Source: a virus (taxonomy: Duplodnaviria > Heunggongvirae > Uroviricota > Caudoviricetes). Taken from it: a stretch of 11,577 nucleotides of DNA. The stretch is taken from the IMG/VR virus record IMGVR_UViG_3300018477_000015, positions 1-11,577 of that record; one strand, given 5' to 3'. The notes beneath the pieces were generated by a model. The model had not been told where the DNA came from and ran no database searches. It saw only the letters and a list, made by a program, of their open reading frames with translations. The translations under genes were made by a program, and so were the position numbers. Positions 1-11,577 of this stretch are shown piece after piece. Numbering within the stretch: the first letter of the stretch is position 1; the number at the start of each line of letters is the position of its first letter.

Positions 1-87
1 GTGCTGGATTACATTGACGCGGTGACGGCAACAGATACCAGCACCGCGCCTGATATTATTTGGCCTGCTTTCCTTGAGACTGATTAA
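1..87 (+). CDS. tail fibre assembly protein (Tfa), C-terminal fragment; 5' end lies outside the window
   Basis: Frame 1 from base 1 reads VLDYIDAVTATDTSTAPDIIWPAFLETD followed by TAA at 85-87. The DTSTAPDI(E/I)WP motif is, as I remember it, the conserved C-terminus of lambda-type Tfa chaperones. No start codon in the window, so it is absent from the ORF track. Confidence 0.55.
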   Translation: MLDYIDAVTATDTSTAPDIIWPAFLETD

Positions 88-316
88 CCTCAATCAATAT
101 TGGTTCCCCTTTCTCATTAATTGTTAGCTCCATGCCCTGAGGAATTTCTGTCATAGTAAAAAACCAGTTGTCCTCCGGTAATTCAATAGCCCCGGTCACA
201 TCATGAAGACCGGGGATTACTTCAGTCAAAGTAACTGGATTAAACAGGCGCACAATAAACCCTCCAGGAAAAAGCATTTGATGATGGTCTGCCGTCGTAC
301 ATCTGGCAGCGGGCAT
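56..316 (-). CDS. hypothetical protein; possibly a short alternate tail-fibre assembly gene of the invertible segment
   Basis: 86-aa ORF convergent with the plus-strand Tfa fragment (the two stops overlap across 56-87), an arrangement like U/U' in Mu-type G segments. It lacks the conserved Tfa C-terminal motif and overlaps the upstream ORF by 77 nt, so coding status is uncertain. Confidence 0.3.
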   Translation of the reverse strand: MPAARCTTADHHQMLFPGGFIVRLFNPVTLTEVIPGLHDVTGAIELPEDNWFFTMTEIPQGMELTINEKGEPILIEVNQSQGKQAK

Positions 317-623
317 AAAAACCGGTATTTGTTACCTGATCATCCACGATCATTGAAACGTGAACATTATTAGGTGTGCTCTCGTAATCTGTTCTTATTC
401 TTTCCGCGATACTGATAAAACGTGAAAGTTTAGGCAGTGCAATTGGGTAAACGACTTTAGCCAGTCCATTATCATTAGACCCACCCGTTCCAAAGACTTC
501 TATTGCACCATCTGACCAGCGAATCCATGCACCATTGGCATTAGCTCCTCGCTGAATGATATATCTGGCTTCTCCCAAACCAACGTTTATGAAAATGCAG
601 AAATAACGATCAAATGGCATCAT
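240..623 (-). CDS. side tail fibre C-terminal receptor-binding segment, alternate unfused copy reading inward through the inversion crossover site
   Basis: The C-terminal portion resembles lambda Stf-type fibre tips by eye (YPIALP, VTNTGF, terminal WRVYCAPV versus lambda IRVMAIGY from memory). The ORF runs through the 26-bp crossover site at 570-595 and has no convincing RBS, as expected for a variable fibre segment expressed only after inversion fuses it to the constant part. Confidence 0.5.
   Translation of the reverse strand: MMPFDRYFCIFINVGLGEARYIIQRGANANGAWIRWSDGAIEVFGTGGSNDNGLAKVVYPIALPKLSRFISIAERIRTDYESTPNNVHVSMIVDDQVTNTGFYARCQMYDGRPSSNAFSWRVYCAPV
570..595. other. Hin/Gin/Pin-type inversion crossover site (26 bp, two imperfect inverted 12-bp half-sites around a central AA)
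   Basis: TTCTCCCAAACC-AA-CGTTTATGAAAA. It matches my recollection of hixL (TTCTTGAAAACCAAGGTTTTTGATAA) at about 20 of 26 positions and lies 55 bp upstream of the invertase start, the usual position. Confidence 0.6.
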
Positions 624-649
624 TCCTGCTTTTGTCAGGGAGATCTACC

Positions 650-1204
650 ATGCTTATTGGCTATGTACGTGTGTCAACAAATGACCAGAACACAGATCTA
701 CAACGTAATGCGCTGAACTGTGCAGGATGCGAGCTTATTTTTGAAGACAAGATAAGCGGTACAAAGTCCGAAAGGCCGGGACTGAAAAAACTGCTCAGGA
801 CATTATCGGCAGGTGACACGCTGGTGGTCTGGAAACTGGACCGGCTGGGGCGCAGTATGCGGCATCTTGTCGTGCTGGTGGAGGAGTTGCGCGAACGAGG
901 CATCAACTTTCGTAGTCTGACTGATTCAATTGATACCAGCACACCGATGGGGCGTTTTTTCTTTCATGTGATGGGGGCCCTGGCTGAAATGGAACGAGAA
1001 CTGATTGTTGAACGAACAAAAGCTGGACTGGAAGCTGCTCGCGCACAGGGACGAATTGGTGGACGTCGTCCCAAACTTACACCAGAACAATGGGCGCAGG
1101 CCGGGCGACTAATTGCATCAGGAGTTCCTCGCCAGAAGGTGGCGATCATTTATGATGTTGGCGTATCGACTTTGTATAAGAAGTTTCCGGTCGGAGATAA
1201 ATGA
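650..1204 (+). CDS. pin: serine recombinase, DNA invertase (Pin/Hin/Gin/Cin family)
   Basis: Translation from ATG 650 begins MLIGYVRVSTNDQNTDLQRNAL... with the catalytic-serine motif and C-terminal HTH (GRIGGRRPKLT...STLYKK), near-identical in pattern to e14 Pin as I recall it. AGGGAGA sits 6 nt upstream of ATG 650. The upstream ATG at 614 would add a non-conserved extension. Confidence 0.92.
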   Translation: MLIGYVRVSTNDQNTDLQRNALNCAGCELIFEDKISGTKSERPGLKKLLRTLSAGDTLVVWKLDRLGRSMRHLVVLVEELRERGINFRSLTDSIDTSTPMGRFFFHVMGALAEMERELIVERTKAGLEAARAQGRIGGRRPKLTPEQWAQAGRLIASGVPRQKVAIIYDVGVSTLYKKFPVGDK

Positions 1205-1284
1205 AACCGTAGCACGTCGTATGCAAGAACGTGCCACGGCTGGCTGATAAGCTTGTAAAAATATTGAACAGGGAGTGGAGCATT

Positions 1285-1932
1285 CTATGAAGCTAATTTG
1301 TTTAATTTCATTTGTAGTGACTTTACTTCTTGGTCGATAATGTCGAATCCCTTATTGACAGCATCTCTTAGCTCTGCATCAATATTTTTTATCCCTTGAG
1401 CATAATCTACCATTACATTTATTTTTGCATCATGTAATCTCTTATACATGGTTTTATCTTTGTTATTGTCTGCCATGCCAATAAGGATTTTTTCATAATC
1501 CTCAATGAGTTTGTTGTTTCCTTTAAATGATTGTATTAATGAGCGTGAATATGTGTATATGTTAATTATTGAGTCTCTAGCAGAATCATTTAGTTTTGCA
1601 ATGACATTCGCATTTTTCTCATAGAATGTGAAATTATCATCCCCTACAGGGAATGTGAGAATCAACATTTGTCCCGGTTTTATATTATCAATGTGTGTTT
1701 TCATCCTTTTATTATATAAATTGATTAGGGTGAAAACTTCTCCCTTAACTCCTTTTAATACTGAAAGTTGTAATTCAAGGGATTCTCTTTCTGTCTCTAC
1801 TTTAGACAGCTTAGCTTGTTGGGTAACTCCTTTTAGGGTAAACCATCCGCCAATAAGAGTACCAACTAGAGCTGTGAGGGAGGAGGATAACCATCCAGGT
1901 ATGCTATTTAAAAGATTACTAAATTCACTCAT
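1285..1932 (-). CDS. hypothetical membrane-anchored protein (single N-terminal TM helix, then coiled-coil and globular region); AT-rich accessory gene
   Basis: 215-aa ORF. Residues about 10-32 (IPGWLSSSLTALVGTLIGGWFTL) are hydrophobic, followed by a charged heptad-like stretch. Low GC compared with flanking phage genes. No family recognised. Confidence 0.6.
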   Translation of the reverse strand: MSEFSNLLNSIPGWLSSSLTALVGTLIGGWFTLKGVTQQAKLSKVETERESLELQLSVLKGVKGEVFTLINLYNKRMKTHIDNIKPGQMLILTFPVGDDNFTFYEKNANVIAKLNDSARDSIINIYTYSRSLIQSFKGNNKLIEDYEKILIGMADNNKDKTMYKRLHDAKINVMVDYAQGIKNIDAELRDAVNKGFDIIDQEVKSLQMKLNKLAS

Positions 1933-1990
1933 TATAAGTACTCGCTAATATTGAACGATATATATATCAAATTATTATAAAACTCGTCAG

Positions 1991-2269
1991 CTACTGGAGA
2001 AGGCTACCTGAACTTCGATCTATTCCTGCATCCATATAGTTGATGGTCTTCTGGAGCTCTTCGATTAGGGCAACAGCTTTTGCTCGAGAAATGCATATTA
2101 GTTGATCCGGAAATTCTTGTAAGGGCCAGTTTGGTATACAGGCCATGTTATCAGTGAAGGATGCAGACAAGTAAACTTCATTGGTAACCAGAGAATAGCT
2201 TACCTCAAAATTGGTGAGTTCCGGCAAACTGCTAACGTTTGACTCTTTTCTGCGCATAATATTATCCAT
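1991..2269 (-). CDS. hypothetical small protein; start uncertain (ATG at 2269 giving about 92 aa, or upstream ATG at 2419 giving 142 aa)
   Basis: Open frame in the AT-rich island. The N-terminal 50 residues of the long form are Cys/Trp-rich and contain the C9T6 tract, so the shorter form is favoured. No clear SD for either start. Confidence 0.35.
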   Translation of the reverse strand: MDNIMRRKESNVSSLPELTNFEVSYSLVTNEVYLSASFTDNMACIPNWPLQEFPDQLICISRAKAVALIEELQKTINYMDAGIDRSSGSLLQ

Positions 2270-2346
2270 GACTGTAATTATGTACAGGTGATGGTCTTCA
2301 ATTTCGAAGAGGGAGTCAAGGGGGAGTCTCAAATGAACCGTTATAG

Positions 2347-2361
2347 AAAAAAGGGGGGGGG
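2347..2361. repeat. homopolymeric tract A6G9 (C9T6 on the minus strand)
   Basis: Direct reading: aaaaaa at 2347-2352, ggggggggg at 2353-2361. Confidence 0.9.
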
Positions 2362-2409
2362 ATCTTTGTGTTGCTGAACTTATGCAAAATTTTTTTGCAC
2401 CATAAATCC

Positions 2410-2670
2410 AACAACACATTCAATAACACATTGCTGTATCACTATGAAAATAAATGTGTTTTTATTTGATTTCACACATATCACAATTAATACAGCGTTT
2501 AGTAATTAGTAAAGACATTTCAATGAATTACCGTTAAATCATTTTAAAATCAGTAAGTTGTATCGAGTTTGTATGCTTTACTGTCATTAACTTACTGTAT
2601 GTTGATCCAGTGTATTTAACCTTGATAAACTCAGTCCAGCAACACAAAACCGCAACACATTGCATTTTGT
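2410..2670. promoter_or_regulatory. AT-rich integrase-upstream region with repeated short motifs; candidate attP arm-site or int regulatory region
   Basis: AACACATT at 2413-2420, 2425-2432 and 2654-2661, with an inverted copy at 2453-2460. A 9-bp perfect inverted repeat CAGTAAGTT/AACTTACTG at 2551-2559 and 2589-2597. Repeated TTGTAT and TTACTGT motifs. Confidence 0.3.
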
Positions 2671-2732
2671 CCCGTAGAAAAGACTTGTATGTGTGTGCTT
2701 GTTTTCTGCGCCTACGCAGATAAGGATTGAGA

Positions 2733-4130
2733 ATGCCGCGCACTGTAACACATAATCCGGATAGCCCCAATAATGACGATGTTTTAGCCGCATCTGAAAA
2801 ATGGGACGCCTGTAAACCCCCCTATACCAGCGCACACATGAAAATCTGTGTTGCTGCCGCCAAAATCATCCTCGCTGCTTCCGGCGTGGCTCGCCGTTCC
2901 AAATACGAAAAAGAGAACTATCTCCGTATCGATTTCAGCAAAGCCGGTAAGGTTACATTTTACGCCGAGTTTCCAAAAAAGATGGGCCTCAAAGGTAAAA
3001 AGCTCGGCGAGTGGCCGGAGCTCGCTATTCAGCTGGCGCGCGAAAAAGCGCTAGGTATGGCTGACGGTGGCCTGCGTGCAGAGTCCGTACATGCAGCGCT
3101 GGAAATGTACCGGGATGACCTCAAAGCCAAAGTCGCCCGGCAGAAGCTGAGCCCGGACAGTTTCACAACCTACGGGGTGCGTATCGACCGGATTAAAGCA
3201 ACGTTCGGCGAGCGCGAGGTGTTCAGCGACGTAACATACAATCGGCTGGTGGAAGTGCTGGACGAGTGGATCGCTACTCGCTCGAACAATAACGCCCTGG
3301 AGTTGTTTGCCGAGCTCCGTCGGTTCTGGAAGTTCTGCGCACCTACTCTTTGCAACGGCCGCAATGTTGCCGCCAGTCTGCCAGATGATTATGTTTCCTC
3401 CCGCGTACAGAAACCTACCCCCACACGGCTTTTTACCGATATTGAATCAATCGCCCGACTCTGGCTCAATGTTGCTGCCTGCACCTCTGTACACCAGAAG
3501 AATGCTGTTCGCTTCATGATCATCACTGGTGTTCGTCCGATTAATGTCCATAACCTGCGCTGGGACTACGTTCACGAGGAGGCTGGTGAAATTGTTTATC
3601 CGGAAGGGGTTATCGGCATGCGAGGGGCTATGAAAACACAAAAGGCTTTCCGCCTGCCGATAACCCCTGAGATCCGGCGGATTATCGACGAGCAGAAAGC
3701 CTGGCGTGATTCAGTTCCTGAGTGCAACAGGGATTATGTATTTTTGCAGCCACGTGATCCAATGCAGCCATTTTCAAAACGATCACTAGATAAGCTGGTG
3801 AAAACATACAGCCCGGACGGGGCTGTAAAAGGAATAAAACATGATGGGACTGTTAAAGGGAAAGACGGTGCATTTAATACGATGTGCCGTAAATTCCTTA
3901 AGAGCAATGTTATTGCCTTGATGAAGGAAAGAGGCTATTCCCGCTCAGACCGAAGGGAAATCAGCCTCCTTTGCCTTCACCACTCCAGCAAGTCAGATGA
4001 CCCGATGGCAGAACATTACGACTTTTCTGATGAGATTTTACAGGAAGAGATTGCGTTGAAGCGCGAAGCTTTCGAGGCTCACGAGCGGAGCATACTTGCG
4101 CAGGTGGCATTGCTACGGCGGCGAGGTTAA
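2733..4130 (+). CDS. int: tyrosine-type site-specific integrase (P4-like, with N-terminal arm-binding-type domain)
   Basis: 465 aa from ATG 2733, with AAGGA 6 nt upstream; the track's 2727 start is a TTG. The N-terminus (YLRIDFSKAGKVTFYAEF...LGEWPELAIQLAREKA) fits the P4-int arm-binding pattern. The catalytic-domain landmarks are TGVRPINV (Arg), HDGTVKG and CLHHSS...AEHY (His/Tyr region). Confidence 0.85.
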   Translation: MPRTVTHNPDSPNNDDVLAASEKWDACKPPYTSAHMKICVAAAKIILAASGVARRSKYEKENYLRIDFSKAGKVTFYAEFPKKMGLKGKKLGEWPELAIQLAREKALGMADGGLRAESVHAALEMYRDDLKAKVARQKLSPDSFTTYGVRIDRIKATFGEREVFSDVTYNRLVEVLDEWIATRSNNNALELFAELRRFWKFCAPTLCNGRNVAASLPDDYVSSRVQKPTPTRLFTDIESIARLWLNVAACTSVHQKNAVRFMIITGVRPINVHNLRWDYVHEEAGEIVYPEGVIGMRGAMKTQKAFRLPITPEIRRIIDEQKAWRDSVPECNRDYVFLQPRDPMQPFSKRSLDKLVKTYSPDGAVKGIKHDGTVKGKDGAFNTMCRKFLKSNVIALMKERGYSRSDRREISLLCLHHSSKSDDPMAEHYDFSDEILQEEIALKREAFEAHERSILAQVALLRRRG

Positions 4131-4327
4131 TACTGGCTGCGACATTTTTGAATAAAAGCGTCGATATTTCGGCGCTCATAACGAACTACTTTTGCACTGA
4201 AACGAATTGGTGCCAGGATAGCCCGATGACGATGCTTAATATTCCACTCACATAGCGTTTTCTGTGTAATACCTAACTTTTGGCATACTTCATCCGGGGT
4301 GAGTAAATCGTCGGGTTTCTCGCTCAT
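4127..4327 (-). CDS. AlpA/excisionase-family small HTH DNA-binding protein (candidate recombination directionality factor)
   Basis: 66 aa. LLTPDEVCQKLGITQKTLCEWNIK...ILAPIRFSAKVVRYERRNIDAFI fits the AlpA/Xis winged-helix pattern. Its ATG overlaps the helicase stop (ATGA at 4324-4327) and its stop overlaps the int stop convergently. Confidence 0.65.
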   Translation of the reverse strand: MSEKPDDLLTPDEVCQKLGITQKTLCEWNIKHRHRAILAPIRFSAKVVRYERRNIDAFIQKCRSQY

Positions 4328-5718
4328 GCTATACCTCTCTTTTTCATGGCATCGAGCAGGATGTCCTGCACTGTTCGTTTTGAGTTGCGCCGCTCCATCA
4401 CCATTTCATCCATAGTGTCGGCAGCAATAATGTGGTGAATAAATACCGGACGATTGTGTCCGGCCTGTATCTGCCTGGTGGGGCCGATACGTTCAATAAT
4501 TTGCTGATATTGCTCCAGGTCCCACCAGTGTGAGAAAAATACCAGTATATTTCCGCCGTCCTGCATGTTCAGGCCGTGGCCCGCGCTGGCTGGGTGTGCA
4601 AAGAGAACAGGAATCTTTCCGGAATTCCAGTCGCGCAGTGTCTGTGGATCCTGGTCGAGGTGACGACCGCGAGGGAATGCTTTAAGCAAGCGTTCAAGAT
4701 CGTGTTTCCAGTGATAAGCAACCAGCACAGGTGCGCCAGCTGCTTCGGTCAGTATGCTGTCCAGCGCCTGTAGTTTGGTGTCATGCAGTTCTGACCAACT
4801 TCCGGTGTCATCTGTGTATACTGCGCCGCTGGCGATTTGCAGACACTTCAGTGTCTTTGCCGCGGCGTTCGGTGCTTCGATGCCTTCGCCATTCAGCTCG
4901 AGGAACATTTCCTTTTCCATTTCACGATACTGCTGACGGGCCTTCGGCGGCATATCCACGCGGATTACGTTATGGATGGGGTCTTTGATATCGAACCAGT
5001 CGGCCGCATCCAGCGAGAGGGTTACATCGGCTAACGCTCGCTGTATTTCACCCTGTGAGTGAGCAAAAGGCTCCAGTTTGGTCCAGCTCTGCCCCGGAAA
5101 CTGTATCGAGTTGAACCAGCGTGAGGTAAACGCGCCGTAAGTGCGCCCGAGACGTTGCCCCTGGTCCACAAACCACGATTGTCCCCACAAATCTACCAGG
5201 CCGTTCGGTGCTGGCGTACCGGTGAGATTTATCCAGCGCCGGACATACTTATGCGCCACTTTGCCCAGCGCCGCCGCGCGCTTACCACCACCGCGCAGCC
5301 GGAAGGATTTTAGCCGGGTGCTTTCATCTGGAATGACAGTACCGAACGGCCATCGTTCTCCCAATTCTTCAACCAGCCAGACAAGGTTATCGTAGTTGAT
5401 GGTGAACACGCTTGCGTTGCTGTTCGTCAGCGCCATAGAGCGCGCTTTGGCATTACCAATAATTGGCTGCACCTCGATATTGCGCAAATGTCCCCACTTC
5501 AGTGCTTCATCCGGCCATGTGCTGGCAGCCACGCGCAGCGGCGCGAGGACCAGTGCGGGGCATGTTTCTGCCCCTGCCATAAAGAGATCTTCCAGCGCAG
5601 TGAGCGTTGCCACGGTTTTACCCATTCCCATCCCCGCCCAGATGTTGCCGCGCAGGGTTTCGGTTTCGTGGTTGATAATGAGATCTTGGTAGGGGCGAGG
5701 TATATATTTTGGGGGCAT
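4324..5718 (-). CDS. SNF2-family ATP-dependent helicase (phage replication or recombination module)
   Basis: 464 aa with RPYQ, Walker A AGMGMGKT, DExx box IPDESTRL, motif III LTGTPAPN and a C-terminal GLNMQ...ERIGPTRQIQAG block resembling SNF2 motifs V/VI. AGGAG sits 9 nt upstream of ATG 5718. Confidence 0.85.
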   Translation of the reverse strand: MPPKYIPRPYQDLIINHETETLRGNIWAGMGMGKTVATLTALEDLFMAGAETCPALVLAPLRVAASTWPDEALKWGHLRNIEVQPIIGNAKARSMALTNSNASVFTINYDNLVWLVEELGERWPFGTVIPDESTRLKSFRLRGGGKRAAALGKVAHKYVRRWINLTGTPAPNGLVDLWGQSWFVDQGQRLGRTYGAFTSRWFNSIQFPGQSWTKLEPFAHSQGEIQRALADVTLSLDAADWFDIKDPIHNVIRVDMPPKARQQYREMEKEMFLELNGEGIEAPNAAAKTLKCLQIASGAVYTDDTGSWSELHDTKLQALDSILTEAAGAPVLVAYHWKHDLERLLKAFPRGRHLDQDPQTLRDWNSGKIPVLFAHPASAGHGLNMQDGGNILVFFSHWWDLEQYQQIIERIGPTRQIQAGHNRPVFIHHIIAADTMDEMVMERRNSKRTVQDILLDAMKKRGIA

Positions 5719-5732
5719 ATAATATGGCTCCT

Positions 5733-5768
5733 AAACAACAAAAGGCCAATTTAGGCCTTTTGTTGTTT
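5733..5768. other. perfect 15-bp inverted repeat with 6-nt loop (possible attenuator, weak terminator or processing hairpin)
   Basis: AAACAACAAAAGGCC-AATTTA-GGCCTTTTGTTGTTT. It lies between the stop of the 305-aa gene (5781) and the helicase RBS, and is U-rich on either strand. Confidence 0.5.
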
Positions 5769-5780
5769 TAAAAATGTTAT

Positions 5781-6698
5781 TTATAATAGTGCTGTTACTA
5801 TTGCATCTTTAAAAATATTTTCTTCTTCATTTATTAAAGGTGATGACAGATGAATAATTACTTCTTTTCCTGTCAATACTATTTGCTCGACTTGAAATCC
5901 TGCGTTGTGTAGTCTTTGGCGTAACTTTTCTAGTGCTGATTTTGATATACTAAATCCTTCACTCCTTATAGTATAACTGGCAACTCCATTTTTAATAATA
6001 TCTACAGAGTTGTCAATTTCCTGCTGCGAGTAATTTTTCGGTGAGTCGAAAAATCTGGATTTTGTCGTTGCTGTTGCCCTAAGAGATATCAATAATGATT
6101 TGATATCTTTAATCTCAGATGCCAGATACTCAGTTTCTGATACTTCTTTCTGGTCTAGTTGTGCAACTTTGAAAGTGCCAAAATGTTTGAGGAATGTTGT
6201 GTATTCAGGATCAGTTACTGACTTTAAATATGTTTCTTTTATCTTGCTCGCAAGTCTTTCTTTGAATAAATTGATTGATTGGTATCTTAAATCCGAAGGG
6301 TACTCTAAATGTTCAATTGATGAAATGTCAAAGCTATAAGGAGTGCGCTCGTCCTTAATAATTACGGTCGGTTTGTCAAATGCGAGACGCATTCCTAATT
6401 CAAACATTACATTAGCGTTTCGAGCACTTATATCGCAAACAACTATGGGGTTTTCATAAAGATTTTGAACAATTCGTTTTTGTATTACTGCAACATCATC
6501 ATCTGAACTTACCAAATTTGCCTTGAATCCGGCATCATTTGATGCTTCACAAATAATGTCATGAACATTTCTCCAATGTCCAGTGGGATAACCTTCTATG
6601 TCCGCAATTGGCATAATAATGCCGCATATATGAGGTGGCATATTTTTGTTGTCTTTTACATCATCTTGGTTTATTTCTTTCGTTTGTTGCTTAGCCAT
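5781..6698 (-). CDS. hypothetical protein with N-terminal TIR-like / nucleoside 2-deoxyribosyltransferase-like (Rossmannoid) domain and uncharacterised C-terminal domain; AT-rich insertion
   Basis: 305 aa. N-terminal region has ICGIIMPIA, then DDDVAVIQKRIVQNLYENPIVVCDISARNANVMFELGMRLAFDKPTVIIKDE and EYPSDLRY. The FE(L)G acidic motif after a buried strand is typical of TIR-like (PF10137-type) and NDT-like folds as I recall them. GC content is clearly lower than in the flanking helicase and VRR-NUC genes. Confidence 0.5.
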   Translation of the reverse strand: MAKQQTKEINQDDVKDNKNMPPHICGIIMPIADIEGYPTGHWRNVHDIICEASNDAGFKANLVSSDDDVAVIQKRIVQNLYENPIVVCDISARNANVMFELGMRLAFDKPTVIIKDERTPYSFDISSIEHLEYPSDLRYQSINLFKERLASKIKETYLKSVTDPEYTTFLKHFGTFKVAQLDQKEVSETEYLASEIKDIKSLLISLRATATTKSRFFDSPKNYSQQEIDNSVDIIKNGVASYTIRSEGFSISKSALEKLRQRLHNAGFQVEQIVLTGKEVIIHLSSPLINEEENIFKDAIVTALL

Positions 6699-6713
6699 AG
6701 CTTACACAGACTC

Positions 6714-6998
6714 CTATTGTAATTTTTTGCCTAATATACATGAAAGCTCCTTACTATCCAGTACTACCACGGTAAAGCCCAGTTTTCGCAGACGTTCATG
6801 CTCGCGCAACTGATCAGGTCGTGGTGGTTTGCCTGGTGCTTTGCATTCGACAAAGACGATGCGACCGCCGGGTAGCAGAACAATGCGATCTGGTACCGAG
6901 CGGAGACCGGGAGATACGAACTTAAAAGCAACCCCGCCAGCCTTTTTTACTTCAGCGACGAGGTGCTTTTCGATTAGGTTTTCACGTTCATAGGCCAT
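6714..6998 (-). CDS. VRR-NUC domain nuclease (PD-(D/E)xK family)
   Basis: 94 aa. GLRSVPDRIVLLPGGRIVFVECKAPGKPPRPDQ contains the D...E-x-K signature in the size and arrangement typical of VRR-NUC, a usual partner of phage SNF2 helicases. Confidence 0.8.
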   Translation of the reverse strand: MAYERENLIEKHLVAEVKKAGGVAFKFVSPGLRSVPDRIVLLPGGRIVFVECKAPGKPPRPDQLREHERLRKLGFTVVVLDSKELSCILGKKLQ

Positions 6999-7192
6999 TA
7001 GCTTTCGCCTTCCTGCTTTTTGCGTTTCTTCATGCAGATAGCGCAGTTCTCAGGATGGTCATGCCATTCGTCAATCCTGATACCTGTGAACATCCATTTT
7101 CCGCATAGTGATATGGCTTCCCCCGAATTAAAGAAATGTGCTTTTTTCGACAGGGCGGGGAACCCCCAACCTTTATTATCGATATTAGACAT
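6998..7192 (-). CDS. small putative zinc-binding protein (64 aa), translationally coupled to the VRR-NUC gene
   Basis: Strong SD (AAGGAGG, 6 nt before ATG 7192). Its stop overlaps the VRR-NUC start (TAATG at 6996-7000). Contains a C-x13-H-x-H-x4-C-x2-C motif (SLCGKW...EWHDHPENCAIC). Confidence 0.55.
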   Translation of the reverse strand: MSNIDNKGWGFPALSKKAHFFNSGEAISLCGKWMFTGIRIDEWHDHPENCAICMKKRKKQEGES

Positions 7193-7370
7193 CGTCCACC
7201 TCCTTACGCTTTTCGCGCATGTTCTGCATCAGACAAAAATCAAACCGACGTTCGCTTTGGCCCAGACCTGCATCGCCCGGTCGTACCCGCTGGACTGTTC
7301 AAGGCGCAAAGCCTCCCGCGCAGTCCGGTAATAAAGCGGACTGTCCCGGTATTTAAATGACATAGGGTTT

Positions 7371-7403
7371 TTATTCCCAAATAAAAAACCCCGCAATGCA
7401 GGG
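7371..7403 (-). terminator. rho-independent terminator downstream of the 253-aa gene (minus-strand sense)
   Basis: Minus-strand RNA forms CCCUGC-AUU-GCGGGG (6-bp stem with one G-U pair) followed by UUUUUUAUUU. It lies about 24 nt after the stop at 7428. Confidence 0.5.
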
Positions 7404-7427
7404 TTGTAATCAACAATAAGGGGGTAA

Positions 7428-8189
7428 TTACGAGGAAGCGTTAGCTATTTGAGCTTGTGTAAATTCGAAACCAGAATTTTGTAACCGTTGCACTAGACGA
7501 GGAACTGTTTCACGTACATGGTCGTTGAAATTCAGATACAAAATCCCGTTAGCATCAGAAGGCTGTTCTAGGTGCTGTTTCTGAAGGATTGCTACATTGC
7601 TGCGCCCTAAGGACGAAAGAAGCATACCCATCTCGAGTACAACGTTCTGTCTTGCGCGGGGTTGGATTTCTGCTTCACCGGCGCGCTTTGAGTATCCCAT
7701 ATCATCAGGTGTCAAAAGAACAATCCCGAAACGGGTAGCAGTTTGTCCTTGCCCAATTTCACGTTCAAGCTCTTCAATAATGGTGAGTCCAGTCCCTCCC
7801 GTATTCTGCAAAATGAAATGGTCTGGTAATCCAAGTTTATGAAGGATTAGCTCAAGTTGTTCCTTTGCAGTATGGTCATGGCCGTGAACAATGAATATCT
7901 TTTTGGGAAGCTCAGATGGCTGTTCTACGGCTAGTGGTGTTGCCGTGGGGGGCGTTCCTAAATGGGACATTATTGCAGTTTCAACATTGGGACGTTCTTG
8001 AGGGTTACCTTGAAACTGAATGGTCCGGGTGGTGTAAAGGTTAACAATTACGCCATTCGTTAAACGATAGCAGTCATAAGTCTCACGCTGTTCGTGGGAA
8101 AAATTGGTGAACCCACACTCCCTCAAAAAGTCAGGAAAAGATTCTCTCGGGTATGGATAGGTGATCGGCATTTCAGTTAGTTCCTGCAT
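7428..8189 (-). CDS. TIR-like domain protein (C-terminal TIR-like/NDT-like Rossmannoid domain, uncharacterised N-terminal domain of about 95 aa)
   Basis: 253 aa. C-terminal half has KIFIVHGHD, then FGIVLLTPDDMG...PRARQNVVLEMGMLLSSLGRSNVAILQK and QPSDANGILYLNF, the same motif order as the 305-aa protein and matching my recollection of the PF10137-type TIR-like family. AGGA about 10 nt upstream of ATG 8189. Followed by its own terminator. Confidence 0.55.
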   Translation of the reverse strand: MQELTEMPITYPYPRESFPDFLRECGFTNFSHEQRETYDCYRLTNGVIVNLYTTRTIQFQGNPQERPNVETAIMSHLGTPPTATPLAVEQPSELPKKIFIVHGHDHTAKEQLELILHKLGLPDHFILQNTGGTGLTIIEELEREIGQGQTATRFGIVLLTPDDMGYSKRAGEAEIQPRARQNVVLEMGMLLSSLGRSNVAILQKQHLEQPSDANGILYLNFNDHVRETVPRLVQRLQNSGFEFTQAQIANASS

Positions 8190-8253
8190 AAGTATTGTTC
8201 CTTTAATTTACTCGAATTCAGCATGTCGCCATAGCTCGATAAGGTGAGTTATA

Positions 8254-10350
8254 TCAATCTTTTTTGTAGTGGTACGCCTCAAAGCCGCCAGCGTTCAGCG
8301 GAATATCGGGTGCCCATTCGGGGTTAGTGGAGAGAAGCGCGGAAAGCGCTTTATCGTTGAAATCTTCTGTGTCTGGTGCTTCGGTGATCACCTCGTCGTG
8401 TACCGTTAGCACAATGCTGTAACCGGCACCCTCGATCAGCGGCATGTTTCTGGCCAGAACGTCGCGGGCGGCCGCCTGGGTGACGTTCTCCACCAGCTTT
8501 CCGCCGTAGGTTTTGAGTCGTTGCCATTTACGCGAATAAGAGTTAACACCCATGTAGGTGATATTCCCTTGTTCGATAACCGGAGACGGGTAGCATACAG
8601 CGCGTCCGGATGGTAGCTGTATGCGCAGCCACGCGCCATCACGTCGGATTTTAAGATAGCCGCAATACAATGTTTTTTGCGGTATGGCGATTGCTGTGCG
8701 GACAGTGCGCTCCAGCTCGTACCAGAAATCGCAGGTCGCCGGGTGCGCCCTGCGCCACAGGCGCTTGAGCGAGTCACATGCGATGAATACACGCTCGGAA
8801 AGGCCAAAGGTCGACTTACGTTTAACCGATTCGTCGTACCAGCTTTTCGCCTCGCGGATAACATCGCGGGGAATGTTTGGCAGTGCGGCGTTCGCCAGCT
8901 CGTCGAGATCGAGACCGTAAACCAGAGCAAAAGTGATGAAAGCCGATACACCACCTCCATAACCCAGACCGAGTTCCATGACTTTACCGATCTGACGCAT
9001 GTGTTTATCAACATCATCTGGTGCAATATCGAAAGCTTTTGCATACGCCAGTTTATATAAGTCCGGACCCGTTCCAGCGTCATACTCTCTGAATGCATTC
9101 AGTTTCCATTCTTCTCCCGCCAGCCATGCCAGCATACGGCCTTCAATGTTTGACAAGTCACTTACCACCAGTTTTTTGCCTGTTGGCGCGATAATGCAGC
9201 CACGTAACGCTGAACTGGTTAGTTCCATGATATTGTCAAACAGCAGGTCTGCACATCCGGCTTTCAGTGCTTCGATGCCTTCGTCTATTTGTTCCTGTTT
9301 TAGTGAAGGGCGGGGAAGGTTCTGGGGCTGGAATAGCCGTCCGGCCCAACGACCGGTACGTGACGCCCCGCAGAACTGTAGCGTACCGCGTAAGCGCCCG
9401 TCGTGGCTTACGCCTTTCATCAGTGCCTTGTATTTACTGGTGCTGGTAGTACTGGCTTGCAGGCGGATAGCCAGCAGTTCTTTCACGGCAGATGATAAAT
9501 CGGGGTCGGCCATACGACGTTCCAGGGTACTGCGTTGCATGTCTGGTAGCTCCACACCGTAGGATTCAACGATGTGCTTAATCAACGCGTCCCGTTGTGT
9601 GGCTGCCTGCACTTCGCCATCAGTCATTTCCTGTGTACGCTTTGCCAGGCGCTTTTGCTCCTGGTCTACCGCTTCGATCGCAGCGCGCGCGAGTTGCATG
9701 TCCATGCAGACGCCCCGGTCGTTGATCTGCTGATCACGATGCCAGAGCGCCAGCTCTGTCCCCTGATAATTCCACTTCGGCAGACGTTTATAGACTTCGC
9801 GCATTGCTTCGATATCCAGTCCGGCGTAAGCAACAAAGCGCCGCCATTCTTCCGGATGGGTTTTACTGGTGGCCCGACGCAGTTTGCTGTTTTTCGGATG
9901 TGGCTTACAGAACAGCTGGATCAGCGCTTTACCTTCTTTGTCCTTCGCTTTGTCTTGCGGGACGCCTAGTACTTCGCAGAGTTCCCCCAGAGACCCCGGG
10001 AGACCGTGCGCCAGCGCCTGCACCATCGTGTCGCGCCAACGTTCGACTGGCGGTGCCAGTCGCGGCATTGCATAACGCAGAACGGTGCGGTCGAAGTGAG
10101 AGTTATGGAAATAAAGCAGGGTTTCAGGGTCTGCGATTGCTTCGTATAAGCCGTGTGGAATACCACCACCGGCAGTGATATCCCACACGTTTACTGGCCC
10201 GTCGTTGATAGCCCATGCGAAAAGCATCACTTCAACGCCTTCGGCATACGCATGGGTACCGTTCGTAATAGGGATTTCGCAATAGGTTTCCAGGTCGCCC
10301 CAGAGAATACTTTGATGTTGTTTATTTGAGGGGACTATATTATTTTTCAT
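8254..10350 (-). CDS. family A DNA polymerase with N-terminal 3'-5' exonuclease domain (phage-type PolA)
   Basis: 698 aa. Exo motif LWGDLETY, polymerase motif [21 protein letters not shown], motif [17 protein letters not shown], motif C LTVHDEV. Confidence 0.9.
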
Positions 10351-10384
10351 ATGGGCAAACTAGCTAATAAAGTTGAGGAAAAAA

Positions 10385-10588
10385 ATGTCTGAATCTAAGT
10401 TCAAACCTGGAGACCGCGTACAACATCTTTCTGGTGGGCCTGTTCTTGTGGTTGTTAGCACAGGATATATTCCTGCAACAGCTTTTAATGGCGACTTCAT
10501 TCGCGTAACTTGTGAATTTTGGGATGAATCTAAAAAAGCTTTCGTAAAACAGGATTTTGTTGAAACTTCTCTTGAAGATTACGAATAA
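10385..10588 (+). CDS. DUF2158 (YodC-like) small protein
   Basis: About 67 aa from ATG 10385, with GAGGA 5 nt upstream; the track's 10373 start is a TTG. KPGDRVQHLSGGPVLVV...CEFWDESKKAFVKQDFVETSL fits the GD.V.L.SGGP...C.WFD...K..F pattern of the DUF2158 family. It lies opposite in orientation to the surrounding replication genes. Confidence 0.65.
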   Translation: MSESKFKPGDRVQHLSGGPVLVVVSTGYIPATAFNGDFIRVTCEFWDESKKAFVKQDFVETSLEDYE

Positions 10589-10604
10589 CTCATAACACAA
10601 TCCT

Positions 10605-10628
10605 CAAAGCGCCCCTAAGGGCGCTTTG
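10605..10628. terminator. bidirectional hairpin terminator between convergent genes
   Basis: Perfect 10-bp stem CAAAGCGCCC / GGGCGCTTTG with CTAA loop, followed by GCGTTT on the plus strand. It sits 17 nt after the DUF2158 stop and 4 nt after the DUF2815 stop. Confidence 0.55.
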
Positions 10629-10632
10629 GCGT

Positions 10633-11181
10633 TTAAATCAGTGCTTCAGCATCAGCACCTTCGCTGATATCGTCGAAATCGTCAGCGCTTGCCACTCCGC
10701 CGCCAGCGAATGCATCGCCGTCTCGCAGGAACTGGACTCCGCCGAGTGAGGCATTAATGCGTTTACCGAAATTATTGTCCTGTGCCCAGATATCGATAAC
10801 GGCGTTTACATAGCACCCTGCATAGGGACGTCCATCAGCCTGAATTAGTGGCGAACGATCGCGATCAAGAACAGCTGGGCGCGCTTTGTTAGCAGCATTC
10901 AGGAAGAAATTACCGGGGAAGCCTTCATACTCTGCTTTTTCATCACCATCATGCAGGCACAGATTGAGTTTTTTCTCCAGTTGGTTATAAATGGGCTCCC
11001 ACTTCTCTCCCCATTTTTCCTTCGCTACCTGCTTCATAGCTTTACGGATTTCTTCCAGTTGTGGGTGTTTGGGAGACATTAAAAATACTGCGGAGAAACG
11101 CGGATCGCCTTCGCCGTTTACAGTTTTAGCTTCAAACAGAGACGGGAAGGCCAGACGAACATTGTTCAGCTTCAGTTTCAT
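10633..11181 (-). CDS. DUF2815-family phage protein (ssDNA-binding-like), with acidic C-terminal tail
   Basis: 182 aa beginning MKLKLNNVRLAF, the N-terminal signature I associate with DUF2815 proteins found next to phage family A polymerases. AAGGAAA SD 8 nt upstream. C-terminus is DDFDDISEGADAEALI. Confidence 0.65.
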   Translation of the reverse strand: MKLKLNNVRLAFPSLFEAKTVNGEGDPRFSAVFLMSPKHPQLEEIRKAMKQVAKEKWGEKWEPIYNQLEKKLNLCLHDGDEKAEYEGFPGNFFLNAANKARPAVLDRDRSPLIQADGRPYAGCYVNAVIDIWAQDNNFGKRINASLGGVQFLRDGDAFAGGGVASADDFDDISEGADAEALI

Positions 11182-11196
11182 GGGTATTTCCTTAAA

Positions 11197-11577
11197 TCAG
11201 ATGAGGTCTGCGGTTAGCGTATCGTCGGATACGTCGTCGAAATCATTTACAGGGTTGATATTGAGTGCGGGGCGTGGGTCTGACTCGGGAACGACGGTTG
11301 GTTTACCATCAGCTCGTGTTATCAGTGCCTCGACTTTTGACCAACGGCGCGGACTGGCCTTTTTGATAAGTTTTTCGGCTTTTGTGGGACTAATAAGTTT
11401 AAAGTCGAATACTTCTTCAGTTTTGTACCTGAACTGGTCCTTCAGAAGTGCGCGAGCTGCCTCTTCATCACTCCAGGCCCGGTTACCTTGTTTTCCTGTT
11501 ACCAGTTTAAACCCCGGTACCGGATGTCCGGCATTGAGTTCATTGTGAACCCGGTCCCGTACTGCCTTTAGCCAGGA
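11197..11577 (-). CDS. phage replication-module protein, C-terminal 126-aa fragment (5' end outside window); possibly the DUF2800-type nuclease that usually precedes DUF2815
   Basis: Minus-strand frame is open from the window edge to TGA at 11197-11199 and ends ...NDFDDVSDDTLTADLI. The stop lies 15 nt upstream of the DUF2815 start. It is not in the ORF track because there is no Met in the window. The family assignment is a guess from gene order. Confidence 0.45.
   Translation of the reverse strand, partial: SWLKAVRDRVHNELNAGHPVPGFKLVTGKQGNRAWSDEEAARALLKDQFRYKTEEVFDFKLISPTKAEKLIKKASPRRWSKVEALITRADGKPTVVPESDPRPALNINPVNDFDDVSDDTLTADLI

Follow-up and report, generated by a model that had tools for sequence, protein, structure and literature searches.

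In the G segment of phage Mu (Gin; Sv/U, S'v/U') and the C segment of P1 (Cin), a serine invertase adjoins the segment, the crossover site lies within the fibre gene, which has a constant N-terminus and alternative C-termini, and an assembly gene of its own comes after each tip. Inversion of the e14 P segment of E. coli K-12 is likewise known experimentally (PMC4272514, PMC12529663). The Tfa proteins bind the fibre through their N-domain and trimerise through their C-domain, and TfaMu has been reported to remain on the mature fibre, where it contributes to receptor recognition (PMC9608196).

We examined a stretch of 11,577 nucleotides from a virus of the Caudoviricetes (positions 1 to 11,577 of IMG/VR record IMGVR_UViG_3300018477_000015; hereafter the window). 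Positions 1-1204 are very probably the right-hand, pin-proximal end of a ~1.6-kb Pin-type invertible tail-fibre segment in a temperate E. coli myophage. The switch itself is of the ordinary e14/Mu type and is textbook biology; what is new is a member of the cassette only. The previously unannotated part of the segment carries a spare fibre tip paired with a conserved 65-residue protein, which we refer to as mini-Tfa and which, by homology, looks like the fibre-binding half of a normal Tfa. The adjacent serine invertase, the crossover site within a gene and the pairing of tips with assembly genes are shared with Mu G and P1 C, whereas the fibre and chaperone sequences differ and one of the two chaperones appears reduced to its N-terminal domain.

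The closest likeness is to the e14 P segment of K-12 (stfP/ycfK-tfaP / tfaE-stfE / pinE). The layout is the same, with two convergent tip-Tfa cassettes whose 3' ends overlap; PinE of the window is 97% identical to K-12 PinE, and window and K-12 share the right crossover site and the pin-proximal leader. ECOR29, a close relative of the window, additionally shares the e14-type baseplate, ymfQ and the constant fibre part. However, the window's second cassette shows no DNA homology to the K-12 stfP tip and tfaP, and the two tips are 22% identical; the homology that we had expected here was rejected by both DNA alignment and protein comparison. TfaP is a protein of 137 aa with a Caudo_TAP match, whereas its counterpart in the window has 65 aa and no such match. 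The element that hosts the cassette is a ~43-kb phage of the vB_EcoM-606R2 type and not a defective e14. All of the features proposed in an earlier sequence-only reading of this DNA were recovered, each at its expected place or within a base of it (Table 1).

Table 1. Features at the pin-proximal end of the invertible segment (window positions).
Feature	Positions	Strand	Remarks
TfaE-type gene, 3' end	1-87	+	Cut by the window edge; stop TAA at 85-87; Caudo_TAP match
Mini-Tfa gene, 65 aa	56-253	-	GTG at 253, stop at 56-58; same ORF called by PGAP in relatives
Variable fibre tip, currently unfused, 109 codons plus stop	240-569	-	phrog_2557; predicted gp53-like C-terminal fold
Pin crossover site, 26 bp, bounding the segment on the right	570-595		Unique in the window; inverted pair in relatives
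Pin-proximal read-through leader (MMPFDRYFC...)	596-623	-	Supplies the ATG to the unfused tip; almost identical to the K-12 'stfE' leader
pinE, serine DNA invertase, 184 aa	650-1204	+	Resolvase and HTH_7; PGAP start at 650 in relatives

At the left edge, frame 1 of the plus strand translates as VLDYIDAVTATDTSTAPDIIWPAFLETD followed by a stop, which is a canonical Tfa C-terminus and matches the 201-aa tfaE of ECOR29 and EH2252 at its end (Caudo_TAP E=3.5e-30). A Tfa gene ending at position 87 had been read correctly, but the description of it as a fragment was not, since the window edge simply cuts through a whole gene. This TfaE-type gene would supply the chaperone for the StfE-type tip that is presumably expressed at present, and its 3' end is overlapped by the mini-Tfa gene over 32 nt.

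The 26-bp crossover site (TTCTCCCAAACCAACGTTTATGAAAA) was found in one copy in the window, with 0 expected (200 shuffles). It is built of the half-site TTCTCCCAAACC, a central AA and the half-site CGTTTATGAAAA, and its minus strand encodes NVGLGE in frame with the tip; a crossover site next to pin, with a minus-strand tip reading out of it, was thereby confirmed. The invertase is intact (Resolvase, E=1.8e-51; HTH_7, E=3.8e-14; domain search) and retains the catalytic-serine motif YVRVSTNDQ. Given its 97% identity to PinE, the Fis-bound recombinational enhancer in the 5' part of the invertase gene is presumably conserved. A second, inverted copy of the site had been anticipated further left. 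We found it within the fibre gene of both nearest relatives, although the left edge of the window comes before that position is reached. ECOR29 (L001) has inverted core arms at 4981-5000 and 6569-6588, and EH2252 (L002) has inverted sites at 4959-4984 and 6570-6595, the left one lying inside the fibre gene in each case. The left site of EH2252 was missed by the default repeat finder and recovered by a degenerate pattern search. A left site in the window's own fibre gene would be expected to read ...AAAACCTTGGTTT[A/G]GGAGAA. The left sites of the two relatives share the core and the AA/TT central dinucleotide of the right site, and left and right sites both encode (E)N(L/V)GLGE in frame, the left one at ENLGLGE of the relatives' fibre gene.

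The segment occurs in both orientations in sequenced E. coli, in homologous copies carried by genomes other than that of the window. Simulated inversion produced an uninterrupted ORF of 206 aa, and the inverted junction was present at full length in five genomes (VTB97584v, AL.H8 and three others; 93-97% identity). Two assemblies of one strain, carrying the same IS3-marked P2-like prophage, differed by a precise inversion (flanks 100% identical; 2.8-kb core 99.97% identical) in which the half-sites were swapped at the TT/AA centre, and the site at the right-hand breakpoint was identical in sequence to that at 570-595 of the window. Fused proteins of 210 aa (many) and unfused forms of 126-127 aa both exist. 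The in-frame site and the swap of tips by inversion bear out the proposed switching cassette like Mu G or e14 P, and nothing that we found contradicts it. It is improbable that the segment is frozen in this particular genome, with its left site lost or mutated and the cassette a fossil beyond expression. Such a state would fit the absence of the left site from the window and the persistence of an LGLGE relic in some relatives without any invertase, but pinE is intact, with a product that shares 97% of its residues with the active enzyme of K-12. The right site has no defect, a left site persists in both of the closest relatives, and the tip and mini-Tfa ORFs are uninterrupted.

In the expression scheme that we infer from this anatomy, the constant 5' part of the fibre gene would lie to the left of the window and have at its end a 26-bp crossover site that codes for ENLGLGE. 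Within the invertible segment there would be two convergent cassettes, each made of a variable fibre tip and then its own assembly factor. As the segment now lies, the late operon would express the StfE-type tip, fused to the constant part, together with the 201-aa TfaE, and the cassette of the gp53-like tip and mini-Tfa would stay unfused, facing away from the constant part. PinE would exchange strands at the central AA/TT of both sites, so that the segment flips and an in-frame 206-aa fibre bearing the gp53-like tip would result. Translation of mini-Tfa would then be coupled to that of the tip by the 14-nt overlap and by a Shine-Dalgarno (SD) sequence within the tip's last codons. The predicted outcome is a switch of host range.

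We next turn to the tip itself. The unfused minus-strand ORF at 240-623 encodes 127 aa, and its product matched phrog_2557 with E=3e-21. The Pfam family Gp53-like_C (PF21882) scored 17.0 bits on this ORF (E=0.0088), below the gathering cut-off of 24.9, and tip homologues in P2-like H proteins reached 19.8 bits against the same family. A sequence-profile search of the PDB with the tip and mini-Tfa families returned nothing meaningful, and NCBIfam gave no match for either protein. An AF2 model of the tip, with a mean pLDDT of only 72, had R1/R2 pyocin fibres and AP22 gp53 as its top Foldseek matches (6ct8, 6cxb, 4mtm, 6cl5; probability 1.0, TM 0.56-0.59), and its top match in BFVD was a gp53-like C-terminal domain (E=8e-8, TM 0.71). 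Tip residues ~20-127 match the gp53-like domains of AP22 gp53 (4MTM) and R1/R2 pyocin (6CXB/6CT8/6CL5) in predicted fold but are only 17-19% identical to them in sequence. Tips of this type were found attached at N(L/V)GLGE to fibre N-termini of four different kinds, and fusions of the tip occur in proteins of 210 aa and 463 aa. The homology of the 127-aa product to tail-fibre tips is upheld by the phrog_2557 match, the fibre folds retrieved by Foldseek and these natural fusions; the tip has, as modelled, a gp53/R-pyocin fibre fold and is predicted to bind the receptor.

For the short gene downstream of the tip, the sequence-only reading had given 86 aa and a 77-nt overlap because the longest ORF was taken. 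That ORF (minus strand, 56-316) does exist. However, MRLFNP is the start of every one of more than 120 protein clusters (57-66 aa). It corresponds to the GTG at 253, and the gene is therefore 65 aa long, with 14 nt in common with the tip ORF. An SD sequence, GGAGGG, stands at 260-265, six nt upstream of this start; the SD is conserved, as GGAGG ahead of MRLFNP, and other genera have ATG at the start. On these grounds the 86-aa reading was rejected.

Mini-Tfa is under purifying selection, with dN/dS of 0.10-0.37, mostly 0.1-0.2, at saturated dS, and its length holds steady at 57-66 aa across Escherichia, Enterobacter, Salmonella, Citrobacter, Hafnia, Xenorhabdus and Erwinia. At every locus examined, in e14-like, vB_EcoM-606R2-like and P2-like elements, it lies directly downstream of the tip with the 14-nt overlap. 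Where P2-like prophages have no invertase, the sole gene between the fibre gene H and the sheath gene is mini-Tfa, in a slot that we take, from the P2 gene order, to be the position of the chaperone gene G. The tip and the 65-aa protein occur as a pair in 115 of 5,426 complete E. coli genomes (~2%), and also in other Enterobacterales. The suggestion that the short ORF might be degenerate was rejected on the basis of its dN/dS and its conserved length and SD, and the alternative offered alongside it, an unusual short chaperone, is the option we favour. It is scarcely credible, and already largely refuted, that the gene has no function and is what decay has left of a full-length tfa', cut short at the junction of the two cassettes. 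Of the 145 positions in the phrog_5400 profile it matches just 1-66, there are longer relatives (123-154 aa), and the 3' end does overlap that of tfaE, all as a remnant would have it. Yet a remnant would not keep dN/dS at 0.1-0.2 over pairs with saturated synonymous change, nor its length through seven genera, nor its SD and start, and the protein remains just as small (58-62 aa) at loci with no convergent tfa gene beside it.

Mini-Tfa matched phrog_5400 with E=9e-25 and, by hhalign, the N-domain of Cronobacter phage JK004 gene_1 (98% probability, E=1.8e-13), a protein that itself scores E=1.4e-20 for Caudo_TAP. Three further proteins (P0244, P0253, P0262) combine the same N-domain with Caudo_TAP, and in other phages this type of N-domain is fused to Caudo_TAP or Phage_tail_APC C-termini. 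Mini-Tfa stops where the C-terminal region of JK004 gene_1 starts, without the helical region (...W..YR..L.RVD...P.I.WP). Judged from these alignments, it most likely corresponds to the N-terminal beta domain by which a Tfa binds the fibre, without the conserved C-terminal helical trimerisation domain. It resembles the Tfa/Caudo_TAP proteins (lambda Tfa, P2 gpG, TfaMu 5YVQ) in its place immediately downstream of a fibre gene, in its predicted translational coupling, and in sharing an N-domain with Caudo_TAP-positive proteins; it differs from them in having no Caudo_TAP match of its own, no C-terminal helical region and no fold match to 5YVQ. A search of mini-Tfa against Pfam, including Caudo_TAP (PF02413), gave no match at E<=1. 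Compared at the profile level, classical Tfa proteins matched weakly (22% probability with S164 Tfa), and there was no match to K-12 TfaP. A Foldseek search of the PDB with the AF2 model of mini-Tfa (pLDDT 79, pTM 0.39) returned insignificant, WW-domain-sized matches only and not TfaMu 5YVQ; at this pTM the model is too small and uncertain for the fold search to count either for or against the homology.

The homology and the constant pairing make it most likely that mini-Tfa assembles or caps the gp53-like tip as its cognate factor. Since it has no counterpart of the domain thought to drive trimerisation, we infer chaperone activity from its position and homology only, and our literature search found no description of a short or gp53-associated chaperone. 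The missing helical domain also leaves room for mini-Tfa being a real partner of the tip and not a folding chaperone, that is, a permanent distal cap or specificity-shaping adhesin subunit, or an accessory unrelated to assembly. We consider this rather unlikely. Its strict co-inheritance with the tip and the retention of TfaMu on the mature fibre, where it aids receptor recognition, would suit a cap. Against this, the same N-domain is attached elsewhere to bona fide Caudo_TAP and Phage_tail_APC C-termini, and mini-Tfa fills what is presumably the gpG chaperone slot, where there is no other chaperone candidate; the cap and chaperone roles are, moreover, not mutually exclusive.

A stronger form of the chaperone reading, which we put forward tentatively as a real possibility short of a favoured one, is that mini-Tfa is a self-sufficient minimal assembly factor. 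The C-terminal trimerisation helix would then be dispensable for gp53-like tips, and the N-domain would be a mobile module that occurs with Caudo_TAP, Phage_tail_APC, DUF4376 or no partner at all. The main gain from this work is one of annotation: a pair of 'hypothetical proteins' can now be read as a putative receptor-binding module and the minimal partner that may assemble it. Should mini-Tfa really suffice for assembly, no smaller Tfa-type factor would be known; it would also make it easier to engineer phage and tailocin fibres with gp53-like tips, and would inform the division of labour between the two Tfa domains.

As a second, less likely layer of this proposal, the unfused tip might serve in a defence like that of StfE2. 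The 127-aa ORF would be expressed from its own ATG, and the free gp53-like lectin would mask receptors and block superinfecting phages. StfE2 of K-12 e14 has been reported to block T2 adsorption, an effect that relied on plasmid over-production (PMC12529663). The architecture is the same in both, a pin-proximal leader and a gp53-like tip joined by inversion into a free ORF of ~127 aa, and the leader of the window's ORF is nearly identical to the K-12 'stfE' leader (MMPFDRYFCIFINVGLGE vs MMPFACYFFIFINVGLGE). The window offers a second natural case of the chimeric pin-proximal ORF recently claimed for phage defence in K-12. We nevertheless regard expression of the free tip as quite unlikely here. 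The window tip differs in sequence from its K-12 counterpart (only 22% identity to the StfP tip), the AGGA standing 0-3 nt from the ATGs is poorly spaced, and PADLOC gave no match for the tip or mini-Tfa. A promoter consensus scan found no promoter-like site upstream of the tip on the minus strand, in agreement with the claim that this tip is promoterless, for which the scan is the sole support. The amino acids of the leader are variable among silent copies, free to vary where the tip is conserved.

Promoter and terminator scans around the segment as a whole gave nothing useful; a terminator-like match on the minus strand at 179-163, at chance level, falls within the mini-Tfa gene. The leader at 596-623 also falls within the upstream region of pinE, on the opposite strand.

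The sequence-only reading placed an invertible tail-fibre segment at the left end of the window, and the features it described in the first 1.2 kb are all there: both minus-strand ORFs, the 26-bp site and the invertase, which is 97% identical to K-12 PinE. The site occurs once in the window and did not occur in 200 shuffles. The plus-strand translation ending at position 87 is a C-terminus typical of Tfa proteins, and in the nearest relatives this stretch corresponds to the end of a complete 201-aa tfaE (Caudo_TAP E=3.5e-30). A Tfa gene does end there, as had been read, but it is an entire gene clipped by the window edge and no fragment.

Features of the window, with the basis of each call
Feature	Position	Strand	Basis or remark
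tfaE, 3' end	1-87	+	frame 1 translation VLDYIDAVTATDTSTAPDIIWPAFLETD, then stop
Tail-fibre/pin end	1-2470		
ORF, 86 aa	56-316	-	mechanical ORF list
Mini-Tfa gene (putative)	56-253	-	
ORF, 127 aa	240-623	-	mechanical ORF list
Tip part of 127-aa ORF	243-569	-	residues ~19 onward only
GGAGGG	260-265		
Crossover site, 26 bp, TTCTCCCAAACCAACGTTTATGAAAA	570-595		unique in the window
pinE invertase, intact	PGAP start 650		Resolvase and HTH_7 domains
Slot downstream of pin	1285-2419	-	variable cargo site
Matched yfhL-proximal prophage end	from ~2471		
Integrase	2727-4130		
Hypothetical, 305 aa	5781-6698	-	weak PADLOC TIR-effector match (E=1e-6); no Pfam match
TIR-domain protein, 253 aa	7428-8189	-	PADLOC PDC-S35 (E=1e-108); Pfam CAP12-PCTIR_TIR

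Relatives were sought by megablast against 5,426 complete E. coli genomes, and the layout was shared by ECOR29 (97% identity over 1-1246) and EH2252 (92% over 1-1300), both annotated in the order fibre gene, tfaE, convergent 65-aa hypothetical, 126/127-aa hypothetical and pinE. The ECOR29 prophage carries e14-type baseplate genes and ymfQ; that of EH2252 is a different myophage. The second inverted copy expected to the left lies within the fibre gene of both (ECOR29 core arms, L001 4981-5000 and 6569-6588, 95% complementary; EH2252 sites, L002 4959-4984 and 6570-6595), the EH2252 left site having escaped both the repeat search at default settings and a search allowing 3 mismatches. As 26-mers, the left site reads TTCTCCCAAACC-AA-GGTTTTCGAGAG and the right site TTCTCCCAAACC-AA-CGTTTATGAAAA, with one half-site and the central dinucleotide in common. 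In the fibre frame the left site is translated as ...ALENLGLGE, and in that of the 127-aa ORF the right site as ...INVGLGE; inverting ECOR29 in silico gave an unbroken 206-aa protein consisting of the constant N-terminus, LGLGE and ARYIIQRG...CAPV.

The first 18 residues of the 127-aa ORF come from translation through the site and the 28 bases that separate it from pin; this leader, nearly identical to the K-12 'stfE' start, is freely variable among copies. The remainder matches the phrog_2557 C-terminus (E=3e-21) and tail-fibre PHROGs and, weakly, Pfam Gp53-like_C (17 bits, below the cut-off of 24.9). Its AF2 model is all-beta (pLDDT 72); the four best PDB neighbours are R2-/R1-pyocin fibre C-termini and AP22 gp53 (prob 1.0, TM 0.56-0.59), and among viral proteins the closest is one with a gp53-like C-terminal domain (E=8e-8, TM 0.71). 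On these profile and model matches it is a gp53-like, receptor-binding tip of a tail fibre, in agreement with the tail-fibre tip first proposed. The K-12 StfP tip, which scores strongly as Gp53-like_C (E=8e-16), belongs to another sequence family and is only 22% identical to the window tip.

A simulated-junction query returned five genomes with a full-length match (93-97% identity) and further genomes with the same tip on other fibre N-termini. VTB97584v and AL.H8, with the order ymfQ, 210-aa fused fibre, 65-aa gene, convergent tfaE, unfused StfE-type tip and pinE, show the window's arrangement in mirror image. Both 210-aa fused and 126-127-aa unfused forms are numerous in the protein database, the tip being joined to at least four unrelated N-termini, invariably at N(L/V)GLGE. 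The cleanest evidence for inversion, bearing out the two orientations envisaged earlier, comes from two 'DH5alpha'-labelled assemblies: they share a prophage, its IS3 insertion and 100% identical flanks, yet the 2.8-kb core, 99.97% identical, is inverted, with half-sites swapped precisely at the central TT/AA and a right site identical to that of the window. Because both assemblies are 4.83 Mb and carry a P2-like prophage, the label is probably wrong for both. In this P2-like prophage IS3 (L006 4342-5800, L007 4336-5794) sits after codon 9 of the short minus-strand gene, and the segment inverted precisely despite it; E. coli W and KO11FL have the same tip sequence (96.7% identity). Experiments have documented that Pin enzymes invert the e14 P segment of K-12 (PMC4272514, PMC12529663). 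The left site of this genome falls outside the window, so the window's own copy is inferred, rather than shown, to be likewise invertible.

A Pin-driven host-range switch would best explain this arrangement, a system of known kind with a previously unannotated cassette; the earlier interpretation is upheld with corrected gene boundaries. By analogy with Mu G, P1 C and e14 P, late transcription would come in from the constant fibre part, so that the tip joined to it would be made along with the assembly gene behind that tip, and the other cassette would point away; a promoter scan found no consensus promoter for the away-facing cassette. As the window stands, the StfE-type tip and TfaE would be on, and the gp53-like tip and its short gene off; chaperone activity and the host-range effect are suggested by the same analogy. 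Alternatively, the unfused 127-aa ORF could be expressed, not silent, because it is built like StfE2, a K-12 protein that arises by inversion and reportedly blocks T2 adsorption (PMC12529663). However, this defence role is opposed by the lack of an upstream promoter match, poor SD spacing, the variable leader and the lack of a defence-family match.

Within the host-range switch, the short minus-strand gene encodes 65 aa (mini-Tfa), not 86. PGAP annotates 65 aa in relatives, every aligned member of the >120 protein clusters found starts MRLFNP, and a conserved GGAGGG lies six bases upstream of the start, within the tip's FSWRV codons; the 86-aa reading was ruled out on these grounds. The start is GTG at 253 (ATG in other genera), which reduces the overlap with the tip ORF from the 77 nt first read to 14 nt. 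Purifying selection on the gene is strong (Nei-Gojobori dN/dS 0.10-0.37, mostly 0.1-0.2, with synonymous sites at or near saturation). It follows this tip family in every case found, including phage S164 (P2-like, invertase present), a Xenorhabdus prophage, and Enterobacteriaceae and Erwinia P2-like prophages lacking an invertase. The last have the order V-W-J-I-H, short gene, sheath, and their H proteins end in homologous tips (35-61% identity); no other chaperone candidate lies between H and sheath, a slot that in the P2 gene order belongs to gene G, which encodes the chaperone for fibre assembly. Of the two options first offered for the short ORF, a degenerate remnant is essentially excluded by the dN/dS values and by its retention in invertase-less prophages, and an unusual short chaperone, in the form of a Tfa homologue, is favoured. 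The pair of tip and mini-Tfa is present in 115 of the 5,426 complete E. coli genomes.

Mini-Tfa has no match of its own in Pfam, NCBIfam or PADLOC and matches positions 1-66 of the 145-position phrog_5400 profile. Longer relatives tie it to Tfa proteins: gene_1 of Cronobacter phage JK004 (128 aa), located behind a Gp53-like_C protein, has the same domain over the first 56 residues (hhalign 98%, E=1.8e-13) and then runs into a C-terminus that is typical Caudo_TAP (E=1.4e-20). A profile search of 1.84 billion representatives found 41 proteins in two length classes, stand-alone (53-70 aa) and with a C-terminal extension (103-192 aa). The extension is Caudo_TAP in P0244, P0253 and P0262, Phage_tail_APC in P0252 (weaker in P0251 and P0247), DUF4376 in P0267, and other, apparently helical tails in the remainder. 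Tfa-type chaperones are modular, the fibre being bound by a variable N-terminal beta domain and trimerisation being the task of a conserved helical domain at the C-terminus (PMC9608196); mini-Tfa corresponds to the N-terminal module only. This N-domain-only homologue is the sole element of some novelty, and it may, less probably, act as a permanent cap or adhesin, not as a chaperone. Its AF2 model is all-beta (pLDDT 79, pTM 0.39), with no significant PDB neighbour, a result uninformative for so small a protein.

The rest of the window is a 99.6% match to the integrase and replication module of vB_EcoM-606R2/611R5-type phages and of prophages adjoining yfhL, and the EH2252 pin end adjoins yfhH. 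From this pairing, the window seems to run across the attP junction in a circular or excised genome of that type; the whole window is in no complete E. coli genome of the collection. The sister phage vB_EcoM-683R1, on the same backbone, has a different silent cassette at this place (L017 2556-3166; a short tail-fibre fragment and a 146-aa GpG-type Tfa), so cassettes have been exchanged among members of one phage lineage; the annotated invertase gene of vB_EcoM-683R1 spans only 315 bases, versus 555 in the window. At the cargo slot, K-12 has mcrA, VTB97584v a GIY-YIG LEM-3-like gene, and ECOR29 and AL.H8 other hypotheticals. In the window it holds a 215-aa ORF (hydrophobic N-terminal segment by eye, no family match) and a 142-aa ORF (phrog_17793), for which a defence or moron function is possible. 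The replication module also contains the 305-aa hypothetical and, between a VRR-NUC gene and a family-A DNA polymerase, the TIR-domain gene, PDC-S35 being a PADLOC candidate single-gene defence system.

Follow-up and report, generated by a model that had tools for sequence, protein, structure and literature searches.

How does the tail-fibre and DNA invertase (pin) end of a phage come to lie next to its integrase gene (int)? The question is raised by the window analyzed here, by which we mean the whole stretch of 11,577 nucleotides that forms positions 1 to 11,577 of the IMG/VR virus record IMGVR_UViG_3300018477_000015. As the original prediction had pointed out, the two ends are about 1.5 kb apart in this window, with the invertase at 650-1204, the integrase at 2733-4130 and an AT-rich stretch between them; the gap (1205-2732) measures 1528 bp and has a GC content of 35.7%, compared with 47% for the whole window. 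We identified no tRNA gene in the window. Its features are as follows.

1-87, plus strand: 3' end of tfa, inside the Pin-invertible segment (TAA stop at 85-87)
56-316, minus strand: small ORF at the alternative tfa' position of the invertible segment (ORF list)
240-595, minus strand: Sv'-like cassette for an alternative tail-fibre C-terminus, read from the crossover site (PHROG, Pfam)
570-595: Pin/Gin-type 26-bp crossover site, pin-proximal copy, TTCTCCCAAACCAACGTTTATGAAAA; its partner lies outside the window
650-1204, plus strand: Pin-type serine DNA invertase, 184 aa (ORF 614-1204, likely ATG at 650)
1285-1932, minus strand: 215-aa accessory ORF of the AT-rich island, no family match
1991-2257, minus strand: 88-aa accessory ORF (phrog_17793, 7.8e-45)
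2342-2361: A5G9 homopolymer tract in the outer attP left arm, variable in length among relatives
2365-2432: left (P) arm of attP, containing three arm-type repeats, CARYAACACAWW
2471-2488: att common core and crossover region, 18 bp, TTCACACATATCACAATT
2489-2518, minus strand: diverged yfhL codons 1-10 carried by the phage, with the start codon at 2516-2518
2637-2648 and 2650-2661, plus strand: attP right (P') arm repeats (motif scan)
2733-4130, plus strand: divergent tyrosine integrase (ORF 2727-4130, likely ATG at 2733)
4127-4327, minus strand: 66-aa HTH_17 protein (Pfam HTH_17, 26.0 bits for a cut-off of 27)
4324-11577, minus strand: early/replication module, the int-proximal prophage end (Pfam, PHROG, NCBIfam)

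Our results indicate that the invertase end adjoins the integrase end because both prophage ends meet at attP. The window most likely represents a single temperate myovirus of ~41 kb, with its two prophage ends fused at attP. Judging from the sequence, this permutation would very probably be that of the excised, circular, concatemeric or virion-assembly form of a yfhH/yfhL prophage.

We found the att region in 160 of the 5426 complete E. coli genomes (~3%), at 278 places (attL plus attR, median of two per genome), all of them chromosomal. The matches in complete genomes form two classes: one covers positions 1-2508 of the window and then continues into yfhH, the other covers 2471-4400 and is preceded by yfhL. 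In E. coli lysogens, yfhH and yfhL are separated by one prophage of ~41-42 kb whose opposite ends carry pin and int, and the single prophages of EH2252 and A16 (42 kb) are examples of this arrangement. The premise of the original prediction, that the two ends lie far apart in an integrated prophage, was thus verified in lysogens of the same lineage. The pin and int ends enclose a complete, uninterrupted phage genome that includes genes for head, tail, lysis, regulation and replication. The closest correspondence was found in the draft genome GCA_015620475.1, in which both ends are located ~40.8 kb apart on contig JACXJV010000001.1 and match the window at 99.956% (2471-11577) and 99.59% identity (569-2508).

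These maps bear on two other explanations of the adjacency. Numerous unrelated prophages, P2-like and e14-like ones among them, share Pin invertase and tail-fibre cassettes, so that an e14-like remnant with Pin and tail-fibre genes could in principle lie beside a separate integrase-bearing island. In the lysogens, however, the pin and int ends bound one contiguous complete phage genome. The original prediction had held that two separate elements would show themselves by host genes or an att duplication between 1205 and 2732, and neither is present in this gap. Two side-by-side elements are refuted by the lysogen maps, by the four-way att alignment described below and by the colinearity with GCA_015620475.1, and we give this explanation practically no credence. 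The window could instead be the internal junction of a tandem double lysogen, with two copies of one phage, or two related phages, arranged head to tail at yfhL. We consider this unlikely, since no place in any of the 160 complete E. coli lysogen genomes spans the junction, and the window is matched on both sides, at 99.6-99.96%, by a prophage present as a single copy in GCA_015620475.1. The two sides of the window do have different best complete-genome matches, which an origin from two phages would lead one to expect, but a mosaic single phage would give the same pattern; the four-way alignment implies that the internal junction of a tandem lysogen would be indistinguishable in sequence from attP.

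We located attP where the phage or circular order (tail genes, accessory region, attP, int) had predicted it, and the comparison with attL, attR and attB proved the site. In a four-way alignment of the window attP, attL, attR and K-12 attB, the only block identical across all four is the 18-bp core at 2471-2488, which occurs once in the window and whose host counterpart is codons 11-16 of yfhL (minus strand). The pin-side (left) arm of the window equals the phage arm of attR and the int-side (right) arm equals that of attL, and the K-12 flanks are found at the left of attL and at the right of attR; attL and attR are thus reciprocal hybrids of attP arms and attB flanks. An assembler might have produced the same join by fusing the attR-side and attL-side contigs of an ordinary lysogen through their shared core, given that attL and attR have 18 identical bases in common and partial identity over ~48 bases. 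Such a chimera is nonetheless highly improbable: 18 bp is less than the usual assembly k-mers, the window has the phage version to the left and right of the core and lacks any host-specific base, and the junction is present in two independent records. These are a 35.7-kb IMG/VR contig, at whose start the same junction occurs independently, and the circular Enterobacter record pE76_003. A 35-mer of the junction had one match in IMG/VR and none in JGI metagenome contigs, and the exact junction 60-mer had no match in IMG/VR or in GTDB representative genomes. The two accessory proteins of the window were not found on the 35.7-kb contig, where the genes are absent or differ in sequence.

On both sides of the core we identified arm-type repeats (CARYAACACAWW). 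The left arm has one inverted copy (2365-2376) and two direct copies (2409-2420 and 2421-2432), and the right arm has the two copies listed above. A scan for this motif gave eight matches in the window when 0.99 were expected, a count reached in none of 200 shuffles, and seven of the eight fall within 2365-2856, clustered round the core. The repeats are kept in the Enterobacter relative (~88% identity) despite its diverged flanks, and those of the right arm (2637-2661) are invariant in the IMG/VR and Enterobacter relatives. The Enterobacter relative retains the arms and has a different core (GGCGCACATGTCGCAATT), a change that would fit adaptation to the yfhL of another host. The homopolymer tract at 2342-2361 varies among relatives (A5G9, A3G7, A2G7, A2G6), and one IMG/VR contig (L008) begins right after it. 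The start of int lies 245 bp from the core, on its right-hand side. Scans of 1150-2800 for promoters and terminators gave background levels only. The locus therefore has the components of a lambda-type attP, namely a common core, reciprocal attL and attR, an adjoining tyrosine recombinase gene and arm-type repeats on both sides.

The integrase itself is divergent. It matches Pfam Phage_integrase (PF00589) with 30.4 bits for a cut-off of 27.1, with profile positions 14-117 of 172 aligned, and phrog_1 at 1.5e-26; it has no NCBIfam match, and a search of PDB sequences returned none that was useful. Its description as a P4-type integrase in the original prediction did not hold. Identity to P4 Int is 22% over 196 aa, in the catalytic region only (pairwise E 0.005), and the P4-type arm-binding domain was rejected (Arm-DNA-bind_3/DUF4102, 13.6 bits, E 0.075, for a cut-off of 27). 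P4-like elements typically integrate into the 3' end of a tRNA gene; such targeting was also rejected, the target here being the 5' end of the protein gene yfhL. The 66-aa HTH_17 protein adjoins int in all relatives and is probably the excisionase or directionality factor, as its sequence and position suggest. We propose that Int would bind the arm repeats and the core, with strand exchange within the 18-bp identity inside yfhL codons 11-16, and that the adjoining HTH_17 protein would probably direct excision, restoring the junction seen in the window.

The region beyond the HTH_17 gene encodes an SNF2 helicase, a VRR-NUC protein, a TIR protein, a family-A DNA polymerase (PolA), DUF2815 (an Enc34-type ssDNA-binding protein) and the start of DUF2800, and it is colinear with the integrated prophage of GCA_015620475.1 (99.956%). 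The combination of the integrase with PolA/DUF2815 and a Pin cassette had been regarded as an unusual mosaic, but it belongs to a widespread lineage whose prophage has the Pin cassette at the end away from int. Public assemblies have 6624 blocks listing the exact integrase; among the matches listed, the protein always has the same neighbours (HTH-SNF2-...-PolA-DUF2815-DUF2800), and it adjoins yfhL in all ten of the long contigs listed. Exact look-ups of the integrase and of the 215-aa protein gave integrated copies only, again among the matches listed, in which the longest contigs come first. Of the original interpretation, the phage-form order thus stands; the P4-type integrase and the unusual mosaic do not, and the tandem and phage-plasmid alternatives that it had allowed are disfavoured or unsupported.

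The target gene is not left truncated, because the phage supplies its own diverged codons 1-10 together with upstream sequence. The phage-borne copy at 2489-2518 matches K-12 yfhL at 20 of 30 nt (38 of 48 nt including the core), and its sole protein changes are A2S and K8R. Lysogens accordingly encode a full-length 86-aa YfhL beginning MSLLITKR. This 48-nt copy is the sole yfhL-like sequence in 1205-2732; it is part of attP rather than flanking host DNA. Integration would leave a complete yfhL with a 5' end of phage origin: sequence brought by the phage would take the place of the native promoter, the 5' untranslated region and the first ten codons.

At the pin end, the window holds the pin-proximal part of an invertible segment. 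Positions 1-87 are colinear with the annotated tfaE of EH2252 (L002 5482-6087). The ORF at 56-316 has no Pfam match and an equivalent at 56-253 is annotated as hypothetical in EH2252; its position suggests that it may be an alternative tfa'. The cassette at 240-595 matches phrog_2557 (virion structural, 3.4e-21) and phrog_2712 (tail fiber, 8.8e-6), with a weak Gp53-like_C match (0.0088) under the Pfam cut-off. The crossover site at 570-595, which we take to resemble the gix/hix consensus, has an inverted partner 1.6-1.9 kb away within the tail-fibre gene in two lysogens (L002, six mismatches; L076, five mismatches), and numerous BLAST matches break at 568/569. The invertase matches Pfam Resolvase (1.8e-51), a C-terminal HTH_7 (3.8e-14) and phrog_125 (DNA invertase, 2e-97), and its length of 184 aa agrees with the RefSeq annotation of pinE in lysogens. 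A small serine recombinase and inverted 26-bp sites bounding alternative tail-fibre cassettes identify this as a Pin/Gin/Hin switch. As in the Pin/Gin/Cin/Hin switches (the P segment of e14, the G segment of Mu, the C segment of P1), the serine invertase lies beside the invertible segment, which here spans 1.6-1.9 kb and carries alternative tail-fibre C-termini and assembly genes between 26-bp inverted sites; we noted no difference of importance from these systems.

The AT-rich island between pin and attP is an accessory gene pair in the usual cargo position beside attP. The 215-aa ORF had no match in Pfam, NCBIfam, PHROG or PADLOC; a cassette spanning 1092-2287 recurs at ~89% identity in other IMG/VR phage contigs, and the ORF and island are absent between pin and attP of the Enterobacter relative. 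The 88-aa ORF has a homologue in Salmonella phage SEN34, in the same slot between the tail-fibre chaperone and int. A defence role for the two ORFs was considered and rejected, PADLOC, Pfam and NCBIfam giving no support.

The Enterobacter relative also raises the possibility of an episomal phage-plasmid or plasmid cointegrate, that is, an extrachromosomal phage with an intact attP. It resides in the circular 76.9-kb pE76_003 of Enterobacter sp. E76 with pin, attP and int contiguous, and its tail-fibre region has an IS26-bounded insert with sopA/parB and a replication protein. The par genes of pE76_003 are, however, confined to this inserted segment, genes for partition or plasmid replication are missing from the window, and no plasmid record covers at least 80% of it. 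In E. coli the phage-plasmid alternative of the original prediction finds no support, with none of the 278 att-region places on a plasmid, and the intact int/attP together with thousands of integrated copies points to an integrative lifestyle. We therefore consider this explanation very unlikely.

The arrangement of a phage joined at attP is well known. In lambda, the map near attP reads J - stf/tfa - b region - attP - int - xis. As in the window phage, tail-fibre genes and a dispensable accessory region lie on one side of attP and int on the other, and there are a core, arm-type repeats and a tyrosine integrase; in both, the tail and int ends are adjacent in the phage form and opposite in the prophage because attP lies between them. 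Unlike lambda, the window phage has a very divergent integrase, a target inside a protein-coding gene (lambda attB is intergenic), a putative excisionase whose gene is oriented convergently to int and comes first in the early operon, a myovirus virion and a PolA/DUF2815/DUF2800/SNF2 replication module. Phage 21 and e14 integrate within the host icd gene and carry a diverged replacement of its 3' end, keeping the gene intact, and in e14 a Pin invertase with tail-fibre cassettes lies at the far end from int. The window phage likewise enters a conserved protein gene of its host and brings a diverged version of one end of that gene, but it replaces the 5' part of yfhL (the upstream region, the start codon and codons 1-10) rather than the 3' end of icd; and e14 is a defective remnant, whereas the window lineage has a complete phage genome of 41-42 kb. 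Salmonella phage SEN34 (Brunovirus, KT630649), sequenced from induced particles (PMC5261728), has the same order of baseplate, tail fibre, chaperone, accessory region and int, with early genes past int on the opposite strand. It differs in its lambda-like O/P replication and Red recombination module and in its integrase (393 aa), and has no Pin cassette in the region shown; nucleotide similarity to the window is limited to ~230 bp at 79.5%. A urinary coliphage whose best match is vB_EcoM-683R1 has been placed nearest SEN34 (PMC12945033), and the vB_EcoM-683R1 record matches the pin end of the window.

No phage record in the INPHARED copy searched spans the junction. The nearest phage records there are cut-outs of prophages. 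Three of them, vB_EcoM-606R2, 611R5 and 689R2, had looked like virion genomes but were rejected as such, since they include host genes, and they are therefore uninformative on virion order; we found no paper naming them. Strain Z226-5, which seemed to cover 73% of the query, was likewise rejected as a carrier of the junction: its prophage is decayed, has IS5/IS1 insertions and keeps the prophage order.

The pin-attP-int adjacency is thus the normal phage-form gene order of a common E. coli temperate phage, of a known kind, and no part of the attP and prophage-end picture should surprise phage biologists. The exact attP (core 2471-2488, arms ~2365-2661) defines the true ends of a common E. coli prophage lineage, which is mainly of value for annotation: some "complete phage genome" records of the lineage are mis-delimited, including host tadA, pgpC and yfhH and missing int. 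The joined-ends form in the window suggests that the lineage is excision-competent. Prophage insertion into yfhL has been recorded before (PMC3603311, PMC12029490), and the finding that this phage rebuilds the gene rather than inactivating it would qualify an earlier listing of yfhL as prophage-"disrupted", if this lineage was meant there. More tentatively, the swap of the 5' end might rewire expression of yfhL, a conserved ferredoxin gene, as a form of lysogenic conversion, or the window might come from an actively excising or replicating population.

ORF listing and family scans gave the following gene layout for the window, in which no tRNA genes were found:

1-87 (+): tail-fibre assembly gene, end portion, at the left edge
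56-316 and 240-595 (-): alternative tail-fibre cassettes, at the left edge
650-1204: Pin-type serine invertase (Pfam Resolvase, 1.8e-51, and HTH_7; PHROG DNA invertase, 2e-97)
1285-1932 and 1991-2257 (-): two unannotatable ORFs, the second being phrog_17793
2733-4130 (+): tyrosine integrase (PF00589, 30.4 bits with a cut-off of 27.1; phrog_1, 1.5e-26)
4127-4327: HTH_17 protein of 66 aa (family scan)
Early module (-): SNF2 helicase, VRR-NUC nuclease, TIR protein, Enc34-type (DUF2815) ssDNA-binding protein and family-A DNA polymerase

The gap between invertase and integrase (1205-2732) is 1528 bp long, and its GC content is 35.7%, against 47% across the window. The original prediction that the two ends lie close together, with an AT-rich stretch between them, is therefore correct.

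Aligning window 1-4400 to 5,426 complete E. coli genomes with megablast, we obtained two non-overlapping classes of matches. Those of the first class cover 1-2508 and in every case run on into host yfhH; those of the second cover 2471-4400 and in every case have host yfhL before them. Both ranges together are covered at no place in these genomes. In K-12 the two host genes adjoin, with 55 bp between them. We then compared window 2380-2640 with attL (strain WP3-W18-ESBL-08), attR (strain EH2252) and the empty K-12 site. The left arm of the window equals that of attR and its right arm that of attL, and the remaining two arms of attL and attR equal the K-12 flanks. The core TTCACACATATCACAATT (2471-2488), present as a single copy in the window, is common to all four sequences. 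The reciprocal arms and the shared core identify the junction at which the pin and int sides meet as the predicted phage attachment site, attP.

The motif CARYAACACAWW occurs eight times in the window (0.99 expected, and fewer than eight in each of 200 shuffles), and seven of these copies fall inside 2365-2856. The left arm has copies at 2365-2376 (inverted), 2409-2420 and 2421-2432, and the right arm at 2637-2648 and 2650-2661. The motifs are conserved amid diverged left-arm surroundings in a relative with about 88% identity, found in Enterobacter, and we infer that they are putative arm-type integrase-binding sites. The core of this relative differs, being GGCGCACATGTCGCAATT, which would fit a match to the yfhL of another host. 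Between the 88-aa ORF and the arm repeats lies an A5G9 homopolymer tract (2342-2361), whose length varies in relatives (A5G9, A3G7, A2G7, A2G6) and at which one IMG/VR contig breaks exactly; the ORF upstream of it has 88 aa in the window, compared to 159 aa annotated in strain A16. The tract could be slippage-prone, or merely difficult to sequence.

In EH2252 and A16, a single complete prophage occupies the space between yfhH and yfhL. The A16 prophage (about 42 kb) has the order yfhH / two accessory ORFs, pinE, tail fibre and baseplate, tail, head, terminase, lysis, Q, VapE primase, cI/cro, DUF2800, DUF2815, PolA, SNF2, HTH, int / yfhL. The draft genome GCA_015620475.1 has both prophage ends on the same contig, with about 40.8 kb between them, and matches window 2471-11577 at 99.956% (4 mismatches in 9,107 bases, gap-free) and window 569-2508 at 99.59%. 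With both ends at near identity on one contig, the window is the joined-ends permutation of essentially this prophage.

Strain Z226-5 (NZ_CP159644.1) carries at yfhL a decayed copy from which most of the phage is deleted, in the order int, IS5, tail-fibre assembly gene, serine acetyltransferase gene, pin pseudogene, two accessory ORFs and IS1. The phage records nearest to the window, vB_EcoM-606R2 (ON470579.1) and its sisters ON470588 and ON470582, are titled "complete genome", yet they begin in host tadA, pgpC and yfhH and end at the SNF2 helicase, without an integrase; they are thus mis-delimited prophage cut-outs, not virion maps.

We also searched complete E. coli genomes with a 300-bp stretch that has the junction at its middle; it matched 278 places in 160 genomes (median two each, for attL and attR). 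None of the 278 spans the junction, nor did we find an INPHARED phage record that does. The junction is present in a 35.7-kb IMG/VR contig, at its very start: the contig sets in just past the poly-G run (2353-2361) and stays colinear with the window up to 5700 (97.4%). The map order is identical in Salmonella phage SEN34, sequenced from induced particles (PMC5261728), which at the corresponding position has a gene homologous to the 88-aa ORF. On these results as a whole, the phage or circular gene order put forward originally is favoured, and the window very probably represents the excised, circular or virion-assembly form. The same prediction had allowed for tandem elements or a phage-plasmid. 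The internal junction of tandem lysogen copies would be identical in sequence to attP, but the lack of any junction-spanning place in the 160 genomes makes this origin improbable. A phage-plasmid lifestyle in E. coli has no support, as all 278 places are chromosomal. Pin, attP and int are also contiguous in a related phage genome within the circular 76.9-kb pE76_003 of Enterobacter sp. E76 (CP042502.1), whose tail-fibre region is interrupted by an IS26-bounded plasmid segment of about 33 kb with sopA/parB, a replication protein and several IS elements; it looks like a phage-plasmid cointegrate.

The integrase had been described as P4-type, and the element as an unusual mosaic. The P4 assignment is not established: identity to P4 Int is 22% over 196 aa (pairwise E 0.005), Arm-DNA-bind_3 scores 13.6 bits with a cut-off of 27, and the target is a protein gene rather than a tRNA. 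No sequence relative was found in NCBIfam or PDB. The protein is unusually divergent, Pfam aligning only profile positions 14-117 of 172, and in the pairwise alignment with P4 Int the HGFR box stands opposite GAFN. Nor was the mosaic claim borne out: public assemblies contain this exact integrase in 6,624 indexed blocks, and in the ten places shown it always has HTH, SNF2, PolA, DUF2815 and DUF2800 as neighbours, separated by cargo slots that vary.

The AT-rich island is itself cargo. Its cassette (1092-2287) was found again in other phage contigs at about 89% identity, and the Enterobacter relative has no such cassette separating pin from attP; its ORFs have no match in Pfam, NCBIfam or PADLOC. 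Further variable slots were observed elsewhere. Within the replication module, 7428-8189 (-) encodes a 253-aa TIR-domain protein (Pfam CAP12-PCTIR_TIR, 2.9e-31; PADLOC candidate defence family PDC-S35, 1.3e-108). Lysogens differ in what the PolA/VRR-NUC slot holds, which in others is DUF4406, Arc, pRha or DUF7446 genes; a cytosine methyltransferase lies just past VRR-NUC in strain A16. The slot between the SNF2 helicase and VRR-NUC, another site of variable cargo, holds an AT-rich (34% GC) 305-aa ORF at 5781-6698 (-) that matches phrog_3634 and, weakly, a PADLOC TIR effector (1.1e-6); its place is taken in other lysogens by genes such as TfpB-like or pRha ones. The polymerase ORF (8254-10350, -) encodes 698 aa, compared with 687 aa in most relatives, and the PolA-DUF2815 spacer contains a 71-aa ORF (10373-10588, +), where other lysogens have a gene of 199-229 aa or an Nmad5 gene. 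At the left edge, most matches skip 68-568, the content of the invertible segment varies between otherwise near-identical lysogens, and alternative cassettes are annotated at differing lengths, which suggests that cassettes are exchanged in the tail-fibre switch controlled by Pin.

The core corresponds, on the minus strand, to yfhL codons 11-16, and the 30 bases to its right (2489-2518; start codon at 2516-2518) hold the phage's own, diverged copy of codons 1-10. This copy and the core match K-12 at 38 of 48 bases, with two amino-acid changes (A2S and K8R). In the phage form the yfhL stub stops after 18 codons. The lysogen YfhL is full-length (86 aa), starting MSLLITKR instead of MALLITKK. Given the phage copy of the first codons and the intact lysogen protein, integration exchanges the 5' end of yfhL, together with the sequence upstream, and does not destroy the gene. 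That prophages insert at yfhL has been recorded before: the gene is listed among "disrupted" genes (PMC3603311) and is the site of Stx2b prophages (PMC12029490). The region is the ordinary attP-int region, in phage-form order, of a widespread yfhL-integrating temperate myovirus, and is not novel in kind; it is useful for prophage delimitation and as a record that yfhL is not disrupted but rebuilt.

Follow-up and report, generated by a model that had tools for sequence, protein, structure and literature searches.

Results

The locus between pin and int

The window, by which we mean the whole 11,577-nt stretch of DNA that was analysed, is a temperate E. coli myophage of the SEN34/e14-like type in its excised, circular state. 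The features considered here lie at and between its pin and int genes (Table 1). The same phage also carries a PDC-S35 TIR gene, as recognised by PADLOC.

Table 1. Features of the pin-int region, with positions numbered from the first letter of the window
Feature	Position	Strand	Description
pin DNA invertase	650..1204	+	184 aa from MLIGYV; borders the cargo slot on its left; Pfam Resolvase (1.8e-51), HTH_7
Terminator-like hairpin	1205..1241	-	14-bp stem, then U-rich run; dG -22.5 kcal/mol, z -3.2
Cargo insertion (moron)	1249..1975 (about)	-	~730 bp, 33% GC; from alignments, GC figures and the empty slot in Citrobacter
215-aa CDS	1285..1932	-	ORF; predicted N-terminal glycine-zipper TM helix (about residues 15-33) and cytoplasmic helical bundle
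Intergenic spacer	1933..1990	-	58 nt, AT-rich; about 43 nt cargo-derived; possible extended -10 TGATATATA
88-aa CDS	1991..2257	-	phrog_17793 (E 9e-45, no assigned function); terminal backbone gene, outside the cargo
A6G9 homopolymer	2347..2361	+	Upstream of the 88-aa gene; length varies among near-identical prophages
Phage-borne yfhL 5'-end mimic	2462..2518	-	MSLLITKRCINCDMCEIK*; rebuilds yfhL at attL
att identity core	2470..2487	.	TTCACACATATCACAATT; within yfhL codons 10-16; three-way attP/attR/attL alignment
Tyrosine integrase int	2727..4130	+	Pfam Phage_integrase (4e-7)

The first-pass annotation had read positions 1285-2419 as a single AT-rich accessory cassette between pin and int, made up of a membrane-anchored 215-aa protein and a small upstream ORF. 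The 215-aa gene does lie between these genes and, at 33.0% GC, is the AT-richest 648-nt stretch in the window, with equally low values in 1.2% of sliding windows. The region is not one cassette, however, but three parts: the ~730-bp cargo, a backbone gene of 43% GC and an AT-rich attP arm. The left boundary of the cargo is approximate, and the right boundary is the point at which homology with vB_EcoM-611R5 resumes (~1975). Many further phages and prophages of E. coli share the 44 bp directly 3' of pin at 100% identity. The terminator-like hairpin is placed after the 215-aa gene, convergent with pin. An Rfam scan of positions 1100-2800 returned a sub-threshold CssrB match at the 3' end of pin and nothing else.

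A cargo slot beside the invertase gene

Alignment with related elements identifies a cargo slot directly after pin, the tail-fibre invertase gene, with contents that differ among relatives. The slot is empty in Citrobacter prophages (L040-L043), where the 88-aa gene abuts pin, and is occupied by an uncharacterised 281-aa protein in vB_EcoM-611R5 and in strains C11 and NMBU_W05E18; comparison of this protein with the 215-aa protein by hhalign revealed no relationship between the two. An O-antigen acyltransferase (Acyl_transf_3) is the occupant in SEN34 and Salmonella, and a further state comprises a hexapeptide acetyltransferase plus the 215-aa protein. In e14, whose PinE is 97% identical to the Pin of the window, the gene order is pinE-mcrA-attR and the occupant is McrA, which bears out the earlier placement of the insertion at the position held by mcrA in that element. 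One backbone position is therefore found with unrelated genes or none across related elements, and the base composition of the cargo departs from that of the backbone, at 33.0% against 50-51% GC in the flanks (50.3%, rounded to 50%, for pin and 51.4% for int). Together with the empty Citrobacter site and the alternative occupants, this contrast upholds the proposal that the drop in GC marks a horizontally acquired insertion at a hotspot.

The 88-aa gene accompanies every slot state of its relatives, the empty one included. On this distribution it is a conserved terminal backbone gene of the SEN34/e14-like prophage family and not a partner of the cargo, and its former inclusion in the cassette had to be abandoned. 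The true start is indicated by more than 40 homologue clusters of 87-88 aa and by a RefSeq annotation of 267 nt. A longer, 142-aa ORF (1991-2419) was rejected as an over-extension given these homologue lengths, the RefSeq annotation and the presence inside the extension of a homopolymer of variable length, which is A6G9 in the window, A5G8 in L001 and A5G10 in L002, and is interrupted in other lineages. The predicted fold of the 88-aa protein is beta-beta-beta-alpha and COMM domain-like.

The 215-aa protein and its family

The first-pass annotation recognised no family for either product. This holds for the 215-aa protein, which has no Pfam or PADLOC match and no significant NCBIfam or PHROG match, but not for the small ORF, which belongs to a PHROG (Table 1). 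Searches with the 215-aa protein gathered 216 close homologues and a remote, unnamed family of at least 669 clusters at 50% identity, distributed across Enterobacterales. When 59 of these remote relatives were compared with family models, the matches were scattered, each to one or two members and with E > 1e-4, other than phrog_33426 (no assigned function), which matches 4 of the 59 (best E 2e-5); PADLOC recognised none of them. A profile search of genome contigs with the close alignment yielded only seven loci, and a profile search of a word-indexed database with the remote alignment returned mostly close homologues and added little. The best hit of a sequence-profile search of the PDB (hmmsearch) was a designed binder at E 0.04. 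By tblastn the 215-aa protein is absent from all 50,697 sequenced phage genomes, and a 28%-identical paralogue likewise found no match in the same set. Among complete E. coli genomes about 1.5% carry the gene, with ETEC H10407 and STEC O103 and O45 strains as examples; a study of it (WP_001288820) was not found in the literature.

The protein had been described as an N-terminal TM helix followed by a coiled-coil and a globular C-terminal region. The single TM helix is retained in our analysis, whereas the rest of the protein is predicted as a single helical bundle (AF2 model, pLDDT 83, with low pLDDT at the N-terminus). In the window protein the TM segment is weakly to moderately hydrophobic (Kyte-Doolittle maximum 1.35), but the segment is conserved and clearly transmembrane among relatives, with a single N-terminal TM helix in 117 of 140 full-length family members. 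Flanking K/R counts are 0.32 on the N side of this helix against 3.08 on the C side, and the excess is on the C-terminal side in 114 of 125 members. Since this bias favours the C-terminal side, the bundle is placed in the cytoplasm and the predicted topology is N-out/C-in. The product would, on this model, consist of a short periplasmic N-terminus, one TM helix and a cytoplasmic helical bundle of ~180 residues. A signal peptide or lipoprotein was considered and rejected, as the n-region has no positive charge and the protein has no cysteine.

The family alignment reveals a pattern of strong local conservation. The TM helix bears a conserved small-xxx-small (glycine-zipper) face, with G24 and G29 near-invariant; E65 and F101 are invariant, and conservation at Y73, Y126, N139, N140 and Y177 is 90% or more, with a pairwise identity of about 25%. 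A conserved loop, FPVGDDNFTFYE, spans residues 94-105 within the helical bundle. The ~200-aa family members carry no output domain, and no enzymatic or nucleic-acid-targeting domain was found by Pfam in the 215-aa protein itself.

Genomic contexts of the family

The genes for homologues are 33-37% GC regardless of host, across host GC contents of 40-60%, and are found on a wide range of elements. A lambdoid prophage of Providencia has its homologue just after the genes for a cI-like repressor and an HSDR_N protein, and others lie near int in Klebsiella and Erwinia satellite-like elements, beside CcdAB in a Dickeya ICE, beside HigBA in Enterobacter and in an integrase island of K. grimontii, while ~110-kb phage-plasmid-like replicons hold a 31%-identical paralogue. 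When 190 neighbours drawn from 15 contexts were compared all against all by BLAST, no partner gene recurred, and in at least 14 further contexts the family is present while the 88-aa gene is absent and no other neighbour recurs. The gene thus travels alone, on prophages, satellite-like elements, phage-plasmids, an ICE and small islands. The neighbours in the contexts examined are pin, an att junction, cI, int or toxin-antitoxin genes, and never an endolysin or spanin gene.

PADLOC analysis of 20 selected large neighbours recognised only PDC-S18, at 2.3 kb from the homologue in L033, and an RT-like protein encoded close to the homologue in L031, so the evidence for defence that can be drawn from context is modest. 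In addition, a TIR/ThsB-like gene and DUF5677 adjoin one distant family member. In this small sample, a defence gene recognised by PADLOC, or a candidate one, lies within 3.5 kb in about 3 of 14 contexts.

Integration site and expression

The att alignment places the integration target of the phage at the 5' end of yfhL, a ferredoxin gene, with two prophage-junction matches that overlap at 2471-2508. In the integrated state, int and the cargo are at opposite ends of the prophage. The left junction has the order yfhL / int / SNF2, and at the right end the cargo shares the orientation of yfhH and comes straight after the native yfhH-yfhL promoter region, which integration displaces. On integration the phage restores yfhL with a 5' end of its own, and the displaced host promoter would read into the cargo.

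A promoter scan called no sigma-70 promoter on the minus strand upstream of the 88-aa or the 215-aa gene and none in the spacer between them, and there is no terminator-like site on the minus strand before the hairpin that follows the 215-aa gene. Because the cargo is co-oriented downstream of the yfhH-yfhL promoters and this hairpin comes after the 215-aa gene, transcription in the prophage state is probable, and both genes are probably transcribed in the lysogen from host promoters. AT-rich genes of enterobacteria are commonly silenced by H-NS. The E. coli copy also lacks a GTTAAC-containing upstream element found with most homologues, and so it might be poorly expressed.

Discussion

The structural and genomic claims made above, namely that the cargo is an insertion, that it lies at a hotspot and that the 88-aa and 215-aa genes are not a pair, are ones in which we have high confidence. 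The analysis also shows the anatomy of the locus, the solitary mobility and size of the family, and its predicted topology and fold. The defence role discussed below, together with its mechanism and the route of expression, is what we infer from them. Our preferred reading, held tentatively and at a little less than an even chance, is that the 215-aa protein is a stand-alone inner-membrane determinant of phage exclusion or abortive infection. Such a role is plausible because the gene occupies a swappable slot that holds mcrA in e14. Of the possible mechanisms we prefer abortive infection, in which the cytoplasmic bundle would sense some cue of infection or a protein of the phage, after which oligomerisation of the glycine-zipper helices would permeabilise or depolarise the membrane; alternatively, the protein may block DNA entry and so act in superinfection exclusion. 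The case from context for such a role is made stronger by the hotspot and its alternative occupants, the solitary and mobile AT-rich gene, the defence genes near some homologues and the conserved features of the protein. Against a defence role we count the fact that a recognised defence gene is nearby in only a minority of the ~15 contexts, itself a small sample, and that no homology links the 215-aa protein to any defence protein. The absence of the gene from the 50,697 phage genomes, the weak hydrophobicity of the protein's own TM segment with low pLDDT at the N-terminus, the lack of a called minus-strand promoter and of the GTTAAC-containing element, and possible H-NS silencing also weigh against it. 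No evidence points towards an anti-defence role. A wider proposal, that the protein founds a large family (at least 669 clusters) of single-gene anti-phage determinants that spread alone among mobile elements and defence islets, would kill or shield the cell through membrane pores formed upon infection and would be switched on, here, through a captured yfhL promoter, is in our view less likely than not.

Comparison with known systems gives some context to this reading. The McrA of e14, a cryptic prophage of E. coli K-12, is the closest in position, being the product of a lone accessory gene that was acquired separately from the backbone and is located in the same slot, immediately downstream of the near-identical invertase gene, at a related tail-fibre/pin prophage end by an att junction. 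McrA is, however, a soluble type IV HNH restriction enzyme encoded on the plus strand, whereas the 215-aa protein is membrane-anchored, has no nuclease domain and is encoded on the opposite strand; e14 also differs in its integrase and att site (icd) and has no 88-aa gene. RexAB and SieB of lambda, like other prophage exclusion genes expressed with the repressor, are accessory functions of the lysogen; by acting at or via the inner membrane they abort or exclude superinfection. The Providencia homologue sits in the position equivalent to rexAB, downstream of a cI-like repressor, but hhalign probabilities against the 215-aa protein are below 1% for both SieB (0.5%) and RexA (0.3%), and RexB has four TM helices and needs RexA, where the 215-aa protein has one helix and is solitary. 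Proteins of the lactococcal Sie2009 type and gp15 of HK97 are small prophage morons with one N-terminal TM helix, encoded near int or the repressor or among tail genes, which block DNA entry. Compared by description, they differ in that their C-terminal part is generally regarded as lying outside the cytoplasm, the 215-aa family being predicted C-in and occurring also on ICEs and chromosomal islets.

The mode of action that we propose, with TM helices that oligomerise and depolarise the membrane upon activation, is akin to that of PycTM in Pycsar, Cap14 and Cap15 in CBASS and effectors of the RexB type. These effectors need a partner cyclase or sensor gene, whereas the 215-aa family has no recurrent partner and no PADLOC match. 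Four-helix bundles serve as sensor domains in chemoreceptors. The Tsr/Tar 4HB_MCP and DUF3829 bundles are at most 12% identical to the 215-aa protein and give no Pfam HMM match, and helical bundles match promiscuously. The chemoreceptor domain is, moreover, periplasmic, lies between two TM helices and is joined to signalling modules, unlike the predicted cytoplasmic bundle studied here, which comes after one helix only and lacks an output domain.

Other explanations need to be weighed against a role in phage exclusion. The gene could serve lysogenic conversion or host fitness in a manner unrelated to phages, for example in envelope physiology (stress tolerance, membrane remodelling or colonisation) or as a membrane scaffold, and we consider this unlikely though deserving of attention. 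Morons at prophage ends that are transcribed by read-through from the host are classic conversion genes, an O-antigen acyltransferase also occupies the slot, the protein lacks any enzymatic or nucleic-acid-targeting domain and several contexts have no defence genes nearby. Yet O-antigen acetylation is itself commonly a means of phage exclusion, and the same solitary gene is found on very different mobile elements and in very different hosts, always as AT-rich foreign DNA, a distribution that fits a conflict gene better than it does a niche-specific conversion factor. It is rather improbable that the protein is instead a membrane toxin, part of an addiction (stabilisation) module or a lysis protein (holin or antiholin) that serves the mobile element rather than host defence. 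A protein of ~215 aa with one N-terminal TM helix resembles class III holins such as T of T4 in overall architecture, a glycine-zipper helix suggests pore formation and a toxin-antitoxin pair (HigBA or CcdAB) is adjacent in two contexts; when this was examined with Pfam, however, no holin or toxin family was matched, and no cognate antitoxin gene recurs. Nor is the gene ever in a lysis cassette, its locations being prophage ends, sites beside cI or int, an ICE and chromosomal islets, and the predicted N-out/C-in topology leaves the bulk of the protein in the cytoplasm, whereas the large domain of holin T is said to be periplasmic.

We judge it very improbable that the 88-aa and 215-aa genes work together as a two-component system. 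In the window, as in about 80 complete genomes of E. coli, the genes are neighbours in the same orientation, 58 nt apart and not separated by a terminator, and they are probably co-transcribed. However, the 88-aa gene also lies beside the empty slot and beside unrelated cargo, the 215-aa family is without it in every non-E. coli context, the two genes differ in composition (43% against 33% GC) and the homology breakpoint at ~1975 falls between them. The suggestion that the pair might be found as a conserved unit in other genomes meets the same difficulty, each gene occurring without the other, and the two-gene reading is largely refuted by the co-occurrence data.

The locus represents a natural experiment, in which the slot of one backbone is found empty or filled by one of at least four different cargoes, McrA in e14 among them, and it is useful for studying the exchange of defence cargo at the pin-att junction. 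The design of the integration site offers, in addition, a testable route to lysogen-specific expression of cargo. If there is no phage phenotype, the 215-aa gene would be one more uncharacterised moron. If the family does exclude phages, it would represent a widespread and compact (about 650 bp) single-gene membrane defence that is missed by current defence-finding tools.

A single cargo gene at a prophage hotspot

The 215-aa gene lies precisely where the first-pass annotation had placed it, and within the window no 648-nt stretch is richer in AT. That annotation had gone on to read the AT-rich block 1285-2419 as one cassette of two genes, but GC content differs by region (see table) and the block therefore comprises three distinct things. 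Reading the small ORF as 142 aa over-extends it: more than 40 clusters of homologues have lengths of 87-88 aa, and the RefSeq annotation covers 267 nt (WP_001253101.1). The supposed extension contains an A6G9 homopolymer (2347-2361), approximately 95-105 nt upstream of the 88-aa gene, whose length varies (G8, G9 or G10) among E. coli prophages of ~99% identity and which is interrupted in other lineages; this tract could be phase-variable or could be sequencing noise.

Features of the window in gene order, from ORF listing and domain scans, with one gene from related loci
Feature	Coordinates	Strand	GC	Position
Tail-fibre tip and assembly genes				first in order
pin invertase	650-1204	+	50.3%	
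215-aa ORF	1285-1932	-	33.0%	
Small ORF (88-aa gene)	1991-2257	-	43.1%	between 215-aa ORF and AT-rich non-coding stretch
AT-rich non-coding stretch				between small ORF and integrase
attP arm			34.5%	
Tyrosine integrase (int)	2727-4130	+	51.4%	
Excisionase-like ORF				after integrase
SNF2 helicase				after excisionase-like ORF
AT-rich 305-aa ORF	5781-6698	-	30-36%	between SNF2 helicase and VRR-NUC
VRR-NUC nuclease				after 305-aa ORF
TIR protein, 253 aa	7428-8189	-		between VRR-NUC and PolA
Family A DNA polymerase (PolA)				last in order
281-aa gene, locus L003	3869-4714	-		
281-aa gene, loci L045 and L046	2869-3714			

Comparison with relatives shows that the slot between the 88-aa gene and pin or the tail-fibre genes is occupied by different genes or by none. 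It is empty in Citrobacter freundii prophages. In vB_EcoM-611R5, E. coli C11 and NMBU_W05E18 it holds a 281-aa protein, and pin is truncated; SEN34 and Salmonella prophages carry an Acyl_transf_3 O-antigen acyltransferase there, along with small ORFs; and strain 96_1414B has both a hexapeptide acetyltransferase and the 215-aa gene. In e14 the occupant is McrA, and the PinE upstream of it shares 97% identity with the window's Pin. The 281-aa protein, which has no Pfam match and is unrelated to the 215-aa family, is another uncharacterised cargo candidate. Homology to e14 stops no more than ~20 nt past the pin stop codon and DNA homology to 611R5 picks up again at ~1975, just past the 88-aa stop codon, so the cargo spans ~1249-1975 and contains a single gene. 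The 88-aa gene (phrog_17793, E 9e-45) is confined to Escherichia, Salmonella and Citrobacter (61 clusters), is always the final gene ahead of the host junction, and is present whether the slot is empty or filled by unrelated genes. The proposed insertion at a hotspot thus stands, whilst the proposed two-gene unit is refuted; the slot is a verified cargo hotspot, where other elements carry a restriction enzyme or acyltransferases that modify receptors.

The phage's early region (4324-11577) shares 99.5% identity with the induced E. coli prophages vB_EcoM-606R2, -611R5 and -689R2, and its tail-fibre/pin end is similar to both Salmonella phage SEN34 (Brunovirus) and cryptic prophage e14. The TIR gene, set inside the early replication operon, encodes a protein matching Pfam CAP12-PCTIR_TIR (3e-31) and the PADLOC candidate system PDC-S35 (E 1e-108), and is likely a phage-borne defence or counter-defence gene. 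A second AT-rich island corresponds to the 305-aa gene, probably another moron, whose product has weak TIR-like matches (PADLOC TIR effector 1e-6; Pfam 0.011; phrog_3634 1e-18). A sub-threshold Rfam match to the Shigella sRNA CssrB (1182-1238, plus strand; 31.7 bits, the gathering score being 76) overlaps the pin 3' end and terminator hairpin, and is probably without meaning.

Integration and probable expression

The right end of a prophage found in 80 of 5,426 complete E. coli genomes is 99% identical to window 1205-2508, in the order pinE, 215-aa gene (WP_001288820.1, "hypothetical protein"), junction and host yfhH. The opposite end of the same prophage, by host yfhL and the integrase, matches window 2471-2726; the window represents the excised form. 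When attP, attR and attL were aligned together, they shared a strict identity core, TTCACACATATCACAATT (2470-2487). This core falls in the ferredoxin gene yfhL, at codons 10-16, and the phage integrates within the 5' coding end of this gene. It carries its own mimic of that end (2462-2518, minus strand, ATG at 2518, product MSLLITKRCINCDMCEIK then stop) spanning the first 16 codons and the upstream region, so yfhL as rebuilt at attL takes its N-terminus and upstream region from the phage, the lysogen's YfhL starting MSLLITKR as against MALLITKK. The native yfhH-yfhL upstream region, a displaced promoter region, ends up at attR directed into the prophage and facing the cargo.

One strand of the lysogen carries yfhH, the residual yfhL 5' end and both the 88-aa and 215-aa genes, and no terminator-like site was predicted on it ahead of a hairpin at 1205-1241, just past the 215-aa stop codon (14-bp stem then a U-rich run; dG -22.5 kcal/mol, z -3.2). 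In the circular form, the phage's yfhL-mimic upstream region takes the equivalent position. The host or mimic yfhL promoter region would then transcribe both genes, which is the simplest inference; because a promoter scan called no sigma-70 promoter, we offer this read-through as a hypothesis.

A mobile family of membrane proteins

The 215-aa protein had no match in Pfam, NCBIfam, PHROGs, PADLOC or a PDB sequence search, nor by tblastn against 50,697 phage genomes. Its close homologues, all annotated "hypothetical" (60-75% identity, 215-223 aa), are spread throughout Enterobacterales, and searching 1.84 billion representative proteins with a profile returned 669 clusters at E < 1e-3, nearly all of 190-230 aa and sharing one layout. 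At ~25% pairwise identity, E65 and F101 are invariant, and conservation is 90% or higher at G24, Y73, Y126, N139, N140 and Y177. Small residues are maintained in the membrane segment at positions 20/21, 24/25 and 28/29 (G24 in 57 and G29 in 51 of 59 sequences), a pattern that may form a glycine-zipper-like face, typical of mutually packing helices. A single N-terminal hydrophobic helix is found in 117 of 140 full-length members, and K/R counts in its flanks are 0.32 for the N side against 3.08 for the C side (C side higher in 114 of 125), so the predicted topology is N-out/C-in with the bulk of the protein cytoplasmic. In the window protein, segment 15-33 has a Kyte-Doolittle maximum of just 1.35, and its membrane anchoring therefore rests partly on the family. 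In the AlphaFold2 model (pLDDT 83, pTM 0.71), a long helix leaves the membrane and extends to residue 82, followed by a conserved loop at 83-101, FPVGDDNFTFYE, and two more long helices (116-154 and 160-214), these elements making a modelled helical bundle.

Wherever it occurs, the family gene stands alone and is rich in AT (33-37% GC, its loci having 40-60%). In a Providencia lambdoid prophage it follows a same-strand cI-like repressor and HSDR_N protein, the location of rexAB in lambda. In Klebsiella pneumoniae and Erwinia typographi (loci L021-L025, L035) it lies near the integrase of elements that look like satellites, being small with their own Phage_cap_E capsid gene; the Klebsiella homologues are followed by a conserved 140-142-aa ORF. 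Other homologues are found on a Dickeya ICE beside ccdAB and IS110, in an Enterobacter chromosomal islet beside higBA, and in an integrase-bounded island of K. grimontii. A 31%-identical paralogue (L048, NC_032102.1 85699-86301), oriented against its neighbours, is carried on ~107-122-kb non-mobilisable IncFIB plasmids with phage genes from Enterobacter, Citrobacter and Salmonella, probably SSU5-like phage-plasmids. A 26%-identical relative adjoins a TIR/ThsB-like gene and DUF5677, PDC-S18 lies 2.3 kb from a homologue in one locus, and an RT-like gene occurs in another; all-against-all comparison of 190 neighbouring proteins revealed no recurring partner. Upstream of most homologues (L005, L011, L021, L023, L031, L032, L034, L035), mostly by ~77 nt (range ~54-79 nt), is a GTTAAC-centred palindrome, consensus AAAGTTAACTTT, which may be an operator or promoter element. 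The E. coli copy, which retains just ~43 nt of cargo-derived upstream sequence, is without it.

Candidate function

It is established that the 215-aa gene is solitary, highly mobile and compositionally foreign, and that it codes for a membrane protein; the same phage has at least one further candidate defence gene, the PDC-S35 TIR protein. Of the candidate functions, phage exclusion acting at the inner membrane is the best supported. Three rival readings are less consistent with this context: an envelope-conversion factor, a holin-like protein or membrane toxin, and a two-gene system with the 88-aa protein. Of the first-pass annotation, the observation is confirmed in part and the interpretation supported in part.

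As to how exclusion might operate, we favour abortive infection. The conserved bulk of the protein is predicted to lie in the cytoplasm and includes a conserved polar and aromatic constellation, and the membrane helix is strongly constrained. That constellation could bind a cue, and the constraint on the helix would fit with oligomerisation. The main alternative mechanism would be to block DNA entry. With its role so far a matter of inference, the 215-aa gene represents a new, uncharacterised family in a known kind of locus, the prophage moron/defence hotspot, and is a good and cheap candidate for phage challenge.

Follow-up and report, generated by a model that had tools for sequence, protein, structure and literature searches.

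The homopolymer pair A6G9 (AAAAAAGGGGGGGGG) at positions 2347–2361 of the phage DNA analysed here, an 11,577-nt stretch referred to as the window (IMG/VR record IMGVR_UViG_3300018477_000015, Caudoviricetes), is a length-polymorphic, non-coding tract, and is most likely an ordinary slippage-prone repeat, not a genetic switch, lying outside any gene or core promoter. It is probably a nearly neutral, hypermutable spacer between the arm of a phage attachment (att) site and an SOS promoter.

The A run occupies 2347–2352 and the G run 2353–2361, as read from the sequence and as the original prediction had stated, and the ATC that directly follows the nine Gs creates a GATC at 2361–2364. Its minus-strand form is C9T6, which lies within a mechanically called 142-aa open reading frame (ORF; 1991–2419) and there encodes S-P-P-L-F-S. 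It is the only G/C run longer than six nucleotides in the window, and a first-order Markov model gives 0.03 expected runs of nine or more in 11.6 kb, in agreement with the claim that nine consecutive Gs are rare by chance; at least two G8 matches arose in 7 of 200 dinucleotide shuffles of the window, and for a single window the rarity of the tract is unusual, not extreme. Even G.C runs of 8 bp are termed outliers and indel hot spots in E. coli K-12, and the indel rate in E. coli increases exponentially as runs lengthen (PMC8510543).

The GATC adjoining the tract is absent from two loci (L015 and L028) and hence not conserved, and control through Dam was rejected. The plus strand carries a 14-codon ORF across the tract (MNRYRKKGGGSLCC and a stop; 2334–2378), which is almost certainly meaningless. 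The A6G junction forms the classic slippery heptamer A AAA AAG, restricted to the A6 allele; programmed −1 frameshifting at this site was rejected, the 14-codon ORF being the sole plus-strand frame across it.

Length variation of the tract among related prophages

Twenty-seven sequences were compared: the window, 16 loci from complete E. coli genomes picked to cover the range of match lengths, and nine metagenome contigs and one IMG/VR contig retrieved with a flank pattern. Together they carry 14 distinct alleles, ranging over A3–6 and G3–10, with both runs variable. The uninterrupted alleles are A6G9 (the window), A5G10, A5G8, A5G7, A5G6, A4G8, A4G7, A3G8, A3G7, A3G6 and A3G5, and other lineages carry interrupted forms (A3G4AG5, A3G5AGG, A3G4AGC and A3G3TTG). 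For six alleles (A6G9, A5G10, A5G8, A4G8, A4G7 and A5G6) the flanks show no difference at all across 477 nt, and the tract therefore changes far faster than point substitution. The original prediction had proposed a slippage-prone tract, to be checked for G-tract heterogeneity in related genomes; in that comparison the A run and the G run each differ strongly in length, as a hypermutable simple repeat whose length is polymorphic among related strains would.

A6G9 itself is seen again in 10 independent short-read contigs (ENA, Logan and JGI samples), which were found through the exact 142-aa product and so show recurrence, not frequency; four of them contain the attP junction and six a bacterial attR junction. 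Illumina-type metagenome contigs independently carry A5G8, A4G8, A4G7 and A3G7, so the variation is not merely long-read homopolymer error. Among isolates, one shared span is found in about ten that come from different hosts and countries, O103:H2 and O45:H2 strains among them, one in four RIVM isolates and two HG9948xx records, and likewise one in three BH100 substrains. Identical spans in same-lineage isolates argue, indirectly, against very high switching rates, although consensus assemblies hide minority variants. A scan of GTDB representative genomes found no copy, nor did the literature searched yield anything relevant on phase variation through poly-G tracts in prophages of E. coli.

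Several other homopolymers were seen in these loci. A second variable run, T7 at 2391–2397 within a TGCAAAA/TTTTGCA palindrome, is T5C or T6C in loci L009, L011 and L014, altering spurious ORF extensions (KKF, KKKF or KKIL). A C11 run lies approximately 1.1 kb from the tract in L023 (1919–1929), and a G8 run approximately 3.2 kb upstream of it in L021 (4178–4185). A CCCAAG7-8AAACGG run is found in L017 (1556–1562), L020 (2248–2254) and L025 (8885–8892), its G7 or G8 length varying by contig.

The attachment region and the LexA-boxed gene

The window was first read as two tandem prophages, a reading dropped on comparison with strain Rb-50, in which a single prophage at yfhL, of roughly 42 kb, has the int-SNF2-TIR-DNA polymerase block at its left end and the pin-215aa-88aa block, with the tract, at its right end; these ends correspond to the two halves of the window. 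The left part of the window (pin, then the 215-aa and small ORFs on the minus strand) matches the right end of a prophage beside yfhH in 77 complete E. coli genomes, and the right part (integrase, SNF2 helicase, VRR-NUC, TIR protein, family-A DNA polymerase and DUF2815) matches other E. coli prophage DNA. An 18-bp core, TTCACACATATCACAATT (2471–2488), is the only block common to attP (the window), attL (locus L053) and attR (locus L001), from which it follows that the window spans an intact attP, derived from either an excised or circular phage form or a tandem copy. Integration occurs at the 5' end of yfhL, a locus already known for prophage insertion. As the phage supplies its own surrogate for the start of yfhL (2462–2518, minus strand; MSLLITKRCI and the core-encoded NCDMCE, then IK and a stop), integration restores this ferredoxin-like host gene at attL; at attR, the native yfhL promoter and first 16 codons read into the prophage arm. 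The other attP arm adjoins a 465-aa tyrosine integrase gene (2733–4130, plus strand; PF00589), and the same integrase is found at the left end of the Rb-50 prophage.

A 10–12-nt motif, (C)AGCAACACA(A/T), is present in seven copies, in both orientations and on both sides of the core. An inverted, outermost copy of (C)AGCAACACAAA at 2365–2380 lies 3 nt (ATC) from the tract and is 94% complementary to 2633–2648; further copies are located at 2407–2418, 2419–2430, 2453–2463 (inverted), 2635–2646, 2649–2660 and 2742–2753. These copies are putative integrase arm-type sites, with 2365–2380 the outermost on the arm distal to int, and the shared core, repeated motifs and adjoining int together point to a tyrosine-integrase attP arm.

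Opposed arm-type motifs and the inner TGCAAAA/TTTTGCA palindrome make up a 52-nt inverted repeat (2367–2418), which as minus-strand RNA has a dG of −24.4 kcal/mol (z −4.2), with the tract unpaired and outside the stem. Comparison by eye of the window with L015 showed no compensatory changes for such an RNA hairpin, and an Rfam search gave a meaningless mir-581 match alone (E = 0.69). An intrinsic terminator was rejected, as the 2418–2367 hairpin is A/U-rich and the U6 lies 15 nt past the stem; no terminator-like site was found in 1200–2800.

Two records described as 'complete phage genomes', vB_EcoM-611R5 and vB_EcoM-606R2 (L026 and L027; ON470588.1 and ON470579.1), carry host genes (yfhH, yfhb and tadA) at one end, and are thus prophage cut-outs, not packaged genomes, and useless as sources of attP.

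On the opposite side of the tract from the arm-type site lies the predicted promoter of an 88-aa gene (2291–2319, minus strand), comprising a −35 TTGACT (2319–2314), a 17-nt spacer and a weak −10 GACCAT (2296–2291), an 8/12 match; the predicted LexA-repressed transcription start is near 2284 on the minus strand. When the regions upstream of the gene in the window and in a divergent E. coli locus were aligned with those of Salmonella, Citrobacter and Salmonella phage SEN34, the TTGACT proved invariant across four lineages, followed by a 15–18-nt spacer and a weak −10. A LexA (SOS) box, CTGT-N8-ACAG (CTGTAATTATGTACAG; 2272–2287), is found just upstream of the gene and is the sole match in the window, with 0.13 expected; it occupies the same position in the Salmonella and Citrobacter homologues, SEN34 having one mismatch (CTGT-N8-CCAG). 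Promoter activity and LexA control of the 88-aa gene are deduced here from conservation, and the box, conserved among homologues, is that expected of a LexA-regulated promoter; the conserved module of TTGACT and LexA box suggests an SOS-induced small phage gene, possibly antirepressor-like. Upstream of TTGACT the sequence is unalignable between genera, because different att modules are joined there. An 11-nt tandem direct repeat (2307–2328; AAGAGGGAGTC and AAGGGGGAGTC) overlaps the −35 hexamer, and its G5 run is G4 in L009, L011–L014 and L018.

The original prediction had proposed that changes in tract length could switch expression of the small gene on and off. The conserved −35/−10 and LexA box of the gene itself lie downstream of the tract, which is 27 nt upstream of the −35, at approximately −63 to −77; no hexamer pair of at least 8/12 overlaps or spans the tract in any of the 11 alleles scanned, and sets of clonal isolates share one length, all of which speaks against the switch. 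A consensus promoter scan likewise found no promoter across the tract, and we know of no activator site upstream of the 88-aa promoter; the tract was rejected as a −35/−10 spacer, and neither this position nor one between a known activator site and a promoter is what it occupies. A TATAAC adjoining the tract is without the conserved final T, and the one −35 hexamer it could pair with is GCAACA, a 3/6 match, available only at tract totals of 8–10 (by eye).

The gene itself (phrog_17793; 1991–2257, minus strand) is the true extent of what had been described as a small accessory ORF. The 88-aa form is the one given by PGAP, products of the homologous genes from Salmonella, Citrobacter and SEN34 have 87–88 aa (one from Escherichia sp. 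has 90 aa and one from Citrobacter 92), and the Met matching 2257 is the start in 24/24 aligned homologues; SEN34_31 shares 81% amino acid identity with the 88-aa product. The start codon therefore lies 89 nt downstream of the tract. The ATG at 2269, which the original prediction offered as an alternative start, is missing from three E. coli loci (L012, L013 and L015). The gene is restricted to E. coli, Salmonella and Citrobacter phages of this type and always adjoins the att site. What separates it from pin varies: nothing intervenes in Citrobacter, SEN34 has an acetyltransferase there, and E. coli has either the 215-aa protein or one of 281 aa. AlphaFold models the product as three strands and a long helix (pLDDT 75), for which Foldseek found no match in the PDB at E ≤ 0.001.

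Downstream of the 88-aa gene is that of a 215-aa accessory protein (1285–1932, minus strand), membrane-anchored and all-helical, which is widespread in Enterobacterales (Dickeya, Yersinia, Serratia, Providencia, Proteus, Klebsiella and Enterobacter). In Enterobacter it stands alone beside higBA (L038–L042, 4001–4657). Its AlphaFold model is helical, again with no PDB match by Foldseek at E ≤ 0.001. Neither small gene has a match in Pfam, PADLOC or NCBIfam, and the sole PHROG match for the pair is to a function-unknown family; the 215-aa protein may be an exclusion or defence gene. The two had been taken as one cassette, but each occurs elsewhere without the other and they are therefore not one unit.

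In the left part of the window, a Pin-type DNA invertase (614–1204) sits beside a minus-strand 127-aa ORF (240–623) that matches tail-fibre and virion-structural PHROG families. By analogy with e14, Mu and P1, this arrangement suggests an invertible host-range segment; several of the E. coli copies have a frameshift or truncation in pin. Two minus-strand genes of the early region (5781–6698 and 7428–8189) resemble defence cargo, namely a low-GC (33–35%) 305-aa protein with a weak TIR match, and a 253-aa TIR-domain protein that matches the PADLOC candidate system PDC-S35 at 1e-108. The Rb-50 phage copy has an extra SIR2 gene between the DNA polymerase and DUF2815.

Origin of the tract and alternative explanations

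The linker containing the tract is approximately 45 bp long, bounded on one side by the putative arm-type site (2365–2380) and on the other by the inferred LexA-controlled promoter (−35 at 2314–2319), and the tract would be a slippage-prone mononucleotide repeat in this functionally unconstrained part of the attP region of a temperate phage. Prophages with different cargo at the same site (L016, L028 and L029) have the att arm in common only from roughly the position of the tract inward, and the tract takes short forms there (AAAGGGTTG, AAAGGGGGAGG and AAAGGGGAGC), so that the tract appears to mark the outer edge of the conserved arm. An ancestral AAAGGGGGA at this edge would have grown by replication slippage to A4–6 G6–10 in one prophage clade, G5 to G8 probably arising in other clades too, and point mutations would later have interrupted the run in some lineages, the interrupted forms representing decay. 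Length changes leave every reading frame, the −35/−10 spacer and the arm-repeat spacing unaltered, from which we infer that tract lengths drift nearly neutrally. Change would be much faster than substitution, yet slow enough for one allele per clonal lineage, which would fit a mismatch-repair-proficient host, and not a classical contingency locus.

This explanation of the tract as a near-neutral spacer draws support from the A6G9 phage itself, which forms attP junctions in four independent contigs, making the long allele compatible with excision. The TTGACT/LexA module lies downstream of the tract, with unrelated sequence upstream between genera; none of 11 alleles has a promoter-like hexamer pair across the tract, and same-lineage isolates share one span. 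Against it, neutrality is deduced from position and pattern; G8–G10 runs are otherwise very rare in E. coli, and selection could be why they have lasted in many strains; with a putative Int site directly beside it and a predicted transcription start no more than ~80 nt away, the tract could have a modest influence through spacing or DNA shape; and it adds to a C-rich, G-poor stretch of the minus strand that could matter for Rho.

As it stands, the significance of the tract is little. It provides a clean natural case of homopolymer growth from G5 to G10, followed by decay, in non-coding phage DNA, and of more use are two side results, the mapped attP (core, arm repeats and yfhL surrogate) and the conserved LexA-boxed small gene. 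The tract would matter more if its length tuned the adjoining SOS gene, which may bear on prophage induction.

Modulatory roles through spacing, Rho loading or att function together have perhaps a minority chance of being correct. The first would be a rheostat, in which tract length sets the distance or helical phase between the Int arm site or intasome (2365 onward) and the 88-aa promoter, tuning, and not switching, basal or induced expression of the 88-aa gene and of the downstream 215-aa gene. The tract is suitably placed for this, 3 nt from the putative Int site and 27 nt from the −35 hexamer, and the observed alleles span 7 bp, approximately two-thirds of a helical turn; Bordetella fim genes, reportedly controlled by poly-C tracts between activator site and core promoter, would offer a precedent by analogy. 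Such tuning is nevertheless rather unlikely, since the homologous inferred promoters in Salmonella, Citrobacter and SEN34 have wholly unrelated upstream DNA, the tract was short ancestrally, and interrupted alleles survive.

A heritable tuning knob in the wider sense, the tract either resetting the spacing of arm site and LexA promoter or, as poly-C RNA, boosting Rho loading on yfhL read-through, is doubtful. If true, tract length would set expression of the 88-aa SOS gene, possibly an antirepressor-like inducer, and of the 215-aa membrane protein, and E. coli lineages would differ in prophage inducibility or accessory-gene dosage. It would also be a rare case of SSR-based regulation in a mismatch-repair-proficient enterobacterium, such regulation being, to our knowledge, nearly unknown in E. 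coli.

Rho could also act on its own, with C9U6 and the C-rich stretch after it forming a loading site (rut) or insulator that recruits Rho and shields the SOS gene from read-through, longer C runs strengthening the shielding. By its orientation, the host yfhH-yfhL' transcript at attR would read on the minus strand into the prophage arm, truncated YfhL' stopping at 2462, and in attP the surrogate yfhL 5' end (an 18-codon ORF, stop 2462) would read in the same way; 78-nt minus-strand windows over 2283–2380 reach a C/G of 3.1, above the 99th percentile of the window, and the tract is unpaired beside a stable hairpin. The case is nonetheless one of composition, with the tract itself inflating the C/G ratio; there is no intrinsic terminator, the U run lying 15 nt from the stem, and ancestral C5 and interrupted alleles would serve nearly as well, all of which makes a rut improbable.

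It is still more doubtful that the tract forms part of the functional attP arm, its length affecting the efficiency of integration or excision. The short A3G4–5 motif is the outer edge of an arm conserved among prophages with different cargo, and the tract is 109 bp from the core, as far out as arm sites of lambda are found. The tract is, however, outside the outermost repeat, so that inter-site spacing is unchanged; A6G9 phages still give attP junctions, and the motif is substituted in L015, L016 and L028.

A coding role is very improbable. The original prediction had offered a place for the tract within the 142-aa frame, and its S-P-P-L reading is correct, but the N-terminal extension that contains the tract (2258–2419, minus strand) is spurious, non-coding and unconserved. 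Translational phase variation would have tract length toggle the ATG at 2419 in and out of frame, a 142-aa isoform being made by in-frame alleles only, and the frame is indeed open from 2419 where total tract length is a multiple of three. Total lengths of 8, 9, 10, 11, 12, 13 and 15 show no preference for multiples of three; no Salmonella, Citrobacter or SEN34 homologue has the extension, which is rewritten in six loci by a further 1-nt indel at 2320–2324 and closed by a stop codon in L015. The ATG at 2419 is within an arm-type repeat, without a Shine-Dalgarno sequence. Gene callers extend all three frames equally, giving versions of 113–159 aa depending on tract length, and a practical warning follows, as these frame-dependent extensions from automated callers, 'proteins' of 140–159 aa, pollute protein databases. 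The other option left by the original prediction, a sequencing or assembly artefact in the window, is hardly credible: homopolymers are error-prone on some platforms, and some long-read allele calls from complete genomes may be off by one, but identical A6G9 in 10 independent short-read contigs rejects it for that allele, and the other lengths seen independently in Illumina-type contigs also count against it.

Comparison with known systems

The attachment region resembles lambda-type attP in having a repeated 10–12-nt motif, in both orientations, flanking an 18-bp core beside a tyrosine integrase gene. It differs in that the motif copies here are putative sites, with the tract outside the outermost repeat, on the int-distal arm.

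The 88-aa gene is small and phage-borne, like the LexA-controlled genes encoding Tum of phage 186 and AntC of N15. GfoA and GftA of the Gifsy phages and FsoA of Fels-1 are LexA-controlled phage antirepressors (PMC3121763). All of these, and the 88-aa gene, have a LexA box overlapping the promoter, conserved in the case of the 88-aa gene. The likeness to Tum and GfoA appears to be one of regulation only, as the 88-aa product has no sequence or fold similarity that was found to characterised antirepressors, and unlike their genes, it is encoded adjoining attP and not immunity or replication genes.

A further comparison is with promoter contingency loci. In Neisseria, poly-G tracts lie between the −35 and −10 of porA and opc, and in Bordetella pertussis poly-C tracts lie between the BvgA site and the −10 of fim2 and fim3. 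The tract shares with these a G/C homopolymer of at least 8–10 nucleotides, a length polymorphic among strains, and a position upstream of a gene, here one of a mobile or accessory element. It differs from them in lying outside the −35/−10 spacer with no known activator site upstream, in a mismatch-repair-proficient host whose clonal isolates share one allele, and in having a short ancestral state and interrupted alleles that persist.

The tract also resembles the mononucleotide-run hot spots of E. coli, such as the 8-bp G.C runs in the leuP/Q/V/T tRNA genes, known from mutation-accumulation work of the Foster laboratory (PMC8510543), where indels likewise far outpace substitutions; in both cases replication slippage is limited by MutSLH mismatch repair. 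Unlike those hot spots, the tract sits in non-coding phage DNA and consists of an A run and an adjoining G run that both vary, and its non-coding position means that indels are tolerated and build up as standing polymorphism between lineages.

Follow-up and report, generated by a model that had tools for sequence, protein, structure and literature searches.

The question raised by this locus is what the repeat-rich, AT-rich stretch in front of a phage integrase gene represents. The stretch lies at positions 2410–2726 of the window, by which we mean the whole 11,577-nucleotide sequence analyzed, which appears to represent a temperate phage in its circular or virion form. Immediately to its right is a gene for a tyrosine integrase of 465 residues (int, 2733–4130, plus strand), transcribed away from it. 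A sequence-only reading had proposed that the stretch is a candidate attP or arm-site array, with an operator array as the alternative. The attP proposal is borne out: we are close to certain that the flagged stretch is the attP of a temperate Escherichia coli phage, since lysogen junctions place the crossover inside it, at 2471–2488. More broadly, window 2365–2752 very probably comprises this attP together with the int control region, serving site-specific, tyrosine-recombinase-mediated insertion at the 5′ end of the host ferredoxin gene yfhL. The element is of an ordinary kind; here, its core and its candidate integrase-binding repeats can be placed to the base.

The Crossover Core and the yfhL Target

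A genome search found the window split inside the flagged region in 161–164 of 5426 complete E. coli genomes, and in none of the 5426 was that region uninterrupted. The attL match starts at window position 2471 and joins rightward phage sequence to yfhL, the attR match ends at 2508 and joins leftward phage sequence to yfhH, and the match coordinates place the two junctions ~42–44 kb apart on one chromosome. Alignment of four sequences (the window attP, one attL, one attR, and the empty K-12 attB) gave 18 bases identical between attP and the K-12 attB, TTCACACATATCACAATT, at 2471–2488. Directly to the right of this 18-bp core, attL carries phage bases and attR carries host bases, implying that strand exchange occurs within the 18 bp. 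The sequence-only reading had suggested comparing prophage ends with attB, and attL and attR from lysogens, together with the K-12 site, confirm the attP core. Its placement at 2471–2488 draws on the four-way alignment, on 164 lysogen junctions, and on the overlap with the att site of Serratia phage vB_SspS_OS31 (MT843276), for which a 23-bp att repeat, TCGCACATGTCGCAGTTGATGCA, has been published (Bujak et al., 2020; PMC7556043). The OS31 repeat corresponds to window 2472–2494, so that the span common to both is 2472–2488, and the use of OS31 with other attL/attR pairs narrowed the overlap region no further than 2472–2488 (17–18 bp). No clear dyad of inverted core-type sites was seen by eye within or around 2471–2488. 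The description of the region as AT rich also holds, with a GC content of 0.25–0.29 over 2400–2624.

The shared sequence is coding DNA of the host. Read on the minus strand, 2518–2471 encodes MSLLITKRCINCDMCE, a diverged version of YfhL codons 1–16 (K-12 YfhL begins MALLITKKCINCDMCE), an assignment made from translations and from lysogen annotation. The core falls inside the codons of the first cysteine motif of YfhL, the CxxCxxC iron-sulphur motif, which explains the conservation of the target across genera. In lysogens yfhL is annotated as full length (86 residues) with the phage-type N terminus; insertion, by supplying codons 1–16 from the phage, thus rebuilds a full-length gene. At the same time, integration swaps the yfhL start codon and all sequence upstream of it for phage DNA. 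Because the start codon, the translation signals, and the upstream region are all replaced, yfhL expression in the lysogen must depend on phage DNA; a consensus scan between the core and int returned nothing usable as a promoter for yfhL in lysogens. While the flagged region had been read correctly as attP, its duplicate of a host gene's 5′ end had been overlooked. The gene yfhL has been listed as a prophage site and counted as disrupted (PMC3603311), and it is the insertion site of Stx2b prophages (PMC12029490). The present analysis corrects the view of yfhL as simply disrupted, in that a 5′ end provided by the phage restores the reading frame.

No tRNA or tmRNA was detected in the window with ARAGORN and no Rfam family was matched, in agreement with the earlier remark that a tRNA-like 3′ fragment is absent. 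An att site targeting a tRNA gene is ruled out by these empty searches and by the identity of the shared sequence as yfhL coding DNA; a tRNA fragment is missing because the target is a protein-coding gene.

One relative carries an unusual arrangement at this target. In L064 (2580–2760), ~60 bp of P-arm-like sequence containing one TAACAC site lie between the yfhL codons and a second copy of the core, which is followed by a normal P′ arm and int; the arrangement looks like the scar of tandem or successive integrations.

The YAACACA Repeats and the Integrase

The three direct copies and one inverted copy of AACACATT that had been reported are present exactly as claimed (2413–2420, 2425–2432, and 2654–2661 on the plus strand, 2453–2460 on the minus strand). 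They are over-represented: there are four in the window versus 0.58 expected, and four copies were reached in 0 of 200 shuffles and in 0 of 2000 composition-matched resamples of 2410–2726. To follow the repeats through related phages, we used 17 loci from other Enterobacterales with integrases 58–99% identical to that of the window, 80 IMG/VR contigs, 40 loci retrieved with a degenerate core pattern, which is unbiased as to the arms, and phage OS31. Motif offsets were taken from 7 independent P arms and 21 non-redundant P′ arms and were counted from a core anchor, the C of CACAT (window 2475). The motif spacing is kept at fixed offsets on both sets of arms, and the conserved unit proves to be the 7-mer YAACACA rather than the 8-mer, with three of the four AACACATT copies belonging to it. 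As an arm-site array, therefore, the earlier list is upheld for the direct copies, which sit on conserved offsets, and fails for the inverted copy at 2453–2460, which is not conserved. The list also missed a further inverted copy of the motif at 2367–2373, outside the flagged range.

On the P arm, this distal copy (2367–2373, minus strand; TGTGTTG on the plus strand) corresponds to an inverted YAACRC at −107/−108 in 7/7 independent arms. The CAACACA at 2412–2418 (plus strand), within the first AACACATT copy, is matched by YAACRC at −63 in six of the seven, the exception being L108, which has a second inverted copy at −85 instead. TAACACA follows 12 bp later at 2424–2430 (plus strand, the second AACACATT copy), and YAACRC occupies this offset (−51) in all seven arms. 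Outside the motif blocks the P-arm families have a mean pairwise ungapped identity of 0.38 (n = 7). The inverted AACACATT copy (2453–2460, minus strand) was rejected as an arm site and is probably not functional: it is absent from all other P-arm families and is changed to AATGTATT in two E. coli attR variants. Two further features of the P arm vary among E. coli relatives. The attR of E. coli 097H6 (L143) has three tandem 12-bp units (ATTCAATAACAC) in the region of window 2406–2430, where the window has two, suggesting that the number of candidate arm sites varies among close relatives; the G9 homopolymer at the P-arm edge (2355–2363) appears as G10, G7, or GGGGAG. An open reading frame of 142 residues (1991–2419) runs over the P arm, but its first 50 codons are probably spurious. 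Its start is doubted because the PHROG match begins at residue 55 and because the region before that carries the conserved non-coding motifs; in addition, E. coli variants have lost the ATG at 2269.

On the P′ arm, two CAACACA copies lie 13 bp apart on the plus strand, at 2640–2646 and at 2653–2659, the latter being the third direct AACACATT copy. YAACRC is found at +165 (+164 in two arms) in 21/21 non-redundant P′ arms and is among the most conserved of the non-coding columns, and it is found again at +178 (+177 in two) in 21/21. One more forward copy falls within int itself, in codons 5–7 (2746–2752, plus strand), where it may be a third P′ site or an autoregulatory site. A forward YAACRCA is present at +270 to +273 in 20 of the 21 P′ arms, and L132 has an inverted copy at +266. 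Codon 5 of int ends in A in 20/21 sequences though it encodes V, A, I, or T, and codon 6 is ACA in 19/21, next to a freely variable codon 4. The copy inside int thus appears to be constrained at the DNA level, on synonymous positions.

Taken together, the YAACACA copies at 2367–2373, 2412–2418, 2424–2430, 2640–2646, and 2653–2659, and probably that at 2746–2752, are good candidates for arm-type sites of the integrase (Int), as judged from their sequence and placement. We assign them to Int, in preference to an excisionase or a host factor, because they lie on both arms and travel together with the module.

The protein itself is compatible with this assignment. Int matches Pfam Phage_integrase (4e-07, above the curated cut-off) and phrog_1 (1.5e-26), and the catalytic domain is the only one above the Pfam threshold. 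Arm-DNA-bind_3 (PF13356) scores 13.6–15.4 bits versus a cut-off of 27, over residues ~57–107, in 9/9 relatives. PF13356 is listed for one distant integrase homologue, and an arm DNA-binding domain is reported for OS31 Int (PMC7556043). In an AlphaFold2 model based on 37 homologues (pLDDT 86.7), two helices at the N terminus are followed by four strands (residues 54–94), a helix (99–112), and then core-binding and catalytic domains. The top Foldseek matches to this model in the PDB are full-length lambda Int structures, aligned over 391–407 columns and ranked ahead of truncated chains (75–356); in this whole-chain comparison the TM-score normalized to the query is 0.45, with 13–15% identity to lambda Int. 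Sequence searches of the PDB with Int and with a 9-member profile gave no matches, and only the fold comparison worked. Residues 54–96 are almost invariant in the family, which fits the invariance of the DNA motif. As modelled, these features support an integrase of the lambda-type, heterobivalent kind.

A candidate excisionase gene encoding 66 residues (4127–4327, minus strand) is the last gene of a leftward early operon. Its product matches HTH_17 (1.1e-05) and PHROG excisionase families and is 69% identical to the annotated OS31 excisionase. We therefore considered that YAACACA might instead mark sites for this HTH_17 protein or for another accessory factor, with Int acting mainly through core-type contacts. 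The idea gains something from the way the xis-like gene travels with the module, from the sub-threshold arm-domain match, and from the tandem direct repeats with a 12–13 bp period near the core, which resemble lambda Xis arrays; in lambda, the Xis sites are arrayed as tandem direct repeats near the core. Xis sites, however, usually occupy one arm only, and a both-arm layout is typical of arm-type Int sites. Here YAACACA is found in either orientation, on the P as well as the P′ arm and as far as 270 bp from the core, and the near-invariant residues 54–96 of Int coincide with a modelled β-sheet and helix. We accordingly consider the excisionase assignment improbable.

Lower still is the probability that a phage transcriptional regulator of int or of a leftward transcript uses the repeats as an operator array and that they have no role in recombination. 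The P′ copies do lie between the core and the int start, one of them inside int, and some regulatory effect is likely in any case. Yet no repressor gene adjoins the repeats, the motif and its exact spacing are unchanged in phages with unrelated immunity and replication regions, and the three copies beyond the core are 42–44 kb from int in lysogens, so that the operator alternative of the sequence-only reading is not sustained. Chance occurrence of the repeats in AT-rich intergenic DNA is an explanation that holds for the other motifs of the region (a 9-bp inverted repeat, TTGTAT, and TTACTGT, all chance-compatible as described below) but is refuted for the AACACA motif by the randomizations and by positions conserved to the base across diverged arms, which leaves it next to no probability.

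Under the preferred assignment of YAACACA to Int, the N-terminal domain of Int would bind the YAACACA arm sites and its catalytic domains the core, as in lambda, so that Int would bridge arm-type sites and core. IHF would bend the P′ arm at 2548–2560, and the Xis-like protein, supplied from the early operon, would direct excision. The int gene would be transcribed from its own promoter in the P′ arm, possibly repressed by LexA and autoregulated by Int, which the copy in codons 5–7 may allow; LexA on 2593–2612 would keep int off in the lysogen until SOS induction.

CAACACA is also encountered on the host side. In K-12 (L002) the host flank of attB, which is yfhH-yfhL intergenic DNA, has a copy at +60 to +66 relative to the core anchor; AACAACACAAA is found in the same flank in L115 and L118, and the hosts L103 and L107 are without it. 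The copy in the host flank may be due to chance or may be a host regulatory element.

Further P′-Arm Elements and the LexA Question

The P′ arm between the core and the tandem repeats contains an IHF-consensus site, AATCAGTAAGTTG, preceded by an A/T tract (2548–2560, plus strand). Of the 21 non-redundant P′ arms, 18 have the pattern WATCAnnnnnTTR precisely at +73, and from this conservation we consider it reasonably likely, on balance, that 2548–2560 is an IHF site that bends the P′ arm.

The sequence-only reading had drawn attention to a perfect 9-bp inverted repeat with a 29-bp spacer (CAGTAAGTT/AACTTACTG, 2551–2559 and 2589–2597, 29 nt between the arms), whose left arm lies inside this site. 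The repeat is present, but it does not stand as a functional unit. A 9-bp inverted repeat of this kind arises in 16% of composition-matched resamples, and it is perfect in the closest relatives only, with 2–6 of 9 positions complementary elsewhere and no compensatory changes; on these grounds a hairpin or operator was rejected. Its left arm consists of the variable center plus the TT of the IHF-like site, and the right arm shares bases with the left half of the palindrome considered below, so that the 9-bp repeat appears to be a by-product of two separate conserved elements. The reiterated TTGTAT and TTACTGT motifs, also proposed as sites, were dropped since their counts are at chance level (10 matches versus 6.6 expected, and 2 versus 1.1, respectively).

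The palindrome, TACTGTATGTTGATCCAGTG (2593–2612), resembles a LexA box and is proposed as the SOS operator of an int promoter; it contains the right arm of the 9-bp inverted repeat and one TTACTGT. It has the form CTGT-N8-CCAG, a match to CTGT-N8-MCAG, with CTG-N10-CAG, and TACTGTATGTTGATCCAGTG fits the E. coli SOS-box consensus taCTGtatatatataCAGta as quoted in PMC7556043. With a position weight matrix (PWM) made from 20 LexA boxes, the palindrome scores 18.2, close to the leave-one-out median of those boxes (19.4; minimum 7.5). Just one other site in the window scores high, at 16.4 (2270–2289), and the best unrelated site scores 4.3. Among relatives, 20 of 21 P′ arms have NTGT-N8-MCAG (window 2595–2610) at +120 (+121 in L132), and the best LexA-like 20-mer of the P′ arm is at +118/+119 in all 21. 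Only about half of the relatives have CTGT as the left half; the others have GTGT, TTGT, or ATGT, and for those phages the LexA reading is weakened.

Whether the palindrome is a LexA operator is, judged from its sequence, a little short of an even question. Its chief competitor, to which we attach a smaller though still considerable probability, is that the palindrome is the int promoter, with CAGTAT(A)AA as the −10 element, or a site for some other dimeric factor, the resemblance to an SOS box being coincidental. The pattern of conservation speaks for the competitor, as every relative retains the right half, CAGTRT, which continues into TATAAA in several, whereas only about half retain the critical C of the left CTG. 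Against coincidence stand the near-median PWM score compared with 4.3 for the best unrelated site, the constant offset of the best LexA-like 20-mer in all 21 relatives, and a second near-consensus box 320 bp away at 2272–2287. Readings of the palindrome and the tandem repeats as CRP, Fis, or lambda-CII-type sites were poor fits when compared by eye with consensus sequences.

It is conceivable, though unlikely as we weigh it, that host LexA is a built-in part of the attP/int module, acting at an operator at +118 to +137 from the crossover in the P′ arm. If this were so, integrase synthesis, and perhaps assembly of the attL intasome, would be gated by the SOS response independently of the repressor of each phage, Int would feed back on its own gene via arm-type sites in the leader and in codons 5–7, and, because the yfhL promoter and start are replaced by the module, the same elements could also bring the host ferredoxin gene under phage or SOS control in lysogens.

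The box at 2272–2287 (CTGTAATTATGTACAG, PWM 16.4) lies upstream of a small leftward gene (ORF 1991–2254/2269, phrog_17793) situated between the tail-fibre module and attP, and the box is invariant in the E. coli variants. In phage OS31, a dinI-like gene with a LexA box is found at the same position; L108 has a similar LexA box there.

Two further conserved blocks are present in the P′ arm. The first, TTGATAAAC (TTGAnAAAC; 2622–2630, plus strand, ~+147), was recognized from conserved columns in 22 P′ arms and could possibly be a −35-like element; a promoter scan found no usable consensus sigma-70 promoter between the core and int, 2622–2630 included. The second, ATGTGTGTGC at 2688–2697 (~+213; ATGTGTGAGC in relatives), is conserved at at least 90%, and its 8-mer TATGTGTG (2688–2695) is the reverse complement of CACACATA in the core (2473–2480).

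Module Mobility and Relation to Known Systems

The same int-xis-attP module is found in unrelated phage backbones. That of the window has an SNF2 helicase, PolA, and a tail-fibre invertase, and that of OS31, a Hendrixvirinae siphovirus, has a CI/Cro switch. The sequence abutting the P arm differs as well: in L061 an invertase lies directly against it, and in L108 a LexA box is found there, like the one beside the dinI-like gene of OS31. In the window, the region to the left of attP contains tail-fibre assembly genes, a Pin/Hin-type invertase (614–1204), and two small leftward ORFs. To the right, int is convergent with a long leftward early operon, which includes the HTH_17 Xis-like gene, the SNF2 helicase, a TIR-domain protein, a family-A DNA polymerase (PolA), and an Enc34-type SSB.

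The insertion site in yfhL, the OS31 att core, and the lambda-type mode of working were already known, and the present site is the E. coli counterpart of the OS31 att. The arm motif is new. The result is a base-level map of a module that is present in ~3% of complete E. coli genomes and distributed through Enterobacterales. With this map, prophage boundaries can be set correctly; it also predicts a minimal attP for integration vectors and offers testable Int, IHF, and LexA sites.

Lambda inserts at an intergenic site between gal and bio, and its attP has the arm sites P1, P2, and P′1-3, IHF sites, and a COC′ core. The attP described here resembles that of lambda in that the integrase gene adjoins it, a short core is common to attB, a repeated non-core motif is found on both arms, and an IHF-consensus site is located on the P′ arm; a small Xis-like gene is likewise found beside int, and the best structural matches of the integrase are to full-length lambda Int. 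It differs in several respects. The integrase, at 465 residues, has ~50 extra N-terminal residues forming two helices, and the P′ arm is a long one, extending over at least 190 bp, possibly 280 bp, and reaching into the coding sequence of int. YAACACA bears no relation to the lambda arm motif, and insertion is into a protein-coding gene, at its 5′ end. In addition, int is convergent with the early operon and apparently has its own promoter, possibly controlled by LexA.

The closest described system is OS31, whose integrase is 76.5% and excisionase 69% identical to those of the window, whose motif offsets are the same on both arms, and which inserts into the homologous 2×[4Fe-4S] ferredoxin gene. 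The remainder of the genome is dissimilar, OS31 being an HK97-like siphovirus with a CI/Cro switch. PMC7556043 defines only the direct repeat, and no description of the OS31 arm sites, IHF site, or pre-int palindrome was found in the available text.

With respect to the repair of the target gene, the module can be compared with phage 21 and e14 at icd, in that the phage carries a diverged duplicate of the displaced segment and the host reading frame survives. Phage 21 and e14 duplicate the 3′ end of icd; by contrast, it is the 5′ end that is replaced here, together with the start codon, translation signals, and upstream sequence. The SOS-box-like palindrome upstream of a tyrosine recombinase gene recalls integron intI, which is reportedly among the recombinase genes repressed by LexA. 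Unlike the situation in intI, the candidate box forms part of an attP arm, where its spacing to the core is constant, and about half of the relatives have a degenerate version of it.

A further group of sequences is joined to the same yfhL core. Nine loci, mostly IMG/VR contigs and most of them ~16 kb (L105, L106, L110, L111, L122, L127, L128, L130, and L142), have a shorter P′ arm without the AACACA tandem. Three of these (L105, L106, and L130) have a NTGTATATTTAACCAG box ahead of an ORF whose beginning resembles that of int (MARTLPQKQIIPND) but which, by frame reading, stops after ~30 codons. The short-arm contigs may be satellites or decayed elements at the same site.

Three deposited phage records (ON470579, ON470582, and ON470588) match window 4324–11577 at 99.5%, the match reaching one end of the record. 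That these matches start at 4324, without int, xis, and attP, suggests that the prophage boundaries were set too short. Within the early operon, the TIR-domain protein (7428–8189) matches the TIR domain of the CAP12/Pycsar effector (2.9e-31) and is possibly a defence or counter-defence gene. The invertase gene at 614–1204 is flanked (56–1283) by oppositely oriented tail-fibre assembly and gp53-like ORFs, and the gene with its flanks is likely to constitute an invertible host-range switch.

Follow-up and report, generated by a model that had tools for sequence, protein, structure and literature searches.

The window, by which we mean the whole stretch of 11,577 nucleotides analysed here, derives from a temperate phage of E. 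coli, and the gene under study is part of its cargo. The gene (Table 1) abuts the VRR-NUC and helicase genes in the same orientation with a gap of 15 nt upstream, and its AGGAG overlaps the stop codon of the VRR-NUC gene (TAG at 6714-6716). Chromosomes of E. coli and phage vB_EcoM-689R2 carry an identically annotated CDS of 918 nt (protein accessions RefSeq WP_001551510.1 and GenBank URC08825.1), and exactly the same protein is encoded on over 1,000 contigs of E. coli. The ORF is real and not a chance one, as one search gave 4,466 homologs and an exhaustive one 9,502 clusters (50% identity). The GC content is 0.34-0.37 over positions 5600-6800 compared to 0.50-0.58 in the helicase gene and 0.45-0.50 in the VRR-NUC gene (overall ~0.35 vs ~0.55), in line with the earlier note on this DNA, which had described the ORF as much poorer in GC than its neighbours.

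Comparison with sister prophages indicated that the gene lies in a slot where cargo is exchanged. In blastn against the sister loci L009-L012 homology stops at about 5691-5704 and restarts at 6744-6751; on either side, as far as window position ~5700 and from ~6745-6751 onwards, the sister prophages show ~92-98% identity, but the cargo in between differs and consists of BstA (PADLOC, 1e-115), a Dcm methylase or unknown genes. The slot between the VRR-NUC and helicase genes is thus confirmed as a cargo hotspot, and since it was filled in every sister prophage examined, it is not the site of a simple insertion. The gene had earlier been regarded as an accessory insertion splitting a conserved helicase/VRR-NUC pair; the accessory nature holds, as the sister prophages swap cargo here, but with the slot empty in none of the sisters examined this is not a simple insertion into a pair that is otherwise adjacent.

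Table 1. Features of the cargo gene, its encoded protein and its surroundings in the window (aa, residues of the 305-aa protein).
Feature	Position	Strand	Basis
SNF2-family helicase, left neighbour	4324-5718	-	PF00176 E=6e-11
Swappable cassette, ~1.05 kb, essentially the cargo gene and its 3' hairpin	5705..6750	-	blastn vs sister loci L009-L012
Stem-loop just 3' of the cargo gene stop; 15-bp A/U+GGCC stem, U-rich 3' arm	5728..5773	-	RNA fold
Cargo gene CDS (complete, 305 aa, 918 nt, ATG start)	5781..6698	-	ORF list and RefSeq/GenBank annotation
Hypervariable C-terminal domain, aa 225-304, predicted compact ββαββα ACT/ferredoxin-like fold	5787..6026	-	AF2 model
Predicted long stalk helix linking core to tail, aa 188-209	6072..6137	-	AF2 models and alignment
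Family-specific conserved extension, aa 163-186, DPEYTTFLKHFGTFKVAQLDQKEV	6141..6212	-	Conserved in two family alignments
Predicted Rossmannoid catalytic-type core, aa 22-162; five parallel strands and flanking helices	6213..6635	-	TIR-like/NDT-like model
Second motif E129-H-L-E-Y-P134 (runs on to D136), cf. PF10137 HLExPSD	6297..6314	-	hhalign
Motif N94-A-N96-V-M-F-E100-L-G-M-R104, putative catalytic Glu E100	6387..6419	-	79-member alignment
Shine-Dalgarno AGGAG, 12 nt 5' of the ATG	6711..6715	-	Read from sequence
VRR-NUC, right neighbour	6714-6998	-	PF08774 E=2e-3; PHROG 93 endonuclease E=3e-31
PDC-S35 TIR gene, second variable slot of the same prophage	7428-8189		PADLOC E=1e-108; PF10137 E=3e-31

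The hairpin within the cassette has a folding energy of -23.5 kcal/mol (z=-6.1), and 0 of 200 shuffled sequences were equally stable. It is predicted to be an intrinsic-terminator-like structure, possibly bidirectional, and similar hairpins are located 3' of the stop codon in the family loci L006, L013, L016, L022 and L024. As a promoter candidate the scan gave only a sigma-70-like site scoring 9/12, at 6760-6733, and the number of sites was that of shuffles (7 against 7.2 expected); in many other loci the gap upstream of the family gene is 140-440 nt. Throughout the 77 loci compared, the family gene is AT-richer than its flanks. The gene therefore has the features of a moron, namely deviant base composition, variable presence among collinear phages and a terminator-like hairpin of its own.

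The family is unusually widespread and spans at least 303 species and at least eight phyla. No Pfam domain is present on any homolog in the precomputed annotation of the homolog search, the NCBIfam search of the protein returned no family, the PHROG matches are the "unknown function" families 3634 and 10872, and PDB chain sequences gave no meaningful match to either the protein or the family profile (best E=0.6-0.8). Lacking a Pfam, NCBIfam, PHROG-function or PADLOC-system label, the family is missed by current defence-finding pipelines. Literature searches under the accession, the phage name, PDC-S35, NDT-like defence domains and DefensePredictor found no description of it. A few homologs bear the name "RNA helicase", a mis-annotation with neither domain nor fold support.

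The genomic settings of the family are prophage cargo or lysogeny positions and defence islands. The family gene was found in 20 of 50,697 phage records, all identifiable ones being temperate phages or induced prophages, and 160 prophage-sized viral contigs carry it with a bias towards contig ends. The same subtype occupies the same slot in a Klebsiella prophage and is also found in a lambdoid nin region; in K. aerogenes it is co-oriented with and abuts VRR-NUC, PolA and helicase genes, as in the window. The lysogeny module houses the gene in Streptococcus phage Javan306 and in a prophage of Latilactobacillus, where it reads in the same direction as repressor and integrase and against the antirepressor. 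A Vibrio cassette array has it alongside a BstA_C protein, and in one genomic island it adjoins PLDc_2, TIR_2 and GmrSD_N. The two nearest neighbours on either side include mobility genes such as integrases and transposases, as well as TIR_2, AbiEii-like AAA_21, MADS, PARIS AriA, dCTP deaminase, AbiU, PD-T4-6 and PDC-S01. A conserved partner (antitoxin, cyclase or ThsA-like effector) was sought in the 77 loci and none was found, no neighbouring family recurring in more than four loci. The gene is thus standalone.

The AlphaFold model shows the N-terminal ~185 aa as a predicted TIR-like/NDT-like Rossmannoid domain, with the elements β23-28, α41-55, β58-62, α69-80, β85-89, α95-105, β111-116, β129-133 and α139-162; the family-specific extension that follows is modelled with low confidence (pLDDT <50 at residues 175-183). 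Among PDB structures, to which the matching of the model applied, the top matches are MilB, DNPH1, NDTs, Cap12 TIR-STING and TIR. As in the NDT superfamily, the model is a three-layer α/β/α Rossmannoid with a five-stranded parallel sheet, where a Glu (here E100) opens the helix that follows core strand three, in the context G-x-x-(F/Y)-E-(L/I)-G. N96, E100, L101, G102 and R104, as well as F123, D124 and Y133, are invariant in the alignment of 79 members (at least eight phyla and Firmicutes phages), and conservation reaches 90% or more at E129, H130, P134 and D136. E100 aligns with the catalytic Glu E104 of DNPH1 (GYELG) in a gapless catalytic block, a position taken by Q in 8qhq, an entry with trapped substrate, and also with the Glu of NVVLEMG in PF10137. 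These alignments show the putative active-site residue E100 to sit where NDT-superfamily N-glycosidases and TIR-like NADases have their catalytic nucleophile. The earlier note had suggested, from the strand-helix pattern of the N-terminal region and the acidic motif FELG (residues 99-102, nt 6393-6404), a phage-borne accessory enzyme of the TIR/NDT-like class; the model bears out the pattern, and the suggestion is supported.

Profile comparisons link the family to a defence effector. The PADLOC model PDLC00733 (CBASS TIR effector) was matched by 79/79 members at E<=1e-3 (best 5.3e-17; E=1.1e-6 for the protein of the window itself). The matches cover only model positions ~256-376 of 388, that is, the effector portion, and show the predicted N-terminal domain to be homologous to the effector domain of the CBASS "TIR" effector class. 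The whole protein nevertheless differs from this class: the N-terminal ~255 positions of PDLC00733 are unmatched by the family, the cyclic-nucleotide sensor domain of CBASS/CAP12 proteins is missing, and compared to Cap12 TIR-STING (PDB 9lmq) and its class the order is reversed, with the core N-terminal, then the stalk and the variable tail. STING or SAVED domains were not found in the tails in the domain scan of the 79 members, and no CD-NTase/cyclase is among the 25 neighbour families listed for the 77 loci. Profiles of PF10137 (CAP12/Pycsar TIR) and Nuc_deoxyrib_tr, which the earlier note had named as relevant, were matched only below threshold: PF10137 with 16.2 bits against a cut-off of 24.7 (weak matches in 27/79 members, best E=1.2e-3) and the NDT family PF05014 with 13.2 bits against 28.8 (54/79 members at E<=0.1; best E=1.8e-4, sub-threshold). 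The protein does have the NVxxExG catalytic-type motif and the downstream (H)LExPSD motif of PF10137, and hhalign of the two families (probability 46%, E=2e-4) pairs NVMFELGM with NVVLEMGM and EHLEYPSD with QHLEQPSD. MilB (PDB 4ohr/4jem), DNPH1/Rcl (8qhq, 4fyh) and NDTs are stand-alone metabolic enzymes of ~130-160 aa with neither stalk nor variable tail. In addition, the invariant H41-W42, K74-R75, Q78-N79, F123-D124 and Y133 replace the aligned residues of DNPH1, so that substrate specificity probably differs from that of DNPH1.

The C-terminal region has evolved in a different manner. It had been noted that the last 170 aa resemble nothing recognisable, which is correct for the last ~95 aa only, as conservation in the family reaches ~residue 205 and falls off along the stalk helix. 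Although unrecognisable by sequence, these ~95 aa model as a small folded domain, with confidence (pLDDT ~90). Only 2% of tail pairs are alignable, compared to 100% of the N-domain pairs (median 58% identity), and even when the cores are 70-80% identical a common tail is found in 3.4% of pairs. Despite the sequence divergence, tail length and predicted fold are retained. These comparisons show that the tail evolves, or is exchanged, almost independently of the core, and we propose that the modelled C-terminal domain may serve as a sensor or specificity module. The tail of one member is an RNAP alpha-CTD domain (E=3e-14); far weaker matches in other members include HMA and ACT (E ~0.003-0.02).

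Similar architecture is known from single-gene proteins. In Swarozyc (KpSwz) and Evangelion (Eva01) a TIR-like NADase core of the DUF4062/PF13271 type is joined to a helical stalk and AUX, and such proteins act as Abi systems whose NADase is triggered by portal or by replication (10.64898/2026.05.01.722283; 10.64898/2026.06.25.731849). The likeness extends to the ~300-aa single gene, the N-terminal five-stranded TIR-like core followed by a helix and a diversified C-terminal region in which no domains are recognisable, and carriage on plasmids, prophages and islands. The position of the catalytic Glu is nearly the same (E97 in KpSwz, E87 in Eva01, putatively E100 here), in the common context xxxELxxxxAxxx(G/D)KP. 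The tails differ, however, being HTH/winged helix in Swarozyc and Evangelion and a ~95-aa ACT/ferredoxin-like α/β domain here. Membership in DUF4062 was rejected: hhalign of the family against the DUF4062 profile gave a probability of 0.08%, and 1% against Eva01 (pMW2) alone, PF13271 had no match in the protein at E<=1 and was not one of the 25 families that the scan of the 79 members listed (E<=0.1), and it is annotated on all DUF4062 homologs but on no homolog of the present family. The control, hhalign of PF10137 against DUF4062, was equally negative, indicating that these shallow profiles fail to link distant TIR-like families. The exclusion concerns membership only, and kinship at the superfamily level may still exist. 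Another single-gene TIR-like cargo, the PADLOC phage-defence candidate PDC-S35, occupies another variable slot of this prophage. It belongs to an unrelated subfamily, where the TIR domain is C-terminal and preceded by a conserved ~95-aa N-terminal domain, and a functional link between the two genes was rejected, since L009 has only PDC-S35 and L022 only the gene studied here.

Taken together, we consider it somewhat probable that this one gene forms a complete anti-phage module of the abortive-infection type, which temperate phages, islands and cassette arrays carry as cargo. Its design and logic would resemble those of the DUF4062 systems Swarozyc and Evangelion, with a different, unnamed catalytic family. 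In the lysogen the protein would be idle until the variable C-terminal domain binds some part of a phage attempting superinfection, presumably a protein as in the sensing of portal by Swarozyc. Binding might lead to rearrangement or oligomerisation via the stalk helix, after which the activated core would cut an N-glycosidic bond, most likely that of NAD+ and otherwise that of another abundant nucleotide. Depletion of the nucleotide pool would then abort the infection and protect the lysogen population together with the resident prophage. For this defence role we counted the fold and active site, the unanimous match to a defence-effector model and the behaviour as standalone cargo, and further the contrast between core and tail as a signature of an arms race, the moron features, the distribution in temperate phages and the precedent set by the DUF4062 proteins.

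The structural matches could also be read in terms of metabolism. A phage nucleotide-pool enzyme, that is, a DNPH1/MilB-like (d)NMP N-glycosidase expressed along with replication genes and clearing or recycling particular nucleotides (modified ones or those from the host) while DNA is made in the lytic cycle, would agree with MilB (CMP/hmCMP hydrolase) and DNPH1 being the best matches, with the gapless alignment of the catalytic block with DNPH1 and with the replication genes VRR-NUC, PolA and helicase that the gene abuts in the window and in K. aerogenes; in one sister prophage this operon even includes another gene of NDT-like type (DUF4406, E=9e-34). We find this unlikely, though, as a housekeeping-type enzyme has no need for a hypervariable, shuffled tail, the phage backbone can do without the gene (the sister prophages carry other cargo), and the family is also found far from replication genes, in repressor-strand lysogeny modules, chromosomal islands and cassette arrays. 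No identifiable virulent phage among the 50,697 records has the gene, and every member matches a defence-effector model. The same absence from virulent phages, where anti-defence genes are common, makes a counter-defence function quite improbable. The core would then destroy or mimic host signals of the Thoeris/CBASS/Pycsar type and the tail would adapt to the host systems, as might suit a phage-borne protein with a fold common to enzymes making or cleaving NAD-derived signals, encoded among the early/replication genes in the window phage and present in lambdoid prophages some of which have Acb2/Tad1-like genes. Many members, however, reside in non-phage chromosomal islands by defence genes or in cassette arrays, and the lysogenic strand carries the gene in prophages of Gram-positive hosts; to our knowledge there is no precedent for an NDT-like anti-defence enzyme, and the literature search found none either.

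Wide horizontal transfer as standalone AT-rich cargo would also be expected of an N-glycosidase with intrinsic toxicity, serving to stabilise the mobile element or simply selfish, without sensing phage, the tail being autoinhibitory or oligomerising and drifting neutrally. Single proteins with fused toxin- and antitoxin-like parts exist (CapRel), which speaks for such an addiction role, but it is very unlikely: a conserved antitoxin partner was not found in the 77 loci, neutral drift fails to explain unalignable tails on 70-80% identical cores with length and fold kept, and the gene positions are typical of exclusion genes expressed in the lysogen. Least of all do we expect the core to be non-catalytic, either merely binding a ligand or being a generic flavodoxin- or receiver-like module, as the invariant Glu is exactly at the catalytic position in a motif common to two enzyme families, enzymes rank at the top of the structural matches, and neither the Asp pocket signature of receivers nor a match to a flavin-binding family was found. 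In a variant on immunity that we regard as unlikely, though less so than the other readings, the core would not be an NADase but would cleave N-glycosidic bonds in a novel target, be it an abundant (deoxy)nucleotide, a modified nucleotide of the phage or a nucleic-acid base, and the interchangeable ~95-aa tails would form a natural library of sensors for phage proteins. This would explain why the nearest structures are MilB and DNPH1 and why the pocket residues that replace those of DNPH1 (H41-W42 to Y133, listed above) are frozen at 40-70% identity in at least eight phyla. If true, single-gene immunity would have a new and very widespread effector chemistry, or else the phage would have a means of counter-defence by erasing signals that derive from TIR.

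If the gene is an abortive-infection module, as we favour, the family would be the third of single-gene immune proteins with a TIR-like core, stalk and variable sensor, independent of DUF4062. It would also be one more prophage-borne determinant of host range to consider in phage therapy against E. coli and Klebsiella. The hypothesis is cheap to test, as the gene is short, stands alone and offers E100A/Q as an obvious control without catalysis. In addition, the nearly frozen core, set against tails that are unalignable between close relatives, provides a natural swap experiment on the specificity of sensing.

The 305-aa ORF at 5781-6698 (-), which the earlier note had proposed as an AT-rich accessory insertion, is a real gene, and the same CDS is annotated as hypothetical in RefSeq (WP_001551510.1) and in the induced phage vB_EcoM-689R2. 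Its low GC was confirmed (0.34-0.37, against 0.50-0.58 in the SNF2-family helicase gene and 0.45-0.50 in the VRR-NUC gene), as was its accessory status: sister prophages are 92-98% identical to the window until ~5700 and again from ~6745-6751, and between these points they carry other cargo, mostly on the opposite strand, namely a BstA homolog, a Dcm methyltransferase with a small ORF, or unrelated hypothetical genes. In this prophage lineage the VRR-NUC/SNF2 slot serves as a hotspot for cargo, and the genes that fill it in the four sisters are further candidate defence genes; the 265-aa and 195-aa slot proteins gave no match in Pfam and PADLOC. Among 5,426 complete E. coli genomes only 24 have the target as cargo, yet the exact protein is found on more than 1,000 contigs of a large collection. 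The cassette amounts to little beyond the gene and a strong stem-loop directly 3' of its stop codon (5728-5773; dG -23.5 kcal/mol, z = -6.1), with almost nothing upstream. Two sisters have accessory genes inside the replication operon by VRR-NUC as well, a class I SAM methyltransferase (L011 3865-4347 (-)) and a DUF4406 protein of an NDT-like family (L012 3231-3530 (-), E=9e-34); as a sister operon also carries the latter, NDT/TIR-like genes recur in the replication module in different forms.

Coordinates of genes in the window and in the slot of sister prophages L009-L012
Feature	Location	Remarks
Tail-fibre assembly gene (tfaE-like)	left part of window, 1-2508	
Pin invertase (pinE-type)	window 614-1204	
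Pair of AT-rich ORFs (215 aa and 142 aa)	window 1285-1932 (-), 1991-2419 (-)	GC ~0.31-0.40; between Pin invertase and attP/integrase end
SNF2-family helicase	window 4324-5718	neighbour of target gene
VRR-NUC	window 6714-6998	neighbour of target gene
PDC-S35 TIR gene, 253 aa	window 7428-8189 (-)	PF10137 E=3e-31; PADLOC PDC-S35 E=1e-108; PHROG 16442
BstA homolog	L010 2323-3255	same slot as target; PADLOC E=1e-115
Dcm + 106-aa ORF	L011	same slot as target
Uncharacterised 265-aa protein	L009 2285-3082	same slot as target
Uncharacterised 195-aa protein	L012 2255-2842	same slot as target

The N-terminal part had been suggested to be TIR-like or NDT-like. With the single target sequence, Pfam did return both suggested families, only weakly and below threshold (PF10137, E=0.011; PF05014, E=0.1), and the PADLOC model of the CBASS 'TIR effector' (PDLC00733) matched at E=1e-6. 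The expected Rossmannoid fold was borne out by the AlphaFold model (mean pLDDT 74.6; b-a-b-a-b-a-b-b-a, residues 23-162), for which Foldseek placed MilB at the top (E=2e-5), followed by DNPH1 and several NDTs within a top 20 that also mixes in long low-quality matches (RecJ, GabR, AzoR). In human DNPH1, the Glu of the GYELG motif is replaced by Q in the substrate-trapped PDB entry 8qhq (sequence compared with the PDB), and E100, the Glu of FELG in the target, aligns with it in BLASTP (E=4e-4) as well as in hhalign, within an ungapped block, VV.(D/E)(I/V)(S/T).....V.(F/Y)ELG...AF(D/N)K. When the target-family profile was compared with a PF10137-family profile built from homologs of the neighbouring PDC-S35 gene, NVMFELGM fell on NVVLEMGM and EHLEYPSD on QHLEQPSD (probability 46%, E=2e-4). 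Among 79 members, a set that takes in Firmicutes phage proteins only 22-25% identical, I31, V63, I72, N96, E100, L101, G102, R104, F123, D124 and Y133 are invariant; PDLC00733 matches 79/79 (best 5e-17), and weak matches were obtained to PF05014 in 54 and to PF10137 in 27. Alignments and model show a TIR/NDT-like core whose invariant Glu occupies the position that is catalytic in known enzymes, and the core very probably belongs, in fold and superfamily, to the TIR-like/NDT-like N-glycosidase assemblage. Judged by profile similarity, it is homologous to a CBASS effector domain, and the target proteins group as a family of their own, without a Pfam model. The name 'RNA helicase', which several homologs bear in NCBI/UniRef (P0047, P0057, P0086, P0100), has no domain or fold support and is a propagated mis-annotation.

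The tail behaves very differently. Among 265 members, the N-domains could be aligned in all 34,980 pairs (median identity 58%), whereas any tail similarity was detected in 692 (2%), the tails falling into 142 clusters; even when cores are 70-80% identical, 3.4% of pairs have a recognisable tail in common. By these alignments the contrast is extreme, with the core apparently frozen and the tail shuffled at a steady length near 97 aa. One tail is clearly another small domain (RNAP alpha-CTD, 3e-14) and weaker matches to HMA, ACT and HhH hint at further different domains, which argues for tail replacement alongside divergence. Firmicutes phage members (198-216 aa) have no tail domain.

An exhaustive search gave 9,502 clusters at 50% identity, of which 1,385 reach E<=1e-30; almost without exception the proteins are ~300 aa long. 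A one-genome-per-species scan found the family in at least 303 species of alpha-, beta-, gamma- and delta-Proteobacteria, Bacteroidota, Verrucomicrobiota, Acidobacteriota, Planctomycetota, Lentisphaerota, Nitrospinota and Bdellovibrionota, core identity to the E. coli protein being 46-69%. In 77/77 such loci the flanks are less AT-rich than the gene (median 0.374 for the gene vs 0.51), and no neighbour family recurred in more than four of them, so the gene is standalone. Families that recur among the 148 immediate neighbours are mobile-element markers (phage integrase x4, rve, IS200) and defence-type genes (TIR_2 x2, AbiEii-like AAA_21 x2, MADS, PARIS AriA x2, dCTP deaminase, AbiU, PD-T4-6, PDC-S01), a modest defence-gene enrichment that was counted without a formal background. 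Lambdoid nin regions, a Klebsiella aerogenes prophage integrated elsewhere with the same VRR-NUC/SNF2 slot, a Pseudomonas island with integrase, an island adjoining PLDc_2, TIR_2 and GmrSD_N genes, a Vibrio cassette array with a BstA_C protein, and the lysogeny modules of Streptococcus phage Javan306 and a Latilactobacillus prophage (where the gene shares the strand of repressor and integrase and opposes the antirepressor) all point the same way. The Vibrio array (V. parahaemolyticus, L017/L018, 1-14800) is long and consists of small genes in one orientation with ~30-aa pseudo-ORFs between them; it looks like a chromosomal integron cassette array. Of 50,697 records in a phage collection, 20 carry the gene, all identifiable ones being temperate or induced prophages; in IMG/VR it occurs on 160 mostly prophage-sized contigs, biased towards contig ends. 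Other loci commonly have a hairpin of terminator type directly behind the stop codon and an upstream gap of 140-440 nt. The gene behaves as cargo in hotspots that hold known Abi genes as well.

We give somewhat better than even chances to the target being an anti-phage defence protein. It would then act as a one-gene sensor-effector, in which the tail would sense a component of the incoming phage, the stalk would pass the signal on or bring about oligomerisation, and infection would be aborted through depletion of NAD+ or another nucleotide by the core. Given defence, NAD+ as the substrate has roughly even odds. Structurally closest are nucleotide N-glycosidases, and a set of invariant pocket residues is particular to the family. 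The closest worked-out analogues of this proposed mode of action are the DUF4062 systems Swarozyc, whose NADase activity (catalytic E97) is switched on by the portal and which has helical stalks and an AUX sensor, and Evangelion, with a conserved core and a co-evolved AUX region (10.64898/2026.05.01.722283; 10.64898/2026.06.25.731849). Unlike these, the target is not a DUF4062 protein; DUF4062 was not among the families listed for the 79-member domain scan. It has the catalytic-type domain in common with the CBASS TIR effector class and PF10137 but not their sensors and operons, and its fold and catalytic Glu position recall NDT, DNPH1 and MilB, but it falls below family thresholds and differs in architecture. 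By analogy, the target would be a TIR-like single-protein sensor-effector, a type already known and not categorically new, from an undescribed family: it lies outside the Pfam and NCBIfam models, the PHROG functions and the PADLOC systems, and literature searches found no paper on it. The family is of interest because it is abundant, escapes current pipelines and can be tested cleanly.

Several observations count against the defence reading. Translation of the gene in this phage looks coupled to that of the lytic replication operon, the ribosome-binding site AGGAG overlapping the VRR-NUC stop codon, and the promoter scan upstream found no convincing promoter for the gene itself, the single promoter-like site (6760-6733) being weak and no better than shuffled expectation; the tail-less short Firmicutes members count against it too. 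So does the hairpin between the target and the helicase ribosome-binding site, which simple operon read-through can hardly accommodate. Of the rival readings, a DNPH1/MilB-like nucleotide-pool enzyme serving lytic replication is unlikely, though foremost, and a counter-defence enzyme with immune nucleotides as substrate is less likely again. An addiction-type toxin is improbable. For a family with E100 invariant, a non-catalytic binder is the most doubtful.

The window derives from an E. coli temperate myovirus of ~36-43 kb with the backbone order integrase, AlpA-like regulator, SNF2 helicase, slot, VRR-NUC, small ORFs, slot, family-A DNA polymerase and Enc34-type SSB. Positions 1-2508, as against 2471-11577, match the other end of this prophage in strain Rb-50, ~36 kb away from the target gene; the window therefore runs across the attP junction of a circular or excised phage and is not a contiguous chromosomal prophage. 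For the two AT-rich ORFs at the prophage end, another typical moron position, Pfam, PHROGs, PADLOC and NCBIfam gave no match. Between PolA and the SSB is a third variable spot, where the window has a 71-aa ORF (10373-10588 (+)) and the closest E. coli chromosomes a 209-aa hypothetical gene (L001 10895-11524); this difference explains the two-piece alignment of the window to them. An ANR-family regulator gene (~7185-7363 (-)) sits between a 64-aa ORF (6998-7192) and the PDC-S35 gene; RefSeq annotates it as frameshifted (L001 7716-7894), and at this place the window has two short ORFs that overlap (7229-7396 and 7240-7416).

The PDC-S35 gene occupies the second variable slot, between the small ORFs and PolA; L001 and L009 carry it, and L010-L012 and the Klebsiella prophage locus (L022) lack it. 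It has a conserved ~95-aa N-terminal domain with TIR at the C-terminus and is unrelated to the target, so that there are two different TIR-like candidates, each a single gene, in this one prophage. A terminator-like hairpin just 3' of it (7387-7405 (-), 8-bp stem and T-run) suggests that this cargo gene, too, ends its own transcription unit.

Follow-up and report, generated by a model that had tools for sequence, protein, structure and literature searches.

Two separately acquired cargo genes with TIR-like domains, probably anti-phage, in the replication module of an Escherichia coli prophage family

Two accessory genes, coding for proteins of 305 and 253 amino acids, are carried in the replication module of a temperate Escherichia coli phage or prophage, within a stretch of 11,577 nucleotides (IMG/VR record IMGVR_UViG_3300018477_000015, positions 1 to 11,577; hereafter the window). 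The reading that we favour, and consider probable, is that they represent two separately acquired single-gene cargo cassettes of the abortive-infection type, residing in different insertion slots and each combining a sensor with an effector. The two proteins are homologous at the superfamily level only and neither gene needs the other; an anti-phage role of both is probable. A preliminary description of the region, made from the sequence, had regarded them as distant paralogues with a possibly permuted domain order that could act together, and the bearing of the present results on this proposal is discussed below.

Replication module and its cargo slots

The window represents the replication (early) end of the phage or prophage genome, with backbone genes for a DUF2815 SSB, PolA, ANR, VRR-NUC, an SNF2 helicase, an HTH protein and an integrase. 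The features located below all lie on its minus strand. The 305-aa gene (5781..6698) and the 253-aa gene (7428..8189) are separated by a 64-aa ORF and the VRR-NUC gene, and the coordinates and reading frames given in the preliminary description proved right. Slot 1, holding the 253-aa gene, lies between the family A DNA polymerase gene (8254..10350), which also borders slot 3, and a frameshifted remnant of an ANR-family regulator (7185..7363; mapped across from strain Rb-50, whose identical region is annotated in RefSeq). Slot 2, holding the 305-aa gene, lies between the VRR-NUC nuclease gene (6714..6998; phrog_93, E 3e-31, with a sub-threshold Pfam match), kept in all the backbone relatives, and the SNF2-type helicase gene (4324..5718). 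The 64-aa Cys/His-rich ORF (6998..7192; phrog_2358), which had been called a Zn ribbon, belongs to the semi-variable backbone, its position being occupied by DUF4406 or DUF7446 in relatives. DUF4406, which belongs to the NDT clan and is frequent among relatives, was considered as a substitute occupant of the 305-aa slot, an arrangement that would have pointed to replacement in function; the idea was rejected, as DUF4406 sits between ANR and VRR-NUC.

In relatives without the TIR insert, ANR comes directly after the polymerase gene; strain DEC5E, for example, has an intact ANR 5 nt after pol. The slots of the relatives contain SIR2/PDC-S25, PDC-S42, DUF6338, DUF4145, membrane proteins or methyltransferases, or are empty, and SIR2 (PDC-S25) occupies the third slot in some relatives and is absent from this window. 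Many of these alternative cargos are encoded on the opposite strand. The 253-aa and 305-aa genes run in the same direction as the replication operon and are tightly packed, with gaps of 64 and 15 nt, and may therefore be expressed in lytic growth and not in lysogeny. A consensus scan found a terminator-like hairpin of eight pairs followed by a T-run (7387..7405), 23 nt past the stop codon of the TIR gene, in a region where the count of such sites was not above that in shuffled sequences; promoter-like sites were likewise no more numerous than in shuffles.

This embedded, co-directional arrangement favours an alternative in which the two proteins serve the phage and not the lysogen, as early enzymes of nucleotide metabolism or counter-defence that hydrolyse, for example, nucleotides, or host NAD-derived or cyclic-nucleotide immune signals during replication. 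The frequency in this module of DUF4406 as a further NDT-clan gene points in the same direction. However, candidate defence genes occur in the neighbouring slots and most of the backbone relatives replicate without either gene. Together with the family data presented below, these observations make a phage-serving role unlikely in our estimation.

The 253-aa protein: a Cap12-type TIR with a TBP-like domain

The 253-aa protein (phrog_16442; RefSeq "TIR domain-containing protein") is, as judged from its sequence, clearly a bona fide PF10137 Cap12/Pycsar TIR. It matches PF10137 with 108.4 bits (E 2.9e-31; residues 97-222; profile positions 1-118 of 119), well above the threshold of 24.7, as do all 35 aligned relatives. 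The TIR domain comprises residues 96-224 (7518..7904), with the codon of the invariant Glu186 at 7632-7634, and shares the motifs FGI-x-L-TPDD, R-x-NVV-x-E-x-G and PSD with solved Cap12 chains (9lmq and 7un8, TIR-STING; PycTIR, 8jsj); the resemblance of the 305-aa protein to these chains is confined to the fold and the NVxxExG...PSD stretch. In the AlphaFold model, the TIR part is of low confidence (pLDDT 55-75). With the NCBIfam Cap12 equivalogs the protein reaches 30-35 bits, below their cut-off of 450. The protein is a member of PDC-S35, matching the PADLOC HMM (PDLC05003) over its full length (E 1.3e-108; positions 3-245 of 245) and in a single-gene context.

The N-terminal domain (residues 8-80; 7950..8168), a candidate sensor, has a TBP-like β-α-β4-α order in a confident model (pLDDT ~97; H15-24, E30-34, E38-43, E47-52, E56-61, H66-77). 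This is the order of the N-terminal TBP-like domains of RNase HIII and RnlA, and Foldseek matches it to Thermovibrio RNase H3 (4py5_A; probability 0.99, E 0.025), where the matched part is the substrate-binding N-domain bound to an RNA/DNA hybrid. Weak matches were found to PF15935 and PF11858, with RnlA_toxin seen in 4 of the 35 members and DUF3378 in one. Unlike those proteins, the 253-aa protein has no nuclease domain after the TBP-like domain, and its sequence matches remain sub-threshold. By analogy, the N-domain may bind nucleic acid. It evolves fast, with a mean pairwise identity of 33% in the family as against 75% for the TIR domain.

The protein thus joins a Cap12-type TIR to a TBP-like domain in the position of a cyclic-nucleotide sensor. 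It differs from CBASS and Pycsar effectors in carrying no STING, SAVED or cNMP-binding sensor, and no CD-NTase or pyrimidine cyclase was found among the ORFs of the window or the Pfam matches of the main proteins. The TBP-like domain in the sensor place suggests direct sensing without a signalling enzyme. PDC-S35 was predicted as a candidate from its embedding in BREX, DISARM and RM loci (bioRxiv 10.1101/2024.01.29.577857), in a study which presents the PDC systems as predictions for future functional work and reports no phenotype for them. The present protein is likewise encoded by a single gene, here inside a prophage replication module and not embedded in BREX, DISARM or RM loci. The occurrence of the family within host defence loci argues against a phage-serving role. 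A literature search found no mention of PDC-S35 or the RefSeq protein accessions, and no direct match to an integron-cassette or prophage study covering these genes.

The 305-aa protein: a member of a very large unnamed family

The 305-aa protein (phrog_3634, "unknown function") belongs to a very large unnamed family, in which a conserved N-domain is followed by a helical stalk and a hypervariable C-domain. The family comprises 4466 matches at 90% clustering, and at 50% clustering 9503 clusters at E<=1e-3 and 1389 at E<=1e-30. In the AlphaFold model the protein is resolved into a domain (23-162), a helix (188-209) and a C-domain (232-304), with low pLDDT at 174-183 and 212-227. The flavodoxin-fold domain of the TIR/NDT superfamily extends over residues 22-165 (6204..6635), with the codon of the invariant Glu100 at 6399-6401; the linker and long helix, a possible stalk or oligomerisation element, over residues 166-224 (6027..6203; mean pairwise identity 42%); and the small C-terminal domain, a candidate sensor or specificity domain, over residues 225-305 (5784..6026). 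The last has the order β-β-α-β-β-α (E232-236, E241-246, H253-265, E270-276, E279-284, H290-304; pLDDT ~94-97), a mean pairwise identity of 12%, sequence similarity that is seen just among the closest 20-30 relatives and no significant match in Pfam. In both families a hypervariable small domain adjoins a highly conserved enzyme domain, as is usual for immunity proteins of the sensor-effector kind, and this again speaks against a phage-serving role. With its conserved pocket (H41, W42, D89, N94, N96, E100, R104, D108 and others) and its hypervariable C-domain, the protein is well suited as a candidate for a new sensor-effector system.

The N-domain touches both the TIR and the NDT families below their gathering thresholds. 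The match to PF10137 reaches 16.2 bits (E 0.011; threshold 24.7 bits), with 15 of 71 relatives matching at E<=0.1, and that to PF05014 (NDT) 13.9 bits (E 0.06; threshold 28.8 bits), the best E among the 71 relatives being 0.0035; more members of the family touch the NDT than the TIR model. The PADLOC CBASS TIR-effector model matches at E 1e-6, while no PADLOC PDC model does, and the family profile retrieved nothing meaningful from the PDB chain sequences. The best structural match of the enzyme domain is MilB, a nucleotide hydrolase. Given this match and the more frequent contacts with the NDT model, the substrate could be NAD+ or equally another nucleotide. The closeness to a nucleotide N-glycosidase is also in favour of a role in phage nucleotide metabolism. 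The NDT-like N-glycosidases (PF05014; MilB, 4ohr; Rcl, 2khz; NDTs, 7o62 and 6evs), which the protein matches far under the gathering score, are stand-alone metabolic proteins of ~150 aa and, unlike the 305-aa protein, possess neither a stalk nor a variable C-domain.

The closest working analogue is Swarozyc (DUF4062, KpSwz), in which a TIR-like domain, a stalk and an auxiliary domain make up a single-gene NADase defence; its N-terminal domain is distantly similar to TIR and NDT, its C-terminal auxiliary domain is needed for sensing, and the gene has a patchy distribution and spreads horizontally (bioRxiv 10.64898/2026.05.01.722283). The 305-aa protein, also encoded by a single gene of patchy distribution and horizontal spread, has the same succession of TIR-like domain, helical stalk and C-domain, and its catalytic Glu, E100, lies close to the position of E97 in KpSwz; this is a resemblance in build and not family membership. 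It is smaller and has another C-domain; the protein has no match to DUF4062 (PF13271) at E<=10, and PF13271 is missing from the 17 families matched at E<=0.1 by any of the 71 relatives.

Members of the 305 family occur in many bacterial phyla, mostly outside phages, and have also been found in a Vibrio integron cassette array and in the early (nin-like) region of a lambdoid prophage. The last setting would suit an early phage enzyme, but the broad distribution and the cassette array do not, nor does a decayed Enterobacter prophage in which frameshifts or truncations affect pol, SSB and helicase but the 305 homologue is intact. Neighbouring genes include integrases, transposases and known defence genes, a purely descriptive observation. 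This survival, the lambdoid and integron settings and the neighbours are evidence that the gene itself is under selection and mobile.

Homology of the enzyme domains

The preliminary description had proposed that the two proteins share an ordered set of four motifs. All the motifs it quoted are found, and in its order, and two of the four exceed chance. Motif 3 reads ARNANVMFELGM in the 305-aa and ARQNVVLEMGM in the 253-aa protein and motif 4 HLEYPSD and HLEQPSD; both proteins thus have an NVxxExGM helix with the invariant Glu (E100 in the 305 and E186 in the 253 family) followed by HLExPSD, the sole stretch with statistical support. Motifs 1 (ICGIIMPIA/KIFIVHGHD) and 2 (VVCDIS/VLLTPDD) correspond to the first and third strands in both AlphaFold models and give no detectable sequence signal. 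As extended hhalign alignments (global mode or low mact) mis-register the strands, this part of the proposal rests on model topology.

Comparison of the whole-family profiles with hhalign gave a probability of 42.5% (E 2.6e-4), and of the domain-only profiles 55-58% (E 1e-4). BLASTP of the two proteins gave weak short HSPs (best E 0.01-0.04) that are not significant alone. Both models have the fold order β-α-β-α-β-α-β-β-α, and both domains show the flavodoxin-like β-α core and the conserved Glu opening the third helix that characterise the TIR/NDT superfamily. Fold, profiles and invariant Glu together indicate that both proteins carry a homologous domain of catalytic type, and the term TIR-like is justified in the broad sense.

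That the shared motifs arose by convergence or chance between unrelated Rossmann-like proteins is very improbable. The hhalign score of 34.1 exceeds, by a wide margin, those of all 100 column shuffles (median 13.6, maximum 21.8); the match covers the catalytic helix, strand and PSD loop by which PF10137 is defined, and aligns with the Cap12 structures; the Glu is invariant in both families; the PADLOC TIR-effector match of the 305-aa protein is independent evidence; and among 48,164 PDB chains, Cap12 TIR-STING ranks first or second with either model. The relationship is one at the superfamily level, and a local duplication finds no support, since the 305-aa gene has a GC content of 35% as against ~46-47% in the TIR gene region (50-56% in the backbone) and the histories of the two genes differ.

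Unrelated small domains

A swap of the same two domains, suggested earlier from a resemblance by eye between the C-terminus of the 305-aa and the N-terminal domain of the 253-aa protein, finds no support. The hhalign probability is near background (7.7-10.6% in local and 0.5% in global mode) and the confident models differ in topology, β-β-α-β-β-α in the former and β-α-β4-α in the latter. The score of 18.8 does lie above the column-shuffle maximum of 15.5; yet the same 305-aa segment (helix 253-265 and GFQVE) fits equally well or better to the helix at the C-terminal end of the 253-aa protein (BLASTP E 0.010; hhalign score 18.4), and therefore represents a generic amphipathic-helix-plus-GF motif. 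The small domains are therefore unrelated. A looser form of the idea holds, in that each protein has a conserved enzyme domain and a fast-evolving small domain, located at opposite ends.

Independent assortment of the two genes

The two genes were further proposed to form one functional system related by the domain swap, as a signal generator with a degrader or effector or as two cooperating specificities. Their distance of 0.7 kb, common direction of transcription and common catalytic motif are in its favour, as is the fact that each of the 24 E. coli genomes carrying the 305-aa gene has the TIR gene too. These 24 near-identical genomes, however, belong to one prophage lineage (>=99.9% identity) and count as a single observation. 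All four combinations of presence and absence are observed on the prophage backbone: both genes in this lineage, the TIR gene alone in 23 further E. coli genomes and 35 IMG/VR loci, a 305-aa homologue alone in two other backbone prophages (one of Providencia) and the decayed Enterobacter prophage, and neither gene in ~96 E. coli genomes. One genome has its 305-aa gene interrupted by IS1 and its TIR gene intact.

Off the backbone, a 253-like TIR lies within 10 kb at one of 157 loci of the 305 family and a 305-like gene at one of 77 loci of the TIR family. Thus, both families are found together at just 2 of 234 loci outside this lineage; these two unrelated loci (L122 and L081), with one member of each family within 3-9 kb, are a further point in favour of cooperation. 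Among 80 genomes, no gene stood out as a conserved partner of the 305 family, the recurring ones being antisense ORF artefacts and ABC ATPases of a generic kind. The conserved co-occurrence and adjacency across lineages expected of an obligate two-gene system were not found, and the co-occurrence check proposed in the preliminary description essentially fails.

The logic envisaged there is that of Thoeris, a two-gene TIR anti-phage system with a ThsB TIR sensor and a ThsA effector. Here, in contrast, no ThsA-type effector (SIR2-SLOG or Macro) is present in the window, the TIR is of the Cap12 type with no other Pfam TIR model matched at E<=0.1, and the two genes essentially do not co-occur elsewhere. 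The distribution data largely refute the cooperating, domain-swapped pair, against which the background similarity of the small domains also speaks; we give it very little credence, and it is not worth further pursuit.

Proposed mechanism and significance

In the reading that we prefer, of independent cassettes, each protein is predicted to be self-contained and to work by abortive infection, to the advantage of the lysogen. The variable small domain would recognise an infection cue, this recognition would lead to oligomerisation or rearrangement of the conserved domain, and the latter would then cleave the N-glycosidic bond of NAD+. By analogy with Cap12-type TIRs, such NAD+ cleavage is likely for the 253-aa protein. 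For the 305 family we suggest, tentatively and with somewhat less than even confidence, a TIR/NDT-like N-glycosidase that senses through its hypervariable C-terminal domain and represents a new single-gene anti-phage system which parallels Swarozyc and is distinct from it, possibly acting on a nucleotide other than NAD.

The 305-aa protein provides a handle on a huge TIR/NDT-like family that is modelled by none of the family libraries used here. The replication module shared by this widespread family of E. coli prophages offers three or more interchangeable slots for cargo. They hold the PADLOC candidates PDC-S35, PDC-S42 and PDC-S25/SIR2 as well as uncharacterised genes, and the module is thus a compact site for mining and testing new immunity genes. 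If the proposed roles are true, this prophage lineage would stack two independent NAD- or nucleotide-targeting immunity genes, and three in those relatives that also carry SIR2.

Relationship of the enzyme domains

The two accessory proteins encoded on the minus strand at 7428-8189 (253 aa) and 5781-6698 (305 aa) are homologues within the TIR/NDT N-glycosidase superfamily, a relationship that is real but very distant. A genuine Cap12-type TIR, the 253-aa protein matches PF10137 (CAP12/Pycsar TIR) with 108 bits over residues 97-222, and its gene is an already catalogued candidate, the product being a full-length member of the PADLOC candidate PDC-S35 (E 1e-108). The 305-aa protein matches PF10137 with just 16 bits (E 0.011) and the PADLOC CBASS TIR-effector model over residues 54-134 (E 1.1e-6); it is assigned by no family model of Pfam, NCBIfam or PADLOC and represents a distinct, unmodelled family between TIR and NDT. 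When 71 members of this family were scanned against Pfam, weak matches to PF05014 (NDT) were obtained for 41 and to PF10137 for 15, with none reaching the gathering threshold and none matching DUF4062.

Family alignments were built from database relatives for the 305-aa (71 sequences) and the 253-aa (35 sequences) families. Comparison of the whole families with hhalign gave a probability of 42.5% (E 2.6e-4) and that of the enzyme domains alone 55-58% (E about 1e-4). The matched stretch is always the same ~30 columns, NVMFELGMRLAFDKPTVII...HLEYPSD in the 305-aa protein and NVVLEMGMLLSSLGRSNVAIL...HLEQPSD in the 253-aa protein, and the score of 34.1 is above that of every one of 100 column-shuffled controls, which had a median of 13.6 and a maximum of 21.8. 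The helix shared by the two carries a Glu invariant in each family, E100 in the 305-aa and E186 in the 253-aa protein; these are paired in the profile alignment, and in solved Cap12 TIR-STING chains the residue aligned to E186 is the Glu of NVVFEFG. In the AlphaFold models the order β-α-β-α-β-α-β-β-α is common to both enzyme domains, with the motifs ICGIIMPIA/KIFIVHGHD in the first strand and VVCDIS/VLLTPDD in the third.

The catalytic stretch, the invariant Glu, the common fold and the weak Pfam matches together thus place the homology at the superfamily level. The preliminary description, which is confirmed in part, had termed the proteins distant paralogues; all the motifs it quoted are found in the order stated, with statistical backing that differs by motif. 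By sequence alone the two strand motifs give no signal, and they fall out of register when hhalign is made to align a longer stretch. The proposed kinship accordingly stands as membership of the TIR superfamily with a shared fold, its sequence support being confined to the catalytic helix, strand and loop.

Comparison of the small domains

It had also been proposed that the C-terminus of the 305-aa protein corresponds to the N-terminal domain of the 253-aa protein, as a swap of the same two domains. Such a swap is not supported by the profile comparisons or the structural models. The hhalign values lie between 0.5 and 10.6% (10.6% with the sub-alignment of the 305-aa family; 7.7% local and 0.5% global with a purpose-built alignment of 32 C-termini). 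The score of 18.8 does exceed the column shuffles (maximum 15.5), a control that is lenient because shuffling removes helix periodicity, and the segment concerned, EKLRQRLHNAGFQVE in the 305-aa protein, aligns no worse with PRLVQRLQNSGFEF, the C-terminal helix of the 253-aa protein (BLASTP E 0.010, hhalign 18.4). Both small domains are modelled with a pLDDT of around 95-97 and their topologies differ: the element order is (β)-α-β-β-β-β-α, TBP-like, in the 253-aa N-domain and β-β-α-β-β-α in the 305-aa C-domain. The former resembles the N-terminal substrate-binding domain of RNase H3 (Foldseek probability 0.99) and has weak RnlA_toxin and DUF3378 matches.

A looser version of the proposal does hold, namely that each protein combines a highly conserved enzyme domain with a far more variable small domain, which is C-terminal in the 305-aa protein and N-terminal in the 253-aa protein. 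In the 305-aa family, mean pairwise identity is 69% for the enzyme domain and 12% for the small domain; in the 253-aa family the values are 75% and 33%, respectively.

The window ORFs and the Pfam and NCBIfam matches give the 253-aa protein no CD-NTase or cyclase partner and no cyclic-nucleotide sensor, and a role as a CBASS or Pycsar effector is therefore ruled out; its TBP-like domain stands at the position of the sensor of those effectors.

Gene organisation of the window

Gene content was examined with a six-frame ORF list and a Pfam scan. A block of minus-strand genes, as is usual for the replication module of a temperate phage, comprises a DUF2815/Enc34-type SSB (10633-11181), a family A DNA polymerase (8254-10350), the 253-aa TIR gene, a 64-aa Cys/His-rich ORF (6998-7192; ORF list), VRR-NUC (6714-6998), the 305-aa gene, a SNF2-type helicase (4324-5718) and a small HTH gene (4127-4327), beyond which lies a tyrosine integrase on the plus strand (2727-4130). 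A 2.6-kb region is 99.6-99.8% identical in the induced E. coli phages vB_EcoM-689R2, -611R5 and -606R2, and in 24 complete E. coli genomes, where the prophage adjoins yfhL, the identity is 99.8-100%. The products are named "TIR domain-containing protein" (253 aa) and "hypothetical protein" (305 aa) in RefSeq. Its annotation also has an ANR-family regulator gene, disrupted by a frameshift, in the interval from the TIR gene to the 64-aa ORF (7185-7363, minus strand; surviving 55-aa ORF 7229-7396). The ANR gene, broken in the window, is whole in relatives without the TIR insert, such as strain DEC5E. A terminator-like hairpin, AACCCTGCATTGCGGGGTT, with a T-run lies 23 nt past the TIR gene stop (7387-7405, minus strand), which suggests that a terminator arrived with the TIR insert and now sits partway through the replication operon; VRR-NUC, the 305-aa gene and the helicase may consequently need a separate promoter.

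Positions 1-2700 carry tail-fibre assembly genes and a Hin-type DNA invertase (614-1204, plus strand) matching P2-like and other myoviruses, whereas the integrase of the chromosomal prophage is flanked by yfhL. The window therefore appears to run across the junction (attP side) at which the ends of a phage genome, excised or circular, are joined. Two minus-strand ORFs between the invertase and the integrase are possible extra cargo genes at the attachment-site end: one of 215 aa (1285-1932), in a stretch of 33% GC, with no match in Pfam, PHROGs, NCBIfam or PADLOC, and one of 142 aa (1991-2419; phrog_17793).

Insertion slots and distribution

The TIR gene and the 305-aa gene occupy two separate insertion slots of the prophage backbone, between the polymerase and ANR (slot 1) and between VRR-NUC and the helicase (slot 2). 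In DEC5E the polymerase is followed after 5 nt by the intact ANR gene, without a TIR gene, and slot 2 holds a cytosine methyltransferase and one more gene; in IAI1 the TIR gene is present and slot 2 holds an unrelated gene on the opposite strand. A third slot, between the SSB and the polymerase, contains a 71-aa ORF alone in the window (10373-10588, plus strand; phrog_3261) and a SIR2 gene in E. coli Rb-50. Slots 2 and 3 of 38 IMG/VR relatives carry more than a dozen unrelated cargos, including SIR2_2/PDC-S25, PDC-S42/DUF7946, DUF6338, DUF4145, membrane proteins and a C5 methyltransferase, or are empty.

The SIR2 protein of the third slot is 493-500 aa long (13707-15188 of the Rb-50 locus; 6290-7792 of locus L108), the L108 copy having a PADLOC PDC-S25 match and a weak ThsA-like SIR2 domain; prophages with it therefore hold up to three NAD-related candidate effectors. 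At the position of the 64-aa ORF of the window, between ANR and VRR-NUC, relatives often carry a 99-aa DUF4406 protein of the nucleoside-deoxyribosyltransferase clan (for example, 5238-5537 of the locus from E. coli O55:H7 DEC5E).

Among 5,426 complete E. coli genomes, 143 match the backbone region, 47 the TIR gene and 24 the 305-aa gene, whose copies are at least 99.9% identical and hence of one lineage. One of these 24 copies is split by IS1 beside a whole TIR gene (E. coli JNEC-KY203, NZ_AP045179.1 1259624-1261318), and 305-aa homologues occupy slot 2 without a TIR gene in one Providencia prophage and one other backbone prophage (IMG/VR). Away from the backbone, a 253-like TIR gene was found near only one of 157 305-family loci (80 in species genomes, 77 on viral contigs; ±10 kb), 9 kb apart, and a 305-like gene at one of 77 other TIR-family viral loci. 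No conserved neighbour was found for the 305-aa family. The suggestion that the two genes act together is not supported, given these separate slots, in which the genes assort independently, the single-gene distribution of both families, the near absence of joint occurrence elsewhere and the lack of a conserved neighbour, and the verdict is that there is no functional pairing. Absence of joint occurrence elsewhere had been named in the preliminary description as a finding that would refute its proposal, and this is essentially what the counts show.

The single viral locus with both (L122, IMG/VR contig 3300003856_000014, 544-6021) encodes a 295-aa 305 relative, two membrane proteins, a 327-aa protein, a 241-aa TBP-TIR relative and a 381-aa protein, three unrelated genes separating the two relatives and an endolysin-like gene adjoining. 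It is the only other site found with both families close, in what resembles a cluster of accessory or defence genes in an unrelated prophage.

The 305-aa family is very large: clustering at 90% identity gives 4,466 clusters, and at 50% there are 9,503 (E ≤ 1e-3) or 1,389 (E ≤ 1e-30). It is distributed in Proteobacteria, Bacteroidota, Acidobacteriota, Verrucomicrobiota, Planctomycetota and others, with N-domain identities of 45-70%. Members occur in a lambdoid prophage early region and, as a 273-aa protein (8001-8822 of loci L167-L169), in Vibrio parahaemolyticus, in what looks like a chromosomal integron cassette array. This array is a long run of short same-strand genes with recurring ~30-codon ORFs between them, and also contains a BstA_C protein and acetyltransferases. 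Direct neighbours, in a purely descriptive listing, are a mixture of integrases, transposases, known defence genes (MADS, AriA, SoFic, AbiU, AbiLi, dCTPase, TIR_2) and housekeeping genes. Several entries (P0047, P0057, P0086, P0100) are labelled "RNA helicase" by the source databases, a name supported by neither sequence nor model and probably a propagated mis-annotation.

In a decayed Enterobacter quasiroggenkampii prophage with the same backbone (L003, 7161-12385), the SSB, polymerase and helicase are split over several frames, the polymerase has lost its C-terminus and VRR-NUC its N-terminus by deletion, and a 305-family homologue (310 aa, 69% identity) remains an intact ORF. Its survival in a dead prophage, together with the mostly non-phage distribution of the family, speaks against the main rival explanation, by which the phage itself would benefit from both genes, through nucleotide metabolism or counter-defence. 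That explanation would suit two genes co-oriented with the replication operon and packed inside it, and a 305-aa domain nearest to the nucleotide hydrolase MilB; however, the proteins have hypervariable domains and most backbone relatives do without either gene, and it is considered unlikely.

Probable biological roles

The favoured reading is that each protein would be an autonomous sensor-effector. The variable domain may detect an infection cue, which for the TBP-like domain could be a duplex or hybrid of nucleic acids, or else a protein of the phage; recognition would lead to assembly or rearrangement of the enzyme domain, and the ensuing hydrolysis of NAD+ would abort the infection and protect the lysogen population. 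NAD+ is the likely substrate of the Cap12-type TIR, and that of the 305-aa protein may be another nucleotide.

The recently described Swarozyc, a DUF4062 TIR-like NADase with distant likeness to TIR and NDT, has its catalytic Glu at position 97 and a helical stalk; its auxiliary C-domain turns on NAD+ depletion upon binding the phage portal (bioRxiv 10.64898/2026.05.01.722283). It is the closest working analogue of the 305-aa protein, the likeness being one of architecture; unlike Swarozyc, the 305-aa protein falls outside DUF4062. The 305-aa gene represents a large, unnamed TIR/NDT-like family and is a more interesting lead than the 253-aa gene.

Follow-up and report, generated by a model that had tools for sequence, protein, structure and literature searches.

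Between the gene of a TIR-domain protein and that of a 64 aa protein, a tailed phage (Caudoviricetes; IMG/VR record IMGVR_UViG_3300018477_000015) possesses a stretch of 235 nt, positions 7193-7427 of the window, i.e. of the whole 11,577 nt of DNA analysed here. The question that this locus raises is whether the stretch regulates the genes downstream, encodes a small protein, or is left over from something else. The original prediction described a structured intergenic region with a terminator, palindromes, the motif ATTTAAAT and a 44 aa ORF. All of these features are present at the positions given, and the translation of the minus-strand ORF at 7229-7363 agrees exactly. To call the stretch intergenic would be misleading, as 179 nt on the minus strand (7185-7363) are the remnant of a gene.

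Layout of the region

Every gene in this part of the window is encoded on the minus strand (Table 1). The ancestral stop codon of the remnant (TAA, 7187-7185) overlaps the start codon of the 64 aa gene, an arrangement shared with the related prophage L006, in which the upstream gene is intact and the AAGGAGG motif upstream of the 64 aa gene is kept likewise. Judged from this 8 nt overlap, the 64 aa gene was apparently coupled translationally to its upstream neighbour in the ancestral layout. Three plus-strand ORFs (7020-7331, 7136-7360 and 7219-7356) run antisense to the remnant and the 64 aa gene and were set aside as artefacts.

Table 1. Coordinates of genes and sequence features in and around the 7193-7427 stretch of the window
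Feature	Position	Strand	Evidence or remark
DUF2815/Enc34-type SSB	10633-11181	minus	
Family-A DNA polymerase (PolA)	8254-10350	minus	
TIR-domain protein, 253 aa, cargo upstream of ANR	7428-8189	minus	PF10137, PADLOC PDC-S35
Intrinsic-terminator-like element (stem-loop 7405-7387, T-run 7386-7377)	7377-7405	minus	consensus scan, fold
A/T palindrome GGGTTTTT...AAAAACCC	7365-7391	none	inverted-repeat search
Putative pseudogene of ANR-family small regulator, 179 nt	7185-7363	minus	RefSeq, alignments A1 and A2
44 aa ORF (ANR residues 1-38 and frameshifted tail VGLIFV)	7229-7363	minus	NF033650, phrog_2227
ATTTAAAT	7351-7358	none	ANR codons 2-5
7 bp inverted repeat CAGTCCG/CGGACTG	7321-7343	none	ANR codons 7-15
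Junction of the 40 nt deletion	7253-7256	minus	alignments A1 and A2
Shine-Dalgarno AAGGAGG of the 64 aa gene, within the old ANR 3' end	7199-7205	minus	sequence reading
64 aa gene (phrog_2358), ATG at 7192	6998-7192	minus	downstream of ANR
VRR-NUC	6714-6998	minus	
305 aa gene	5781-6698	minus	
SNF2 helicase	4324-5718	minus	

An ANR-family remnant

The 44 aa ORF matches the NCBIfam profile of the ANR family transcriptional regulators (NF033650, E = 3.5e-7) within profile positions 2-29 of 54, and its score of 30.0 bits lies below the curated cutoff of 32 bits, which is set over the whole 54-position profile. It also matches phrog_2227 (E = 1.6e-9). A Pfam search with the same ORF returned nothing meaningful and no PerC match. 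Induced E. coli phages (vB_EcoM-606R2 and relatives) and prophages of complete E. coli genomes share 99.6-99.9% identity with the window, and in two of these prophages (L001, E. coli Rb-50; L004, IAI1) the RefSeq PGAP label at the locus is 'ANR family transcriptional regulator, frameshifted'. The presence of an ANR pseudogene at this locus is thus an ordinary finding, already recorded in RefSeq.

Intact ANR genes of 71-73 aa occupy the same position in the related E. coli prophages L003, L005, L006, L008, L009 and L010 (for example MSFKYRDSPLYYRAAREALRLEQSGEYDRAAKVWAKANRQSRNELNQDWSERRSDFCLMQNMREKRKEVDDV). The window copy shares its position and both flanks with them and is collinear with them throughout, except for a gap of 40 nt. 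As part of an explanation of the whole region (terminator plus dead ANR gene) that we consider highly probable, 7185-7363 is therefore read from these alignments as an ANR-family pseudogene. The original prediction, in which the small ORF could be a regulator or else spurious, was half right, as the ORF preserves the N-terminal part of a genuine ANR-family regulator gene. Two longer ORFs with TTG starts (55 aa from 7396, and 58 aa in another frame) were rejected, as the ATG at 7363 aligns with the starts of all intact homologs; the TTG sits in the terminator loop.

ANR stands for AraC Negative Regulator, with Aar of enteroaggregative E. coli as the prototype (Santiago et al. 2014, 2016, 2017); the activity expected of members of the family is to bind and inhibit activators of the AraC/XylS family and/or H-NS. 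They are small (<10 kDa) all-alpha proteins of three conserved helices, with a signature of A, E, A, W and A in helices 1-2 and of W, R, an aromatic residue and C in helix 3 (PMC4983702). The intact prophage relatives are likewise small and predicted to form three helices, carry the family signature (A..E..A..W..A...W..R..F-C), and reach 63.9-72.6 bits over profile positions 2-54 of NF033650, twofold above the cutoff; the window ORF is homologous to their N-terminal half. Aar adjoins an AraC-family virulence activator, whereas the intact prophage versions sit in a replication module (PolA-ANR-VRR-NUC-helicase). An intact 72 aa relative remains below threshold for the PerC/Pch family (PF06069) of small prophage and plasmid regulators (E = 0.001, 19.7 bits vs a cutoff of 22.6) and matches PHROG families labelled 'transcriptional activator' more weakly (E 2e-5 to 8e-3); for a PerC-like protein encoded by a PICI, an ANR-like nature has been proposed (PMC11773190). 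By sequence search the intact homolog has no relative in the PDB (best E = 1.2), and PADLOC searches with the intact ANR and with the 64 aa protein gave no match.

Compared with these proteins, the window copy is 40 nt shorter, frameshifted, below the family cutoff and without helix 3. In the AlphaFold (AF2) model of the intact homolog P0006 (pLDDT 89) helices span residues 9-24, 27-40 and 44-70. The window product ends at residue 44, with homology up to residue 38 only, and would accordingly stop inside helix 2, so that helix 1 and the larger part of helix 2 remain and the predicted helix 3 is lost. The signature residues A18, E22, A30, W34 and A37 are kept; W49, R53, F56 and C57 are absent from the translated frame. 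In Aar, activity, AggR binding and oligomerisation need helices 2 and 3, including N-x-E-W...R..F-C, and most mutations that are inactivating or affect AggR binding and oligomerisation fall in these two helices, including E-W, N-R and F-C (PMC4983702). The Shine-Dalgarno sequence of the 44 aa ORF is also weaker (GGGA vs GAGG or AGGAG in the intact relatives). Going by sequence and predicted structure, the 44 aa product is probably non-functional.

The 40-nucleotide deletion

In DNA alignments to the intact genes (A1, A2), exactly 40 nt are missing from the copies of the window, IAI1 and GF4, which leaves 179 nt of an ancestral 219 nt gene of 72 aa. The lost stretch lies between ...GCCAAAGC and GAACG..., with an imperfect AGC-N-AAC repeat at its boundaries. 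Because of this flanking microhomology the placement of the gap is ambiguous: A1 and A2 differ by 3 nt, and the junction can fall anywhere within AAAGCGAAC. Replication slippage between the AGC-N-AAC repeats is most likely the origin of the deletion. Its consequence is a shift of frame after codon 38, the tail VGLIFV and then a stop, i.e. the 44 aa ORF.

Intact ANR genes hold a weak hairpin with a T-run (GGACTGGAGCGAACGCCGGTCT GATTTTTGTC) within their coding sequence (L006, 3143-3164; L009, 3100-3121; both minus strand). The deletion takes away the 5' arm of this hairpin and ends in its loop; the hairpin may have favoured the deletion, or the correspondence may be a coincidence.

Distribution and further decay of the deleted allele

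A 381 nt query of the region was found in about 146 of 5,426 complete E. coli genomes, and a 71 nt stretch across the deletion junction at 100% identity in 38 of the same 5,426. A 26 nt junction pattern occurs on 13 IMG/VR contigs, and the exact 44 aa protein on 187 contigs of the protein collection. An exact junction search in the GTDB species representatives gave 0 matches and thus no evidence of the deleted allele outside the sampled E. coli lineage. The deleted allele stands beside differing neighbours: between TIR (upstream) and the 64 aa gene (downstream) in the window, between Bro-N and VRR-NUC in GF4, between a Bro-type gene and the 64 aa gene in L016, and downstream of an IS66-family element in L021. 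Recombination has hence moved the allele between mosaics.

Six DNA haplotypes of the remnant were seen, which differ mainly by non-synonymous changes. Six intact alleles have a pooled pN/pS of 0.10 over codons 1-38 and the deleted alleles one of about 0.7, the latter value comprising 10 non-synonymous and 4 synonymous pairwise differences from fewer than 10 mutational events. Constraint is relaxed in the deleted alleles, with non-synonymous changes at positions conserved in intact alleles (A15V, R20H, P9L, E26G, A31M); some of the differences of the GF4 allele may derive from recombination with intact alleles instead of new mutation. Disruption of the small ORF in close relatives, which according to the original prediction would argue against it, does occur. 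In L021 (IMG/VR contig UViG_2648501437_000036; allele encoding protein P0004) the IS66-family element (4985-6057; TnpB_IS66, E = 5e-40, and an HTH transposase ORF) abuts codon 3, with removal of the ATG and the ribosome binding site. Furthermore, the ANR alleles P0016 and P0018 were frameshifted independently, the former near codon 32 and the latter near codon 25. Unless these are assembly errors, the ANR gene has been inactivated more than once.

The ORF is free of premature stops in all six haplotypes that keep the ATG, and together with the occurrence of the exact protein on 187 contigs this means that the fragment may still be expressed. A step further, the 44 aa product could be a two-helix ANR with a kept or acquired function, namely a micro-protein binding H-NS, AraC-family proteins or full-length ANRs, or a dominant-negative ANR partner. 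The five signature residues retained in helices 1-2, the open frame, the presence of the allele in at least four mosaic contexts and a pN/pS of the deleted alleles below 1 are consistent with such a role. It is nevertheless improbable given the loss of helix 3 and of residues that Aar needs for activity and oligomerisation, the weaker Shine-Dalgarno sequence, the changes at conserved positions, the start codon removed in L021 and the independent inactivation of other alleles of the gene.

Alleles whose middle parts diverge by 10-15% show hardly any variation at the two ends of the ANR gene, namely over its final ~30 nt (CTGATGCAGAACATGCG-GAAAAGCGTAAGG) and its initial ~20 nt (window 7199-7233; A2 columns 264-296). 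The neighbouring genes up- and downstream change exactly at these near-invariant ends, which may, to go by the alignments, represent conserved recombination boundaries of the mosaic.

Palindromes and the promoter question

The main claim of the original prediction was that the stretch holds promoter and operator of the downstream operon, i.e. that it is a regulatory spacer with operator palindromes for the 64 aa, VRR-NUC, 305 aa and helicase genes. Two features would fit such a spacer. With a terminator directly upstream, the downstream genes need either read-through or a new transcription start, and the hairpin that 7315-7350 forms locally stands out by its stability (-17.9 kcal/mol, z = -4.0). 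This hairpin contains the inverted repeat of CAGTCCG (7321-7327) and CGGACTG (7337-7343) with a loop of 9 nt, which encodes D-S-P-L-Y-Y-R-T-A of the ANR protein. In a covariation test on a 9-sequence alignment none of its pairs carried changes in both arms; 4 of the 9 sequences break the closing pair, and 2 break another one. Amino acid conservation is thus enough to explain the inverted repeat, which is not conserved independently of coding. The ATTTAAAT motif (tca ttt aaa tac, encoding S-F-K-Y) is invariant as coding sequence in all intact and deleted alleles. The palindromes that had been taken for operators are accordingly coding sequence of ANR (codons 7-15 and 2-5), with no compensatory changes.

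No sigma-70-like site was found on the minus strand of 7150-7480, neither at the standard threshold (9 of 12) nor at a lenient 7 of 12. In the cargo-less prophage L003 a gap of 5 nt separates the end of PolA from the beginning of ANR, whose stop codon in turn overlaps the following gene, so that the ancestral layout, an uninterrupted operon of PolA, ANR and the next gene, has no room for a promoter or operator. We therefore give the regulatory spacer a small chance at best. Under the preferred reading of the stretch as terminator plus ANR remnant, transcription could pass the terminator towards the replication genes by read-through, antitermination or an atypical promoter.

Terminator and cargo genes

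The terminator is a part of the original prediction that stands, supported as an element of rho-independent type by both scan and fold. On the minus strand a stem of 8 pairs, 5 of them GC, with a loop of 3 nt (7405-7387: AACCCTGC-ATT-GCGGGGTT, followed by TTTTATTTGG) starts 22 nt past the TIR stop codon. A consensus scan of 6500-8500 found this terminator-like match as the only one, and the fold energy of the hairpin is -11.3 kcal/mol (z = -3.5), a value reached by 0 of 200 shuffles. With a GC-rich stem-loop, a U-run and a location downstream of a stop codon, the sequence has the properties of a rho-independent terminator, and the hairpin probably terminates transcription.

The TIR protein matches PF10137 (CAP12/Pycsar TIR, E = 2.9e-31) and PADLOC PDC-S35 (E = 1.3e-108), which makes its gene a candidate single-gene anti-phage defence gene; no paper on PDC-S35 turned up in a literature search. 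PolA and ANR are separated by a variable slot. A TIR gene fills it in the window and in IAI1, L005 and L008; L006 has Ant there, L007 Bro-N and L010 a small ORF, and in L003 the slot is empty. The other larger cargo genes (L005, L006, L007, L008) are each followed by their own GC hairpin and T-run of different sequence, and no hairpin terminator is present upstream of ANR in cargo-less L003. The terminator consequently belongs to the cargo gene.

Morons (Hendrix/Juhala concept) are cargo genes that have entered a phage genome between conserved genes and bring a terminator of their own. The TIR gene resembles them in that it is present, absent or replaced in otherwise collinear prophages, and in the hairpin and T-run that follow each larger cargo gene. 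A difference is that no convincing promoter of its own was found upstream: sigma-70 matches at 8190-8253 reach at best 7 of 12, none of them at the standard threshold.

Further variable positions were observed in the window. The 305 aa protein, encoded between VRR-NUC and helicase, is weakly TIR-like (PADLOC TIR effector, E = 1e-6; PF10137, E = 0.011), and its gene forms a second variable slot, occupied in relatives by a Dcm methyltransferase, DUF6338, Rha/Arc regulators or unrelated ORFs. Positions 10044-10632 (5' end of the PolA gene and the 282 nt gap before the DUF2815 gene) are unalignable to the otherwise 99.6% identical Rb-50 prophage (L001), which carries a SIR2-family gene there; this looks like a third cargo hot spot. 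Window positions 1-2470 do not match the chromosomal flank of L001 (pdxJ-acpS-shoB-yfhL) beside the integrase, and identity begins at 2471. The window may thus derive from another integration context or from an excised phage form.

In the A/T palindrome, the T-run of the terminator pairs with a run of A that immediately precedes the ANR start codon (arms GGGTTTTT at 7365-7372 and AAAAACCC at 7384-7391). As the terminator hairpin and this alternative hairpin share a GGGG(U)n segment and are mutually exclusive, they could act as a switch that sets read-through from the PolA/TIR side into the replication genes; L005, too, has GGGG...CCCC flanking the ribosome binding site region. We consider such a switch very improbable. 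On its own the A/T palindrome folds at -9.1 kcal/mol, weaker than the terminator hairpin and marginal against shuffles (z = -2.15, 5 of 200 as good), it is absent from the minimum-energy fold of the 71 nt context, and it is missing in L006 and L007, after the Ant and Bro cargo genes. An Rfam scan of 6900-7700 at E <= 1 yielded two chance-level matches (E = 0.47 and 0.65), far below the gathering scores, and neither a sensor element nor a leader peptide is evident.

Conclusions

Taken together, the terminator of the TIR cargo gene and a decayed ANR gene very probably account for the region. An intrinsic terminator would close a moron-like TIR cargo gene inserted between PolA and ANR, and would be followed by the prophage's copy of a small regulator gene of the ANR family, now dead. 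In this copy the 40 nt deletion, most likely a product of slippage, shifted the frame after codon 38, producing the 44 aa ORF and leaving the old 3' end untranslated. As this 3' end keeps the ribosome binding site of the 64 aa gene, the 64 aa, VRR-NUC, 305 aa and helicase genes would still be independently translatable.

Programmed -1 ribosomal frameshifting, by which a longer ANR-like protein would be restored from two frames, has in its favour that the ancestral C-terminus (…DFCLMQNMREKRKEVDDV*) can still be read without interruption in the -1 frame and its DNA is highly conserved, but it is rejected as practically negligible because the slippery site is absent (no in-frame X XXY YYZ heptamer near the junction; zero frame gtc ggt ttg att ttt gtc tga), its product would miss 13 residues from the end of helix 2 to the start of helix 3, including W49, and the ribosome binding site of the next gene plus recent divergence are a simpler cause of the 3' conservation.

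The correct label for the stretch is 'ANR-family pseudogene (40-nt deletion) plus terminator of the TIR cargo gene'; labels such as promoter/operator region or new small gene do not suit it, a correction of little importance beyond annotation. If the 44 aa fragment were functional after all, this would explain the spread of the allele across prophage mosaics and the ORF staying open. For the prophage family, the ANR-like gene is conserved as part of the replication module, and its repeated loss, by the 40 nt deletion, independent frameshifts and IS insertion, suggests that the gene is dispensable for the phage.

Follow-up and report, generated by a model that had tools for sequence, protein, structure and literature searches.

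A predicted TBP-like–TIR fusion protein encoded behind the DNA polymerase of an Escherichia coli temperate phage: a candidate one-protein immune module

An optional cassette in the replication module

What is the role of a TIR-like protein whose gene lies directly behind the DNA polymerase gene of a temperate phage: does it serve replication, counteract host immunity or provide immunity itself? The gene lies in a window of 11,577 nucleotides (the whole stretch of DNA that was analysed, IMG/VR record IMGVR_UViG_3300018477_000015). The region is 99.7% identical to the E. coli phages vB_EcoM-606R2, -689R2 and -611R5, whose records annotate the gene as 'TIR-like domain-containing protein', and a search of 5426 complete E. 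coli genomes gave 37 with prophages 99–100% identical to it; by these identities, the window derives from a temperate phage or a prophage of E. coli. The module is ordered as Enc34-type SSB, family A polymerase, VRR-NUC nuclease, SNF2 helicase, excisionase-like protein and integrase. The gene and its immediate surroundings are as follows:

8254–10350, minus strand: family A DNA polymerase (PolA), upstream neighbour
8190–8253, minus strand: spacer of 64 nt from the PolA stop to the ATG, with an AGGA ribosome-binding site
7428–8189, minus strand: ORF of the predicted TBP-like–TIR fusion, PADLOC PDC-S35 family (ATG to stop, 253 aa plus stop)
7377–7405, minus strand: intrinsic-terminator-like hairpin plus U-run (8-bp stem, 3-nt loop, then UUUUUUAUUU)
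7371–8252, minus strand: whole inserted cassette of 882 bp (spacer, ORF and hairpin), delimited by blastn against the TIR-less relatives L019 and L020 and by their annotation
7192–7370, minus strand: decayed gene of an ANR-family regulator, adjoining the cassette on its downstream side

The ORF is, by its matches, a real gene and no chance ORF, because it strongly matches PF10137, PDC-S35 (see below) and PHROG 16442 (of unknown function; E=1.1e-107) and because 2703 homologues were retrieved at E<=1e-3 in a search of 5.8 billion proteins, mostly about 250 aa long among the matches listed. The segments KIFIVHGHD, PRARQNVVLEMGM and QPSDANGILY are all three present in its 253-aa product.

The PolA stop codon is located at nt 8254–8256 and the TIR gene begins 64 nt on, with the AGGA ribosome-binding site 9–10 nt 5' of its ATG, while the G+C-rich hairpin (nt 7405–7387) begins 22 nt past its stop. 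The original prediction, that the gene is bracketed by the PolA stop and a rho-independent terminator, therefore stands for the positions and the canonical form of the hairpin, which is however statistically unexceptional (one site versus 2.0 expected in shuffles, fold z-score of −1.2). No sigma-70-like promoter for the TIR gene was found at the scan threshold between nt 6900 and 8600, nor did reading the 64-nt spacer by eye give any good −35/−10 pair, so that expression may be restricted to the lytic replication operon.

Comparison by blastn with the TIR-less relatives gave exact cassette boundaries: homology ends at nt 8253, at the PolA stop codon, and restarts at nt 7370, and the cassette takes the place of ≈206 bp carrying a gene for a 67-aa hypothetical protein. 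Its G+C content is about 0.45 versus about 0.55 in PolA. The adjacent ANR gene is 73% identical to intact copies, carries a deletion of about 40 nt and is annotated as frameshifted in strain Rb-50. In TIR-less genomes the order is PolA, 67-aa hypothetical protein, ANR regulator, DUF4406 or methyltransferase and VRR-NUC, the PolA-to-VRR-NUC interval being variable in content (DUF4406, SAM-dependent methyltransferase, DUF7446, YfbU or Ant). Among the 159 complete E. coli genomes with a related polymerase module, the TIR gene is present in 37 and absent from 122. The gene occupies a variable slot of the replication module as an optional cassette; the view of a discrete accessory unit riding on the replication operon is borne out by the exact boundaries and by this co-occurrence count with PolA modules, and the orthologues are no conserved core replication factors.

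Outside these E. coli genomes, homologues were found in the following contexts:

Serratia, 70% identity: related prophages, same slot
Providencia, 63% identity: related prophages, same slot
Salmonella, 57% identity: same phage type, different slot
Vibrio, about 50–55% identity: integrative island
Mrr/PemK island, about 50–55% identity: next to an integrase, an Mrr nuclease and a PemK toxin
Guyparkeria, about 50–55% identity: next to IS elements

No conserved neighbour of the distant homologues (about 50–55% identical) was detected in the contexts examined. As the gene is missing from 122 of the 159 related E. coli prophages and its distant homologues are partnerless, a role as core replication factor was rejected. 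A conserved small upstream partner or antitoxin was discarded as well: the upstream ORFs of the Vibrio and Mrr/PemK islands are mutually unrelated and absent here, and no antitoxin gene is evident beside the 253-aa gene.

The TIR domain and its known relatives

By sequence comparison, the 253-aa protein is a member of both Pfam family PF10137 and the PADLOC candidate system PDC-S35. PF10137 scored 108.4 bits versus a cut-off of 24.7 (E=2.9e-31), with profile positions 1–118 of 119 aligned to residues 97–222, and the PDC-S35 HMM PDLC05003 scored 360 bits (E=1.3e-108), residues 10–253 falling on profile positions 3–245 of 245. PDC-S35, a candidate made up of one gene, has the two-domain layout of the 253-aa protein and does not differ from it structurally; the family had already been catalogued. 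It is one of 145 predicted candidate systems and comes from the 'guilt by embedding' approach, in which candidates are drawn from genes lying inside BREX, DISARM or type I RM systems (Payne et al., bioRxiv 10.1101/2024.01.29.577857). Our literature search retrieved no paper on PDC-S35 or on a TBP-like–TIR fusion; a cold-seep study tested other PDC systems, PDC-S35 not being among them, and a paper on defence prediction by language models contained nothing on PDC-S35.

The features of the C-terminal part are:

7431–7901, minus strand: aa 97–253, CAP12/Pycsar-clade TIR domain, predicted NADase effector (PF10137, profile search and Foldseek)
7632–7652, minus strand: R180-Q-N182-V-V-L-E186 motif, aligned to R78-D-N80-V-V-F-E84 of SfSTING
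7554–7556, minus strand: D212 of a P-S-D motif, aligned to D110 of P-T-D110 in SfSTING

A profile built from 40 homologues matched only three distinct PDB sequences, namely those of the Cap12 TIR-STING structures 7un8 (E=1.8e-4) and 9lmq and of PycTIR 8jsj. The AlphaFold model, with a pLDDT of 75 overall and of 53–89 in the TIR part (moderate confidence), had its best Foldseek matches with TIR-STING (E down to 2e-5, TIR identity of about 20–24%), followed by SPARTA TIR domains, and the BFVD viral library returned weak TIR-like matches only, from giant viruses. The TIR-like fold first proposed for the C-terminus thus finds agreement in the Pfam match, the Cap12/PycTIR profile matches and the Foldseek comparison with TIR-STING.

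R180, N182, E186 and D212 are invariant in 40/40 homologues. In the filament structure of SfSTING, the equivalent E84, on helix alphaC, is catalytic, R78 and N80 hold the substrate, and D110 enters the neighbouring TIR completing the active site there (PMC9402430). From the TIR-STING matches and the four invariant aligned residues we infer, on good grounds, that the domain would be a competent NAD+ hydrolase activated by assembly; D212 might, by analogy, act in trans.

With Cap12 (TIR-STING; SfSTING 7UN8 and 9LMQ) the protein shares the Pfam TIR family, the equivalents of R78, N80, E84 and D110 and, probably, activation by TIR packing. The sensor of Cap12 is however a C-terminal STING domain, whereas here it would be an N-terminal TBP-like domain, and there is no CD-NTase operon; the NCBIfam Cap12 equivalogs NF050171 and NF050172 scored 34.8 and 30.5 bits versus a cut-off of 450. 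PycTIR (8JSJ) belongs to the same TIR clade (PADLOC E=1e-8) and has its TIR C-terminal behind a sensor, as here, but the TIR part alone matches, and the 253-aa protein has neither a cNMP-binding sensor nor an adjacent pyrimidine cyclase. As to the ThsB-type TIR of Thoeris, no match to PF08937 was obtained, and the neighbours are PolA and the ANR remnant, with no ThsA (SIR2/Macro-SLOG). Identity with CBASS Cap12, PycTIR or ThsB was rejected for want of a cyclase, a matching sensor domain or a partner gene. Paralogy with the neighbouring 305-aa protein was also rejected, as hhalign gave only a 21-residue similarity over a C-terminal helix (probability 9%).

The N-terminal domain, its linker and its other effectors

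Upstream of the TIR domain, the original prediction had placed an N-terminal domain of about 95 aa that it could not assign. A separate domain is indeed predicted, but the folded part is smaller, ≈70 aa followed by a disordered linker:

7959–8165, minus strand: aa 9–77, N-terminal TBP-like domain, putative sensor, with beta-alpha-beta4-alpha topology
7902–7958, minus strand: aa 78–96, disordered Pro/Thr/Ala-rich linker of ~19 aa, with pLDDT <50

The segment aa 9–77 scored a pLDDT above 90 both in the full-length AlphaFold (AF2) model and when modelled alone, with AF2 values spanning 87–95, and was predicted to adopt a monopartite beta-alpha-beta4-alpha helix-grip fold. [quoted passage not shown] The top three PDB matches of the N-domain profile, all weak, were RNase HIII (E=0.022), LsoA (0.12) and RNase H3 (0.53), and the strand motif Y-x-[ST]-G-x-x-x-x-Q-G-K is common to the three alignments; the domain of the 253-aa protein carries the motif NLY52..T54xT56xQxQ60G61. 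Pfam RnlA_toxin matched below its gathering score, with E=0.034 on the 253-aa protein and 8.5e-4 on the homologue P0104. As these individually weak structural and sequence lines converge, the domain, previously considered unplaceable, is a probable homologue of the TBP-like domains of the RNase HIII/RnlA type.

The mean pairwise identity is 75% in the TIR domain, 35% in the N-domain and 19% in the linker, whose length among homologues ranges from 10 to 33 aa. A slowly evolving effector joined by a flexible tether to a fast-evolving N-domain is the pattern expected of an immune sensor-effector.

Regarding the ligand, the RNase H3 N-domain binds the RNA/DNA hybrid across the minor groove, with Tyr43 and His28 stacking on deoxyriboses and Glu27 and Gly52 contacting 2'-OH groups (PMC4132731), and the first TBP-like domain of RnlA (TBP1) is required for substrate binding (PMC8266594). 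The equivalent of Tyr43, Y52, is aromatic in 40/40 sequences and that of Gly52, G61, is invariant in 40/40, whereas the Glu27/His28 positions show no conservation in the 40-sequence alignment. Charge was rejected as support for hybrid binding, since the N-domains are not basic (mean net charge of −1.4, near neutral, versus +6 in the RNase H3 N-domain). Given the near-neutral charge and the unconserved Glu27/His28 positions, the ligand is perhaps other than nucleic acid; by analogy nucleic-acid binding is possible, and a protein ligand is equally open.

The fusion partners also differ from those of the known TBP-like domains. The strongly basic N-domain of RNase HIII (Ta-RNase H3 4PY5, Aae-RNase H3 3VN5) is joined to RNase H and not to a TIR, and the anti-phage toxins RnlA/LsoA combine two TBP domains (TBP1/TBP2) with a HEPN RNase, whereas one TBP-like domain and a predicted TIR NADase are found here.

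In a search of 1.84 billion representative proteins, the N-domain profile gave 819 matches, and about half of the longer ones carry a TIR. Among the others, protein P0248 combines the N-domain of PDC-S35 (E=1.2e-12) with the anti-phage dCTP deaminase (PADLOC dCTPase, E=7e-173), and the truncated P0235 and P0189 likewise carry it with this defence enzyme. Further arrangements include a multi-pass membrane region (P0180), a second copy in tandem (P0178) and unassigned C-terminal regions (P0188, P0197 and P0215). One N-domain swapped among effectors typical of abortive infection argues for a sensing or regulatory module, and its presence in some dCTPase members suggests that these and PDC-S35 have such a module in common, although the predicted chemistries differ (nucleotide depletion by deamination and NAD+ cleavage, respectively). 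The architecture of a sensor plus TIR in a single immune protein, as originally suggested, fits the full-length PDC-S35 match, the solitary occurrence of the gene in unrelated islands and the presence of the N-domain on other defence effectors.

Proposed role and competing explanations

Taken with its optional cassette, these observations point to an immune module of one protein that is self-contained and horizontally mobile, borne by a temperate phage as a moron and acting by abortive infection or superinfection exclusion. We give this reading a probability of about 0.6, which refers to the overall role, the mechanistic details being graded lower. The beneficiary would probably be the lysogen, protected by either of the two routes.

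A working scheme can be proposed as follows. In uninfected cells the protein would be an inactive monomer or dimer. On infection, the TBP-like domains would bind a multivalent cue. This might just as well be a phage protein as a nucleic-acid duplex, for instance the RNA/DNA hybrid that the analogy with RNase HIII and RnlA suggests. The flexible linkers would then allow the TIR domains to pack head-to-tail, so that D212 of one subunit could, in the manner of TIR-STING filaments, complete the active site of E186 in its neighbour, and the assembled TIR would hydrolyse NAD+, the infected cell ceasing to support phage growth. Trigger, ligand, oligomer, product and phenotype are in all cases those that we infer for the module. 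If this holds, the protein, with its 253 aa, would be among the smallest self-contained TIR immune proteins, and a CBASS/Pycsar-clade TIR would be fired without a cyclic-nucleotide signal, by way of a TBP-like domain so far described solely in RNase HIII and RnlA/LsoA. Knowing what this N-domain binds would then account for the triggering of several defence families together, as a dCTP deaminase and a membrane protein carry it too. The catalogued family and the conventional effector chemistry are known; the uncoupling of a Cap12-clade TIR from cyclic-nucleotide signalling and its fusion to a TBP-like module would be new.

The scheme can be extended, though we consider the extension doubtful. 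The TBP-like domain would be in this case a widespread, interchangeable infection sensor for a nucleic-acid intermediate (e.g., an RNA/DNA hybrid), whose side-by-side copies template a filament of the Cap12-clade TIR NADase, and which also gates dCTP deaminases and membrane-disrupting effectors. Were it true, a CBASS/Pycsar-type effector would be fired in a cyclase-independent, nucleic-acid-templated manner.

The absence of a detected promoter bears on the choice between readings. If the gene is expressed solely with the lytic replication operon, lysogen protection fits less well, and room is left for two rivals, counter-defence and nucleotide metabolism. According to the first, the phage TIR-like hydrolase would destroy a host immune signal or cofactor (NAD-derived or a nucleotide second messenger) during the lytic cycle, as a phage-borne gene of Enterobacterales lying in an early replication operon, probably co-transcribed with it and with no promoter of its own detected, could do. 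On the other hand, its closest characterised TIRs, Cap12 and PycTIR, are cell-killing NAD+ hydrolase effectors, the family was nominated through members embedded in host defence systems, and the N-domain is also found joined to a dCTP-deaminase defence enzyme. Moreover, many homologues lie outside phages, by Mrr/PemK or IS elements, and the gene is rare in sequenced phages: a tblastn search of 50,697 phage records returned only the three near-identical E. coli phages and one partial match. We consider counter-defence unlikely, and the evidence favours an immune over an anti-immune role.

The second rival, which we rate as just as improbable, invokes a TIR/deoxyribosyltransferase-like N-glycosidase whose substrate would be a nucleotide or nucleoside instead of NAD+, and which would adjust precursor pools or base modification to the needs of the phage polymerase. 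The gene comes directly after PolA, and the interval that it occupies holds in relatives methyltransferases or DUF4406, which we take to be a nucleoside 2-deoxyribosyltransferase-like family. Viral nucleoside 2-deoxyribosyltransferases are also found among the weak structural matches of the protein, and the SfSTING structure paper counts the hmCMP glycosylhydrolase MilB among the TIR-like proteins of common fold (PMC9402430). The best matches are nevertheless TIRs of NADases, in which the R/N/E residues and the trans-acting D are the same, and a fast-evolving, sensor-like N-domain on a flexible linker is unexpected for a housekeeping enzyme. Furthermore, the gene is dispensable in the 122 prophages that lack it, and homologues in other bacteria occur without any replication genes.

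That the protein is instead the orphan effector of a host-encoded CBASS or Pycsar system, which would not sense for itself but respond to a diffusible nucleotide, is very improbable: its TIR does belong to the Pfam family defined by the Cap12 and PycTIR effectors and PADLOC models of CBASS/Pycsar effectors match weakly (E 1e-8 to 1e-12), but no cyclase or CD-NTase was found in the window or in seven other contexts, the N-domain is predicted as TBP-like and not STING, SAVED or cNMP-binding, and the Cap12 equivalog scores (35 and 30 bits) stay far from the cut-off of 450.

The immune reading may also be viewed against a second, neighbouring variable slot of the same module, which in relatives holds SIR2, Mrr-like or DUF4145 genes; in some of them a SIR2 gene, not present in the window, is located beyond PolA at a distance of ~2 kb. 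In this E. coli prophage family, both variable slots of the replication module are sites where defence-type genes accumulate (TIR, SIR2, Mrr-like and methyltransferases).

A probable second foreign moron and a second variable slot

The G+C content is strikingly low (≈0.35, as compared with ≈0.55 in the flanks) in an ORF that looks like a second foreign moron:
5781-6698, minus strand: 305-aa ORF, with the SNF2 helicase gene on one side and the VRR-NUC nuclease gene on the other

Search of this ORF against Pfam gave no match, while a weak match with a PADLOC TIR-effector (E=1e-6, aa 54-134) and one with PHROG 3634, a family of unknown function, were found. The possibility that it is a paralogue of the 253-aa TBP-like-TIR fusion protein was considered and rejected, because the similarity detected by hhalign is limited to a 21-residue C-terminal helix.

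Between the Enc34-type SSB gene and PolA, the prophage family has a second variable slot, which in the window contains only a small ORF:
10351-10632: variable slot
10373..10588, plus strand: 71-aa ORF

In E. coli relatives the slot is occupied by a 493-aa SIR2-family gene (L012 12707-14188; L020, a relative lacking the TIR gene, 6308-7789), in Serratia by a DUF4145 protein (L010 4958-5653) and in Providencia by an Mrr-like nuclease (L017 3967-4863).

Genes downstream of the cassette

Downstream of the hairpin in the cassette of the 253-aa protein, two features were detected:
7192-7370, minus strand: remnant of an ANR-family regulator gene, immediately following the hairpin
6998-7192, minus strand: 64-aa ORF, PHROG 2358 (unknown function)

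The ANR remnant, annotated as a frameshifted pseudogene in E. coli strain Rb-50, shows 73% identity and a deletion of ≈40 nt when compared with the intact copies of prophages without the TIR gene. The position of the 64-aa ORF holds a DUF4406 or a class I SAM methyltransferase in the TIR-less relatives, thus indicating that the interval is variable at this point too.

The left end of the window

Positions 1-2700 are part of a different element than the prophage. Besides short tail-fibre-like ORFs, this region contains the first two of the following features, and its ORFs are adjoined by the third:
614..1204, plus strand: Hin/Pin-type serine invertase ORF
1285..1932, minus strand: 215-aa orphan ORF, with no match in the family search
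2727..4130, plus strand: prophage integrase

In strain Rb-50, the counterpart of the integrase adjoins yfhL and not the left-end element.

Neighbours of distant homologues

Islands harbouring distant homologues of the 253-aa protein also contain other defence-like genes, namely an SMC/AAA_13-type ATPase gene in a Vibrio island (L002 2158-4755) and, in the island of another genome, the genes of an Mrr nuclease and of a PemK toxin (L006 8815-9714 and 13130-13486).

What the first reader, a model, noticed from the sequence alone, without database searches (positions are those of the whole stretch)
10373..10628. Opposite-strand DUF2158 gene with bidirectional terminator splits the DUF2815-PolA operon
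A small plus-strand gene with a good RBS sits between two minus-strand replication genes. The PolA start is only 35 nt from its start codon (divergent), and a perfect 10-bp hairpin closes it against the convergent DUF2815 gene. The polymerase must therefore be driven from a promoter inside or antisense to this gene. The function of DUF2158 is unknown. Its insertion in the opposite orientation inside a replication module suggests a moron with independent regulation.
Basis: partly seen in the sequence, partly recalled or inferred. Interest (0 to 1): 0.4.

Follow-up and report, generated by a model that had tools for sequence, protein, structure and literature searches.

The report
Swappable small-gene cassette in prophage replication operon
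A 67-codon gene with its own start signals and stop hairpin sits backwards between the DNA-binding and polymerase genes of an E. coli prophage, in a slot where related phages carry at least 22 other contents or nothing, so it is a real but fairly ordinary accessory gene ("moron") whose protein function is still unknown.

Summary
ATG 10385 to TAA 10588 (+) encodes 67 aa behind a GAGGA Shine-Dalgarno. It lies 34 nt from the divergent PolA start (10350) and is followed by a hairpin of 10 Watson-Crick pairs plus one G-U pair (10604-10629), 3 nt from the DUF2815 stop.

The moron reading is supported. Phages and 159 of 5,426 complete E. coli genomes share the flanks at 98-99% identity, but homology breaks exactly at 10310-10632. 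None of those genomes holds this cassette.

In 76 IMG/VR relatives the slot has 23 states, from empty (86-92 bp) to 2.6 kb. Cargo includes AT-rich membrane proteins, Nmad5, a SIR2-like candidate defence protein, SPFH and HNH. The cassette is AT-rich, carries a sigma-70-like promoter and evolves under purifying selection.

Two points need correcting.
- The protein misses Pfam's DUF2158 cut-off (12.6 against 22.3 bits). It is a divergent YodC/DUF2158 relative only through intermediate homologues and a confident SH3-like model.
- Nothing supports a PolA promoter inside the cassette. Read-through of the hairpin is more likely, because the empty backbone also has a hairpin there and 63% of relatives carry an antisense gene there.

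Verdict: a new member of a known kind, of modest interest.

The parts
10310..10632 (.). Exchangeable cassette: the segment that differs from otherwise 98-99% identical phages and prophages
   Evidence: blastn against ON470582 aligns window 4324-10309 and 10633-11577 only. The segment is absent from all 5,426 complete E. coli genomes by sensitive blastn. GC is 0.38-0.39 against 0.51-0.60 in the flanks.
10312..10341 (+). Sigma-70-like promoter candidate for the small gene (TTGATG, 18 nt, TATATT). It overlaps PolA codons 4-13. Predicted transcription start is near 10348.
   Evidence: It is the only 9-of-12 match in 9800-11577 and the best plus-strand site in my own scan. The -35 element is kept in L089 and L090. 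A TATATT/CATAGT element sits in the same place in other plus-strand cargo cassettes. This is consensus-level evidence only.
10375..10379 (+). Shine-Dalgarno GAGGA, 5 nt before the ATG
   Evidence: Read directly from the sequence. Purine-rich equivalents occur in L089, L090 and L080.
10385..10588 (+). 67-aa protein: a divergent YodC/DUF2158-like SH3-type small beta-barrel, acidic, with no transmembrane segment
10604..10629 (.). GC-rich hairpin (10 Watson-Crick pairs plus G-U, loop CTAA). It is the cassette's terminator-like element, 15 nt after the small gene's stop and 3 nt before the DUF2815 stop codon.
   Evidence: Folds at z = -5.2 and -4.6 on the two strands. The stem is conserved with a variable loop in L089, L090 and L080. 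It is followed by T5-T6 on the plus strand in L089 and L090, but only TTT here.
10310..10350 (-). Cassette-encoded N-terminal extension of PolA ([14 protein letters not shown]), with no Shine-Dalgarno before the ATG
   Evidence: Relatives with other cargo start MSNI-LWGD or MSETI-LWGD. The extension travels with the cassette in L089 and L090.
8254..10350 (-). Family A DNA polymerase with 3'-5' exonuclease (left flank of the slot)
   Evidence: Pfam DNA_pol_A E 2.4e-14; NCBIfam partial hits.
10633..11181 (-). DUF2815 / Enc34-type ssDNA-binding protein (right flank of the slot)
   Evidence: Pfam PF10991 E 7.6e-44 over the full length.

Best explanation
Window 10310-10632 is a self-contained accessory-gene cassette (a moron). 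It occupies a hypervariable cargo slot between the ssDNA-binding (DUF2815) and DNA polymerase genes of an E. coli temperate phage.

Shown:
- The slot is bounded by the DUF2815 stop codon and about codon 14 of PolA.
- Its content is exchanged among phages whose flanks are nearly identical.
- This cassette is a rare allele that always sits in this slot.
- The ORF is under purifying selection.
- The protein is a divergent YodC/DUF2158-type SH3-like barrel.
- The hairpin travels with the gene.

Inferred:
- The gene is transcribed from its own sigma-70 promoter (10312-10341), against the direction of the early-left replication operon. It would therefore be made in the repressed prophage, and its transcript would stop at the hairpin.
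- During lytic growth, leftward transcription from the promoter near the repressor gene reads through the hairpin to express PolA. The hairpin is weak in that direction and starts 3 nt after the DUF2815 stop, where a terminating ribosome should hinder folding.

Most speculative: the protein acts as a small binding module that benefits the lysogen, by immunity against other phages or by modulating a host machine. This would match the other antisense, AT-rich cargo in the slot.

My probabilities:
- Exchangeable accessory cassette: about 0.9.
- Own promoter, with PolA expressed by read-through: about 0.6.
- Lysogen-expressed immunity or host-modulating binder: about 0.3.

The overall confidence of 0.6 refers to the cassette reading together with the expression model, not to the protein's function.
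For: Mosaic structure:
- Flanks are 99% identical to phages ON470579, ON470582 and ON470588, with a break exactly at 10310-10632.
- 159 of 5,426 complete E. coli genomes share the flanks, yet none holds the cassette.
- The exact protein occurs on 113 contigs. In all 7 places examined it sits between PolA and DUF2815, next to differing neighbour cargo: a TIR protein, BstA, a methylase or an HATPase.

Slot survey:
- 76 IMG/VR loci with DUF2815 at 92-100% identity fall into 23 slot states. 11 loci are empty (86-92 bp) and 2 hold this cassette.
- Cargo includes Nmad5, AntA, SIR2_2 (PADLOC PDC-S25, E 3e-138), Band_7, DUF4145 and HNH.
- 48 of 76 loci carry a plus-strand (antisense) gene next to PolA. 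These genes mostly have GC 0.27-0.39.

Long-term retention: the ORF is 82-91% identical in backbones whose DUF2815 and PolA are only 76-83% identical. A 41%-identical homologue with the same hairpin occupies the slot in L080.

Coding: third-position bias in substitutions.

Promoter and terminator.

Read-through: there is no minus-strand promoter upstream of the PolA ATG, and the empty backbone also has a hairpin followed by UUUU between the two genes.

Fold: pLDDT 87, SH3/KOW/Tudor-like.

Defence link: YodC-domain proteins accompany UG2 defence reverse transcriptases (bioRxiv 10.1101/2021.12.02.470933, read).
Against: - There are no expression data. The promoter is a 9-of-12 consensus match, no more frequent than in shuffles, and its -10 element is only loosely kept in L089 and L090.
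- In this window the hairpin lacks a proper U-tract on either strand, so termination in either direction is unproven.
- The protein matches no PADLOC model. PHROG 3261 has unknown function.
- The fold is generic, so the protein's role is a guess by context.
- Only one slot cargo matches a defence model, and that model (PDC-S25) is itself only a candidate system.
- Phage-specific promoters that differ from sigma-70 would escape my scans.
Confidence: 0.6

Rival explanations
1. PolA has its own promoter within or antisense to the small gene, and the hairpin fully terminates the upstream operon.
For: A stable, conserved hairpin lies between DUF2815 and PolA. The terminator scan flags a minus-strand terminator-like site at 10620-10602. 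AT-rich cargo DNA could hold weak or phage-specific promoters.
Against: - The only minus-strand sigma-70-like sites (TTAGCT or TAGCTA with AATAAT, 8 of 12) place the transcription start downstream of the PolA ATG.
- Twenty-three different slot contents would each have to supply a PolA promoter.
- The empty backbone has a hairpin but no room for a promoter.
- The minus-sense U-tract is poor, and the stem starts 3 nt after a translated stop codon.
Confidence: 0.2
2. The protein is a lytic-cycle factor, either a replication accessory of PolA/SSB or an anti-defence protein, rather than a lysogen-expressed gene.
For: - It is embedded in the replication module and its cassette supplies the PolA N-terminus.
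- In Klebsiella Jedunavirus phages a DUF2158 gene lies about 230 nt upstream of a DNA polymerase gene.
- It is small and acidic, as many anti-defence proteins are.
- A 4-repeat relative gives weak CarD/TRCF-RID and PcrA Tudor hits, which are RNA-polymerase-binding domains.
Against: - Most relatives replicate without it, including backbones with 98-99% identical PolA and SSB.
- The Jedunavirus polymerase is unrelated to this one.
- Its orientation opposes the early operon, so strong lytic transcription would collide with it.
- It has no fixed partner gene.
Confidence: 0.15
3. The unit acts mainly in cis. Convergent transcription or antisense RNA from the plus-strand promoter tunes how much leftward transcription reaches PolA, and the peptide is secondary.
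For: The plus-strand transcript would be fully complementary to the read-through RNA upstream of PolA. The slot natively carries an attenuator-like pair of alternative hairpins. Antisense genes occupy the slot in 63% of relatives.
Against: The ORF shows clear purifying selection at the protein level and an invariant motif shared with distant homologues. Unrelated proteins of 60 to 230 aa fill the same position, which fits cargo rather than a conserved regulatory RNA.
Confidence: 0.1
4. The ORF is not a gene; it is a chance open frame in an AT-rich spacer.
For: It is short, and the Pfam, NCBIfam and PADLOC thresholds are not reached.
Against: - Substitutions are third-position biased in three diverged copies.
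- There are 11 phmmer hits at E < 1e-3 in 1.84 billion proteins.
- The fold model is confident.
- The start codon and Shine-Dalgarno are conserved.
- The overlapping minus-strand ORF has its first codon position on the variable sites.
Confidence: 0.02

Closest known systems
Morons of lambdoid phages (Juhala et al. 2000 definition; examples are lambda bor and lom, and HK97/HK022 extra genes). From my own knowledge.
   Same: An extra gene that is present in one phage and absent from close relatives. It lies between two core genes, has its own promoter-like site and terminator hairpin, and has deviant base composition.
   Different: It is inserted antisense inside an early replication operon rather than in the late or structural region. 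The cassette also re-writes the first 13-14 codons of the downstream core gene (PolA).
Cargo hotspots of P2-like phages and P4 satellites (Rousset et al. 2022). From my own knowledge.
   Same: Conserved flanking core genes enclose a highly polymorphic locus that is exchanged by recombination. Some alleles resemble defence proteins (SIR2-like PDC-S25).
   Different: It is a different phage family and position (the DUF2815/PolA junction). No slot cargo here is an experimentally validated defence system. This allele is a 67-aa soluble protein with no defence-model match.
E. coli YodC / Pfam DUF2158 (PF09926, COG5475)
   Same: It shares the motif K-F-x-x-G-D-x-V-x-H-x-S-G-G-P ... C-x-W-W ... F ... 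L, a size of about 60-70 aa and a predicted SH3-like barrel. Six of its phmmer relatives pass the Pfam cut-off.
   Different: The window protein itself scores 12.6 bits against a cut-off of 22.3, because of a loop about 10 residues longer between strands 2 and 3. YodC is a chromosomal, RpoS-dependent small protein of unknown function (PMC5437024), not prophage cargo.
KOW / Tudor / HspQ small beta-barrels (NusG C-terminal domain 1m1g, HspQ 5ycq, PcrA Tudor 5dma)
YodC-domain proteins encoded next to UG2 (DRT2-type) reverse transcriptases
   Same: The same domain family occurs in a defence-associated gene neighbourhood (bioRxiv 10.1101/2021.12.02.470933).
   Different: Those proteins are longer, some with a WYL-like C-terminus, and accompany a reverse transcriptase. 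No reverse transcriptase or partner gene is linked to this cassette.

Membership tests
Pfam DUF2158 (PF09926) / YodC | Whole-protein score at or above the curated gathering cut-off (22.3 bits) | tested here: not met
   12.6 bits, E 0.12. Close variant P0003 scores 14.7 bits.
Pfam DUF2158 (PF09926) / YodC | Significant sequence homology to proteins that do pass the cut-off | tested here: met
   phmmer E-values range from 2.8e-5 to 3.9e-4 against a 1.84-billion-protein library for P0006, P0007, P0009, P0010, P0012 and P0013. All six score 23-46.6 bits on PF09926.
Pfam DUF2158 (PF09926) / YodC | Conserved G-D-x-V ... G-G-P strand-turn motif and C-x-W-W strand; small all-beta barrel | tested here: met
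   The invariant columns are F6, G9, D10, G18, P19, V23 and F58. The nearly invariant ones are V12, H14, G17, C43, W46, F53 and L63. The AlphaFold2 model has five strands and pLDDT 87.
Moron (autonomous extra gene in a phage genome) | Present in some genomes and absent from otherwise closely related ones, at a precise junction | tested here: met
   The empty state is 86-92 bp, and 22 alternative contents exist.
Moron (autonomous extra gene in a phage genome) | Own promoter upstream and terminator downstream | tested here: inconclusive
   Promoter-like TTGATG-18-TATATT lies inside the cassette. The hairpin is conserved and has T5-6 in L089 and L090, but only TTT here. There are no transcript data.
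Moron (autonomous extra gene in a phage genome) | Base composition different from the neighbouring genes | tested here: met
   GC is 0.385-0.39 against 0.51-0.605 in the flanks. GC at third codon positions of the ORF is 0.24.
Moron (autonomous extra gene in a phage genome) | Expressed from the repressed prophage | not testable with these tools
   Needs strand-specific RNA-seq or a reporter fusion in a lysogen.
Bidirectional intrinsic (Rho-independent) terminator | Stable GC-rich stem-loop | tested here: met
   -18.9 kcal/mol with z = -5.2 on the plus strand; z = -4.6 on the minus strand.
Bidirectional intrinsic (Rho-independent) terminator | U-rich tract directly after the stem on each strand | tested here: inconclusive
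   The plus strand reads UUUGGCGUUU and was not flagged by the scan. The minus strand reads UUUGAGGAUUGUGUUAU and was flagged only with a shorter alternative stem. The count of sites equals that in shuffled sequence. The relatives' plus strand has U5-6.
Prophage defence or accessory hotspot (P2/P4 type) | Conserved flanking genes with many unrelated alternative contents | tested here: met
   23 states in 76 loci.
Prophage defence or accessory hotspot (P2/P4 type) | Known defence systems among the alternative contents | tested here: inconclusive
   Only the SIR2-like cargo matches a PADLOC model: candidate system PDC-S25 (E 3e-138), plus a weaker ThsA hit (E 2.9e-18). The six other slot cargo proteins scanned (five membrane or uncharacterised proteins and the DUF4145 protein) and the 67-aa protein match none.
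Prophage defence or accessory hotspot (P2/P4 type) | Cargo protects the lysogen against phage | not testable with these tools
   Needs plaque assays.

The most novel reading that the evidence does not exclude
The DUF2815/PolA junction of this E. coli prophage family is, as far as the few literature searches run here show, an undescribed immunity-gene hotspot. Its smallest allele, the 67-aa YodC/DUF2158-like barrel, would be a stand-alone lysogen-expressed factor that blocks or modulates an incoming phage or a host machine (for example RNA polymerase, Rho or Lon) by direct binding. That would give the first function to the YodC/DUF2158 family.
Probability: 0.2. Interest if true: 0.6.

Novelty: new member of a known kind. 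Interest (0 to 1): 0.35.

Why it matters
As a single gene it is a routine moron. Its value lies in what the comparison revealed.

- The junction between the DUF2815 ssDNA-binding gene and PolA is a precise, highly polymorphic cargo slot in a common E. coli prophage family. The flanks occur in about 3% of complete genomes.
- Most alleles are antisense, AT-rich genes of unknown function. A second variable region downstream of PolA holds TIR, BstA and methylase genes.
- Such slots are productive places to look for new phage-immunity or counter-immunity genes.
- This allele offers a tractable entry to the uncharacterised YodC/DUF2158 family.
- It also gives a clean natural system for studying how an essential polymerase gene is expressed across a convergent inserted gene and hairpin.

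Tried and rejected
- Pfam, NCBIfam, PADLOC and PHROGs scans of the 67-aa protein gave only a sub-threshold DUF2158 hit and PHROG 3261 of unknown function.
- Sequence searches of the PDB with the family profile found nothing meaningful; the best E was 0.73.
- The word-indexed protein search found only 3 clusters.
- A scan of one genome per species found one 34%-identical Microscilla relative.
- Plasmids gave no match.
- IMG/VR holds the gene on 2 contigs and the L080 homologue on 1.
- Rfam gave only sub-threshold sraL-like hits caused by the hairpin.
- The idea that DUF2158 genes are functionally tied to DNA polymerases was rejected for lack of support. It came from a Jedunavirus neighbourhood, but that polymerase is unrelated, and a bona fide DUF2158 query found only one further phage record.
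- Contexts of distant homologues P0006 and P0008 were short, uninformative contigs.
- The repeat proteins P0004 and P0005 gave no usable clue. P0004 is an Ig-repeat protein. P0005 gives weak CarD-RID and PcrA Tudor hits.
- The search for related loci with the family alignment failed because no conserved 7-10-column stretch exists.
- The afdb50 fold library was unavailable.
- Literature searches for the three related phage names and for PDC-S25 / PDC-S35 returned nothing useful.
- The overlapping minus-strand ORFs (10364..10600 and 10360..10500) were rejected, because the variable sites fall on their first codon position.

Full report
**1. What is in the sequence**

The plus-strand ORF listed at 10373..10588 most plausibly starts at ATG 10385, 5 nt after GAGGA (10375-10379). 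It encodes 67 aa: MSESKFKPGDRVQHLSGGPVLVVVSTGYIPATAFNGDFIRVTCEFWDESKKAFVKQDFVETSLEDYE.

On the minus strand it is flanked by two genes.
- A family A DNA polymerase at 8254..10350 (Pfam DNA_pol_A, E 2.4e-14).
- A DUF2815 / Enc34-type ssDNA-binding gene at 10633..11181 (PF10991, E 7.6e-44).

The divergent start codons are 34 nt apart. A hairpin of 10 Watson-Crick pairs plus one G-U pair (10604-10629, loop CTAA) lies 15 nt after the small gene's stop and 3 nt before the DUF2815 stop codon. It folds at -18.9 kcal/mol with z = -5.2, and at z = -4.6 on the other strand.

**2. Is the ORF a gene?**

Yes. Two diverged copies were recovered from other E. coli assemblies, in the same slot: L090 (91% aa identity) and L089 (81%). 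Substitutions fall mainly on third codon positions: 24 of 37, 11 of 18 and 21 of 31. Synonymous codon changes outnumber non-synonymous ones.

The variable sites are the first codon positions of the overlapping minus-strand ORF, so that ORF is spurious.

The hairpin stem is identical in the window, L089, L090 and a much more distant cassette (L080), while the loop differs: CTAA, CAGC, TTCA, TTAA. In L089 and L090 the stem is followed by T5-T6 on the plus strand, which is a canonical intrinsic terminator for the small gene. In this window only TTT follows.

**3. What the protein is**

Pfam gives DUF2158 at only 12.6 bits (E 0.12) against a cut-off of 22.3. NCBIfam and PADLOC give nothing, and the PHROGs match is family 3261, of unknown function.

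An exhaustive phmmer search of 1.84 billion representatives finds 11 proteins at E < 1e-3. Six of the small ones pass the DUF2158 cut-off themselves, at 23-46.6 bits.

The alignment shows an invariant F-x-x-G-D ... G-P ... V ... F core and a nearly invariant C-x-x-W. The window protein has a loop about 10 residues longer between strands 2 and 3.

So the protein is a divergent member of the YodC/DUF2158 superfamily. The literature records very little about that family:
- YodC is an RpoS-dependent small protein (PMC5437024).
- YodC-domain proteins accompany UG2 defence reverse transcriptases (bioRxiv 10.1101/2021.12.02.470933).

**4. The decisive comparative result**

Three E. coli phages (ON470579, ON470582, ON470588) match the flanks at 99% identity but cover only 82-83% of the query. 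Pairwise blastn shows that homology stops at 10309 and resumes at 10633. Those phages carry a 736-bp segment there, encoding a 209-aa plus-strand membrane protein.

In RefSeq, 159 of 5,426 complete E. coli genomes share the flanks. The slots listed have different spans, one of them holding an Nmad5 gene. None holds this cassette, even with sensitive blastn.

The exact 67-aa protein is nevertheless on 113 contigs. In all seven places inspected it sits between PolA and DUF2815, while the region downstream of PolA differs: a TIR protein, BstA, a methylase or an HATPase.

**5. Survey of the slot**

I fetched 80 IMG/VR loci with a DUF2815 protein 92-100% identical to the window's. Of these, 76 contain both flanks. 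The DNA between the DUF2815 stop and PolA codon 16 clusters into 23 states.

| Slot content | Loci (of 76) |
|---|---|
| Empty (86-92 bp) | 11 |
| This cassette | 2 |
| A plus-strand (antisense) gene next to PolA | 48 |
| Minus-strand cargo only | 17 |

The other states run up to 2.6 kb. They include two families of AT-rich plus-strand membrane proteins, as well as:
- Nmad5
- an AntA antirepressor
- a SIR2-like protein (PADLOC candidate PDC-S25, E 3e-138)
- SPFH lipoproteins
- a DUF4145 protein
- an HNH endonuclease

Plus-strand cargo genes next to PolA mostly have GC 0.27-0.39.

One locus (L080) carries a 60-aa DUF2158-like homologue, 41% identical, with the same type of hairpin.

The window cassette has GC 0.38-0.39 against 0.51-0.60 in the flanks.

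The cassette ORF is 82-91% identical in backbones whose DUF2815 and PolA are only 76-83% identical, whereas backbones 98-99% identical carry other cargo. This is the mosaic pattern expected of recombinational cargo exchange, with long-term retention of the gene.

**6. How it is likely expressed**

The only good sigma-70-like site in 9800-11577 is TTGATG-18-TATATT at 10312-10341, on the plus strand. It lies wholly inside the swapped segment and overlaps PolA codons 4-13. It would start transcription about 36 nt before the ATG.

The cassette also encodes a 13-14-residue N-terminal extension of PolA ([14 protein letters not shown]). This extension is kept in L089 and L090 and is absent from other alleles.

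Other plus-strand cargo alleles have a TATATT/CATAGT element at the equivalent place. It is created by the PolA codons AAT ATA and by a synonymous CTA Leu codon, which the empty alleles lack. I treat this as suggestive, because shared ancestry of the left boundary could also explain it.

**7. How PolA is likely expressed**

I find no minus-strand sigma-70-like site upstream of the PolA ATG. The only 8-of-12 matches would start transcription downstream of that ATG.

The empty backbone already carries a GC hairpin followed by UUUU between DUF2815 and PolA, and that spacer has an alternative fold. In most alleles an antisense gene starts 20-50 nt from PolA, which leaves no room for a promoter.

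In the leftward direction the window hairpin has a poor U-tract. It also begins 3 nt after a translated stop codon, where a terminating ribosome should hinder folding. That last point comes from my own knowledge of ribosome-terminator interference and was not tested here.

The better reading is that PolA is expressed by partial read-through from the early-left promoter near the repressor gene. The operon layout behind this is: repressor, then a 49-aa gene, a 300-aa gene, DUF2800, DUF2815, the slot, PolA, a variable region, the SNF2 helicase and an Xis-like gene. The hairpin would then set the SSB:polymerase ratio and insulate the antisense gene.

**8. Function of the protein**

This remains inference. 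The position and orientation match other cargo in these prophages, such as the plus-strand BstA_C gene in the neighbouring variable region. BstA is known from the literature as a prophage-encoded abortive-infection protein; that is my own knowledge. This favours a lysogen-expressed accessory role. The fold favours action by binding a protein or nucleic acid.

There is no partner gene, no defence-model match and no informative neighbourhood for distant homologues.

A replication-accessory role is unlikely, because near-identical polymerases work without the gene. The one other DUF2158-polymerase neighbourhood involves an unrelated polymerase.

**9. Verdict**

- The moron interpretation is supported and extended: the site is a 23-state cargo slot.
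- The obligatory internal PolA promoter is not supported.
- The DUF2158 label is only transitively valid.

This is a new member of a known kind, an accessory cassette in a prophage hotspot. It is of modest interest in itself. It is more useful as a pointer to a polymorphic locus worth screening for immunity functions.

Noticed in passing
window 5781-8189 (minus strand); compare L002-L008: There is a second variable region between PolA and the SNF2 helicase. Here it holds a 253-aa TIR protein (7428-8189; Pfam CAP12-PCTIR_TIR E 2.9e-31; PADLOC candidate PDC-S35 E 1.3e-108), a 305-aa protein with a weak TIR-effector hit (5781-6698, E 1.1e-6) and two small ORFs. Sister prophages with the same 67-aa cassette carry other genes there instead: BstA_C, a DNA methylase, DUF4406, HATPase_c or a TfpB-like gene, several of them on the plus strand.
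   Followed up: partly
L061 5544-5640 (the empty-state DUF2815-PolA spacer): The empty spacer can fold in two ways. One is a terminator-like hairpin, CACCCGGCC/GCCGGGUG followed by UUUU. The other is a longer hairpin that uses the 3' half of that stem together with a downstream GCAAAGCACCC segment. This looks like a possible attenuator controlling polymerase expression.
   Followed up: no
window 10310-10350; L089 and L090 PolA 5' ends: The cassette supplies a 13-14-residue N-terminal extension of PolA ([14 protein letters not shown]; MKNNAKQLNGQHQN; MESNAKKPNKQYQT). The extension has no Shine-Dalgarno before its ATG, and its coding DNA doubles as the promoter region of the antisense gene.
   Followed up: partly
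L075 and L076 slots, first about 40 nt next to PolA: A palindromic CCTAGG sits between divergent start codons only about 20 nt apart. It appears to provide the Shine-Dalgarno (AGGAG / AGGAT) for both PolA and the antisense cargo gene.
   Followed up: no
slots of L001, L042, L014, L065 and of L075, L073, L076, L059: Two families of AT-rich antisense membrane proteins dominate the slot. One family shares a C-terminal ...FPxxxxIxKxNxxLxKIDA motif. The other shares an N-terminal MELTISFSTIL..GFLGVY helix. Neither family has a Pfam or PADLOC match, though one is PHROG 10579, of unknown function.
   Followed up: partly
L016, L010, L049, L052 slots: Nmad5-family (nucleotide-modification-associated) genes of 212-223 aa occupy the slot in the operon orientation in 20 of 76 relatives. 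They occur alone or stacked with an antisense gene or an HNH endonuclease.
   Followed up: no
L093 (Klebsiella phage 1611E-K2-1) 2998-5561: In Jedunavirus phages an annotated DUF2158 gene lies two genes upstream of an unrelated DNA polymerase gene, in the same orientation.
   Followed up: partly
P0005 (507 aa, metagenomic): This protein has four tandem DUF2158-like repeats. They give weak hits to the CarD/TRCF RNA-polymerase-interacting domain and the PcrA/UvrD Tudor domain. That is a faint hint that this barrel type may contact RNA polymerase.
   Followed up: no

Follow-up and report, generated by a model that had tools for sequence, protein, structure and literature searches.

Two replication proteins of phage T7 carry similar acidic tails with a hydrophobic anchor, the SSB (protein that binds single-stranded DNA) gp2.5, which ends in ..EDGDF, and the helicase-primase gp4, which ends in ..NDTDF; the terminal Phe is essential. 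Both tails bind the family-A DNA polymerase gp5, the gp4 tails at two basic patches (PMC12593628) and the gp2.5 tail at the front basic patch composed of K587/K589/R590/R591 (PMC12339929). A second described system is ORF6 of Enterobacter phage Enc34 (PDB 5odj, 5odk, 5odl), in which an acidic C-terminal segment without fixed structure comes after an OB fold; within the Pfam family PF10991, preferential binding to ssDNA has been shown experimentally for this protein only (PMC5686142). The published work on Enc34 covers the tail of the SSB only, namely its crystal contacts, which bury 842 Å2 in the ORF6 crystal, and the altered dsDNA binding on truncation, and the paper makes no mention of a tail on other proteins of the replication module, which includes a primase, PolA, VRR-NUC and a helicase (PMC5686142).

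Bacterial SSB likewise recruits its partners by an acidic peptide (SSB-Ct, ..DDDIPF) that follows a flexible linker, and one tail serves many receptors. In E. coli SSB this tip reads D-F-D-D-D-I-P-F, and to our knowledge it is nearly universal among bacteria. In phage lambda, adjoining genes encode a 5'-processing nuclease, Exo, together with a single-strand annealing/binding protein, Red-beta, which cooperate on the same DNA end; it is a folded C-terminal domain of Red-beta that reportedly binds Exo (PMC6393309).

We have analyzed a stretch of 11,577 nt of phage DNA, hereafter called the window, in which the adjoining genes for a DUF2815 protein and a DUF2800 nuclease, both on the minus strand and both belonging to a module with PolA, encode the same short peptide at their C-termini. 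A search of the literature on these families and on acidic tails, which left most subscription journals uncovered, gave no description of such a shared tail.

Two adjoining proteins with the same C-terminal peptide

The sole Pfam match of the DUF2815 protein is PF10991 (Enc34_ssDNA-bd), with 149.9 bits (cut-off 26) over residues 1-175 of 182, and its relatives in the PDB are 4jg2 (1.4e-16), 5odj, which is Enc34 ORF6 (6.3e-16), and 4klk (2.3e-14). The AF2 model of the full protein, based on 77 homologues (mean pLDDT 85.2), has a beta-rich core with a long helix at residues 42-70, and profile and model together predict an OB-fold core with the extra long helix, and the PDB matches tie the protein by sequence to the solved DUF2815 structures. 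As in other proteins of this family, the C-terminal segment is acidic and predicted to be unstructured; pLDDT falls below 50 in the linker and is 48-66 in the tail, where one helical turn is modelled at 166-168 and no confident docking on the protein's own core is found. Judged by these relatives, the phage has an SSB and annealing protein of its own, of the T7 gp2.5 type, in the DUF2815 protein, which we call the SSB below. A suggestion in the preliminary description, that one of the two proteins mimics SSB, has thereby become moot, because the DUF2815 protein would itself be the phage SSB and the nuclease bears an SSB-type tail.

The part of the DUF2800 protein present in the window matches PF10926 with 84.4 bits (cut-off 21) at profile positions 270-368 of 368. 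The complete protein of 433 aa was taken from the near-identical phage vB_EcoM-606R2 (where the two align, their DNA is approximately 99% identical), and it holds ..GTADG..IHDLKYGKG.., an N-terminal Cys (WMRCPGS) and CRFCKAKAIC, which, judged only by eye, fit a PD-(D/E)XK/Cas4-like nuclease. The catalytic motif and the cysteine cluster of this nuclease fall outside the window.

The preliminary description had pointed out acidic C-termini on both proteins, and both read as it described. The nuclease ends in ...NDFDDVSDDTLTADLI before its stop codon, and the SSB, encoded by the next gene, ends in ...DDFDDISEGADAEALI before its own; the last residues of the respective open reading frames are ...PRPALNINPVNDFDDVSDDTLTADLI and ...GGGVASADDFDDISEGADAEALI (Table 1). 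Each protein ends with a flexible linker and then the same bipartite peptide, composed of [DN]-D-F-D-D-[IV]-S (motif 1) and an acidic stretch ending in [AD]-L-I-COOH (motif 2). Motif 1, an aromatic anchor followed in the SSB by an aliphatic residue three positions on, is internal in both tails, with nine residues after the motif and the Phe 13 residues from the end, and both tails finish with L-I. Acidic residues make up 6-7 of the last 19 in each tail (7 of 19 in the SSB), and basic residues are absent. The linkers are also conserved: G[GS]G is almost invariant among homologues of the SSB, and ...GKP[ST]V.P.SD[PK]RPAL... is conserved in orthologues of the nuclease.

The resemblance of the two tails exceeds what composition gives. 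When the last 25 residues of each protein were aligned by the Smith-Waterman method, the score was 34, as compared with 18.9 +/- 3.8 for composition-preserving shuffles of the nuclease tail, and 34 or more was reached in 38 of 20,000 shuffles; this alignment spans NDFDDVSD/DDFDDISE alone, and the common [AD]-L-I C-terminus is additional to it. The 11-mer tcgtcgaaatc noted in the preliminary description (plus strand; GATTTCGACGA on the coding strand) is indeed present in both genes. It is D-F-D-D written with identical codons, and codons differ in the rest of the two tails (tcc/agc for Ser, ctc/ctg for Leu and atc/att for Ile), so that the match at the DNA level adds nothing to that at the peptide level.

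Table 1. Positions in the window of the proteins, tail elements and other features discussed in the text
Feature	Position (strand)	Residues or sequence	Basis or remark
DUF2800 PD-(D/E)XK (RecB/Cas4-like) nuclease, putative	11577..11197 (-)	C-terminal 126 residues	Runs off the window end
Nuclease Pro/Asp-rich linker ahead of the tail	11248..11313 (-)	ADGKPTVVPESDPRPALNINPV	Read from sequence
Nuclease tail motif 1	11227..11247 (-)	N-D-F-D-D-V-S	Read from sequence
Nuclease tail motif 2	11200..11211 (-)	A-D-L-I-COOH	Read from sequence
DUF2815 protein (SSB)	11181..10633 (-)	182 aa	Pfam PF10991
SSB Gly-rich flexible linker	10684..10713 (-)	157-166, AFAGGGVASA	pLDDT < 50 at 159-162
SSB tail motif 1	10663..10683 (-)	167-173, D-D-F-D-D-I-S	Read from sequence
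SSB tail motif 2, acidic-hydrophobic C-terminus	10636..10647 (-)	E-A-L-I-COOH	
Common DNA 11-mer	10670-10680 and 11234-11244 (+)	tcgtcgaaatc	
Family-A DNA polymerase (PolA) with 3'-5' exonuclease domain	8254..10350 (-)		Pfam DNA_pol_A and DNA_pol_A_exo1
PolA basic stretch	8602..8652 (-)	K567-583	Opposite the front basic patch of T7 gp5 in the alignment; speculative docking site
VRR-NUC nuclease	6714..6998 (-)		Weak Pfam VRR_NUC match, 18.5 bits (cut-off 23.8), E = 0.0021
SNF2-family helicase of the same module	4324..5718 (-)		Pfam SNF2-rel_dom and Helicase_C

Conservation and joint variation of the tails

Conservation of the tails in orthologues, which the preliminary description had proposed as the test of its own claim, was found for both proteins. 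In a set of 120 homologues with identities down to 62%, the SSB tail has been retained, and it ends in L-[IV], F-A and similar dipeptides; F169 is invariant or almost so in two homologue alignments, and an aromatic residue occupies the corresponding position also in 4jg2, 4klk and Enc34. Among 61 non-redundant loci, a strict motif ([DE]F[DEA][DENPT][ILVM] within the last 30 residues) occurs in 49 SSBs and 36 DUF2800 proteins, and a looser pattern for motif 1 is found in 49 of the 61 DUF2800 orthologues; among the other mechanically called open reading frames of at least 100 aa in those loci, the strict motif occurs in 4 of 1670.

The two tails also vary together. The mean similarity score of nuclease and SSB tails of one genome is 30.8, as compared with 26.3 +/- 0.66 after permutation among the 61 loci, and 30.8 was reached in none of 10,000 permutations; the terminal dipeptide is identical in 27 of the 61 genomes against 9.5 expected. 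Common descent inflates these statistics, and true independence belongs only to the joint switches, at least six in number, in which both proteins have changed to the same new type of end, and to the distant phages described below. The joint types are DFDD[IV]..LI in enterics; DEFADV..DLV and DEFDDI..DLV in the Burkholderiales-type phages and BPP-1; GF..[VA]A in L143-L148; LPDL in L139; DGF with a W-containing end in L142; GEAA in L133; and [DE]F[AVL] in L111, L117 and L102. The tail peptide is conserved, varies jointly in proteins of one genome that are not homologous to each other, and is maintained at the protein level.

The same kind of tail on other proteins of the module

Twelve distant phages were compared, and in each of them two or more replication proteins have a lineage-specific end in common. 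The Chi-like phage SAP012 has four bearers, the primase (..GDEDEEV), the nuclease (..DDEDDEEV), the SSB (..EYDDEEV) and the SNF2 helicase, whose end (...GVWDDEEE) resembles that of the SSB. In DSS3-P1, ..[ED]DLLG ends the primase-helicase, the nuclease and the SSB, and in phiD12 the D5 primase-helicase ends in ..DDDFLD and the SSB in ..DDDFLN. Helicases and nucleases of Jerseyvirus and Dhillonvirus have ..DDL[EK]-like ends. Further bearers are the primase-helicases of L098 and L137 and the RdgC of L111; many of the other open reading frames that scored highly in the C-terminus screen were disregarded as mechanical calls from a wrong strand or reading frame. Shared tails persist in lineages of Bacteroides, Bacillus, Streptococcus and Brevibacterium phages.

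Other members of the module are without the tail. PolA, a conserved member, is one of these, since its C-termini score like background in 68 cases and none of the 12 distant phages has a tail on it. The same holds for VRR-NUC, the homologous gene of which is annotated as nuclease in 606R2; its C-termini have background-like scores across loci and carry a tail neither in the 12 phages nor in the window. In the window phage, the SNF2 helicase, with C-terminus ...MKKRGIA, and the Prim-Pol/DUF5906 protein also end without it.

Phages of E. coli and Salmonella carry differing tails (ADLI, DDEEV, DDLE and DDLKD). Such variation among phages of the same host favours a receptor that is encoded by the phage and co-diverges with the tail.

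Comparison with known systems and a candidate receptor

The preliminary description had suggested that both proteins dock onto a common partner, and three lines of evidence support this reading: the co-variation of the tails over 61 loci and in distant phages, the presence of the tail on primase-helicase, SNF2 helicase and RdgC, and its absence from PolA and VRR-NUC. It had named the polymerase or the helicase as an example of such a partner; the polymerase remains a candidate, whereas a helicase is a less likely one, given that in some lineages the tail is found on helicases too. As precedent it had cited the tip of bacterial SSB. The local likeness to DFDD and the position after a flexible linker hold for that comparison, but the window SSB belongs to PF10991 and is not a homotetrameric bacterial SSB, its tail lacks the terminal IPF and is lineage-specific where the bacterial one is near-universal, and the logic would be inverted, several proteins sharing one tail for one receptor. 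The T7 pair gp2.5 and gp4 on gp5 is a closer precedent, because none of 122 tails ends in IPF and phages of the same host have different tails.

The window locus resembles T7 in having an SSB that is related to gp2.5 in structure and sequence and bears an acidic tail, a second replication protein with a similar tail and hydrophobic anchor, and a polymerase of family A with a basic cluster that aligns with the T7 front basic patch. It differs in that the second bearer is a PD-(D/E)XK nuclease instead of the helicase-primase, that the tail is bipartite with an internal aromatic residue (DFDD[IV]) and an L-I end instead of the terminal Phe (other lineages end in ..F-A, ..FLD or ..W), that up to four proteins carry it in some lineages, and that binding to the polymerase is here proposed from sequences. 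With Enc34 it shares the Pfam family, the arrangement of OB fold and acidic segment, the aromatic residue at the motif 1 position (DAYDE against DDFDD) and the composition of the replication module, and in the relative SAP012 four proteins bear the tail. With lambda it shares the adjacency of a nuclease gene and an annealing-protein gene; in place of a folded domain on one partner, however, the same short linear peptide is found on both, an arrangement that suggests as its target either a common receptor in a third protein or the SSB core.

We infer that the peptide binds, that it has a single receptor and that PolA is this receptor. On balance we lean towards the view that the tail is a portable, lineage-specific docking peptide, carried by SSB and nuclease and directed to one phage-encoded receptor, which by analogy with T7 is most likely PolA. 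The tag would tether both proteins to one same site on the receptor, and primase-helicase, SNF2 helicase or RdgC of other lineages would be tethered by the same kind of tag; the family-A polymerase, as the tail-less and conserved enzymatic core of the module, would play the part of gp5, in an arrangement that would copy the docking of the gp2.5 and gp4 tails on its basic patches. The SSB-coated template and the nuclease might in this way be held at the polymerase or passed to it, and the nuclease might serve in end resection during recombination-dependent replication or in removal of flaps or primers. Pfam detected no 5' nuclease domain in the window PolA.

The docking site on PolA is a hint only. 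In a MAFFT alignment of the window PolA with T7 gp5, anchored at LDGRK/LPSGR, the T7 segment KWKRRW, which contains K587/K589/R590/R591, stands opposite YLKIRRD (K567-I-R-R), one of several basic stretches of the window enzyme. Where the tails are of the DFDD type, the net charge of the 22 residues ahead of LPSGR is +3 to +6 in most lineages; only the BPP-1-like group has retained the K-x-R-R cluster, and the charge of the stretch does not clearly track the tail type over at least 40 lineages. In the L142 module, PolA is replaced by a PolB-like polymerase (PHROG 1252, with weak PDB matches to Pol II), and the nuclease and SSB tails, of a unique type, still match each other. PolA is therefore not a universal receptor, and "the polymerase" may still be the receptor.

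If this reading is right, its reach should be wide, because DUF2800-DUF2815-PolA is among the commonest replication modules of phages and prophages; the SSB alone has matches in 1,292 phage records and in thousands of metagenomic proteins. The T7 principle of several tails for one polymerase patch, so far that of one model phage, would apply to a very large and diverse group, and the nuclease would be a new client. A short, transferable peptide by which members of the module can be recognised would offer a direct experimental handle, and replisome accessories might be predicted from sequence alone, as for the RdgC of L111 and the primase-helicases of L098 and L137. The tail would also explain the disordered C-terminus of the DUF2800 nuclease, a region of this kind having been predicted in the DUF2800 protein of another phage (bioRxiv 10.64898/2026.07.14.737667). 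Divergence of tail and receptor is a possible determinant of compatibility between phages.

Alternative explanations

The main rival to the polymerase is the SSB's own OB core. In this explanation, which we regard as tentative and rather unlikely, the tail would dock on an adjacent SSB molecule, at its concave sheet and N-terminal strands, with cooperative filaments or autoinhibition as the outcome, and the nuclease, or elsewhere the primase-helicase, SNF2 helicase and RdgC, would bear a copy of the tail to plug in; DUF2800 and DUF2815 would then form a coupled exonuclease-annealase pair, functionally like Exo and Red-beta. Crystal structures of Enc34 ORF6, T7 gp2.5 and two further DUF2815 proteins do have the C-terminal segment on a neighbouring molecule, which backs this receptor directly on the structural side, and removal of 21 C-terminal residues from Enc34 ORF6 alters its DNA specificity (PMC5686142), though flexible acidic tails often make opportunistic crystal contacts and the AF2 tail does not fit confidently on its own core. 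The gp2.5-like proteins of temperate phages are recombinases in vivo and often lie beside an exonuclease (PMC2896510; PMC8093625), the motif 1 aromatic residue is conserved across the family, and the pairing of tails survives in L142 with its PolB-like enzyme, all of which is consistent with an SSB pocket. Against it stand Dhillonvirus Oekolampad, where ..TD[DE]DL.. is common to helicase and nuclease and the SSB has a tail of quite another, acidic/basic type, and T7 itself, in which the polymerase is the experimentally established receptor for both tails (PMC12593628, PMC12339929). The SSB-core and polymerase models are compatible with each other and not mutually exclusive.

A broader reading, which we consider unlikely, is that the tail acts as an "address code" that is specific to the lineage and assigns proteins to a private replisome, with its pocket on the SSB core, the polymerase or both. 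Any protein gaining the peptide of approximately 16 residues would then join the replication/recombination machine, whether nuclease, primase-helicase, SNF2 helicase, RdgC or even a Cro-like repressor. Divergence among phages of the same host would insulate the phage machinery from those of the host and of co-resident prophages, and a pocket on the SSB would make an inverted SSB hub, in which the pocket belongs to the SSB and the SSB-like tail to its clients.

It is quite improbable that there is no common partner, each tail being a DNA mimic that gates its own protein and the likeness being compositional or coincidental. The tails of T7 gp2.5 and T4 gp32 compete with DNA for their own clefts (cited in PMC5686142), and the window tails, with their 6-7 acidic residues, could be viewed as merely very acidic; however, shuffled tails seldom score as high, similarity within genomes exceeds that between genomes, and lineage-specific ends (DDLLG, DDEEV and GEAA, for example) are repeated exactly on two to four proteins of a genome that are not homologous, a pattern that tails serving separate protein cores would not be expected to give.

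We think it very improbable that the tails mimic the tip of host SSB and recruit or titrate the chi subunit, PriA, RecQ or ExoI, and have rejected this explanation on motif grounds and because the tails vary independently of the host. DFDD[IV] of motif 1 does resemble DFDDDI in the E. coli SSB end, but motif 1 is internal, a terminal PF is found in none of 61 SSBs, 61 nucleases and 120 homologues, and, against a nearly universal host tip, the tails differ sharply among phages of the same host and change jointly in both proteins. Phage recombination proteins are reported to contact host SSB tails (PMC6393309, PMC13490951). A beta-clamp-binding motif (QL[SD]LF and relatives) was considered separately and rejected, as it occurs in neither tail and the tails are acidic and variable among phages of one host.

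A recent and functionless exchange of DNA between the gene ends, by gene conversion or tail duplication, is scarcely credible and was rejected on codon statistics, since the adjacency of the genes and their common 11 bases, which could suggest it, are set against differing synonymous sites nearby, retention of shared tails in the distant phage lineages named above, and a codon identity at identical residues of 182 of 403 over the 61 loci against 214.5 expected from codon usage, which is no excess and indicates that the similarity has been kept by selection at the protein level.

Replication region and two tails of the window

The window comes from a temperate phage of E. coli and spans its replication region. 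Across the nuclease and SSB stretch it shares about 99% identity with 156 complete E. coli chromosomes and with phages vB_EcoM-606R2, 689R2 and 611R5. The duf2800-gp2.5-polA module has already been described (PMC8093625), and the current Pfam name of DUF2815, 'Enc34_ssDNA-bd', goes back to the solved crystal structure of the T7 gp2.5-like SSB Enc34 ORF6, whose acidic tail is unstructured (PMC5686142). The wording of the preliminary description, that one protein may mimic SSB, needs correction, because the DUF2815 protein is itself an SSB of this T7 gp2.5-like type.

Features of the window and of the comparison loci
Sequence	Feature	Position	Strand	Remark
Window	DUF2800 nuclease, C-terminal 126 residues	11577..11197	-	first in minus-strand gene order
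Window	DUF2815 protein (SSB)	11181..10633	-	second
Window	family-A polymerase (PolA) with 3'-5' exonuclease domain	10350..8254	-	third
Window	TIR-domain protein, 253 aa	8189..7428	-	fourth
Window	small protein, VRR-NUC match	6998..6714	-	fifth; match weak and sub-threshold
Window	SNF2 helicase	5718..4324	-	sixth
Window	HTH protein		-	last
Window	467-aa ORF, tyrosine integrase-like	2727-4130	+	by eye; at prophage end
Window	Hin/Gin-like serine recombinase (MLIGYVRVSTNDQ...)	614-1204	+	by eye; at prophage end
Window	SSB-PolA slot	10351-10632
Window	71-aa ORF in slot	10373-10588	+	no Pfam match
Window	stem AAAGCGCCC-TTAG-GGGCGCTTT	10606-10627		perfect, 9 bp
Window	single 305-aa ORF	5781-6698	-	no Pfam match
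Phage 606R2 (L001)	SSB-PolA slot	8946-9673
Phage 606R2 (L001)	163- and 103-aa genes	13293-14214
Acinetobacter prophage (L097)	96-aa Cro/C1-type HTH protein	2824-3114	-
Parapusillimonas prophage (L132)	PolA, 1008 aa	8147-11173
Deltaproteobacteria MAG (L142)	593-aa PolB-like polymerase	3957-5738
Dhillonvirus Oekolampad (L156)	SSB	6968-7777
Jerseyvirus K22 (L157)	SSB	6995-7621

The acidic tails reported for both neighbouring proteins were confirmed: the nuclease ends in NPVNDFDDVSDDTLTADLI and the SSB in ASADDFDDISEGADAEALI, and these are the only tail bearers in the window's own phage. Each tail consists of motif 1, [DN]-D-F-D-D-[IV]-S, and motif 2, an acidic stretch ending in [AD]-L-I. The 11-mer said to be shared is present on the plus strand, but it is merely D-F-D-D written with identical codons, and the synonymous sites alongside differ. 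The peptide match exceeds what composition gives, with an alignment score, leaving out the common [AD]-L-I end, of 34 against 18.9 ± 3.8 in shuffles (38 of 20,000 reach 34). The SSB tail, left unplaced in the AF2 model, follows a flexible linker, GGGVAS (pLDDT <50), and the nuclease tail follows a flexible Pro/Asp-rich linker.

Conservation and joint change of the tails

Among 120 homologues the SSB tail keeps the pattern [DE][DE]F[DE]D[ILVM], followed after about 8 residues by L[VI] or variants of it. Across 69 diverse loci, the DUF2800 gene lies nearly always immediately upstream of the SSB gene, and the nuclease tail tracks the SSB tail of its own genome. BPP-1 and Burkholderiales-type elements have D[DE]FADV..DLV and DEFDDI..DLV. 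Both proteins have DFDD[IV]..LI in enterics, GF..[VA]A in six loci where the two have switched jointly (L143-L148), LPDL in a Saccharibacteria MAG, DGF plus a W-containing end in L142, GEAA in L133, and an [DE]F[AVL] end in L111, L117 and L102. The Acinetobacter nuclease terminates straight after motif 1 (NDFDDLTA), indicating that motif 1 forms the shared core, with the acidic-hydrophobic end as a second, separable element.

Among 61 non-redundant loci, the same-genome tail score was 30.8 against 26.3 ± 0.66 when permuted (0 of 10,000 reach it) and the terminal dipeptide was identical in 27 against 9.5 expected, figures that are inflated by shared ancestry, so that the independent evidence is the at least six joint switches. 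Because the nuclease and the SSB are non-homologous, common descent accounts for tail differences between lineages but not for agreement within a lineage. Identical residues were encoded by identical codons no more often than expected (182 of 403; expectation 214.5), and the agreement is thus maintained at the protein level. The common partner suggested in the preliminary description is supported by the comparison it had itself proposed, since the tails of orthologues are conserved and co-vary; who the partner is, we infer below.

Other proteins with the tail

In all 12 distant phages, read from annotated genes, at least two replication proteins have a common lineage-specific end. In SAP012, a Chi-like phage close to Enc34, these are the primase (..WPGDEDEEV), nuclease (..AWDDEDDEEV), SSB (..SEYDDEEV) and SNF2 helicase (..GVWDDEEE); in Ruegeria DSS3-P1 the primase-helicase, nuclease and SSB, each ending in [ED]DLLG; and in Streptococcus phiD12 the D5 primase-helicase (..DDDFLD) and SSB (..DDDFLN). 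An [DE]F-type motif is common to nuclease and SSB in PBC1, BF1-3, BcepC6B, AXL_1, LuckyBarnes, P2559Y and APSE-7, and ..T[ED][GD]DL.. to helicase and nuclease in Jerseyvirus and Dhillonvirus. The SSBs of Oekolampad and K22 have acidic tracts and then a strongly basic C-terminus (..PRKRRRR and ..PRRERRRNR, respectively), unlike the purely acidic tails of other lineages.

Among the genome loci, the tail is also borne by two AEP primase-helicases (L098, ..EFTDLDVNKK; L137, ..SSDFADLM), a 103-aa protein of L114 and an RdgC of L111, which ends in ..AESEFA like the SSB of that locus. Of 1670 other ORFs, 4 have the strict motif, the L137 and L114 proteins among them. The C-termini of PolA and VRR-NUC score like background in the genome loci, and neither has the tail in the 12 distant phages. 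In Acinetobacter prophages (L097, L099 and L103), the Cro/C1-type HTH protein ends in APKEFDDLSESKGATA, which is motif 1 of the same phage's SSB placed on a transcription regulator.

Candidate receptors

A short linear peptide that is carried on a flexible linker, common to non-homologous proteins of one machine and drifting jointly has the hallmarks of a motif by which all of them dock onto a single shared receptor. Tails differ among phages of the same hosts (ADLI, DDEEV, DDLE, DDLKD), and the receptor should therefore be phage-encoded and co-diverging rather than a conserved host protein; the IPF end of the host SSB tip was found on none of the 61 SSB and 61 DUF2800 tails. The best candidate is the polymerase, to which we would give roughly an even chance, on the basis that it is a conserved core enzyme without the tail, that the SSB is related to gp2.5 and the polymerase belongs to family A, and that the T7 tails of gp2.5 (..EDGDF) and gp4 (..NDTDF) both bind basic patches of gp5 (PMC12593628, PMC12339929). 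In an alignment of the window PolA with T7 gp5, the front basic patch KWKRRW falls opposite YLKIRRD, immediately ahead of the conserved LPSGR; this may serve as a weak argument, since the basic cluster is retained in the BPP-1-like group alone and shows a charge that does not follow tail type. In L142, the gene after the DUF2800-DUF2815 pair encodes not PolA but a PolB-like polymerase (PHROG 1252 at E = 3e-188; weak PDB matches to Pol II; no Pfam match). The tails of the pair, of a unique W-ending type, still match each other, which excludes PolA as a universal receptor.

The main rival, that the receptor is the SSB core itself, appears roughly half as probable as the polymerase. The crystal structures of Enc34 ORF6, gp2.5 and two further DUF2815 proteins show the tail resting on an adjacent molecule (PMC5686142), and gp2.5-like proteins are also annealases, adjoining an exonuclease (PMC2896510). 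The two models may apply together, as in the case of T7 gp2.5.

Several acidic tails on one polymerase are a known principle in T7, and the SSB tail of the Enc34_ssDNA-bd family is already known from Enc34. In the searchable literature we found no description of a DUF2800 nuclease with the SSB's tail, a bipartite tail with an internal aromatic anchor, its spread to as many as four proteins or lineage-specific joint drift; a 2026 preprint gives just a predicted disordered C-terminal region of a DUF2800 protein (bioRxiv 10.64898/2026.07.14.737667). The shared tail represents no new principle, and it is widely applicable and directly testable.

Other observations on the gene region

The PolA of the Parapusillimonas prophage has, between GGKL and ENVTQA, an additional segment of about 300 residues, which begins with CIAEGTLV, ends with VHNC and is intein-like in appearance. 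The TIR protein of the window (CAP12/Pycsar-effector type, PF10137, 108 bits), encoded inside the replication module between PolA and VRR-NUC and present also in phage 606R2, may be cargo for defence or counter-defence. The SSB-PolA slot is variable, having a 209-aa gene on the opposite strand in 606R2, and the near-identical E. coli genome and phage matches all end directly past the SSB gene (query position about 945 of 1278). The stem a few bases past the SSB stop codon is symmetric and could thus terminate transcription from both sides; a simple hairpin scan calls a hairpin at the same positions in another register. The two shorter annotated genes of 606R2, counterparts of the 305-aa ORF, have the same internal and C-terminal sequence, so that the copies probably differ by a frameshift or an indel.
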